From: Zygnema circumcarinatum SAG 698-1b
Lineage: Eukaryota > Plantae > Zygnematophyceae
Reading direction: 5' to 3'
Assembly (NCBI GenBank): GCA_037447605.1
Contig: CM074807.1
Location: forward strand, 4,173,993 to 4,237,992
DNA: 64,000 bases
Below the pieces are notes generated by a model. That model searched no databases. It worked only from the letters and a program-made list of their open reading frames with translations, and was not told where the DNA came from. Below are positions 1-64,000 of the stretch, piece after piece. Every line of letters begins with the position of its first letter. Position 1 is the stretch's first letter. The position numbers were made by a program, and so were the translations under genes.

Positions 1-216
1 AAGCCTGTGCAAGAGCGTCAAATGAAAGTGCAGGCTTTCAGCAACAGCATCCAACAGCATGCAACAGCCTCCTCAGTCCTCAGTCCTCCGTGCTTGGTCC
101 TGCCCGACAGCCAGCCAGTCCGCACGCACCCATCTGCTCCTCCGCCTGCTGCTGCGGTTGCTGACCGTGCAGGCGTACGTGCAGGACGCGGCCCACTTTC
201 GGACGAGGACGAGATG

Positions 217-1069
217 CAGGGTTGGGGGCACGGGGGCACGGGCATGCCCGGGGGGGGGGCATGCCCGGGGGGGGGGCATGCCCGGGGGGGGGGCATGCCC
301 GGGGGGGGGGCATGCCCGGGGGGGGGGCATGCCCCCCATTTTTGACCGTCCGTGCCCGGGGCACGCCTCCAAAAATTTTCCCCATATATTTCGTGCCCCC
401 CCGTGCCCCCTGTCACGTGACGCTTACCTCGTACGACCGGGCCCGGGCCGGTGACGATTGAAGACAGCGTTCAGTTCCGCATCGCAACTATCTCTTTCTA
501 ACAAAAAAGAAAAGAGAGAAAAAGCACTCAGTAAAATGATTTGGCATTGATCTCACTCAGTAACTATGTGTACAGTAATAGTAACACGCAAAAATCTGTT
601 CGATTTTGTTGTCTTCACGACCTGCTAAACACACCCTTGTAGATGTGGTACCTCCTTGTTCTTCGATCTGTTCTTTCATTCTTTTGCTTGGGGCTGTTTA
701 TGCTGTCAGTGAGATCTTGTGCTTCCGCAATTGTGGCGTCTCCGAGCCCAAGGCGTGGAGGGATGTCCGAGGCATCCTCTTCTCGGGCAGGAGGTACCAC
801 ATGCACATCTACAACCCTCCTGCCTCTTCCTCCCTCATCCATCCCTCGTACATTTGTACCTTGATCCGTACGTTTAAAACATTCATCTGTACTTTCCGTA
901 GCTTCATCCGTACCGTTTTTAAAATATTATATTCTTTTTGGGGCCGATTTGAATTGCTCAATGCAGTCACGTCACGGGGCACGAAAAAGGGGCATGCCCC
1001 CCCCCCCAAGGGGGGGGGGGGCACGTGCCCCTGGGCACGGGTCGGAGGGGGACCGTGCCCCCAACCCTA
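217..1069. mobile_element. Non-autonomous hAT-superfamily element (MITE-like, 853 bp)
   Basis: 17-bp TIRs CAGGGTTGGGGGCACGG (217-233) and CCGTGCCCCCAACCCTA (1053-1069), with an Ac-like C/T terminal mismatch. 8-bp flanking duplication ACGAGATG (209-216) / ACGAGAGG (1070-1077), 7/8 identical. Subterminal GGGCACG/GGGCATGCCC repeats; no transposase ORF. Confidence 0.88.
241..335. repeat. Subterminal tandem repeat (G-run + CATGCCC) of the hAT element
   Basis: Repeated GGGGGGGGGCATGCCC units read directly. Confidence 0.9.
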
Positions 1070-1111
1070 ACGAGAGGGCGTGCTGGAGACATTTCACCAA
1101 GTCGGCGGCCA

Positions 1112-1191
1112 AGTCAGTCAGTCAGTCAATTAGTCAGTCAGTCAGTCAGTCAGTCAGTCAGTCAAATAGTCGGTCAACTAGTCAGTCAGTC
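1112..1191. repeat. (AGTC)n microsatellite, imperfect
   Basis: Read directly. Confidence 0.95.
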
Positions 1192-1262
1192 TGGCGGCAT
1201 TTACAACGCGCGACGCCGTACTCGGGCCTCCCTCCCACCCCTCAACTTCCTCCCCCCCCCCC

Positions 1263-1272
1263 NNNNNNNNNN
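1263..1272. other. Assembly gap (10 N) inside a poly-C run; equivalent gaps at 47320-47329 and 56678-56687
   Basis: N runs flanked by C or G homopolymers. Confidence 0.98.
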
Positions 1273-3100
1273 CCCCCCCCCCCCCCCCCCCACCCACCCC
1301 CTCTCCGCCCCCTATCTCCCTACCTCATTCCCCCTTCCTCACTTCCCCGACCCTATCCTCCCTCACTCCCCTTTCCTCCCTTTATGGCGGAGCCCTTGTG
1401 GTGATTGCCTCTGTCAATGCTGCAGTTTGTTGGAAGTATTGCGAGAAATGAACATCCCCGAAGGAACCACCGTATGTATTGCCGCAAACGAGAAAAGAGG
1501 GGTTTTTTGTTCCACTTGCTGCTCATTACAACCTCAGGCAATTGAGAAACTACAAGTACTCATGGGCCGAGGGAAGTGTTTTGAGGAACCAGACGAAAAT
1601 TATCATAAGAGTATGGAATGTTCCTCAATTTGATGGAATTGTGGAGGTAAGGGTCTCATGAATTTTAAGTTTACAATCCTGGAGAGAGAGTCCTGGGTCC
1701 AGGCACTTGGGATTGGTCAGTGATTTCTGAATGAATGAACAGGAAACCACTTTTCCTACGATTACTGAGTGGCACGTGCTCCTAACCGATTTTCACTAGT
1801 AGCGTATAGGCCACGGATATGGCTTTAGGGTTTCATCTCCCTCCTCCCCCTTCCCCCCCTCCCCCTCCCTCCTCCCCTCCCTTCCTCCCCTCCTCCCTCC
1901 TCCTCCCTCCCCTTACCTTCTCCCCCTCCCCTTCTTTCCCCCCTCCCCCAAAACACACATCCCTTCCCCCCTCCCTGCTCCATCCGCTGAACGTGCTTTT
2001 GCAATGGTATCAAACAGGGTTATTCCCCCCATAGGACAAAACATCAAAAAGTGTTATTCCCCCCATAGCACAAACAAGCAAGCACCTGCTGGCGCTCATT
2101 CTCGGGCGCCTAAGCACGTCAAATCGCAATCAGCTATCCTTCAGCTTTGTTTATTTCAAATGGCTTCCTCTGATGAGTCCGAGACTGCACCGTCTTCTTC
2201 TCATGTGAAGTATGAAGCGCACAATGGCCCACCCGCCCAGCCCTGCGAACAGCCAAATGACGAGAATGACGAGCTTCCACTTGTTGTTGCTGATCGTGAC
2301 AGGCGACCTCAAGTACTTGTACGTGGCAAAAAGAACAAGCTCGAGCTTTTTAATCAGAGGGGAGTTTGAAATTTGTCGTTGTTCGATCTCCCTCGTATTT
2401 CTTCCTTCTCCTTCAACACCCGTTTCTCTCGTGTAGCAGGCAAGGTGTTGGGCCTTCCCTTCTTCCCAAGGCGAAGCCGAGCCTTCCATCGGGGTGCAGC
2501 CCCCAAGTAATGCGTCGTTTGCTTCTGTGGGGCTGAGCAGTTGGCGCTTCTCCTCTCTCGCCTCGGGGTGGGTGATGATGGCCCCTGCATTTTAAAAGAA
2601 ACCGCAATGGATTGACGTGTCAGTCACAAGCAAAAGAAACAGAAAGTAGAAGTCCGAGAAACACCGGCGGGAAGTAATGAATGTCGATGAGATAGATGTG
2701 GTGCTAGTTGAGTCGGTCGAAACAATAGATTTGCACTAAACGAGACCCGACCTCTGTTTGAGTACTTCGATGTGCAGGTTGTGAAAGAGACCAAGGATAC
2801 GGACTGCATATCAGAAACTGGAAGATTAAACCCGACTTCAGCGGTGGCTTCCGGGTTTCAGCAAGACATCTGCCATACATCTCGCGCAGAGAGCGTTCTC
2901 CTTGCATGAAACAGATACAGATAAACAAATTCCTCCAGATTTCCTCAGTCATCCATCTCCTCAAGTGACGTATTTTTCTTTGTTATTTTTTTTACCCAAC
3001 GACGTTAAGATAGACCTATGAAAGGTATCACTTTGACGAGGAACAAAAATATGATTCAAAACGTCGAGGCACGAGTACGTTTCTTCAGCTGTCAACGAGA

Positions 3101-6100
3101 CTAGTCACCTGGCAAAGCTTCCCGTTTGTAGAATAGGAGCCACTCGAAAAATCCGCGATGTTGCCATTCGGGCAGTCTCCTCCGGCATACACAGTAAGAT
3201 CGGAGTTCCAACCACAGCCGTCCAACTGAGTAGAGATGGTTTGATACGAGTTTTACAACCTAGAGATCCCACCAATGCCAACTACTTTCTGATAAATGTG
3301 AAATGCCAATAAACTTATATAACAGAACGATAGCATTGGAAACGATTAGCTGAGTCTGGATGAACAAAAAGAGTTCAAATTAGTAGAGTGAACTGCCTGG
3401 AGAAGCTAAGGCAGCCCGTCTACAATGTAAGTGGGTCTGCAAATTTATGCGTAATGCGGCGATTCCAGTCTGTCGTGGCAGCTGATAAATTGAGACAAGA
3501 GATGCTTATTGCTCACCTGAGGAAGTTGTGCTGCTCGTTTATCTCCAAAGGTGAAATAGAGAATCAGGGGCCACCGAGCCTGCAATTCAGTATATACAAA
3601 GGTGACAATTGATGGTTGGCCAAACCGCATATCATCAACCAAACGAATGGCACCACGTCTGGGCACGAGCAACGATGGAAAAATACCTTTTACCAAAACG
3701 ATCCTGATTGGGCAAAAGTTCGGGTCAGGAATTCTTTGCCGACTGGTGAGAACAGGGAGAAGTTAAAGATCAATCCACCTGAGAAGCTGCCATCCACTGA
3801 ATCATCGACTTGATCTGTAAGTCTCCCTTAAAGACCCCACAGCCCCAATTTCCGGTCGCCACAGCTCCTTCAGAAACCTGCAGCTCGGCACTCTGCAATC
3901 GGTTCATCAAGGGGAAAAACAAAGCCTCTCGTATTCTCGCTTGCAGAGCTTACTAAGCTTGTACAATTAGTGTGTGTTTTTTTGCCAATAAACACGCGTC
4001 ACCGGACCATGTTCAAAATGGTTAGCCTGCATCAGGACGACGTTTAACTTAACCGGTTCTGATCAACTCCAGCTTGCCTTGGTTGTTTCAGTAATTTCAG
4101 ATATTTCACACAGACGAGGTGTCGCTCTGATGATGCAAAGCTACAGTGACTTCATCACAGCTCTTCCTGCGATTTTTCCCCTAACCATTGACCGCTCACC
4201 GTAGCTGCGGGGGTTGCCTCCGTAAGCTTATCAGCCGAGGGCCTGAATCCACAATAGGCTTTGTTGATTTCCCTGAAGAGCACACAGCATGGGCATGTCT
4301 ATCAGGCTCGCTCAAGATGTCAACATGCTTGGTTCGGTATTTACTCTTTCCATTATTCAAGTAATAAGACCTCACACAGGGGGGGGCTATCAATGTCGTA
4401 CCTGAGAGTGAACCTGTCTTCATATTGCCGCCGTTCCGCATCTTCAAGAGCGTCAATGGCGACAATTTTCGTGAGACGTCTCCCCAAGTCATCACGTGGT
4501 GTTTGATCTTCGTAGTCACCAGCGAAGGTAAATGAAGCGCCGTACCTATATGCAGAACCCCATCCCATGGAATTACTGAATCATCGTCAGCGGAAGCCAT
4601 TCGATGCAATAATGACCGGAAGACGAGGGACTGGAACTGGAAGCATCGATAGAATCAAACATCTCCAAACTCCAAACTCCTTTCCTCCTTTTTGTATTGA
4701 AATGATGGTTTGAAAACAACAGAAAAAAGGCATCAATTTCTGGGATGCATCTGAGCTCCCCAGCAGCAGGCATATCCTGCACCACTTGTCTGCAACACCC
4801 CCTGAGGCTCAAAATCTCGACCCTAATTGTCACGTCACGCGGCACGACCAACGAACACAGGGCTTCCAAGTTCCAATGCCGGCAGCCGTTGACTGGGTCA
4901 ACGGTCAAACTCCACCGACGAACTTCACGCAACCACGTACTGCCACGTCGGACTAACAGCACTGTTCCTCTCCAAAAAATCAATGGGATTCCACCACGTG
5001 CCCCTCCCGGAAGATAGAAATCCTTACAGTTTGAAATTACCGAGCCCCGTTCAACTGGACGGGACTAGACACGTAGACACGCTGCCATACCGTACAAAGC
5101 GGCCAACTGCACAGCGCTTTTCTTTCCCAGTCTCCGAGGAGAAATGCGGTGGCTGGAGGAGGCAGCGCAAAAAAGCACTCGCGTATCCTCACCATGTTCA
5201 CAGGTAGGAAAGTCCAAATCTCTACAAGGGGAAACCCTTTGAAAACTAAGGACCTGTTTATGGAGGAGTGAAAATGTTACCCCTTGTAAGAACTGAAGCG
5301 TTCCGCTCCAACCACCTCGATCGCTTCCCTCTCTCCCATTCGCGGACAAATCAGCATTCCCACGATCAGTTCTGGCGAAATCATAAAGCGAATTTCCTCC
5401 TGCAGAGGTGGAAGACGGGAGAAAAACCAGACGAGTGAGAAGGGTTGTTCATTGAAACATTTGAAGGCTTGCATTTATTAATGGCACCTGAATCGCACTC
5501 AATTGATAGGCCTCGCATATTCCACTGCATAGCTGTCCTCCTCACCGTTTTCTTAGTTTAGCATCCCTGTCAGTTGACCATTCTTTCCCACAATTCCCAC
5601 AGCCATTTTCCTTCCGAAGCGACTTAACATTCAGTCTGCAACGGAAGAGAGTCAGAACTACGTGAAAGGGTTCTTAGAGACCTGAACACATCCGGATCCC
5701 AGTGCCCCCCCGCCGAGAAACTTGTTCGCAAAATCCACCTGCAGACAGTTGCTGTCCATGTCTTCTATTGCGCCGCATGCTACGGCCTGCTCCACAGCCA
5801 ATCATCACACTCTGCATTGACTATTCCACACGGTTCGGCACCGAGACGAGGAATATTCTGTTCGAAAGCCAAGCCACTATTGATGTGGTTTTTATTCCGG
5901 TTCCAAGCTACACATGCAAAGCTTTCACTCTTCTAAATGCACTACCAGATCTGTACGCTTCATCCTTCCTCAAGCAAAAGGAGGGCGCCGTACCTCAAAT
6001 CTGTTCAGCGGAGTCGTTTGACATTCCCAGAAAGTATCCTCGCTAAACGGTTGCTTTCTATTCTGGTATCCAATCAGATTGGAAGGCAGCAGTTTGCGTT

Positions 6101-7523
6101 CAAAAGAGATACGACCCGTCGGCATTTTTTTGCGCACTCGGTCGAAGTAGTGCAGTAGACACAGTAGCTTCTCCTTCTGTCCGCGGCTGCAGGCCATGTG
6201 TCAAACCAGGGTGTCAACAAGCAAAACGTTCCAAAGGATGCGTTCTTTTTCATATCACATTTGCAGCTTCGTCCAAACATGCGATTAGCTGCTCTAAACA
6301 CGTTCTTTCGTTCTTTACGTGTGAGGTAAGCTGGGAATCAAGTGAGAATGCCCTAACATGAACAGTTGATCAAAGTTGATTGGTGGAAGGTCCCTCTCCT
6401 TCCGGCGAGCCTCGGGAAAAAGACACAGAAATGCGCAAGCCAGAGTAGAGGCGGCAAGCTCCTGCAGCAAACAGAAGAGACTCCCCCAAACCGCCAGCCA
6501 GCAGCTCAGTCGTCGTCCTTACAGGCCGGCTTTCATTGCGGGTTAGATGAGACTATTGGAGTCCCTGCCCGTGCAAGGGGGATCATCCATTGGACATTTT
6601 GTAAACGAATGGCGGATGGATTCTTGGAGTGCAGCGTTTATTGACTATCTAGTCCCAAAATGTTCTGAAAGTGCTGAATTCGACGGGCATTGATTCCGAG
6701 CGATTGCTGTCATTTCTAGCAGAAATAGTGAGTAACGTTATGGTTTATGTTTCTGGCAGAAAGGGGAAAAAGTAAAAAAGGCTCCGTTGGCTTACCTGAC
6801 TGATAATCACAGCGGCAGGTTCACCTGAGTGCAATATATCAAGGGAACACGACGATTCACATGCGAAAACATCCAGATGCATGACTCTATTCCGGTCTCG
6901 ATAGGGGAATTTTCTTGGTTCCTTGTTCATCAAGTCTGGGAAGTTCCTTGCAAGCTCTGCTATGGAGGGGAAGATTTTGGAAAAAAAATGTGATTTGGAG
7001 AATTCTCCATGTCCATTCTCTTCGAGAACCTGCAAACAGTGAAACGCATTCACTGACTGAAGGAAAGTCGTCAACACTGATAGACAGTGATGCTTGCTTA
7101 CCACTTTCTCACTGCACCCACCTGCTGATGTGTCAAAGGTAAAATTTCTCAAGCACATGCGCTTCACGGCGAGGGGCAAAGGTAATCCTATTTCCCATCT
7201 GACAGCCCAAGAGCTTCTACTGTACTTGATCAAATAAATATAGCTTCTGGAAGTGATTAACTTACATTCTCAAAGAAATATCGAAGGCCCTTTCGCAGAG
7301 GTTCTCCTGTACTCAGTTTCAATTGTCCCCGGAGCTTATCAAACGTATGAATAAGCGAGGTGGCTGACGAAATTTCGATCGCCTTTGGCCCTTTTGAAAT
7401 CTCGTCGAGACTCTCATACAGATTTTTTTGCAACGTATAGCCTGACGGGGGAAGCACTGGCAACATATCGGAAACCTCAAAGTTCAAAGTCTCAAAGTTC
7501 CGCTTTGCATTACGAGAATCCAT
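3101..7523 (-). CDS. PARG: Poly(ADP-ribose) glycohydrolase, paralogue A (11 exons, about 521 aa)
   Basis: Exons 7523-7266, 7029-6796, 6461-6358, 6186-5994, 5786-5682, 5399-5281, 4545-4402, 4272-4200, 3892-3779, 3579-3517 and 3259-3101 are all GT-AG and phase-consistent (1566 nt). Motifs: [19 protein letters not shown]|EEIRF (GGG-X7-QEE), [44 protein letters not shown]. Confidence 0.95.
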
Positions 7524-7883
7524 TGCCTATCAGAAGAAAAAGAGAAGCAAGAACACTGAAATCCCTGATGCTCTAGGTTCTGCAAGGGGCTCCAGCGCGG
7601 CCTAATCATCCGTCCAACAATCTTATGTTGACATCCTCCTCACTCTTGGTCGGTAAATTGCAGGGCGGCCGCCTGCAAGGCCGCAGGTCTGTGAATTCCC
7701 GCGAGGTGGAGGGCCTGCACCTGCATGGCTGCGCATGGCCTCGGGAGCTGCCGAGGCGGACTAAGCCCGGCTGCGCCATGCTCGCTGCAGCTCTATGCTC
7801 CTGCTCGCCGCCGCCACGTGCACTTCCAGAAGCGCCATTAACACATGCAACTTTTAGGAACCCGCCGGGAGCTGCATGCCACC
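7524..7883. promoter_or_regulatory. Putative bidirectional promoter/5'-UTR region between PARG (-) and PARP-like (+)
   Basis: About 360 bp between the divergent ATGs; GC-rich core with a CACGTG G-box near 7815. A PARG 5'-UTR intron acceptor lies just upstream of its ATG. Confidence 0.55.
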
Positions 7884-10071
7884 ATGCCTGAGCCGAAGAT
7901 CCATGGCCTCTTGCCGGTATGTACTATGCAGTTCACATGACGATAGACGCACGCCTCGCTTTCTTATCATGCGAATTTTTAAACATACATGAATCAGTTT
8001 TCTGTTATGCACATATTTTTTTTTTCCATGAAGCGAGTCTAGATGTTTCATTTTTCAAACTCTTTCACATGATACAGCTCGCTTCTGTACCAACAAGTCG
8101 CGGAAGTACGAAAGTCAATCTTACGCTGCAATATACATCTCAGGGCAGATCTCGCTAGTTGTGCCGTCCTACTATGCATCGAATTGTCTGATTTCGAAAA
8201 ATGGAATACCTTGTAGAGGTTGAAGGTTTGTGCGGATACCTTTATTTCTCTCCAATACTACTGGATTAGAGAGCTGATTGTGTTCGCTGGGCAGGTATAA
8301 CCATGCATATAAGATACAGCTGATCTTGCGAGATGTAAATATGTGTGTTTATGTAGTTAACTTTGGAAGTCACATCTGTTTTCACCAGTGTGTCATAGTA
8401 CCATTTCTGCAAGTGGAGCTTTCAGTCGTCTGCATACTTAGAATGTCGTGTCTCAAGGAGCATGAAAATGACGTGCTGGAAAGTGACAGTACGTGCAATG
8501 TGAAAGTTTGCAATTTTTTTGCGTTGTGCAGACGAGGAATTGGCAGAAATCCAATCTCTTATAGACAGCACATTCATCAGGAGATACGTCGGAAGGTCAA
8601 GAGACTATCGAAGTCCTCCGCAAGGGCAATACAGGTGGTTTCTTGCGATTGAAATGTCCTCGACAAGAACGATCTGGCGTCATCTTGAATGCATTGGAAG
8701 GCCCATGGCTCGACTCAAAATCAAGAACTGGCTACAGTAAAATTTGCATGCATGTTCAGATCGGTGGCAAGGAAGTTGCTTCTCTTCTCATTCTCTTTTT
8801 ATTTCCACACATTCGTTCACATTAAACAAACGATGCGGAAACTTCCGTTCAAGCTTTAGATATTGCTTTCAGATTTTTTCGAGGTTTTTTTTTTCCCTCT
8901 CTGATAAGTTTGACGATTGCATGCATCCAGACAACTCACTGTGCACTCTGCCTACGCGGCACGCCGCACGCCCAGTTTCGCCGCGCAGTTCCCGTGCTGT
9001 TCCCACAGCACATGCAGAGAATGTGCACCGACGAGCGAGTCGCCGTACGTGGCCGAATGCGCCACTCGGCCGTGCCTTCCCTCCTCGCTGAGGCTGGATG
9101 CACATGAAGCAGTTTTGTTCCATGGGACAACTGAAGAGGCTGCTTTGAATATCTTTAGGTGCGGTTTTGATACCAGGCATTGCAGATTGCAGATGTTTGG
9201 CAAAGGGATATACTTCACAGAGCACTCAAGCAAAGCAGATGTTTATGCTGAGCCGTCTAAAACAACCGGTAAGAGGTGGAGTTCAATCTGGCTACCTTCA
9301 ATGCATAGATGCATTCTGCGATAAAATGATCTCTTGTGCGCTTGTAGGTCATCTACAGTTTTACAAACTGCACTTGCGTCTGTCCTTCGAACTGGTGTCT
9401 CAATCATTTGCGACGCCTGTTAGGGCGTGGGACATTGGTCTAAATCTTTATGTAGGGCTGGCGACTGAGAAAGTTGATCCTGATTCTGTGTATGTATCTG
9501 CTGCGCTGTTATCTCTGTCCTGCTAATCCATCCAACATATTTGCATCCAGGCCTCTTTGTGATGGTCGTTGCACGAGTGTTTTCGAGCAAACCGCACATA
9601 CAGTTGAGGCACAATAACTCACTCACTGAACCTCCGAACGGCGGGGATGCGCTCATAGCGCCAAGAAGGGTACGGCACATTATACAGTTTGCCTGCAGCT
9701 CTTGGATATTGGAAATTTTTCCTTCAACAAAGAATCATTAAAATGTTTTGGTCACATCCTGCGTGTTATGGTCCTCCTCAGGTGGAGGTTTGAAAGCGAT
9801 ACCGCTCATGGTGAGTATGTTGCAAGGGCTTGCATGTGTGGCATGCTCCTCAGGACGTGGTCTTCCTCGACATCTAAACTGGATCAGTTGAAGTATCCCG
9901 CACGATGCACCTTTGAGGAAGGAGTGTGTGAGGCTCACTGAACCCTGACGGCCTATTTGCGCCATGCAGAATGACCATGAAGATGCGGAGCTTATACTGT
10001 ACAGGGAATTCGTCTTTCATAGCTCGCATCACTGCGCCCCGCTGTACCTCGTGTACTACGAAAGGGCTTGA
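7884..10071 (+). CDS. Small PARP/ART catalytic-domain protein, tankyrase-like, H-Y-E triad
   Basis: Phase-consistent exons about 8931-9268 (EAVLFHGTTEEAALNIFRCGFDTRHCRLQMFGKGIYFTEHSSKADVYAEP), 9551-9669 (GLFVMVVARV...PPNGGDALIAP) and 9970-10071 (ELILYREFVFHSSHHCAPLYLVYYERA*). Probable upstream exon from 8532 (DEELAEIQSLIDSTF...SRDY). The 5' end is uncertain: candidate ATGs at 7884 and 7903 precede the donor CG|GTATGT at 7917. Confidence 0.85.
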
Positions 10072-11600
10072 AGAGGCTGCAGTGCTGCTGCTGCTGTTGA
10101 GGTCGGCGCTGCAGTGCATGCGGCGTCTTCAAGACCCAATCATCACAATCATGACATCAATGGGAACATCAGTAATGTTCTGCCCAATCACGGGCTTCTC
10201 AAGAACAAGAGGAATGTTGTACCTTTCCAACTCATCAATTGGCCCTACTCCACTGAGTATGAGCAGTTGGGGCGCCAACTTTGTGTTAAGGATTCTATTT
10301 CCGTTTTTCCGTTTCCGTTATCTTTTTTTTTTTTTTAAGACCCAGGGTAGATTGCGTCGTGATGTCTGCTTGCTTGAGTGCGGTGACGGTTCCTTCCCTT
10401 GCAGTGTGATGTGATGTGCTGTGCTGTGCTGTGCTGTGCGGGCAGTTCTTCGTGGTTCCCATCATTTGATGGCATCATCGCCATGTGTGAGATCCATGCC
10501 ACATCTTTCCTCAGCCGAACTCTGTCATGCCCAAACAACAGGAATAAGGAGCGAGAAAGCTCAGAGAGAGGCTGCCAAAAGCCTAGCTGACCTATGTGCT
10601 TTAGTTATTTGTTCGCTGTGACAGCGTCCTGTGCGGCAGCGATCCACCCACCCCGAGTCACATGTGGCAAATTATGTGTCGCAGGTACAACGCAGCGAAA
10701 GGCCAATCCCGTAAAGTGCCGCAGTTTCTGTCATTCGACAGGCACGTACTTCCGTACCTCTGTACGTCCGGGCCTCCCGCGCGCCCGTGCTCACTCACGG
10801 GCGGGGCCGTGTCGTGTCGTGTCGGCGCGCGCCATCTTCGAAAGATCTCCGGCGCGGCCCTCCCTCCCATTGGCTGCAGGCCAATAGTCAACCTTCAGTG
10901 CGCCACGTGGCGCTCACGTGGCAGCCCCTTCCGCGTCTCTCCGCTCGCCGCGTGTCCCTCCGCTGTTCCATGCCAACGGTCGATCGCGCGCAATCCGCGG
11001 ACTCGTACGGACGGAAAGATTTCCGTCCTGTGTTGCTTGTCGCGGAGCGGTCAAAAACTTCAAAAGGTGACGTCACTCTACTGCGCGCCGAAAGCGCCGA
11101 CACGATCCATCGGCCGGGGGGCCGCCCGCCGTCGAGACCTGGTGACGCCAGCAAGGTCGCTCTCATCCACAGTCACGCATCGGACGGCGACCATTCGCGG
11201 GAGGCGCGTGGAGGTGATCTGGAGGACATCGGACCGTCCGTAACACGTGGAAAGGCGCAGGCCCATTGGTGAGCGTGACGGCAATCCACGTGGCAGCACC
11301 ATCTTGGGTTGCGAATCGCCGCGGGACAGCGGAAGATGCCATCGCGTTGTACGAAGTGCGGACGGCGCCGTACGGGCGAGGATGTTTCCGCCGCGCGCCG
11401 GCGACATCACCAGCGGGGTCGACATCACTGCTCCGGGCGGCCCAACATCACTCCTCGGAGCTGCCCAACATCACTCCCAGCAAAGGGCAGTCGGTGCGGC
11501 GCGGCCCGAGGGGGAGAGGAGAGAGGGAGAGAGGATAGAAGAGGGGAGGAGAGAGGAGGGGAGGGGAGGGGAGGGGAGGGGAGAGGGGCGGCGCAGAGCC

Positions 11601-12152
11601 ATGGCTATTGGGATGGCGGCGGAGGAGGATGGGGGCGGAAACGTGGTCTACCTCTCCCGGGGCCTGCACGAGAGGGCGCATCGCTGCCGCGGCACGTGCG
11701 CTATCCAGCACCTCTGGGGGAACATGTACAGGTCGGTGCGGCTCCCGTCTCAAGCCGCCTCTCCTCTCCTAAGGAGGCTCTCCTGCAGATAGACGCCGCG
11801 CTTTAGATTGCTTCGGATGATGAAGAAGATATGGCGGCGATTTGTTCATCCCAGTTGACGGTGCCTCTCACGGCTGTTTTCTTGCAGATGCTGTCTCAGC
11901 AACACGATTCATGTTTGTGACATGAACTGCGACCATAAGGTTCTGTACGATAATCACAGCAGTGTCTGCATAATCAGCCGACGAACATTCCCTCTCACAT
12001 CACACGAGCAGGAGTTTGCTTGCAGTCGTCGCCGGGTGCGAGAGATTGATGCTCCAGAAACGTGCGGCTCTAAGAGGCGCTCCGTTTTTCGTCAAGGCAG
12101 GGTCCTTGCCGTTCCGTCATCGGGAGATTCGTCCTGTATGGACCTCAGTTGA
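11601..12152 (+). CDS. Small Cys/His-rich putative zinc-binding protein of unknown function (2 exons, about 131 aa)
   Basis: Exon 11601-11731 (MAIGMAAEEDGGGNVVYLSRGLHERAHRCRGTCAIQHLWGNMYR) splices in phase 2 to 11888-12152 (CCLSNTIHVCDMNCDHKVLYDNHSSVCIISRRTFPL...). It resembles a conserved uncharacterised plant protein I recall (NCxxxILYDNHSSxC motif). Confidence 0.75.
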
Positions 12153-13584
12153 AAGGGCTGCAGGCTGCAGGGCAAGCAGTTTTGCTGCGGAATGGTACTC
12201 TTCCTGTGGAAGGACGAATGTCAGGTCTGAGAACATAGCTGTTGGGATGCGTGTCTGCGGCATAGTCAACTCGATTCTCGTTTGGATGAAGACCTTGCTT
12301 TCGGAATGCAACTTTTCCGCCATCTGAAGGTGTGCACGGCGTGCAACTGAGCAAGCACGGAGAGGCCGCCAGATGCGACGGTTGCAGAACAGTCAGCGTT
12401 GTGTATAGTAGAGTAGTGCCTTGAGTTTTGTGTGTCGTCTGGCGGAGATTCCGTCAGGAAAGTATCCAGAATGTGCTCCATCGCCAGTTTTGGCTCGGAG
12501 GGCTCCCTCCGTGCAAGGACGGTGACGTCTGCAAACTGCTTTGCCAGCGGCTTCCTCAAAGTGGCCCATTTGGTTGCAGGTCTTTTGCGAACGGCATTTC
12601 TCACATAGATGCGTGCATAGCATATTTTGCATAGAGAGGTGTGCTGTAATAAGGCCTGGCCTATCCTTGTTGCTGGACATTAGCCGAGAGTTTGATATCT
12701 CTGGAAAATAATGTGCACTATGCATAGTGGAAGAAGCTTGCGGATGCTAGAAAGGATCAGCAAAATGAGCGATGCCGGAAGGCTTGAGGATTATTTGGTC
12801 GTACGGTATATCGTGATGATTCAGCAACCGAGCATTTACAGGATAGGCTCAAACTGTTCGCTTCAACTTTACCCTTTTTGTTTTTTTGTCATGCCCGGAG
12901 GCGCAAGCCAGTGCTGGGAACATTGCTACTGTCACCGCCATTCAAATTTTCGCAATACGACACTTTTTTGGGATACTTCTTTGCCCAGGTTTGTTGGTTG
13001 AACTGCAGGTTGTGTCCAGTCCTGTGCAACATGTCAGAATGGATATGTGGTGATTGGATGGATGTATGTCTTTTGCATCTGCTGTTGAAATTATCACAAG
13101 AGTATTGCCCACTGCAGGTTTCTGCTGGTTTTTTTTTTTTTTTTGCTGGATGCAATCTGACTGAGTGATGGCGGGAAAGCATGCCAGAAAAAAGTCTGTT
13201 GTGTTGGATACATGTGCTTTTTTTTTCAAACTTGTGGGACTTTTTGTTGCACGTGTTAATGGAAAAAGGAGGTCATTTGCGCGCACACTCGACCCGGGTC
13301 AGCGTTGGCCGCAGGAGCAAGGTTGGCTTCGCTCTCAGTGCCTTGCGCTAAAACACCACAACAGCTCTAGAACAGAGGCATCTATTCTGGGCATCTACGC
13401 GGGTGGAAGAGACAAAGGGACGATCAATCATCAATCAATTGATTAGGAAAGCCCACCAAGGTCGCTCCAATTGAGGACCACAGCACAATGAATGCTAACT
13501 TTATTCACTGTTCGGATACAATCAAATGCAAAGAATAACCCATAAATGTACATGAATAATCGAGGAGCCTGCCTCAAGACTTCC

Positions 13585-16500
13585 TCAAGACTGCTGCTGC
13601 TGCTGACACATGCACTCAGGTGCGGGATACCCAATGACGTCCCGCCCTTGCCGCGCGGTGCGCAGCTGCATGCGGCTGGACGTGTCGCCCTGCGCCTCCT
13701 TCACCGCCGCTTCGAAGTCTCCAACGGGCAACCCCCCCCCCCCCCGGTCCTGCAGAAGCTGCGCCACGAGCTTGCGCTTGTTGGGCATCACGAACTTGCG
13801 CGGCCCAAAAAAGGCGCGATGCCCCTGAAGCCGCGGGGCACAGCACAGCAAGGGACTGACTGACTGGTCAGTGGCAGCGCCCTTAAGGTGGAGCACACAC
13901 TCCGATTCTACACAGACTACTCATCGCTAACAAGGAGCAGCATCTTACAACAGGAAGTGGGTGGGTCAAGGTAATGGTTTTGGAGCTGAACCTGAAGAAC
14001 ATGCGCCATGTTTCCACCGTGCGATGGCATGAAGACATCACTTTCGAGGGCGATAATGAAGTCGATCGCTGCCAACATGTTGCCGTGGCGTGCCACGTGT
14101 GCCATTTCCGTTGATTCTGCCAAGGTCCACTTCGTATGGATCTCTGCAAAAGCTTCTTTCAGTGGGGCTAACGCGACATCTCCCCCATACGGCTCTCCTC
14201 CAGCCCAGAATATTCGCGTGCGCTTGCTGGCTCCCAACGCCTTCAGTATCCTGCATGCATGCAGGATGGCCACGGGATTGCCATGAGTTAGGTCCAATCA
14301 GGGCCATTGAAGGATGGACAATCACACTGAACTTCACACCTTTCTCCTATTCCAAACTACTCTGCTACACACCTGACAACCATGGCTGCGGAGAGAGGGC
14401 ACAGCCCATTTTGCAACCGCTGCTCGAACGTGAGATTGCTCCTCGCCGTGAGCAGTTCCGGTTTCAGCTCACGTTCCCGCACAATTCCCTGGTCGAGTTC
14501 TTCACCAAGCCCGGGAAGGCACCCCGTTCTGACCCAAACATCCTTTTCAAGCCTCAAGTGCAGGGCAACATACGGCCCCTCTGCTGCCATGCGGGAGGCT
14601 AGCTTCTGTCCAATCTCCTGAATGATGGGAGAAAATTTAAGCGCTTCAAACTCCACCTGCGGTTGCCTCCACCGGTTTGATCATGAGCATACAGAGCAGT
14701 GACAATGATCACTATATGGGCTTAAAGATAAACGACTAGGAACTGCCTTACTAAATGCTTTCTTTCTTGCTACTTGATGCGAAGAAGATGAGGAATTGGC
14801 CATGCAAACCATACTTTGCAGCGCAGACGCTGAAGATCAAGAGGCAGGTCGTCAGCGAGGGCGCCATCCAGCCCTCTGATGATCATCACGTGGTCTTTCC
14901 GAAGCTGCAACGCCGCATTGCTACGGTTCAGCCCACTTTCCACTACTGTTTCTGTAACTGAGAACCTGAATGGGTGACAGACACACAGCGGACCACCGCT
15001 TACACAACGTTTGTGCTTGTAACCTTCGTCTCTCCGCGGCAGCAACCCAGGTAGACCCACATGGTCCTCACAGCTTGCGTATCTGCCAGTCTGACAAGTC
15101 CACACAAGCAGAACAGCTTGCATGAATGTAGAGTCGGGATTTAGACCTGACGGTAGAGATTTTCGAACAGCCATTCTGGAGAAGCTCCGAGCTTGGGCTG
15201 ACGTTCCACCGCATGAGTCATACGCAGATGTGCAACCGGCAGGGAGGTGACTATGCGCACATCGCTGTTCAGCACTTGCCGAAAGTGCGCCACATCAAAC
15301 AGATCTGCAAACTCGCTGCACACAACTTTCCAGCAGCCCTTCAGAAGCCAAGCTGGCAACCAGCTAGACTTTATGCTTGATAAAGAAGAGAGTCAGTATG
15401 AAGCCACAACGCAGATGCACACATGTGACACAAATAAGGCAGCCCAGTGCATGGATCAAAGTTGAAGTCGAACTGTAAAACTCTAGTTTTCAGTTTCAAA
15501 GAGTAAAAGTAGACGGCATAAAGCTTTGTTTTCCACAAACGTGGCCAATCCAGGCCTTCGAATTTCTGCAAATGTCAAAAGAAGAGATGAGTGGGGTGGG
15601 AAGAGCCGCAGGTCGGCTTGCCTGTGATCTTTCCATATGCCGTTGTACGACAGGACGGGAACCACTAGCGATGCTTGAAGCACGCGAGCGATGACGACTG
15701 CTGTCCCAATTTGGCGCCGCATTTGGTTCAAGCCGCCGGTCACAACTGCCACAATGTATATCTCTGACTTGAGCACCTTCTCGGACTGCTGCCTGTAATC
15801 CTCGCTCTTGTCCAAGCACGGCTGCCACCCTTCTGCATCCGGCTGAAGCACCCTCCCCCCACCCAGTTCTCTCACTTCTTCTTCTTCTTCTTCTTCTCAC
15901 TTGTAAGCAATTGAGAATGTATTCAAGTACATGCTGTGGTGGCATTTTGATCAGTGATTCGTAATCAGCGTTCTACAAGGACAGACCCATCCCCTACCCG
16001 GATGGATCAAAAAAATGAAGGAACTACTACCCTCTGAACTTCTCTAAGTGGTTACCAAGAAGTCGTGGAACAGCACATGCCCCGCATGGAAACTCAAGGT
16101 TTAGCGTAGAGTATAAGTGCTTCTGCACCTTAGAAAACGGTTGCTTTATCCCCAATAGACTAAAAGTGTATCGGACTCTCATAGAACGTATAGCTTCTAT
16201 ACACTTGCTATTATTGAAGTCCTCGACACGTACATTTGTTTCAACAAAGATAGAAATTTCAGCCAGATAGGTTCATTGGTAAGGGCTAGCGATTTTCGGT
16301 AAATCTAAGGAGCTATATTGAAGCAATTTCATAAGTTAAAAAAATGTCGTGGGCTCGACCATGAACCCCATTCGGAAAGGGAGGGGGTAAGGAGAAATGA
16401 AAATCTTCTATCGAGCCCTGTCTAATGTAGAAGAACAGTTGATGCGAAGACATGTTGTCCATCACATTTGAACTTTTAGCTTCAGGGGATGCACTTGTTC

Positions 16501-17839
16501 ATTCCTAACAGCGGTTGCGCTCCTAAAATGTGAGCAGGAGCGATTATGAAACCTCTAGCTCTTAAATGCTGTCACATGTTCATAGACTTCGGTTTATTTT
16601 TTCCGGTCGACTTTCTTTCCAGAGACTGCAGTCCAACATAGCGAGCAATCAACAAGTAGTACAATTGAAACCTTCGAGGAGACACGCACACGCTTTCCGC
16701 GAAACTTCCTGTGAACGAAGAAAGCAAGAAAGTTTACCTGCTTCCAAAACGATTTCTCTTGCTGTGTAAGCGGCTCTTCATCCTTAGACAGTACTCGTGG
16801 CCACACTGCCCCACCTTCTCCTTTGGCCTTTGCGTATGCCTCGTGTTTTATAACTTCCGGGGCCTCCTCACACGATCCGCCGAGCAGGCCAGAGGTGAAT
16901 ACTCTGCAAGAACACAGCTACTACGCGTGAGAACCATCTGATACTGGAGACCACTTTCTCAATAAAACGGCACAAAGAAGAGATCATTGTATATTTGGAC
17001 GACGGAGCAAATGAGTTGTAAAGGATTCCAGGAGGTCAGAGTGCTGCAGATGACGAATTAATGCACAACTTGAAAATGGCATTACTTAACAGATTATCGA
17101 CTTGCACAATGACTTGTTGGAACTTGGTTCACAATGCAGAGAATTATTAAACTAGTCCACTATTTCCATTTTTCTATTCTGAGCAAGTGAAAAAAGGAAG
17201 TAAGGGAATAAAGAAAAGCAAATCCTCTTCTCAAGGACAAGCACATTCTGTGCTGAATTATAGTGCATATTGAAATCCTTTGAAAGAATCCTTTAAATGG
17301 TTTCATCTTTTCTGCCTCCTACCCGCAATGCACGACCTATGTTGAAAAACCTCTCGAAAAAACTGATTTCCATTTGAGCACAGACGACTCCTTTCTGTGC
17401 TGATCCGTGCAAGAGAAGAAACCTGCCTGCCTGTGCGGACGAGGAAGAGTGCAGAAATGAAGCCGATCACCAGCCATCGGATTTTCAACCCTACTTTATT
17501 TTCTCCAATGAACGAGAACGGTCTCTCTCTGCAAAAAGGAGCTCTTCCAGTTGTAAGCAGACATGCACCGGTCTCCGCATTCTCAGGCCATACTCACGAT
17601 TCCAAAGAAAAAAATATTTACACCCCCCTCGCCCCCCTTCCCCACCCCGCCAAATCTCCACCAGAATGACCACAGCAAGCTGAATCAAATCCCTTGGCAA
17701 AAGGTAAGCACTTAGTCCCTGCCAAGCGCTCCTGAGAGAGTGAAGTGTGCAAGAAAAAGAACAACCGCAGCCTGCCCTGCCCTGCCTTGTCACCATTGCA
17801 TTGCATTGCGTACCTGCGCGTCACACTCCGCACGGCCAT
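13585..17839 (-). CDS. Plant O-fucosyltransferase family protein (type II membrane, multi-exon)
   Basis: Exons include 16896-16738 (..QEKSFWKQ), 15843 onward (PDAEGWQPC..GGLNQMRRQI), about 15317-15146 (SEFADLFD), about 14656-14371 (GPYVALHLRLEKDVWVRTGC), 14250-13992 (IFWAGGEP..AIDFIIALESDVFMPSHGGNM) and 13824-13585 (GHRAF..PECMC*). N-terminal transmembrane-like stretch at about 17440-17490. The first exons and start codon are less certain. Confidence 0.92.
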
Positions 17840-20424
17840 GGCCCGTCCCCCTCCCCCTCCCCCTCCCCCTCCCCCTCCCCCGCTTCCTGCCCCTCCCTGC
17901 GGCAGCAGCGGAGGGCGTCCTTACGTGGGCCACGGCCTTCGGCCCAAAAGGCCCAAAAGGCGCACGGCCCGCCCGAGGGAGGGAGGGAGGGCGGGAGGGA
18001 GGCCGCCCGTGCCGGCCGACACTCTTCCGTACATATTCGTACCGTCCGGCATAGTTTCAAGCGGGCGGCCGCCGCTCCGTGCACAGCGCTGACCGAAGCG
18101 TCACGATACGTCCGTACGGCCGCCACTTGGCAGCGGAGGGACGGCGCACACCGCACGGGCAATTCGCGCACGGGAGAGGGGAAGGAGCCTAGTTAGGCGC
18201 ACACTGCAATGCATGGATTGCATGCATGCAATGTGGGGAGGGTGCACTACTGCGTGAAAACATGCACTCGCATGCATCTGATGCATGCATGCCAACCAGG
18301 AGGAATACGGAGAGAGAATACAGAGAGACCAGACCGCAGTGGGACCATTGCGGGATCTTATTTGGGTCAGCTTCCAAGCGGGCCAGGCAGTTTCAATAGA
18401 GGTGGCGCTTTCCATTCCATGCGGAGGAAGATGAAGGCGGTGACGGATGAGCCACTTCCATCATTCGCGACAGCCTGCACGACTGACGAGGGCATCGCCT
18501 GATGGCAGAAAGAAATTGCTAGGAAAAAATGAAGAGAAACAAAGCAAGAGTGACATGAATAGCGTTCGCAACAGCTTTTTCGAACTAGTTCAAGTGCCCT
18601 ACAAGCCCCGGATTGACTATCGACGGGAGTCACGCGATACATTCAGGTCTTGAAACTGAGTGATTCTCAGCCGAACATTGGAGTTTCTTTCCCAGTCTCC
18701 TTGACAAGCCGTCTGCCATCGGCACTTCACAACCCCACTACCACTCCAGCCATACTATGCTGAAGTCAATCAACGAAGGAGGAGTATCCGCTTTAACAAA
18801 GCAAATGCTTCTTTCTCTCAGCGACAATCAGGTGGTTAGACACCGAGGGACATTTCTTACATTCCTTTTATCACACGTCAAAGGAAAGTAGTGCGACTTT
18901 GCAGAAGGATTCAAAAGCAGCCTTGGAAGGAATGAAAACACTCAGATAACCTTTCTGCGCCAGAACAGCATACGTTAGAAAACATGAGCACCAGGTACAC
19001 TTTCAGGTCGAGTGATTCTCATGGACTGCAGATCGAAGTAACAAGCAAACACAGGTGAGAAACTTCTGAAAACCACCCTAATCGCGGTAACCTGCCAAGC
19101 AGGCAGGAAACATTATCCTCAAACACAGTTTAAATGTAATAAGAACCATACAGGAACCCCAGAACAAGAGCTCATCAAGAGTTTTGAGTTCCTTTTGAAC
19201 ACGAGGATTATTTCCAAAAAACATTGGCGACATCATTTCGGTTTGCAGACTCTAACTTCAGCCAGCCGTGACTATACCCTATAGACACATTATTCCCTGG
19301 AAACGTTCCGACCGAAAAACTCCCTACTAAGCATTTTTTTCTTGTACTCCCTGACGAAGGATAGTTCTGCATTTTTCCCATGCGTAACTAGATTTCCGCT
19401 GCAAATCCTCATGGGCGTCTAAGAAAGATTATTGAACCACAAAAGAGAAGGCACAACCACATGAAGTAACAAACCCTCAAAGCAAAAGCTATCCTCACCA
19501 TGTTTGGTGATTACCTCACTGGTACCCACGACTATAAACAGCCTGAGCTCTCGCCGGCAAAATTGCCTTTCACTTCCGGGGCAAAAAGGAGAGAATTGCA
19601 CGAACGAAAGCTTCTCTTCAGCTGGCAACACATGAAGATGAGCTGTCGGTGGGGCGATAACATAGAAGAGGCGAAACTCTCTTAATAAGAACGCACCTTC
19701 TTGCTTCAAATCTGACGATCAGGTACAGCCGGCTATTCTGAGCGTATGCAGGCAATCATAAACTCACAGCAAACGGCAAGGGTATCGAACCCTCTAACTT
19801 CTCCAATAGCTCTGAAAGCCGTAACCGCACTTGATAAATCTTCAGCACGCACACTCTACGCGACCGCAACTAGCGACATCGTGCTCCCCTTGCCCTCGAC
19901 CTTCTCCTTCAAAGCCACAGCTTCTCGTCATTGCTGGAAGTGCGCCTCACTGGAAAGGGAAGACGACGCACAAGAAAGCCCTGAAAGTCTGCCGCAGCTG
20001 CAGGCAGGGCTGCCACTCCGCCTCGCCGGAGGTGACGGAACGCCTCCACTCTCCCTCCCTCCCTCCTTCAGCCTCAGTCAGCGCGTGGACAGCAGAGGGA
20101 TGCTGCTCAGCGGTGGGCAGAGCGACAGCTTCCCGCGCTTGGCCGGTCAGTCAGTGCCCGTGGCCATGGCCATCGCACTCATGCCATGCCATGCCATGCC
20201 ATTCGTCCTCCAGCAGCTCGCGATGCAATACAAAGCGATACGATACGATACGCCTCCAGCGGGTGGGTGGTGCCTCCGGCCTCCCGCCTCGCGCTGCCGA
20301 AGAGGGCGCTGCCGCCTGCTCGTGTGGCTGATGGTGACGGCCCGGCCCGGGCCAGCAGAGGAAGAGAGCGGGAGAGGGGAGAATCTCGCATTGAAGCATT
20401 AGCTCTGCCACGCTTGCAGAGGAT

Positions 20425-21156
20425 ATGAAGCAAGAGCTACAGGAGAATGCGGCCACTGCAGCCGGTGCAGTTGCTCCCCGTGTGGAGGAATCAGTAGACG
20501 GTTGGCTTATTGACTTTGATAGACAGCTCTCAGCGAGGTTGTATGTGGAGGGAAAGGGGACTCTGAGGTGGTTTCTCATTATTTTGGAGCACACAGGCAA
20601 TGGCTTATTCTGGCTGCCTGTTTCGCTGGCCACGTGGCTCTCACCATGGCCGCTTTCTCCCATATTTCGAAGCCTACTCCTCAACTTATTCTTTGCGTTT
20701 GCTCTCGACTTGGTGGTGGTGGGGACTATAAAATCAGTCGTGCGCCGATCGAGACCTAGCTATAATCACTCAATGTCGCTGGTGTTGGCTGCGGATAAAT
20801 GGTCTTTTCCTAGCGGCCATTCGTCTCGGGCGCTCCTGATTTCTTCCTTCTTTATGTTGTGTAAAGAGTCACTGAAGGCCAGCGTCACGTCCGACACCAC
20901 CGTTCATCTGTTGCTCACTGCTCTGTGTGTGTGGGCAGTGGCCACAGCCTCTTCCCGAGTACTTTTAGGCCGACATTTTGCTATTGATGTCATCATAGGC
21001 GCTCTTTTAGGCATGTTGGAGGCGCATGTTGCTCATCGTTTCCTTTGGATCCCTTGGAAAGTCTCCGAAGGCTTGCATCATTCAGCTGTGCAGTGCCTCT
21101 CTATGCAGTCATCTTGCTTTCAATCGCTCTCCAGAACAATTTATTCATTTGAATAG
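20425..21156 (+). CDS. PAP2-superfamily lipid phosphate phosphatase (LPP-beta/PLPP6-like), intronless
   Basis: 243-aa ORF with all three PAP2 motifs (KSVVRRSRP, FPSGH, SRVLLGRHFAID) and several hydrophobic helices. Confidence 0.93.
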   Translation: MKQELQENAATAAGAVAPRVEESVDGWLIDFDRQLSARLYVEGKGTLRWFLIILEHTGNGLFWLPVSLATWLSPWPLSPIFRSLLLNLFFAFALDLVVVGTIKSVVRRSRPSYNHSMSLVLAADKWSFPSGHSSRALLISSFFMLCKESLKASVTSDTTVHLLLTALCVWAVATASSRVLLGRHFAIDVIIGALLGMLEAHVAHRFLWIPWKVSEGLHHSAVQCLSMQSSCFQSLSRTIYSFE

Positions 21157-22850
21157 CCTGAATGCCCTTCATTTTTCGTGTTACTCTTGAATTTAATACT
21201 TGCTCCGAGTCGGTGTGCATGAATGCTTCACGCTAGAGTAGGTTTGTGTGAAGTGATGTACGAGCCGAACGCTTGATCAACCAATCCATGACCATTGATT
21301 GCATCGAATGTGTGCCACTCGTTGCATGCAACATGCCTTCATTCAGTTGGAACCACTTCCACAAGCTGCGCATCTCCTTTGAAAAGAAGTGGAATGGTTG
21401 GCAAGACTACACCCTGTGTATGCACTTTGGAGGTTCATATGATAATTTTCTATCCCTTAGTTTGCCATTGGTTGCCATTGAGTACAAAGGACTCTCTGCT
21501 CATAAAAAAAGCACACGCCAGAGCTTCTTTGTGGCAGAGGTAAAAAGGTTTTCGCATGTGACTCGTCAGTTTGCTGACGCAAACAAATAAAAAGAGAAGA
21601 CGAAATGCAGTTATCGGTTGCGTGGAGCACTCAAGGCTTGCCCCTCCCGCCCACTGCGCAGGGTGACAGATTGCGCCGTTCCTGGCCACCACTCAGGACT
21701 GCGCACCAGGCTCTCGCCTGGCTCTGACCATGGCCGCTTTCTCCCATATTTCGAAGCCTACTCCTCAACTTATTCTTTGCGTTTGCTCTCGACTTGGTGG
21801 TGGTGGGGACTATAAAATCAGTCGTGCGCCGATCGAGACCTAGCTATAATCACTCAATGTCGCTGGTGTTGGCTGCGGATAAATGGTCTTTTCCTAGCGG
21901 CCATTCGTCTCGGGCGCTCCTAATTTTTTTCTTCTTTATGTTGTGTAAAGAGTCACTGAAGGCCAGCGTCACGTCCGACACCACCGTTCATTTGCTACTC
22001 ACTACTCTTTGTGTGTGTAGGCAGTGGCCACAGTCTCTTCCCAAATATTTTTAGGTCGACATTTTGCTATTGATGTCATTATAGGCGCTCTTTTAGGCAT
22101 GCTGGAGGCGCATGTTGCTCATCGTTTCCTCTGGATCCCTTGGAAAATCTCTGAAGGCTTGCATCATTCAGCTGTGAATCTCTGAAGGCTTGCATCATTC
22201 AACTGTGCAGTGCCTCTCTATGCAATCATATTGCTTTCAATCGCTCTCCAGTACAATTTATTCATCAAAATAGCCTGAATGCCCTTATATTTTTCGTGTT
22301 ACTCTTGAATTTAATACTTGGCTTCGAGTCGGTGTGCATGAATGCTTCACGCCAGAGAAAGCATCTCGTGCCCAACTTGTGTGAAGTGATGAACGAACCG
22401 AACGCTTGATCAACCAATCCATGACCACTGATTGCATCAAATGTGTGCCACTCGTTGCATGCAACATGCCTTCATGCAGTTGAAACCACTTCCAAAAGCT
22501 GCGCATCTCCCTTGAAAAGAAATGGAATGGATGGCGAGACTACACCCTATGCATGCACTTCAAAGGTTCATATGACATTCTTCATGCCATTGACTACCAC
22601 CGAGTACGAAGGACTCTCTGCTCATAAAAACGCACACGCCAGAGCTTCTTTGTGGCAGAGGCAAAAAGGTTTTCGCAAGTGACTCGTCAGTTTGCTGACG
22701 CAAAAAAATGAAAAGAGAAGATGGAAGGCAATGATCGGTTGCGTGGAGTACTCAAAGCTTGCCCCGGCCGCCCACTGCGCAGGGTGACAGACTGCCGCCC
22801 CCCTTTGACGAGGTCCCGCCGTTCTTGGCCACCACTCAGGACTGCTGCGC
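20635..22850 (+). repeat. Tandem segmental duplication, unit about 1.1 kb (20635-21705 and 21719-22850)
   Basis: The 3' part of the CDS and ~550 bp of downstream sequence are repeated with scattered substitutions and indels. Confidence 0.92.
21719..22273 (+). pseudogene. 5'-truncated, frameshifted tandem copy of the PAP2 gene
   Basis: Similarity to 20635-21156 begins at 21719. It lacks the first ~70 codons, has a +1 frameshift near 22019, SR->SQ in motif 3, and an internal ~29-bp duplication (TCTCTGAAGGCTTGCATCATTCA twice, about 22149-22201). Confidence 0.9.
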
Positions 22851-23084
22851 AAGGCCCGCAGGACCACTGCCTGCAAGCGGAGTTCAAGCTCAATATGGGG
22901 TTTCCTCACTGATATGACGAAACCATGCCGTGCAGATCGATGGGGAGTTCTGTGCAAACAAAAAATATAAATACATGGCGGCGACCCATCTGCCACATGT
23001 TCCGCTTCGCACGCAGGTGCGCCCCAACGAGACAATGCAGTGAGAACGAAAGCCCGGATCCACATCCGAAGCCCTGCGTCCTCA

Positions 23085-36995
<13,911 letters not shown>

Positions 36996-37072
36996 GTCTC
37001 TCGAGAAAAGAATGGCTCCTCGAGCACATAGACAGCAAGCAAGCAAGCAGTCGTCTCCGATGCTGCAAAGGG

Positions 37073-37108
<36 letters not shown>

Positions 37109-37347
37109 CCTCCCTCCCTCTCTCGCCAAGGCGAGGCGGGCGCGCTGTGCGAGGGCGCTGTGCGCCACGTGGGGCCGCGAGCAGCCCGCAGGCGTGGCCC
37201 CGCGCCGCGTGGCGCGCGCGCATTGGCGCGCTCCGCCACCTGCGCACTCCCGCCCTGCCCGACCGTACGGAGTTGTACGGCCGCAACCAGTCTCATGCTC
37301 GCGGCTTCCGTACGGGCGCCGTCGTACGTTTCAGTACGGACGGGCGG
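36996..37347. promoter_or_regulatory. Putative bidirectional promoter between ABCC (-) and PARG-B (+)
   Basis: Divergent genes with ATGs about 350-530 bp apart; GC-rich; CCACGTGG G-box near 37165; GTAC cluster at 37265-37368; (GCCT)n at about 37073-37108. Confidence 0.55.
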
Positions 37348-37451
37348 ATGGACGAAAAAGTACAGTACTGTAGCTCCCTCCCTCCCGCGGTCCCGACTCG
37401 ACGCGACTCGACTCGAGGCCGCCGGAGAGGAGGGAGAAGAGAGAAGAGCAT

Positions 37452-37512
<61 letters not shown>

Positions 37513-40500
37513 CGCTGGCGGCCGGCCAGAGCAGAGGAGCAAGGGCCTTCCCGGGGAGGCGGGGCCGTCGCGGAGGCACGCTGGCAGACAGCAAGCCGCC
37601 CACATTTCTGCTCCCGTTTGGCCCGCAGCTCTCGGGCGACAGCGGCGGCCACCCGTACTCATGGCCGCCAGAAGTGGAGGACGCCTTCCGCTCCATCTCT
37701 CGGGGGCCCTCCACGAGCCAGGTGGCTGGCGGAGAGGCGCTGGCGGATGCAATCATAGACATTCGGCGCCAGCTGTCCTTGAGCGATGGCAACCCGCGAC
37801 TCACCGCTGGCCTGCGGGTTTTCTTCGAGGAGGTAAGCATGGCTGGAGTAGGGAGGGAGGGAGGGAGGGACGGAGGGAGGGAGGGAGGGAGGGAGGGACG
37901 GAGGGAGGGTTTCTCTGGTTTGACGCGGCCCCATCTTAGCTGACGAGATTTGGAACGTCTACGTGGACCACTTACTTCTCGACCCTTTACGTTGGCAGAG
38001 CGCTTCCTTGCAAGGCTCCGAAGAGGTTAAAGTTGCTAACACATCTTCTCCTACTTCGTTTTATGTGGTGAATTCTTTGAACCGGTTCGTTTTCTATTAG
38101 TAGGACTACAACTTTATTGCGACGTCCAATGATGAAAGCATGTCTCCCTCAGACGAAAAAAGTAGACAACTTGCTTTCAGTGGACAAAGTGGACAAAAAG
38201 AATGGGGCGATTTTTTTCGCCATATTCAAGGATATAACAAGTGTTTGTGGAATGATGGAGCCTTACAATGCCAAGGTCGCGGAGTCAACAATTTCCCGAA
38301 TGTCTAGTTGTGTTTTAGACCCGCAGTCACCTGCATTTTCTAAAATGCTTCCCACATTGTATGCTTTGACACGTGAAGGTTTAAATGTTTAAATGCTGTC
38401 GAGCTACACTGTGGAATTGCGCTGGGTTCAGTCGCTTTGCTTTGGTTATACTTTGTTATAACGAGGCGCGCATTTTCCCATTCAATGCGGCTTACCACGC
38501 TTGCCATTGAGGTTGGAAATGCAAGTCACTTAAAAAATTGCTCACCAAGCCACTACTGACAGCAGTTGGAAGAAAGAAAAGGAATGAGCAGGTCCCAAGG
38601 GATGGTTACCGCTTGGATGTGATATACTCAGGAGCAAAGAAGCCATTTGGATTACCATTAGGAGTGATTTATTAAAGTACTCAATTGCTACTGAAAATAT
38701 AAGACCCTTCAGTTTTAGGCGAGGATATCATCATTCGCTCCCCGTGCTTTACGGTTTTAAACATTCGGATGTAGATAGCTTGCGCAATTTACCCATTACT
38801 TTCACCCATTGTTTCCTCTGTCGTTCACAATGAATGCTGTGAACCCTTCCTCAATCTTCTTCTTTTTGCCATTGCATTGAAAAGGTCAGAAAATTTAAAA
38901 AAAATGACTTAGTGATCTCAAACAACTGATAAATGCCTTGCGTCGTTGCCCTTTCGTAAACAGCCTTCTAGTGAAGGTCAGTCTCGGCGGGGTCTGATGC
39001 CATGACCCAAATCCTTGCAGGTGCTGGAGGAGAGCAAGGCAACGGAGTTCTTTTGTAGCACATTGCCGTTCATGGCTTCTTTGGCATTACGACTGCCCGA
39101 ACTTCTCATGTCGCAAGCGGTTGGAGCTGCTGAGGCTGCCCAGCAAGCATGCAGCGAATCAGGGAGCAGTAATCACAGCCGCAGCCCTCCCCAAATGCGG
39201 CTGCAGATTCTCCACGAACAGCAGCCAGGACTCGTTCTTATCTCTCAGGTGGCCCATGAACTGCATGCAGGGCCAGTAGTTATCTTCCAATAAGCGTGTG
39301 AGGCTGATGCTGTAGTGGCGATGCCTCTGCTTGTATGCCTTCGAGCGTCGTTAACTGTGAATGCAATCGTAGTCAAGCATGCAAACCGTCGATGTTGTCC
39401 AAAATTCTGGGCCATTTGCTTGCTGCAACCATGCTGTTCATGCTGCTGAATCACTGAAAAGAGTTTCTTAGCCAAAGTGAATTGCATTCCCAAGACTATC
39501 TACTGACGTGCAGGCCCATCTTGGAGCCCATCCATGATGTGCAATGTCTTGTGTTTCAAGTGTTCATATCCGAGTGGTATCTTTATCCTTCGGGAAATGA
39601 CTTGACTTTTGTATTGCCTCTTGTTTTCGAATTCCAATATATTTCAAAGGAGTGGACAGCTTGCCATTTACCGAATGCATTTCGAGATGATTTGCGTCAT
39701 GAACGAATATATGATTGTTATTGATTGTCCTATGACGGCTTCTAAATTTCCTGACTCTTTGTCTGCTTTCAGGAGCTTGCCGCAGCGCTGCTTGTTGGGG
39801 CCTTCTTCTGTGTCTATCCAACAACTGGCAGAGCACAAGGTCGACTCCCTGAGATTAATTTCGACCGCCTTTTTTCGTACGCTGCTACAACCTTCTGTGT
39901 TTATTCATTGAGCAGTAGATTTTCAGTGAATGTTGGCCCAGAAGTAAACATTTGAAGTCTCGTGTATTCTTGAATTTGCCCTCTTGAAACGATTTGACTG
40001 CCTGTGTAGTTCCCCTTCATACACATACCCTTTTCCATTGTGCATCCTTTTTTGCGCATTGCATGGTGCAGGAGCGTGTTCGAGCCCGGGCAGGCGCAGG
40101 AGAGCAAGCTGCAGTGCCTCCTGCACTACTTTTCGCGTGTGCGCAGCGAAATGCCGCTTGGGAGTGTTTCCTTTGAGAGGAAAGTGCTCCCAAAGAATGG
40201 CTCCGCGAGTCTGCAAGCTGCTGGTGCTATTGGTGGCGGTGGTGGCAGCAGCGGCGGCAGCAGCGGTGCAGGGCTTCCCCCGGCAGTTCCGGAGGCCGAC
40301 TTTTGGAAAGCCCGAAAGACTCCTCTGTGCAAGTTCACGGTACGAGCTCATATACAATGTGCCACTGTAGGCAGTTAGTGGTTGGAAGCTGCTTTAGGGG
40401 TTCTTGGTTGTGTACCGCAATCTTGCTCACTTACTCTATGCCAGTTTACCACCCCCCCCCCACCCCCCTTTTTTCTTTTCTTTTCCTCTTTCGCCCTCCC

Positions 40501-43500
40501 ATCTTTGTTCTTTTTCAAAGAACGAGCCCCTGGGTGCATTTGATGTTGGCATAGGTCGTGCTAGTAACTTTCCCACGTGTTGAAGGCTGCTATGCCTCTG
40601 CAGTATCCACCTCTTGCCTTCATTCTACCTACCTTCCTAGGCTAATGGCTTACGGAGGCCATATACTATATTCTTCCGTTTCTCTGTTGGAAACGCTCGT
40701 CAAGAGCGTTAACTGCTCGGTGTTCATGTAGGAATGGAACTAGTGCTTGTTGCAATGGAAGAAGACTTTTTTCTGACATAGACTGCGACTTCTTCCTCTT
40801 TTTCAAAAAGGAAGGACTGAGTACATTGAAGTGCCATCATGTTGAAGCATTTTTCTATGTATGCAAAAAGTCTCCTTGCACGTGATGACAATTGTCCTAT
40901 GGAATAAACCATACTCTGCTAGCTTCTATACCGTTGTGATTCACTGGCACTGGACGGTTTTACTGCATACGCAGATATTACCAACTGGAACTATTGAGGA
41001 TGAAGGAAGGGATTGCCTGCAAGTGGACTTTGCCAACGCCTTCCTGGGAGGTGGAGTTCTTGGCTATGGCTGCGTGCAGGCAAGCGCCCACTCGTTGGAC
41101 CTTTGCGCCTGTTTTCATGACAGAGAGTGCAGATAGTAGAGCAACGAGAGGGTTAGCCTCCACGTTGAGGAAGCTATGGAACAGAATGGTAGGCATTGCG
41201 AAGAAAATGCTATTGGCTGCTGGCAAAGGACGGGAGGGAGACTGGAGGTTTAAGTGTGATGAAACGATAGAATGTTGAAATTGTTGTGGCGAGATGGATG
41301 GCAGGCTTCTTGCTCGTTTTCGAAAGTTGATGATGAGATTTGGCGAGCAGGAGGAAAATCACGCTCTTGGGGAAAACAAGTTGCATGAATCCTGGAAATG
41401 CCGTTTTGAAGCAGCTCTTCTGGAATGCTGAGGACATGATAAGGGCCACTGTTCAGATCTGGAAACTGGTTCGTGGATGTTCAAGGACCGAGTCTGTCCT
41501 GCTTGAGGTTGAAAACTATACTGACTGAACAAACCATGTGGGAGAATACTGGCAGTCTGGTTTGATTGGGGGCTGATACTTCTTGGGATACGCAGAACTT
41601 AAGACATACTGAGAGGTTGACGTGGGGGGGCAGTGCAGGAGGAGATCTGGTTTGTCATCTATCCCGAGCTGATCACAGGGATGTTGTTCCTCTCAGCAAT
41701 GGCAGACAATGAAACCATTGAGATCGTCGGGGCGGAGAGGTTCAGCCGCTATACAGGGTGAGCTTGTAACATGCTGCAGGAGGACTGTAGGAGATGCATT
41801 ATGCTTGTTGTTCGGTGCAATTGGCTCGTCTGTTGAAGTTGGCGCGATCACGATGTTTCCTGCAATGAAGGGAATGTGCTGTAGAAACTGTTTAGTTGAC
41901 TATCGATCATCGTCCATGGAATTCCCTTCCTATGGTTGCGTGTCATTTGCCTCGAAGACCTAGTTGTACACTTCGAATTCTGGGGTTGAGTATTATTCAT
42001 GCTTCAAATCTTTCTCAGAGGCTGTCAGGGAGTTCATCTTATGCACGGTAATTCCTGCAGAGACTCTCGACTACAATATGAAGCGACGAGACACTTGAGA
42101 TCGGAACATAAGAATGGAAACTTTCTTCCTGCTTGGCTATAACTCTTTCTGTACTGTTTCCTGAGGGAGCAGGTACGCTTCCTCCTTCCGGTTTGCCCGT
42201 GACTTCAAAGACACGACTTTGAGGGACGCTTTGGGCCGCCGACAGACGAGGATTGTGGCCATGGATGCCACCGCCAATGCCGGGGAGAGGCAGTTTCGTG
42301 CCACTGCAATGCTAAGGTGAGAGCTTAGGGCAGGGGGTTTACGGTTTAGGGGGAAATGGAGGGGAAGGAGTTTGCAAGAGGGAAGTGGCCACTCGTACAT
42401 CATGAACTATGAGGATGAACATTGTCGAGGGGCACGTACTGTTTACCAATTTCATGTGCATAGTTCGATCCTATGCGTGATCCTATGTGCATGGACTGGG
42501 AATGTTCTGTCACAGGTTTTCTGTTCTCTGATCCGCATTGACCACGGGTTTTTTTACCAGGGATTTGAACAAGGCCTTCTGCGGCTTCCTGGACCATGCA
42601 TCCATTAGAAGGTACGCCGGAGCGCCGCCTCGCCCCAGCGGGGGCAGCAACTCACCAGATGGCATTGCGGCAGGGGAAGCTCGAGCAGCAGTCAATCAGA
42701 ATGCGGCAGGAAGTGGAACACATGAAGGAGAACTTAGGGCAACTGACACACCACAAACAATAAGCACCCCTAGGAGAGGCCCTGTGGAGGAAAGCCTGAG
42801 CAGGGACAGCATACTTCAGAATGGCAAGAGGCAGCGGTGGACCTATGCTGGCATAGTGAACCTGCAGGCTGAAGGGGGGGAGCTTGGAGCGAGGCTTGAA
42901 TCTCGGGAGGACAGCTCGGAGGCTGAGGTTAAATGGCAGCAGAGGCGAAATGGTGGTGGGGAAATGGCCGACGGGGAGGGAAGGCAAGGAAGGTTGCTTC
43001 TGCAGGAGTCGGCTGCTGCGGCAAACGAGCAAACGAGTTCTGGAGACTTTTCGAGGAGAGGTGCAGGAGACGGGGGTTCAGGGTGGGGGGCTCGGGATAG
43101 AAGTGGAGAGGGCAGCGGGACAGGTGGCGTTCTGCGATTGGCTGGAGGAGAGCCGTCGAGTGGGGCAACAGTGGGGACAGGGTCCACGGCCGGGTCGGGA
43201 TCAGCTACGGGAATGGTAGGGGGAGGGAGCATGGACAATGGAAGCGCGGATGAAGAGAAGGAGGATTTGGCGAATGAAAATGACAGGATTGGAGAGAGGA
43301 GTCAGGGAGGGCAAGGGAGGCCTGAGAGTAACGCGGGTAGCTTTGAGGGGAGTGAGGAAGGAGCAAAGGAAGGTGAGGGAGTTTTTGGGTGGTCGCAGAG
43401 GAATAACATCGGTGTTGCGACAGGAAATTGGGGTTGTGGGGCGTTCGGAGGTGACTTGGAGGTGAAGAGCATTTTGCAATGGTTGGCCGCCTCGCAGGTA

Positions 43501-44411
43501 GCGTGCTAAGTCCTTAGACGAGAGGCCCTTTGACGAAAGTGAAAATGCTTGGTGGCAAGCAAGCAAAATGGCGGCAGGGGTTCTTCCTCCTCAGCTTGTG
43601 CAGCTGCAAATCCGAGTTGCCGATGATTGGGATTGACCTTAATAATGTAAAGGAAGGCTGCGTTGGCTTCTTCTTTTACATCAGTTTAGTTACAGTTTTA
43701 TCTTTGACATCAATTCCAGGGATGTGTTGCCAGGCTGGCCGGCCCTTTGTACTCTACTTCCCCTTTCAAGACCGCCGTGCGACCCGATTGCATGAGGTGT
43801 GCAGAAGTCTCAGCCTACTTAGTAGCAACGAATTCAAATTGAGTGTAGGGTTTTCTTCCAAATTTGGAAAAACACATGAGGACAATGCCTTCTGTGTATA
43901 GGGATGTGAGGGCCAAGGCACCACCGTTTGTGAAATTTATATGACTCTTGCGTGCGGAGTACCTTAGAGATACTGTCAATTCATGTAAGGATAGTTTGCG
44001 CTTTGAGACAGGGGATAGATGAAGGGGAGGAAGGCCTTTGACAGAGTAAGGGAGAGAACGAACAAGAGAGAAATATTGAGTAAAGCGTATTTTTTGTTCT
44101 CCATCATTTTGCAATTTATGACGATTGAACTTTTTAATATTGATATAATTTTACCTTGTTTCTGGAGGAGGTTGATATGACAGGTTACAAGCTGGATTCA
44201 AACGGAAAGCTGGACAGTTGGCGAGTTATGGCATGTAGTTTCAAGTTATGGAAGGGCGAGGGTGCGACATGAAGTGCATGCCGGCTTCTTCGACTGGCTC
44301 CGCCCTCCACTAGATTCAGGTATCTGCTTCTCTTCTTCTTTTCTTCTTCTCTCTTCTGCTCGTTCGTCCGCAGGAATGGACATCACGCTCATTGAATGGG
44401 AGTACTCTTGA
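37348..44411 (+). CDS. PARG: Poly(ADP-ribose) glycohydrolase, paralogue B (start and last exon uncertain; possible extension to 45854)
   Basis: Exons 37530-37832, 39021-39248, 39773-39876, 40072-40339, 40975-41079 (GC donor), 41639-41757, 42173-42316, 42561-43497, 43734-43796 and 44184-44319 are phase-consistent. Motifs: [19 protein letters not shown]|[50 protein letters not shown]. Confidence 0.94.
37455..37510. repeat. (CT)n microsatellite
   Basis: Read directly; a second (CT)n lies at about 32662-32700. Confidence 0.97.
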
Positions 44412-45012
44412 AGTATGTAGAGATGATGCGAATTGTTTGGGCTTATTTTTTTGTCAAGTGCTTTGTAATCTGCAGCCACGAACTTGCCCACTGTGTAGAG
44501 ATAGCGATAGACAGGTGGTAGGGAGCATAGGGAGTGCCCGGGACTGAGTAAAAGGATGTGTAAAATAATCAAGAAAAGGTTGGAAAGTATAATCAATGGT
44601 AGAGAATCATCAGCAGCTTTATATTGACTTGCGTCCCTAGATTCGGATTTAAGCCAATCCTTGAAGACAAGAATCCAATCTGAAGAAATTAGTGCCTGAC
44701 TCCCTTTCAGATCTTAGATGTCAATCTTCCAAGGCGAGTTTGACGTAATCATGCTGCAATTTGTGAGCTTCGGCCTCTCTCCAGCTTTATCTATTCCAAT
44801 TCTCCTTGGCCTGCTGTGATCTTTGTTAGGAATCTTAGTTACCAACTTAATATGTCTCCTGTAACTTGCAAAGTTTTCATGTCCATTTCATAGGAAAGGC
44901 CCAGGTAGGCTGCTTTAACTCCCTTACTCAGCGTTGATCCTGCGTCTGCTCTACTTTACAATTCCCACATGTAGTCAAATATCGGCAGAGTAATTCTAGC
45001 ATCTCTTTGTAG

Positions 45013-45854
45013 AGAGAAACCCCGGCATTGAGGTGATGCGAGCTTTTGTCGTGGCACAGGAGCTGCAGCTTGCAGGGCTCTCCAAGCTTGGAGGAGAAAT
45101 TTCAGAAGGTCAGAGCAGCCCAGATTCTGGAAGGGCTCGTAGCTGAGGTCAGGAAACGAACTGTCTCTCCCGCCTTATGCTAATGTGTTATTTTGGGGGA
45201 TTGCACTTTGCTGCAGATTCTCCAAAAGCCAAGAAAAGGAGGCTAAATACAGAGTTGAGGACGTCCCAGAAGACTCGGACTGAAGAGGCGGACCCTGAGC
45301 ATGCTTTCGAGGAACTGCTTACGGTGCCTTGTAGAGGAGAGCATTGGGAAGAGGACGACGACTCGGCTCGGCACGGGGATGAATTGGATAATGATAATGA
45401 CCAAATGAAGCTGCAGAGTATACGTCTCAGAAACCAGCCCTCTCCGGTGAAACATTTCTGGAAAGATGAACAACATCTAAGAAGAGATGGGAGTAGAAGT
45501 GTCACCCAATCAAATGGAAGAAAGGGCGTCCGTGAGGACGGACTGGCCGGCGACTCAAGTTCAGAGGAGAGAGGGGACTGCCTACAGAGAGAGACGAATG
45601 CTGACACTGTGGAGTGGATTTTGAAAGGCAATAAGAGGCGGGGGGAAGCCTGCGAGGCAAGTGGAGGTTTGCACGAGCGGAGAGCAAGTGAGACTGCCGA
45701 TGCGAAGGCAGATTGTGAAGAACGATTCTTGGGTTGGGCACACGCTGCCAACTGGGGGCAGAGGGAGAGGGATCCGCAGGGCAGCACGCAGAAAAAACAC
45801 ACGCAGACCTGCGAGTGGGAAGGTTCAAAAACGCCGTCACCACCCTCCTCGTAG
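45013..45854 (+). CDS. Probable alternative 3' exons of PARG-B (45013-45108, 45217-45854); acidic/low-complexity tail with basic PKAKKRRL motif
   Basis: AG/GT-bounded exons in phase 1->1->1 with the PARG-B donor at 44320; 225-codon ORF; no independent start or promoter seen. Confidence 0.6.
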
Positions 45855-47361
45855 GAGAGCTGGTGACCGGCTCACCGGCGACCAGCTGCTGCCTGCAGGG
45901 CGGTGCTGTGCATTTCTTGGAGGGGATTTGGGAATGGAGTTAAGGCTTCAGCCACTAGATCAGCTGCAGGGTTCTCTCTTGTGTTGCGTACTTGTTTGTG
46001 GGGTGGTGTATATGTTCACAGGGGGGCACTACACTTGTGTCGGTGTTCGTCATTTTTGTATTCCGTAAGGCTGCACGTGGCCCACGGGGTTTTTTATCTA
46101 GTGTATTTTTTCCATGCAGTCCAGAACAGGAGTTTCCTGTCAGGCGGGCTAAGCAGTAACCATTCACGAGCGTACAGGCAGTCTGCGACTTCTGATAGTA
46201 CCGGGGGCACAAGCTCACCCTGACTGCCTGCCTTCCGGGCAGTACGTCCCTCTGCCTGCTCGCCACTCACTTGCCTCGCACGGCTCTGGTCGGCGCAGGC
46301 CATCCTTCGTCCATCTTGTCGGCACACTCATTTCACACTCGTCTCGCAGCCACAGCCACTGTTACAGCTGCAGAGTTTCTTTCGAAACGACAGACATTAC
46401 CCAGGAACGCCATTTGTCTTTTTTTGAAGAGGTGGAGAGTAACGGGCCCGTTGACCTTCATGGCCTGCCGCAGCATGTCCACAGCTGGCACTCGGGGCCG
46501 CAGGCTACATTAGGGGGTCTCAGACTTAGCAAAACATCAGTATGTTTTACACCAGAAAGAGTACTCTTGAGACATCGCGATTCCCCTGCAGAGGAGAACT
46601 TCCGTAACTTGCCTTTTCCGTCAAATTTCTGAGACCATCTATTGCAGAGGGAGAAGTCAGGCGACAATACGTTGGCACTTCCCTGACAGGAACGCGCACA
46701 CATGGAGACAGGCAGATAAACAGCGAGAGACAGAGACAGAGACAGAGCGACAGAGACAGATAGAGACCGACAAAAGAGTCCACCACACCTGATTCCTTCA
46801 AGTTTATGCTTTACAAAAGGCTACAGATGGAATTGACTCAAGAAAAATACAAGGTCCTGCGGCGACCCCTACTGCCATGGATCACATATTTCAGAGAGGC
46901 AACGCGCGGCTTCTACCGGACGCAAAGCACTGCCTGTTTAAATACCCGCCTGCCCCACCCCCCCCCCCGCTCCCCTACATGCACATGCTCTTGTCTCGCT
47001 GTTGCGCAAGGACGCCAAGCAGATACCCCGCCGGCTGTTCCTCCCCTCCCCTCGCTGCTGTGTAAGGACGCTCGGCAGATGCCCCGCCGGCTCGCCTCTT
47101 CTCGCCTCCGTCCTCCCCCCTCCCACCAGTCCTTCCCCGCCTCCCCATTCGAGACCACCCTTCCAACCCTCCCTCAAACCACGCAGTGTCTCCCCCTACA
47201 TCCCTTCTCTCCTCTTGCCGAACAGCAGCACCTACACTGGCGCAATGACCGGTCGACGGCCCGGCCAACATAAAACAGAAAGGTGAGGTAGCGAGTCCCC
47301 CCCCCCCCCCCCCCCCCCCNNNNNNNNNNCCCCCCCCCCCCCCCCCCCTTCTTTCTTGCAG

Positions 47362-47500
47362 CTACACGAGGTCCTGGTTTTTGACCGAGCCAAAGGGTTT
47401 GCTGGTAAGGGAGGAAAGTCTTCCCAATGTGTCCAGCGACACATTGTCGTGTTGCTTTTGCAGGGCCATCTGCAAAAGCAGCTGGTGCTGTTGCTGGTGA

Positions 47501-47532
<32 letters not shown>

Positions 47533-50500
47533 CTGCTGCTGCTGTTGCTGTAGGGAATTTGACTGTGGTTGAAGCCGTAAAATGGCCAGCATTTGCTGCT
47601 CTATGCTCGGCATTGTCTGCTGGCTGGACTGCCCCACTGACAATTGTCCTGCAGCCTGTCGAAGTAGCTCAACTTCTTTCTGCAACTGTTGATTCTCCTC
47701 TGCACGAGCATAATGAAGCAGACTTTCCAGGTTCAGAGACGAGAGACAACAGGCTAAAGCATGACTTGAGCCTGTAACAGAGAGTCTGCCCCATTCAAGC
47801 AACACCATGCTAACTCATCAGACGAATCGAGGCTGCAACGCAAGACTCCCTCTGCTGAATCAACTAGGGCTACAGCAACGGCCATTGAAAAAATAGAGAA
47901 CATCTCACCTTCCCTCTGCCGATACAACTTCTCCATCATCTGCATTTTCCGGCTCATGCCCTCATTTACTTCTGCCAGTGACGTGGTTTCTCTCTGCACA
48001 GCGTCAATCAACATCCCAGGCCGAGTATAACAGCCAAAACACAACAACAAGACAGACAAGACTTGACAGCCCAAGTGCACATATCCCATGTGCTCCATAA
48101 ACGTCCGTGCCGGTGGCATGCAGAAGGCAAACTACGCACCCCTAGGCAAGACATAAGCTCGTCAATTGCTCATAACACCCCACCCAAAGCAGCTGTCAAA
48201 TTCGAAGCACTACTTCTCAACCAGTATCCTAACCTGCCGCTCACTTGTTACGAAACAGTGACAGTTTACTATAATCCAAATGCAACCATACATTTCTGAT
48301 GCGGGGCAGCATACACATTTTCAAGCTCCAAAACCGGGCATGCATCTTAATAATTGCAGATGTGGTCATACACCGCGTACTACCCAAGTGCCCTATTGCC
48401 AATATCACAATAACAAAACCCCTGAACTAGCAAATTGGCGAGCTACTGGGCCATTTGGGAACAAACGTATAGGACTGGACATAATGGACGTCAGCTCATG
48501 CTCTGATGCCTTCTTCGCTTTCTTTCAGTGCTGCAGTTCTACCATCAGAAACTCTCCAGCTTAACATGGAGTATGCGAGATTTTTTTCTGCTGAGTTGAA
48601 GCACCCACGGCTCAGGCTTCTCACAAGGGAGTAAAGCCAACAGTGCCGCTTTAAAAATACCACTCTCAACTCGATAGATCCCCAACAAAATCAGAATATA
48701 AAGTAGACTTCTGGAAAATCTGGAAGCACACCACTCGCTCCGCAGATGGCAGAATGTGCGATTAAAGGAACATACTTTCAACACATATCTGAAGCGATAC
48801 TTACCAATAAAAAAATAATTCTGAAAGCCCCACAGAAAAAGAGTAATGAACTAGGCCGTAGTCTGAATATATTTTTCTTCATTATATGTTTTTGTTATTG
48901 CAGGAACTATTAGCAAATCTGACACGGAAAGCATTAGACCTACGTAGGTTCCGGTGCAACAAACCTCCTAAACGGACTACAGAAGCTTTTCGTCATGCTA
49001 TATTAGTTCGGGTGATTAGGTCAAAATATCTCCTCCAAATAAGAACAAGTACAGCAAGAAAACGTTTCGACTGGCCAGAATCCCAGTGCCGTGCTTTTAG
49101 TTGACTAATGACACGTGCACTGCAGCATTAGGGACTTCTGTTAGATGCAAATGGGAGTCATTAAACAGCTTATAGTCTGCAGCAGTTCTTCCTCAATACG
49201 CTTCATAGCTAGCCGAGATAGCCCTGCAAGACGAGTTCGACCTAGTTTCAAATAGTTCCATCTACAACTAGGCGACAGAAACGCCTGCATAAGAGCAGAC
49301 GGGGTTCCTACGGCCATGCCTGCACGAAAATTGGCTGACAGATGCATAGGCGGAAGTGGTCTTCATGTTCTTTATGCTGTCATAACAGTCAAGAACAAGC
49401 AAAGGGGGGCAATGGTTTCGGGATTTGAGGCGTACCTGTAGTAGAGTCAGAGTCGCCCTCAAAGCTGTCGACTGCTTCTCATAGTAGGTCACTTTTTCCT
49501 CTAGTTCAGAAATATAGCGGGTCTTCCTCTCCTTTGATCGAGCAGCCGATTGCCGGTTCGCAAGTATTCTGGAAACAATTGAAATGTTACCACTAAAATG
49601 AGTGGGACACACGTTGCTCGCAAGTCGCAAATTAGGGCATGAAAATCATGTCGCAGAATTGTTAAAAATTGGGCAGAAACCAAAACTGAAGACAATGCCT
49701 TACAAGATGACGCGCCAACCGGCATCGGCACAAGCCCACAAACCTGCGGTGTTCAAGTATACAGACCACAACCTGCCTACATATGCGATCAAGCCCGCAT
49801 ATTCCACGCACATGAGGGCCAGATGCTTCCCAAGGTCGGAACAGCTACGGGAACCTGCTTTCCTCCATTCAACTGTTCTTCTGACTCGCTTCACCAAGCG
49901 CGCCCTAAAACGCGCCAGCCGCACTCTACGTACCTCTTAGCTCGCTTAGGGTCAATAAATTGAACGTCCTGTAGTTTCTTTCCCGCCAGAACCTTCTTCA
50001 CAGCCTCCTCTCCATCCATGTCATCCAGATTGTCATGAGTAGACGATTTGCCACCGCCATCAAAGTGACCTCTGACTCCACGCCTCTCTTGAGGAGGACT
50101 CAAGGGATCCAGGGGCGAGCTGGGATTGAAGCCCGCCAGAAGGCCGTCGTCCACGGACAGGCTGCGGGTGTGCGAGGGCGTCCAGCTGTGCCCGCCGCCG
50201 CCTCCACCCGCCGAGACCCCGTTCCCACCCCCGTCCGCACCACCCTCGCCATGGTGCCCTCCCGGGAGGTCGGCCCCCACCGGCCCCAGCTCCGCCTGGA
50301 GGTCGGTCTCCCGCCCCCCCCCCAGGCCGATGAGGTGCGAGAGCAGCACGTCCCCGTTGTCGCGGTCGCCCTCGAAGAGAGCAGCGCCCTCCCGCGGCTC
50401 GAAGCGCCCGAGGCCGCCATGGCCATGGCCCTGCCCCTGTGCGTGCGCGTCGTCCAGCCCCGCCACGCTCAGCGTCTCGCTCTGCGACCGCCGGTGGCCG

Positions 50501-50985
50501 CGCCGCCGCACGTTGTGCTCGGGCATCTGGCTGATGAGCGTGTCCGTCAGGAACCGCGCGCTGCCGGGTCCGCCGCCGCTCGAGCTGCCGCCCTGCGGAG
50601 GGCTGCGCAGCGCCCGCTTCCCCTCACTCATAGCCTGGGCCTGGGCCTGGGCATGGGCATGGGCATGGGCTTGGGCTTGGGCCTGGGCCTGGGCCTGGGC
50701 CTGGGCCTGGGCATGGGCCTGCGTCTGGGCCTGCCGGCTGGGAGACGTGCTCTGCTCCTGCACCGCCCCGTCCACAGCCAAAGAGCTTCCCGTCCTTACA
50801 GAAGTTTCGCTGATCGTTGGCGAGGAGTCAGCAGTGGTTCCGGAGAATGCAGCAGGGCTCTGATTGGACCTACAACCCATAAAAGGCATTTGACGAACCT
50901 CTTCAGCGTCTGGAGGGTCCACCATATAGTGCCGCAGGGTCGCGACATACTGTGCGTACTGCGGACCTAATCCGGAGCTCTCCAT
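47362..50985 (-). CDS. bZIP transcription factor, group I (RF2a/VIP1-like)
   Basis: Exons 50985-49934, 49568-49436, 47993-47909 and 47699-47362. Motifs [23 protein letters not shown]|[15 protein letters not shown] (the diagnostic Lys of group I); leucine zipper continues [11 protein letters not shown]..; poly-AQ and poly-Q tracts. Confidence 0.95.
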
Positions 50986-51350
50986 GGCCTCCTCCTCCTC
51001 CCCCCTCCAACCCTCGCACTCCCTCACTCTCTCCCTCTTCCCACCCTCTGTCCCTCTCTCCTCCCTCCGGCACGTCTACTCCGGGCGGCCAGCCGCGCGC
51101 GTAGATCCTCCCCGCGCAGCCATGGCGGCCGGTGGCGCTCTGCCCGTCCCGCGTCCCTCCCGCCCTCCCTCCCGTCCGTCCGTCCGCCGCCCGTCCGTCC
51201 GTCCGTGCGTCCGTCCGCGCCGGCCCGGCCCATTCATTGCGCCCCCCCCTCCGTTCCGCGGAACGGCCGCCTAACCGACCCCCGACCCGGCCCGTCCCGC
51301 GTAACTGCCCTGCCGCCCGTTCGCCCGCCCGCCCGCCTCCGCCCTGCGAC

Positions 51351-51674
51351 TAGGGACGGCCGCACGTGCGGAAATAAACTTCTAGTTTGTCACTCATCGA
51401 CTTTCAACAGGGTATTTTAAACGAATAAAATTATGCCCACTAATATTAAATAAATTGTAAATATGTACGGAACACGGGATGCATACGGCCCGTAGAAGTT
51501 GTGACAAAAGTCGGCGCTCGCCGCCAACAGTTGGCCGCACTTACTCACCATGGTGTGCGTCACTATGACATAGCATGACATCAGCATACAATTTTAAATA
51601 AATAAACCACCATTATTCAAAACTACTGGTTTGAAATAAAATTAAAGAAAAAATTAGTTTTACGGCCATCCCTA
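51351..51674. mobile_element. hAT-type MITE (324 bp)
   Basis: 14-bp TIRs TAGGGACGGCCGCA / TACGGCCATCCCTA (2 mismatches); 8-bp flanks CCTGCGAC (51343-51350) / CCGGCGAC (51675-51682), 7/8 identical; AT-rich interior. Confidence 0.85.
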
Positions 51675-52431
51675 CCGGCGACCCGCCGGAGCCGCCTCTC
51701 GCTTCCCTTGCCGTACGATACCGTACGCCACAGTACTTGTTCGTATATAGACAAGCATCCTCAAATAAGGTAATTAGCTTAAGTATCGTAAATAGCTCAT
51801 TTAAGGGAGAAATTGACATTAATTTCTGGCATTTCTCCTTAAATACCACAAAGCCCTAAAAAGGCCCTTTTTTTGGTTAAAAAACGTAAAATGAATATGC
51901 ATTGCACTCACAACAGCGATGTCATCACATGTCGGTGGACTCTACTTTTTGGCTTCACAACGTGGCGCTAAAAATTGGTGCAAACTCGTCAACTCTTACG
52001 AACTGGATTTTTACCAAACAGTAAAACACTTGTGCAGGTGGCAGTCACAACACATGGGTACGCACACATCGACCCGATTGCATCGAAGCTGTGCACATGT
52101 CATCCAGAAGGCTCCATCCCCATTTCCATCCAATCATGAATTACGCCAAATATGACCTTCTTAGAACCAATCATAGTCTACAAATCTACTCTCTAAAACT
52201 AAATTCCAAACCATAACCTCCAACGTTTTGGGTTTTAGCCACCAAAAAAAAAATGGGAATTGAAATTGGAAATGAAATAAAAATTTGTTTTACTCCATTA
52301 CTGCTGCTTCTAGGCTGAACAGGACGGCTCTAGAATTGCTGCAAGCTACTCACGAAAGATCTTCGAAAGGCATTCAAAGTGCCAAACTGCTGCCTGCGAT
52401 GAACAGTGCCTTCCAACGAAACGTTTGTCAA

Positions 52432-52623
52432 TCCACGGGTTGAAACATTCATTGAACTCGCGATGGCGAGGCCATCAAATGTACATGGACAAAGGCAAAA
52501 TGTGGAACCACGAAGGACTGGTCGCAAAGGACCGAAACACAATAAAACGAAGCTAGAGCGGAAAACTACGCCTAGGCACAACAACGCAGCCCTAGAAGCA
52601 GCCGCGAAGGTCACCGATATGAT
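52432..52623 (-). mobile_element. Short interspersed repeat, copy 1 (192 bp)
   Basis: About 175 bp nearly identical in inverted orientation to copy 2; flanked by direct repeat GTTTGTCAA (52423-52431, 52624-52632). Confidence 0.8.
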
Positions 52624-52800
52624 GTTTGTCAAACGCTTCCGAAACTCGACTCGACTTCCGCATCCATCCAAGTACTGAAGATTCTGACTCGCCAGTCACA
52701 TTTCTGGGTAGTGTGTATCCAAGGTCTTTACAAAAGTTTCGTAACATCGGAAAACTTCGGCGCCTCCTATTCTTCACAGGCGCAGTTCACGCTGAAAAAA

Positions 52801-53080
52801 CAGACAGGCCGACAGAGTCGGGCAGACAGGCAGACAGGCAGTCGGGCAGATAGGCAGACAGGCAGACAGGCAGACAGGCAGTCGGGCAGACAGGCAGACA
52901 GGCAGTCGGGCAGACAGGCAGACAGGCAGACAGGCAGACAGGCAGACAGGCAGACAGGCAGTCGGGCAGACAGGCAGACAGGCAGACAGGCAGACAGGCA
53001 GTCGGGCAGACAGGCAGACAGGCAGTCGGGCAGACAGGCAGACAGGCAGACAGGCAGTCGGGCAGACAGGCAGACAGGCA
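52801..53080. repeat. Compound (GGCAGACA)/(GGCAGTCG)n repeat
   Basis: Read directly; a related degenerate GGGCAGAC tract lies at about 54306-54475. Confidence 0.95.
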
Positions 53081-53514
53081 GGCGCGTCACCAGGCCGGCC
53101 AGACAGGCAGCCGCGCCCCCCCCCCCCCCCCCGGGGAGTCCGAGGCAGGCCGGCAAGCCGGCTGCAATCATTCGGCCACTATCATTGTTTCGGACGTACA
53201 TGCACGGCTGCTTTCGTACATACACTTATTTACGGATTTTGAGTCAGACCTTGACCATCGCTTACGAAATTCCCGAAGTCCTTTGTACTAAAAGTCACTT
53301 CTTTCGTGTACGAATTTCGGTTCGGGATCCGCGGCTCCACCGAGCCCAGCCGTACCGAAAAGCGTACCTAGCCAATGCTTAATTCGCCCGACAGGCTTAC
53401 GAAATTGATTTGGCGATGGTCGTCTGACTCCCCCTATTTTAGGGGGGAACCGCTTATCTTAAGCCAATTACCTTATTTGAGATGCTGCCTGTCCGTATGC
53501 ATACGCCCTTGTAC

Positions 53515-53721
53515 TCCCTCCTCGCGACGTGCCTCACATCGGTGACCTTCGCGGCTGCTTCTAGGGGCTGCGTTGTTGTGCCTAGGCGTAGGTTTCCGCT
53601 CCTAGCTTCGTTTTATTGTGTTTAGGTCCTTTGCGACCAGTCCTTCGTGGTTCCACATTTTGCCTTTGTCCATGTACATTTGATGGCCTCGCCATCGCGA
53701 GTTCAATGAAAGTTTTCCCTC
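53515..53721 (+). mobile_element. Short interspersed repeat, copy 2 (207 bp)
   Basis: Flanked by direct repeat CCCTTGTAC (53506-53514, 53722-53730). Confidence 0.8.
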
Positions 53722-54000
53722 CCCTTGTACGAAATAGTACGAATAAGTACGGCTTAGTACGACTTCATACGGTGAACGGTGTCTGCGAGCCGCGCGGGGC
53801 GGCCGGCGGGGCCACTCGCGCCACGTGGCGCCTCGAGGGCTGCCGTTCGCTCGCGCGCGCCCGTCCGTACGTATTCGCACGTGTATGTCGTACATATGCA
53901 AGTGGGCGCGCGGTGGAGTCATCATGACCAGGTAACGTCACGGCCAGTGGGCCGGAAAACATGGCCGTGCGGCGGGCGGGCGGGCAGACTCGCTGTGACC

Positions 54001-54092
54001 GGACGGACGGACGGACGGACGGACGGACGGACGGACGGACGGACGGACGGACGGACGGACGGACGGACGGACGGACGGACGGACGGACGGAC
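54001..54092. repeat. (GGAC)n microsatellite
   Basis: Read directly. Confidence 0.97.
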
Positions 54093-54808
54093 GGGCGGGC
54101 GAGGCCGGCCGGGCCGACGCCATGATGGCCGCCCGCCGCCACGTGCGGGCCGGGACCGCCTTTGACCGCGCGGAAGGCAGCCGGATGGCGTCAGCATTCG
54201 CTCAGGAGGCGCGATTCTGCCGCTGCGGCCATACGAAACGTAAGGCCTGTACGGACAGCAGGGAGGCCGCCGTTCTGCTCGCAGGCGGCGCCGCGAAGGG
54301 CAAACGGGCAGACGGGCAGTCGGCGGGCAGGCGGGCAGACGGGCAGACGGGTAGTCGGGCAGACGGACAGATGGGCAGGCGGGACTGGCAGACGGGCAGA
54401 CGGACAGATAGGCAGGCGAGCAGGTGGGCAGGCGGGCTGGCGGGCAGATGGGCAGGCGGGCAGGCAAGCAGATAGGCGGCGCTAGGCAGGCAAGCATTGG
54501 TACTGCAAACAGGGACGTCGATTCCCACGTGGGGTGGGGTCAGGAACATGCGGAACAAGGGTAGAGGGACTGACTGCACCCCCGACTGGTTCCCACAATG
54601 CACCCGCGTACGTGCGTGCCATGTGAAGCTGCGCATCCCAACAGAAACTCCCAAGGGAACGACAGAGGGGCATGTGGACACGACATCAGAGTAACACTGA
54701 CAGCGGGGAAAGGGCCGCAAACAGCAGATGAGGCAATCCAAGATATCTAACATATATCGCAAATTCAAGACAGTGAATCTCTCTGCAACACCATCTCCAA
54801 TAAATCAA

Positions 54809-57800
54809 TCAATCATTTACTTCCCCTAAAGCACCACCAGTTTGGGAAGGCTTTGGCTTAGGAGGCGGGCGCTGGCGCTTGTTCATAGCCCTCTCGGCCT
54901 GCCCCCTGCATTTCTGGTCCCTCGAACCGACTCTGCTGAGGCTCAGCACCACCGCCCCCCCTGGCGGCCCGATCTCCACGCAGTCATCCGCATCCAGCCC
55001 GCCGCTCGCTCTGGCCAGCAGCGCGCCGCCTGCTGCTGGCTGCGTCTCCAGCGCGGGGAAGTCTCGTCTCTCGCTAGACTCAAACGGCCGTTTCAATTGG
55101 CCGCTGCTGGAGGACTGCCCCCTCGACACCATCCCGGAATTCATCCCGTCGTGAAGTCGCCCGTTCGACCCCCGGGACACCCCTTCCCCCTCGCTCGCCT
55201 TCGGTGAAGCACTCTGCACCGCTGGGGCGGCCCTTAAGGGCCCTGTGGTTGCACCGGAAGGGCCCGTGGATGGCTCGGCATGTGCGGACTTGCCCAGATT
55301 GGTGCCGAAGCCCCTGGACACTCTTGGCACCTTCATGGGTATGGGCGTGCCTGGACTTGGGCCCCCCCATCCCGTGATAAATACAAGTTCAGGAGAGTCG
55401 CGCTCCCCGATTCTGTGCGGCTCAGCCCTGACCTTAGTCTGGGCTACCGGCGAGTCCACCGCAGCTTGCCGAGCTGAGCCGTGGCCCACATCCTCCACTG
55501 AGCTGTCTGGGAGGTGCGATGCCTTCTTCCCAGTTCCCCTCTTCTGAACCGCTTCCACATCATCTCCAACTCTCCTCTCTATCCTTTTGCTCTTGTCAGA
55601 AAAAGCTGCACCGTCTGAAATTGCTATTCCATCATCCTCTGTTGACTCTCTCGGATTATCTTCCAGATTTGTAAGTACTTGCGTTGGAGATGCATCACCA
55701 TTTCTGCCGGCATCAGTACACTGTACAGCCAACACCTTCCGCACTCTTTCACCATTTCGAACTCCGGATTTCCCCTTAGTCCGTACAGCTTGTGGTAAAT
55801 TGGGCGGTGGGAAACCAGAGCTTTTCATATAGCTTGTCGGAGCTGCATGCTTCAATTCCAACTCGCTTTCCTTGTGTCTCTCGCCACCATTAGCCCACTG
55901 CGTTCCAGTAGCCAAAGTAGCCCCACTCCCAGCGCCAGCTCGAGAAGTGGGAACGGGAGGTATCCCTGTCTGGGAGAGGGCCTTGCTGCTCTGTCCCAAG
56001 TGCTTGAGCGAGGCCCGCTTACCCGTTCTCGGACCGGTTGTCGGCCCTGTTGGTCCGCCCGTCCGGGCAGGCCCTGCCCCTGCCCCTGCCCCTGCCCCTC
56101 CCCCGTCCCCAGAGTTGGCGGCAGCAGCTCTCCTCGCCGGGCTGCTCCTCGCCCCGTGGCTCTGACTAGGCGCACCTCCCGGGCCGCTGCGCTTTGCGTG
56201 GGGTGCCGCTCCCGTGGGGCCGTGCGAGCAGTCCTGCGGGCGCACACGCACACAGCGAAGACTCAGCGGAAGCGGGACACCCCGTTAACACTATATGCTC
56301 ACTGCAACAACTGCTGATGTATCCGCATAAGACGATACAGAGGGGCTTTCAGGACTCTGAAAAAACACTCCACACAGCATACGTTTGTAAGAGGAAGTGC
56401 GAGTCATCCTGTAGAATGTATAAAGGCAGTGCCTTTCTATCATAAAGTCTTAGTGGTCTGAGTGGGTGAAAACTTCAAAATATACAGTGACAATAGTGAT
56501 AGTGATAGTAGTGATATAGTGATGAATAATAATAATAGTAATAATAATAATAATAATAATAGTGATCAATAGTGATGTAGACCTTCAGCATGACCACCTA
56601 ACTAACATGTCAATAACCTCATTAGCTAATCACAGAAACGAGGGGGGAGAGGGAGGGGGGGGGGGGGGGGGGGGGGGNNNNNNNNNNGGGGGAGAAAGAA
56701 GGAGAGAGGAGGGGTGGGAGCAGACAGAAACAAATGGCAATTAGACGTCAAGCTAAAGTGACATAAACATTTCGCAAACTCAGCTCAAAATCACAGACAT
56801 TGTTAGGAAAGCCCCTTACAAAAGCAATCCAATACATAAACATTCAATTGGAACGCAAAAGTAAATTCCATTGATGTCAATCAATCAATATGGAATCACA
56901 GGGCCTGAAGACATGCCATAGCCATTTCAATAAATTCACACAAAAGTTCCATATACCCCACGGATATGCGGCAAAGACATAGTTGCAAAGCGAGTATGTC
57001 GAACGCCCTACTTAGCAAGCTTTTGCAAAACTTAATATTGATAGACAAAAGGCCTTCTCGCACGTCCGTTGTGAATAACTAAGGAGATAGCGCATGCAGC
57101 AAAAGCTTGTAGTCGCATGGCCAAGCATACGACCTTACTGAAAGGTGTTCCCTAAGAAAGACGACAAACAAGTAACGTGCAGCACTATACCTTGCCAAAG
57201 TCATGCCTTGACTGAAGAAACAGCACTGTCATCCTCAAAAAACAACCAGTGAAGCACCATCCTGCTGCCTCTAAAGAAGAATACGACGACCGTGGCGAAC
57301 ATGACAGGCAATATCAACCTGTCAGCGTAGATTAGCTCAACCAAGGTCATCATACTTCGGCAGGCAATTAGGACCTGACTGTTACCTAAACTTTACGAAG
57401 TGGGAAAATGCATGCAATCCCGAAACGACGAGAGGATCAACGTGATATCACTCAGCTTTAACTTCATGTCAAATGGACATCAAGTTAGGTGAAAACATTC
57501 TCATGGTACCTTGAGAAGATGACTGCTGAGAGTGACAGACATTTTCTGCATTCGATTCTCGGTAAGCCATATTACTACAGAATGAAATATTTACCACACT
57601 TAGCATAAGATCTGAAGCTTCCCATAATGCCATAGTCAAGACATTCCCTGGTGCCGAGATATCACCTTCACTTCTTCGCCCAGGCTCTCCTCAGAAGTAT
57701 TGTGCTCAACTTCAAAGCCACTCTTCAGAGAACCTTCAGGTGTTAACGATGGCGTCCTGTTCGGAGTGCGGTTTGCTCCGGTTGTCGCAGCACCTCCGGC

Positions 57801-60057
57801 GAGCGCTGAGGGAACTGGACTTGCCCGCTGCCTCCGCTGCTGAGCGGCACTCATATTCCGACTTGCCAGGCGGCTCGCGTTACGGCCCTGAGGAAAAAAC
57901 GCCCGTCAAAGAAAAATGACGTTCACTCAAAAAAGTCTCCTTTTAAGGTGGAGGAAATGAATTGCAAAAGTGAGAAAATGGGCGGCAACCATCTGAGGCA
58001 GTTTTGGAAACAAATAGGCTTACGCCTATGCTTCGCATCCTGCGATCTATGAGAAGTTGGTTAAGTAACCCCACCTTGCCCATGCATTTTTCCAAATGTG
58101 GTGCATATCTCCCTGCAGTCACCATCCGACCACAATTGAGGCACTCAAAGGTTTCTGTTGCCACAGGTGGGTGACTTTGTCCAAAGACATCAACAGTATA
58201 TTTGCTGTTTTCAGAGGCCGTAAACGATGACTGTCCACATGGGTCAGCCAAAGCCGTTTCGTCGGTGTCGTTTGAATCAACAAGATCGTCCAATCCTAGC
58301 CTTGCAGCGCGATGAGACTCCGAAGCAACATCGACAATAAGTGAATCCAAAAGTTCTGCAAAGACAGCCACCGCCTGCAGCATAAGACCCACACATTGTT
58401 CCAACAGGCATAAGCGACATAAACAATTAACGTCCGCATCCAACCATCCAGAAAATGCAAGACATGGGCAGCGAAAACTGCTATGTCACATGAAATCCTG
58501 CGGACTTCAATTCGCCAAGTTCTAATAAATTCAAAGTAATCGCAAATGTGATATTTAAGTATTTTTCAACACAAAATAACGTCACAATAAGGGGGTTCCT
58601 ACACTATGTGTAGACAATAGGCCATACTAAACACAGCCAAAGTAGACATAGCAAAGCTGTGCAATGAGAGACGACCACCAAATTTCAACGCTCAATGACA
58701 AGTTTAGAATATAAAAAATACCTTCAGACACTTGCTTTTACATGTACCCCTGGCAATCTGCAGTGCAAACGATAATGCTACTGATTCAAAAAAGGATCCA
58801 ACGCAACTGTTGCACAAGTTTTCACTTAGCAGTCCTCAGGTTGGGACGCTCGTTTGGTACAGGTAACTAACTTTAGGCAACCGTTGACAACAAACAGATG
58901 TGTTCCGCAAATGTAACACCTGATAGGTTTTTTCCGAAACTCAACTCTTTAACTTAGCGATCACACATACAACACATACATAACGACAGTCCATGCTTTC
59001 AGCACTGTAAAAATATTCCATGCTTCCACCAAGTCAGTGTCCTGGTCATTTTGTAGATCAGACAAGGTGAGACATCAAACAGTGAACAAGATTCGGCATA
59101 TAGCGTGAAGCGATGAAACATTCTCTTTTTCCGAAAGGTGCGAATAATTAGTGAAGTAATGACGTCATTGAAAGGACAAAAAGAAGTCTGCCTGGGCGGG
59201 AGAAAGCATAAAGTCAACCGCAAGAAGGAGCAACACTTGCAGAAGTTAAACTTGGCAGCGACTGATACAACCTACACCTACACCACATCATTCCCCCACA
59301 ATAGTCTTGATAAATTCAGTGCCTGCCATCATTCAAGTAAATAAGCAAATCGAAACGTCCGCTGACACCAAACGATGTTGAATCCATCTTCAAAACTGAC
59401 CGTTACAGAACTCAACCAACAGCTTCGACTCGTCCGGCAGTCCCATGTCCAGCACCTGTGGATTACCGTTCAAGCACAGCTGGATAATAAAAAAGAGGGG
59501 ACCTCGCGCTTCCTGCTGCGCGGACTCGCTCGCGGCTCACCTGACCAGAGAGGCAGGAGCCGCCCAGCTTGGAAGCCAATGACGACACACATTGCAGCTG
59601 TTGTTGGAGATGTTTAATTTCTTCACTGGATTTTCTTAATTGGCCCTGTAGCTCCTCATCAGATGCCCCTTGAGTTTTCTCATTCCGATAATCGTTCATT
59701 GTCCTTCATGTAGACCAGTCTCTCCCGGCAAAATTACGGAAAAAAACTGGTGGCGGTCGATAAAAAAGACTAGCCTGTTGAATAAACTTCATGGATTCGG
59801 CAGTAAAAAATCTCAAATTTCAGAAGTTTTTTAAACCTAAGTTTATTGCCGTTCACACATCTGACTGCTCTATTTCGTAGACCCGACTTGTAATTACTGT
59901 TCCTCTTGAGCAGGGACAGGCGGCATCAAAATTTCGCTCTTCCTGCTTTTATAGACCTACTCAACGTCTTCAGAACACATCCACATTATCTGCCGTACTT
60001 TCCCGACGACTTACAGAGCTCCACTGGTAGGGTTCAGAACCTGACGGAGGCCGCCAT
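54809..60057 (-). CDS. SGF11: SAGA-associated factor 11 (SGF11/ATXN7L3-like) with a long low-complexity C-terminal extension
   Basis: Exon 58374-58075 encodes FAELLDSLIVDVASESHRAARLG..KYTVDVFGQSHPPVATETFECLNCGRMVTAGRYAPHLEKCMGK (SGF11 zinc finger). Exon 57887-57666 continues GRNASR. Upstream exons 60057-60041 and about 59703-59541, and downstream exon 56233-54809, join in phase; these outer exons are less certain. Confidence 0.9.
56490..56575. repeat. (AGTGAT)/(AAT)n low-complexity tract in an SGF11 intron
   Basis: Read directly. Confidence 0.85.
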
Positions 60058-60402
60058 GGCTGGGGCGCGGACCGCTCCGAGACAGGCAGCAGGAAGAGGG
60101 CGTGAGCTGGCGGCAACCCAGAAGCAGTACCCGCAGAGGCGAGCCCTCCGCCTCGTTGCAGTACTCCCTCCGTTCGCGGACACCCGGCATGGCATGGCAT
60201 GGCATGGCACCATGGGGCCATGGATGAGGCCGGGCCGGCGCCAGGGCGGGCGGCGGGCGCACCGGCCGAATCGGCACCGCTGTTCCGTGTGCAGCGTGCT
60301 CCGTTCGCCGTGCGCCGTGGTCCGCGGGCATTCCGTGTTCCGCAGTCAGCGGCGCGCGTAACGGCCGGTCGTATGGCCGTACGGCCCGGGAGGTGTTAAT
60401 AC

Positions 60403-60506
60403 CGTACGGTACGGTACGGTACGGTACTCGTGGTTCCCGCATTCGCCTGTCATTCCGCCTGCGCCCCGGCCGCCCCGCCCCGCCCCGCCCCGCCCCGCCC
60501 CGCCCC
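60403..60506. repeat. (CGGTA)n at 60403-60426 and (GCCCC)n at about 60463-60506 in the SGF11 upstream GC island
   Basis: Read directly. Confidence 0.93.
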
Positions 60507-60779
60507 GCTGCATGTCGTCTCACGCACGTGGCCAAGGCGCAGGCAGACGCCATGCCGTACACTCGCAGCGCATGGACCACCACACCCCGCACCGCCAACG
60601 TCTCTCGGTGGTAAAACAAAATACTCATCTGAAATTCTCAAAGAAAACCATGATTCAAACTCAGAGGCGGGTCCAGAATTTTACTTTCGAAAGGGCTGAT
60701 AATCAAACTTAAACTTAAAGGGTATGGTGAGGTTTATGCCTATATGGTATGTATTTAAATTATGATTTGAAGTTGGAAT

Positions 60780-60914
60780 CCTTGTTTTCGCTCCTAGCTT
60801 TTTTCGTTTGTGCTTAGGTCGTTTGGGACCAGTCCCTCGTGGTTCCCCATGCTGCTTTTGTCCATGAACCTTTGATGGCCCCGCCATCGTGAGTTCAATG
60901 CCATTTTCCTTCTC
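60780..60914 (+). mobile_element. Short interspersed repeat, copy 3 (135 bp, diverged, shortened at one end)
   Basis: Homologous to copies 1 and 2 (GGTC..GACCAGTCC..CGTGGTTCC..GTCCATG..GATGGC...GCCATCG.GAGTTCAATG); flanked by the 14-bp direct repeat TTTGAAGTTGGAAT (60766-60779, 60915-60928). Confidence 0.8.
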
Positions 60915-61461
60915 TTTGAAGTTGGAATACTAAATACCGTTTATTTTTTTTGGGGACAATTTCCAATTTGCTTACAAGGTCGAACAAATTTATTAACATG
61001 TGTTTTCGATCATGGTGAATGTTGTACCCAACGGGCCCCTCGTCCGGGACTACTACACACATACACATAGTCCTCGTATTGTGAGGCTCTCTCTGCACTG
61101 TCCACTACATAGCCAACCCGCCCCTCCTAACCGATCCACTCATCGCACCCGCTCGCGCTGGGGAGGGCAGCGAGTCGTCCCGGGACTGCACCGCACTGCA
61201 CTGCGATGTTCCGATCCCACTGTGCGGCGCCCGCCTGGCCGCCTGGCCGCCTGCCTGCCTGCCTGCCAGCCGGGCCTGCGGGCCGGCCGGCGCGCGCTCC
61301 GACGGGCGGGACCTGTGCGGCTGTGCGGCTGTGCGGCCCGCCCGGATTGGATTTTGACTTCGGGCCCGCACCCGGGGCCGGGAGGGCACCACAACAAATT
61401 CATTCATTACTGTATTGTATTCGCCCCGCGACGTACGCCAGGACCGTCAGAACTACAGTAC

Positions 61462-61516
61462 AGTACTGTACTGTATTGTACTGTACTGTACTGTACTGTA
61501 CTGTACTGTACTGTAC
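61462..61516. repeat. (TACTG)n microsatellite
   Basis: Read directly. Confidence 0.96.
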
Positions 61517-62076
61517 TCAGAGGGCATACGGACAGCGGGCGGGCGGGCGTGCGGCCGGGCCTCTCCCTCCCTCCCTCTTCCCGCGGCACGGCGCGTGCCA
61601 GAGAGAGAAAGGAGAGAGAGAGGCCCAGCCGGGCGGGCGGGCCCCACGCCGTGTCAGGCGGCCCGGCCGTCCGCCGTACGGCACGGTACGGTACGGTGCA
61701 GGCCATGCCAGGGCAGAGCCCTGCGCCGGGTCCGGCCGGGGCGGGAGGGCGCGAGGGCGAGAGGCGGTGGTTGCTACTGCTGCTGTTGCTGCTGCTTCTG
61801 CAGCTGCTGCTGCTGCCGCCGCCGCCGCCGCCGCCGCTGCGGTGTGCCCTCGCCCTGTCCCTCGCACTCGCTCTTCCGTGGGTGCACGGGCGCTTGCGCA
61901 TGGGCATGGGCTTGGGCTTCAGCTATGTGCGCAATGTGTGCTCGGAGGCGCATCCCGCTCGCCTCGTCCAATGAAAATAGTGTCATGGTGCAGCAGTACT
62001 GCACGCTTTGAATATGTTCAGTTGCTACAGAGACCGGACGTACTCCATTTTTATCCGTCTTGCTTACTGCTTGCAG

Positions 62077-62449
62077 GGCAACGAGTGGATTTCCTAATCC
62101 TGGCGCTTCAACTGAAGTTGTAATAATCCACGCAATGACATCCTCCGAGCCATTTGATGTAAGTTTTCGGCGTTCTCCAATGGGACGCAAAGTAGTAGGA
62201 TATTGCCTGTTCGGACCAGATGATTGCTTCATTAAAACCTTACGACTTTCGGACTTAACTTCTGAGTTAAAACTTGTCATGGCATGTTCCAGATTAGATA
62301 GAAGCAATGGAAAAAGTGCCTCTGTTTTCCTTTCCTTGTTGTCTATCATGGAAAATAAGCTATTTAAGCTTCAATGCCCCGTCAACTCGTTTTGCACCCC
62401 CGTTACCATGAAAGCAGTACGGTGCTGTAAAGATCTAGTCATGGTGTGA
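62077..62449 (+). other. Possible coding exon of an unidentified gene
   Basis: Strong pyrimidine tract and TTGCAG acceptor at 62076, followed by an open frame to 62449, downstream of a GC-rich promoter-like island. An overlapping minus-strand ORF is equally long; no motif recognised. Confidence 0.25.
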
Positions 62450-64000
62450 ACACGCCACCCGTGCGATCTCGCTGCTGGAGGGACGACAGTGAGTTGGCGA
62501 GCGGGAGGCAAGAGATGTGATGCCCGGCGTCTTCATCTTGCTAAAAGATGTCGACTACTTAACCGACCGAGCGGGCTGACCGGCTGCTTTACTGATTTGA
62601 AAAGCAGCATTTGGAGCGTTATCAAACTCCTTTTTCGTTTCCTTTATCACCATGGGCATCCAACACCTTATAGGAGCTGATCAGCCTGCTTTGTTGGCGA
62701 GTTGTCGTCAGACTTCCTTGACTTGAGCGGACTTCGGAAATTCTTAGCATAACTGAGCATGTCTGCCAAACTTGCCCCTATCACACTGCCAGCTTGCGAC
62801 GGTACTCAAAGCACCTAGCGTTGGGGTTGGTTACCCTCTTATCTAGATAGCAGCCATGTTTAAGCGAAGGTTCTCCCTCAGTTCAGTGGCACATTTACTT
62901 CTATTGCGAAGCATGTGTAATGCCTATCACTTGGTTAACTGAGGACTAATGTTTGCCACCACTTGACAGGATGCATTAACAGTGTCTTGTTAGTGATGGA
63001 GCTGAAAGGTCCAGCCACTCCTTAAATTCATTTTGCGAGTACAAGTTTCAGTGGCGAAACCGCAATGCTTTTAGGACATTGAGGGCCGTCGCGGCATCTC
63101 ATGTGCTATGCCCTTGGTTGGACATCTACTAATCTAATTAATCTATCTATCTTCTCATCTATCTCCTCCCCACTGGTAGAGATTGTTTGCGGAAACTTTT
63201 AATATTGTACCATTCCTGCTCCAGCCCTGACTCACACTAAACATGCCATAATCTGCACTTTTTTCGTTCACGCTCCTGCTCAGATTGAGGCCTCGCTACC
63301 AGGCTTCCACGGACACTCTTCGATTTTACTTTCCTGAGTGTTTAGTCCACGCATTCTGAACTCTCGCTAGCCATTCATCTCGGCCTGTGTCACAAATCAA
63401 TTTTGATTGCCTCTTCCACGAAGGATGAGAGTGCTTAAGGATAATTTATGCTCTAGGATAATTTATGCTCGTTACATGAAGCGACTCCTTAATTGATGCG
63501 ATGATGCGGTGTTTGCTTTGGGGCTATAGGCTGGCGACAGCATCATTCTTCTAACCGAAGAGGGGAGTCTCTACCGTGCTAGCAAAACCAAGGGACGGAC
63601 ATGGAGTTTTGAGCCGGACATTGACGGCAAGCCCTTCACTGGAGAGTATGATTCGTCTGCCCGCAGGAGAGGAGTGCGAACTTGATGGTTACAATACAAG
63701 CAGCACGGTGTATGAGGTTCTATAAGTATTAAGCAGTGGAGTGGTGTAGGGCGCTTGCAGCAATCGCCGTGCGTCACTAGTTGGATAAGTGGACCGAGAC
63801 AGAGAGCAAGAGAGACAAAGACTGTGTGAGAAAGAGAGAGGGGAGGAGGGGGAGAGGGGGTGGGGTGGAGGGAAAGGGGGAGAGGGGAAGAGAGGGAGAG
63901 GGGGAGAGAAAATGGGGAGAGGAGGAGAGAAGAGCGGAGGGAGAAGGGGGGAAAGTGATAATGAAGGGAGAGAGAGGGGGAAGTGAGAGGGAGAAAGTGA

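Follow-up and report, generated by a model that had tools for sequence, protein, structure and literature searches.

Organization of the locus

The stretch of DNA analyzed, hereafter the window, comprises 64,000 nt of the genome of Zygnema circumcarinatum SAG 698-1b, a deep-branching streptophyte of the green lineage (GCA_037447605.1, CM074807.1:4,173,993-4,237,992, forward strand). In this window an intact eraser gene, PARG-A, is physically linked head-to-head to an intact H-Y-E writer gene, PARP, and a paralogue of the eraser, PARG-B, lies ~30 kb from PARG-A. We know of no other plant PARG that is placed head-to-head with a PARP. RNA evidence came from contigs of three public runs of two studies (X2, X3 and X4); these are unstranded unitigs without strand or end information, and their depth is a poor gauge of isoform share. 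Spliced transcripts of each gene were present in the same public libraries, as a preliminary description of the locus had supposed. The PARG genes comprise the following features:

3101..7523, minus strand: PARG-A, 11 coding exons, 531 aa, all introns GT-AG in the spliced model; ATG at 7523, stop codon 3101-3103
7523-7266, 7029-6796, 6461-6358 (alternative donor 6319) and 6186-5994, minus strand: PARG-A exons 1-4, spliced model
5786-5682, 5399-5281, 4575-4402 and 4272-4200, minus strand: PARG-A exons 5-8, spliced model
3892-3779, 3579-3517 and 3259-3101, minus strand: PARG-A exons 9-11, spliced model
5281..5786, minus strand: PARG-A exons 5 and 6, which carry DFAN and the catalytic GGG-X7-QEE
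37608..44321, plus strand: PARG-B, paralogue with intact GGG-X7-QEE

The eraser PARG-A and its paralogue

The preliminary description had announced an intact 11-exon minus-strand PARG with a GGG-X7-QEE signature, and this was borne out by Pfam, by the GT-AG spliced model and by alignment to plant PARGs. The Pfam entries PARG_cat_N and PARG_cat_C were both matched on the minus strand, the exon pieces scoring E 5e-15 to 2e-9 for PF05028 and E 2.7e-4 for PF20811; both domains of a canonical eukaryotic PARG, the helical domain (PF20811) and the macro-fold catalytic domain (PF05028), are thus represented. The GGG-X7-QEE motif straddles the junction of exons 5 and 6, being interrupted by intron 5 (5681-5400). 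Residues 16-521 align to land-plant PARGs with 39-41% identity, the GGG-X6-8-QEE signature is present, and 49 of the 52 near-invariant PARG columns (conserved at at least 90%) are retained. The three departures, A440V, G442K and L454M, are unusual changes that sit in the diphosphate loop. Introns 1, 4 and 7 were seen as RNA joints, and run X3 contained an in-frame joint (5399 to 5994) that skips exon 5 and removes the GGG loop. When exon pieces of PARG-A were aligned to PARGs of moss, the result was too scattered for use as a search profile. As a separate matter, a high-depth contig in PARG-A intron 6 is not explained by a small RNA hosted there; this candidate was ruled out when Rfam gave no match on the whole window or on intron 6.

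PARG-B likewise retains the signature, together with almost every invariant column. In the tree both paralogues fall inside the land-plant PARG clade, PARG-A being the more divergent of the two with a branch length of 1.2 vs 0.53 for PARG-B, and a single clade of PARG-A and PARG-B was not rejected by the AU test (p 0.088). The two linked paralogues can be likened to PARG1 and PARG2 of Arabidopsis, which are an adjacent gene pair; PARG-A differs from land-plant PARG1/PARG2 by its long branch and by the V/K/M loop changes. As judged from these alignments, PARG-A is a paralogue of the canonical plant PARG that is predicted to be catalytically intact yet fast-evolving.

The PARP gene and its transcripts

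The gene on the plus strand has the following features, in which joints are written as donor>acceptor:

7524..7916, plus strand: exon A, non-coding 5' exon (certain part); donor after 7916, joint 7916>8532 in X2, X3 and X4
7884..7916, plus strand: start of a 21-codon upstream ORF at the previously proposed ATG; stop TAG 8562-8564 in exon 2, out of the PARP frame
8201..8225, plus strand: exon B, alternative first coding exon; ATG 8201, joint 8225>8532 in X3 and X4
8532..8634, plus strand: exon 2; RNA joints, translation, family alignment
8931..9268, plus strand: exon 3, with H (LFHGT) and Y (GKGIYFTEHSSKADVY) motifs; PF00644 E 5.9e-11, RNA joints
9045-9192, plus strand: alternative internal intron in exon 3, 148 nt, frameshifting
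9551..9669, plus strand: exon 4; RNA joints, translation, family alignment
9782..9810, plus strand: alternative exon 5, 29 nt; joints 9669>9782 and 9810>9970 in X2, X3 and X4
9970..10071, plus strand: last coding exon, with YREF (catalytic Glu); stop codon 10069-10071

The small H-Y-E PARP domain that had been described on this strand was recovered as PF00644, with the motifs H (LFHGT), Y (GIYF) and E (YREF) in a 228-aa model. The start that had been assigned to it was not. ATG 7884 does lie exactly 360 bp from the PARG-A ATG, but in the RNA-supported form it opens an out-of-frame upstream ORF and is not the PARP start. Exon A, the commonest PARP 5' exon, is non-coding and rich in upstream ATGs, and when it is joined to exon 2 the catalytic frame has a TGA (7889-7891) and no ATG thereafter. 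The form with exon B translates to the 228-aa protein through a 687-nt frame that is open over five exons, and the exon B residues match the first beta-strand of the family domain in the alignment. Because an in-frame TGA (8189-8191) lies upstream of ATG 8201 with no AG in between, and exon A carries its own TGA, an N-terminal extension is excluded. The predicted PARP start is ATG 8201, in the alternative first exon.

Three unproductive kinds of splicing were found, namely the use of non-coding exon A, the inclusion of exon 5 and the removal of the frameshifting internal intron. On translation, inclusion of the 29-nt exon 5 yields VEV-stop ahead of the catalytic Glu, and this exon is therefore a poison exon; the joint that skips it (9669>9970) was present in X2 and X4. 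The 3' end of the last exon overlaps a convergent minus-strand transcript. A convergent ORF at 10129-10278, judged by eye to be GMC-oxidoreductase-like, had no Pfam support and was dropped.

Family and relatives of the PARP

Residues 10-227 of the 228-aa model align full-length to PARP domains, and the H-Y-E triad is accompanied by the nicotinamide-site Gly, Ser and Tyr (GIYF..SSKADVY) that mark the PARP/ARTD superfamily. Spacing agrees with relatives along the whole domain; from exon 4 to the last exon it is identical to that of relative P0011, and both this junction and exon B fit the family alignment. The best solved match was tankyrase, with exon 3 alone at E 4e-6 (Tankyrase-2) and with the family profile at E 5e-30 over the full length. 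PARP15, 12, 14 and 10 came next, PARP1 was far weaker, and PARP16 was outside the best 60. With the tankyrases (TNKS1/2, PARP clade 4) the Zygnema protein has in common the H-Y-E triad and the HG...YF..SSK..Y nicotinamide site. Tankyrases in addition have ankyrin repeats, a SAM domain and a Cys/His loop, whereas the Zygnema PARP, at 228 aa, has none of these: it lacks the N-terminal ankyrin clusters and SAM, and the zinc-binding loop, which is present in P0011, P0078, P0032 and P0132, is a gap. The R-[IV]-E-N motif of the family is absent along with the zinc loop. The partner of PARG-A is a 228-aa putative ADP-ribosyltransferase with a tankyrase-like catalytic domain alone.

Published surveys of plant PARPs contain clades 1, 2 and 6 only, and for green plants they list PARP1-3, the inactive-looking RCD1/SRO proteins and clade 6 PARPs (PMC2964712, PMC4245714). 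The nearest sequence relatives of the Zygnema PARP are from Mastigamoeba, choanoflagellates, MMETSP transcriptomes and metagenomes, and most have PF00644 only. It is in this respect like the PARP-catalytic-only 'orphan' PARPs of protists (Citarelli et al. 2010, PMC2964712), being domain-only, but identity to them over the domain is ~30-35%, and no relative is from a plant. An exhaustive search of 1.84 billion cluster representatives, a collection without the source proteome, gave distant matches only, with neither a close PARP orthologue nor the Zygnema PARP itself among them; a protein search with the PARP ORF over candidates of restricted length was blank, which is uninformative. As a control, the PAP2 ORF from the same window also had no self match in the protein collections, indicating that the Zygnema proteome is missing from them; the absence of an orthologue is thus weak evidence for the lineage itself. 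A metagenome scan for close PARP relatives gave just two weak, unrelated loci, and the ESM Atlas held generic PARP clusters only.

The loss of R-[IV]-E-N and of the zinc loop could equally well reflect decay. If so, PARP would be a lineage-restricted relic becoming a pseudogene, with transcripts that are mostly unproductive by-products, and the three kinds of unproductive splicing and the lack of a close orthologue among the 1.84 billion representatives would fit this picture. A gene in decay would not be expected to keep a 687-nt frame open across five exons, intact H, Y and E together with the Gly/Ser/Tyr nicotinamide-site residues, and the spacing of its relatives throughout the domain, and we consider this explanation improbable.

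Transcript overlap between the two genes

RNA contigs of all three runs span the gap between PARG-A and PARP unbroken and continue into PARG-A. Unitigs covering 5175-7916 (X2) and 5420-7915 (X4) are unbroken at the PARG-A intron borders, i.e. they run across introns 1-5; in these two runs the unitigs are continuous over the PARG-A introns yet spliced at 7916>8532. Run X3 contained plus-strand GT..AG joints at 5201>7137 and 7179>7662. Splice-site orientation and the absence of branch points suggest that the non-coding 5' exon of PARP extends antisense across PARG-A exons 1-6. The overlap contigs could alternatively stem from PARG-A pre-mRNA that was left unspliced and became merged with exon A of PARP.

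A bidirectional promoter would place the two start sites within ~1 kb, on either side of a shared promoter that is itself not transcribed; here the start codons (PARG-A ATG and ATG 8201) are 677 bp apart, and the gap is fully covered by RNA in unstranded contigs. The shared ~360-bp promoter of the preliminary description found no support, since transcripts traverse the region and the ATG that bounded it belongs to an upstream ORF. Two head-to-head genes of one ADP-ribosylation pathway are also found in human DTX3L-PARP9, which is under a single interferon-responsive bidirectional promoter (PMC11251020). That pair consists of a ligase and a PARP with a mapped shared promoter, whereas the Zygnema pair consists of a writer and an eraser whose transcripts seem to overlap.

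Linkage and interpretation

We next considered whether the linkage itself carries meaning. PARG-A and PARP may be chance neighbors in a compact genome with no functional link, their overlapping transcripts being the noise of close-packed genes. Elsewhere in the window, PARG-B forms a head-to-head pair with an ABCC-type ABC transporter, an unrelated gene, so the arrangement is nothing special in the Zygnema genome. Recurrence of the pairing, which the earlier description had made a point for synteny comparison, was found neither at the moss PARG locus, where topoisomerase I is the neighbor and no PARP lies within 10 kb, nor on nine short contigs (five kinds of loci) with distant PARP relatives, none of which carries a PARG. 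These observations speak for chance. By a rough estimate, which assumes ~10 PARP-like genes, 3 PARGs and ~17,000 genes, a PARG and a PARP would become neighbors by chance with a probability of a few per thousand. This weighs against chance, although the figure ignores the many pairings that a scan can notice. We regard chance adjacency as a serious but less probable explanation.

The preliminary description had instead proposed that the pair is a dedicated, self-neutralizing module, be it a toxin/antidote, a selfish element or an immune switch, with PARG-A reversing the product of PARP and PARG-B left to housekeeping. In favor of this, the writer and the eraser of one modification are linked, and both are predicted to be intact and are transcribed; PARG-A is moreover the divergent paralogue, with unusual diphosphate-loop changes, and if PARP were harmful, a strict limitation of its productive mRNA would be fitting. 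The selfish-element form of the proposal found no backing in the flanking DNA. Around the pair (2500-11500) there were no inverted or terminal repeats, and direct repeats, as would be left by target-site duplication, occurred at chance level only. The base composition is not foreign, PARP having a GC3 of 0.56 vs 0.51 to 0.64 in neighboring genes. The lack of these mobile-element hallmarks, the lack of recurrence at the loci named above and the lack of a simple shared promoter all argue against a module. Furthermore, PARG removes ADP-ribose chains and leaves the protein-proximal unit, so it would be a poor antidote if PARP only mono-ADP-ribosylates. The bacterial toxin-antitoxin system DarT/DarG likewise combines an ADP-ribosyl writer with a genetically linked eraser of the macrodomain fold. 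The bacterial genes, however, form a single operon on the same strand, the macrodomain is of a different type, the target is DNA and toxicity is proven. Taken together, a dedicated module seems unlikely to us.

We favor, with a probability of about 0.55, the reading that both are ordinary nuclear genes with introns, placed head-to-head and overlapping, and that they encode an intact PARG-A and a minimal PARP with restricted output. The PARP would be an untargeted enzyme whose output appears to be tightly limited post-transcriptionally at three points. No protein would come from transcripts with the commonest 5' exon, which is non-coding, has many upstream ATGs and apparently lies antisense over the 5' half of PARG-A; for a productive mRNA, the alternative first exon with ATG 8201 would be required; and the 29-nt poison exon would have to be skipped as well. 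The enzyme may produce ADP-ribose chains, short or long, as a substrate for trimming by a PARG. Expression of the two genes may be coupled through their overlap, possibly in opposite directions. A more far-reaching reading is an antisense-coupled writer/eraser switch, in which transcription of the long non-coding PARP leader across the first half of PARG-A silences the full-length eraser, whereas use of exon B and omission of the poison exon set PARP free. The locus would then alternate between the states 'eraser on' and 'writer on', perhaps as a response to stress or in cell death; we consider this very unlikely.

A streptophyte PARP of this kind, domain-only, tankyrase-like, transcribed and predicted to be catalytically intact, would extend the green-plant list by a further type of writer. 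With its overlap of PARP and a PARG paralogue, the locus is also a defined place at which to study how an untargeted ADP-ribosyltransferase is kept in check in a eukaryotic cell. If sister lineages turn out to share the pairing, eukaryotes would have their first example of such a linked writer and eraser; if they do not, the gene would be one more lineage-specific PARP.

A minor observation concerns PARG-B, in which the ORF at 42538-43509 holds a low-complexity insert of ~270 aa.

An intact PARG gene faces a small PARP gene

A preliminary description of this locus, made by a model from the sequence alone, proved largely right: an intact PARG and a small H-Y-E PARP stand head-to-head, with errors in the PARP start codon and in the nature of the spacer. 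On the minus strand, Pfam detected PARG helical and macro-fold pieces in open reading frames at 3770–7233. Joining the pieces at GT-AG sites gave the PARG-A model of 11 exons and 531 aa, from an ATG at 7523 to a stop at 3101–3103; only the exon 3 donor was ambiguous (6358 or 6319, both keeping the frame). Residues 16–521 aligned with land-plant PARGs at 39–41% identity. The DFAN motif and a 13-residue signature stretch were present, and 49 of the 52 columns that are ≥90% conserved among 41 PARG proteins were retained, the exceptions all lying in the 11-residue diphosphate loop. The intact 11-exon gene with its signature was thus borne out.

Sense splicing of PARG-A was seen in public RNA runs (Logan contigs of X1–X4) at intron 4 in X1, intron 1 in X3 and intron 7 in all four. 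A joint in X3 (5399/5994) marked an in-frame isoform without exon 5 (105 nt); judging from the residues removed, DFAN and the GGG loop, it would be a catalytically dead PARG. RNA-like contigs that begin in intron 6 and have intron 7 removed (4401–5402, exon 7 plus intron 6) were 6–9 times as deep as the 5' exons in X2–X4 and ~300 times in X1, a pattern that suggests a plentiful short 3' transcript initiated within the gene. Rfam returned no RNA family in this interval, nor in the window as a whole.

The PARP gene and its splice forms

The plus-strand open reading frame 8917–9324 matched the PARP catalytic domain in Pfam. The gene model was built from X2 and X3 (one study) and X4 (another), all three of which behave as cDNA and carry plus-strand GT..AG joints; exon borders were set by placing the contig cuts at GT/AG.

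Exons of the PARP gene, from RNA joints
ends 7916, plus strand, exon A
ends 8225, plus strand, exon B (alternative)
8532–8634, plus strand, exon
8931–9268, plus strand, exon
9551–9669, plus strand, exon
9782–9810, plus strand, optional 29-nt exon
9970 onward, plus strand, last coding exon, stop at 10069–10071

The ATG at 7884, previously taken as the start, lies outside the catalytic-domain frame and on translation opens a 21-codon upstream reading frame terminating in exon 2. Exon A, read in the catalytic frame, has a TGA at 7889–7891 and no later ATG. The start comes instead from exon B, at ATG 8201, preceded by an in-frame TGA (8189–8191) with no possible acceptor between, and gives a product of 228 aa. 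Inclusion of the 29-nt exon introduces a stop ahead of the catalytic Glu, and an alternative intron (9045–9192, X4 only) shifts the frame.

The predicted 228-aa protein is validated by homology. Its residues 10–227 align with PARP domains at the C-termini of other proteins, the exon-B residues YLVEVEDEEL match the first strand of the family, [LIV]-V-D-V-T-D-E-L, and the spacing of the exon 4-to-6 junction is identical to that in P0011, a relative in the family alignment. The H (LFHGT), Y (GIYF), Ser/Tyr of SSKADVY and E (YREF) are all kept, confirming a small PARP catalytic domain with all three H-Y-E residues. At the 3' end, an X4 contig (9969–10259) linked the last-exon region with an exon of the minus strand that is spliced at 10259; the 3' end of PARP thus overlaps a convergent gene, in whose open reading frame (10129–10278) Pfam detected no domain.

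Transcription across the spacer

From the PARG-A start codon to that of PARP the distance is 677 bp instead of 360 bp, and RNA contigs of X2, X3 and X4 cover the gap. The head-to-head arrangement stood, and the proposed 360-bp promoter spacer did not. Logan contigs carry no strand information and terminate at assembly-graph branch points, which makes unbroken contigs informative. X2 contained a single unbroken piece at 5175–7916, and X4 one at 5420–7915 with 30 further letters of exon 2. Neither piece branches across PARG-A introns 1–5, although splicing at the plus-strand donor 7916 is seen in both; minus-strand joints for introns 1–5 were absent from X2 and X4. X3 carried plus-strand GT..AG joints at 5201>7137 and 7179>7662, together with adapter-flanked ends at 5140 and 5343. 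Read most simply, these unstranded contigs point to a long plus-strand leader, non-coding, that would start in PARG-A intron 6 or exon 6, run antisense through PARG-A exons 1–6 and splice into the PARP exons. Alternatively, the X2 and X4 pieces may represent exon A merged with unspliced pre-mRNA of PARG-A. On the leader reading, productive PARP mRNA would, at the level of splice forms, be a minority product (the shares are uncertain) of a transcription unit overlapping PARG-A in antisense.

A tankyrase-like catalytic domain

An exhaustive HMMER search of exon 3 against 1.84 billion cluster representatives gave 315 matches (best E 8.5e-15). The top full-length relatives were ~30–35% identical; those of named origin came from Mastigamoeba, choanoflagellates and marine protist transcriptomes, and most had only PF00644. 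Among solved structures, tankyrase-2 was the best match both for exon 3 alone (E 4e-6) and, over the whole domain, for a profile of the PARP and its relatives (E 5e-30). PARP15, 12, 14 and 10 followed, PARP1 was much weaker, and PARP16 was absent among the best 60 matches. The Cys/His loop of the tankyrase zinc site is kept in the nearest relatives but deleted in the Zygnema PARP, which has also lost the family motif R-[IV]-E-N. The protein departs from tankyrases in lacking ankyrin repeats, a SAM domain and the zinc loop; it is predicted to work like a tankyrase-type catalytic domain and, from its sequence, would be a catalytically competent, untargeted ADP-ribosyltransferase.

Surveys of green plants list PARP clades 1, 2 and 6 only (PMC2964712, PMC4245714); one from 2025, covering 175 plant species, recognised PARP1–3 together with a single unusual Chara protein (PMC12785305). 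Both families at this locus were already known; the novelty lies in a streptophyte PARP that consists of a tankyrase-like domain alone and in its apparent overlap with a paralogue of PARG.

Recurrence and genomic context

The pairing was sought at other loci, in tests weakened by short contigs and distant relatives. In the moss Ceratodon purpureus, no PARP-like sequence occurred within 10 kb either side of PARG, whose upstream neighbour is topoisomerase I. Neither annotation nor tblastn found PARG on nine contigs (2.5–5.9 kb) with distant PARP relatives of four kinds, and two further weak metagenome loci had none. By a rough estimate, with assumed gene counts and ignoring the many looks of the scan, chance PARG-PARP adjacency is a few per thousand. 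No inverted repeats flank the pair, direct repeats were at chance level, and GC3 was 0.56 for PARP, 0.51 for PARG-A, 0.64 for PARG-B and 0.53 for the PAP2 open reading frame. In the mechanism judged most likely, PARP would have a functional link to PARG-A. For a toxin/antidote, a selfish element or an immune switch no support was obtained, though nothing refuted that reading.

The paralogue PARG-B (37608–44321, plus strand) has an intact signature. Its uninterrupted open reading frame 42538–43509 holds ~270 aa of Gly/Ser/Glu-rich low complexity between the KAFCGF and GNWGCG motifs, which may be either an intron that keeps the frame or a genuine disordered insert. On a tree built with 41 further PARGs, the two paralogues fell in the land-plant clade beside a moss PARG (support 94/93), with branch lengths of 1.2 for PARG-A versus 0.53 for PARG-B; a single PARG-A/PARG-B clade was not rejected (AU p 0.088). 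The Ceratodon gene (10001–12107 of its locus) takes 2.1 kb for 497 aa and, with residues 149–405 in one tblastn segment, is interrupted by far fewer introns than its 11-exon Zygnema counterparts. PARG-B is itself head-to-head, ~300 bp away, with an ABCC-type transporter (~27600–37286, minus strand; TMD0 at 36534–37286, ABC_membrane and ABC_tran domains at 27626–29836), so divergent placement is common in this genome.

No other ADP-ribose-related gene was found among the larger open reading frames scanned in the window. A single-ORF PAP2 lipid phosphatase (20425–21156, plus strand) had no self match in the collections, so this organism's proteome is not in them; its best named relatives were from a lycophyte (46%) and liverworts (~42%), which places the organism deep among the streptophytes. 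A weak Pfam match and a motif found by eye mark an O-fucosyltransferase-family gene at 13917–15174 (minus strand), and positions 1–2000, between PARG-A and the upstream sequence, hold proline-rich, GC-rich low-complexity repeats and a 30-N assembly gap.
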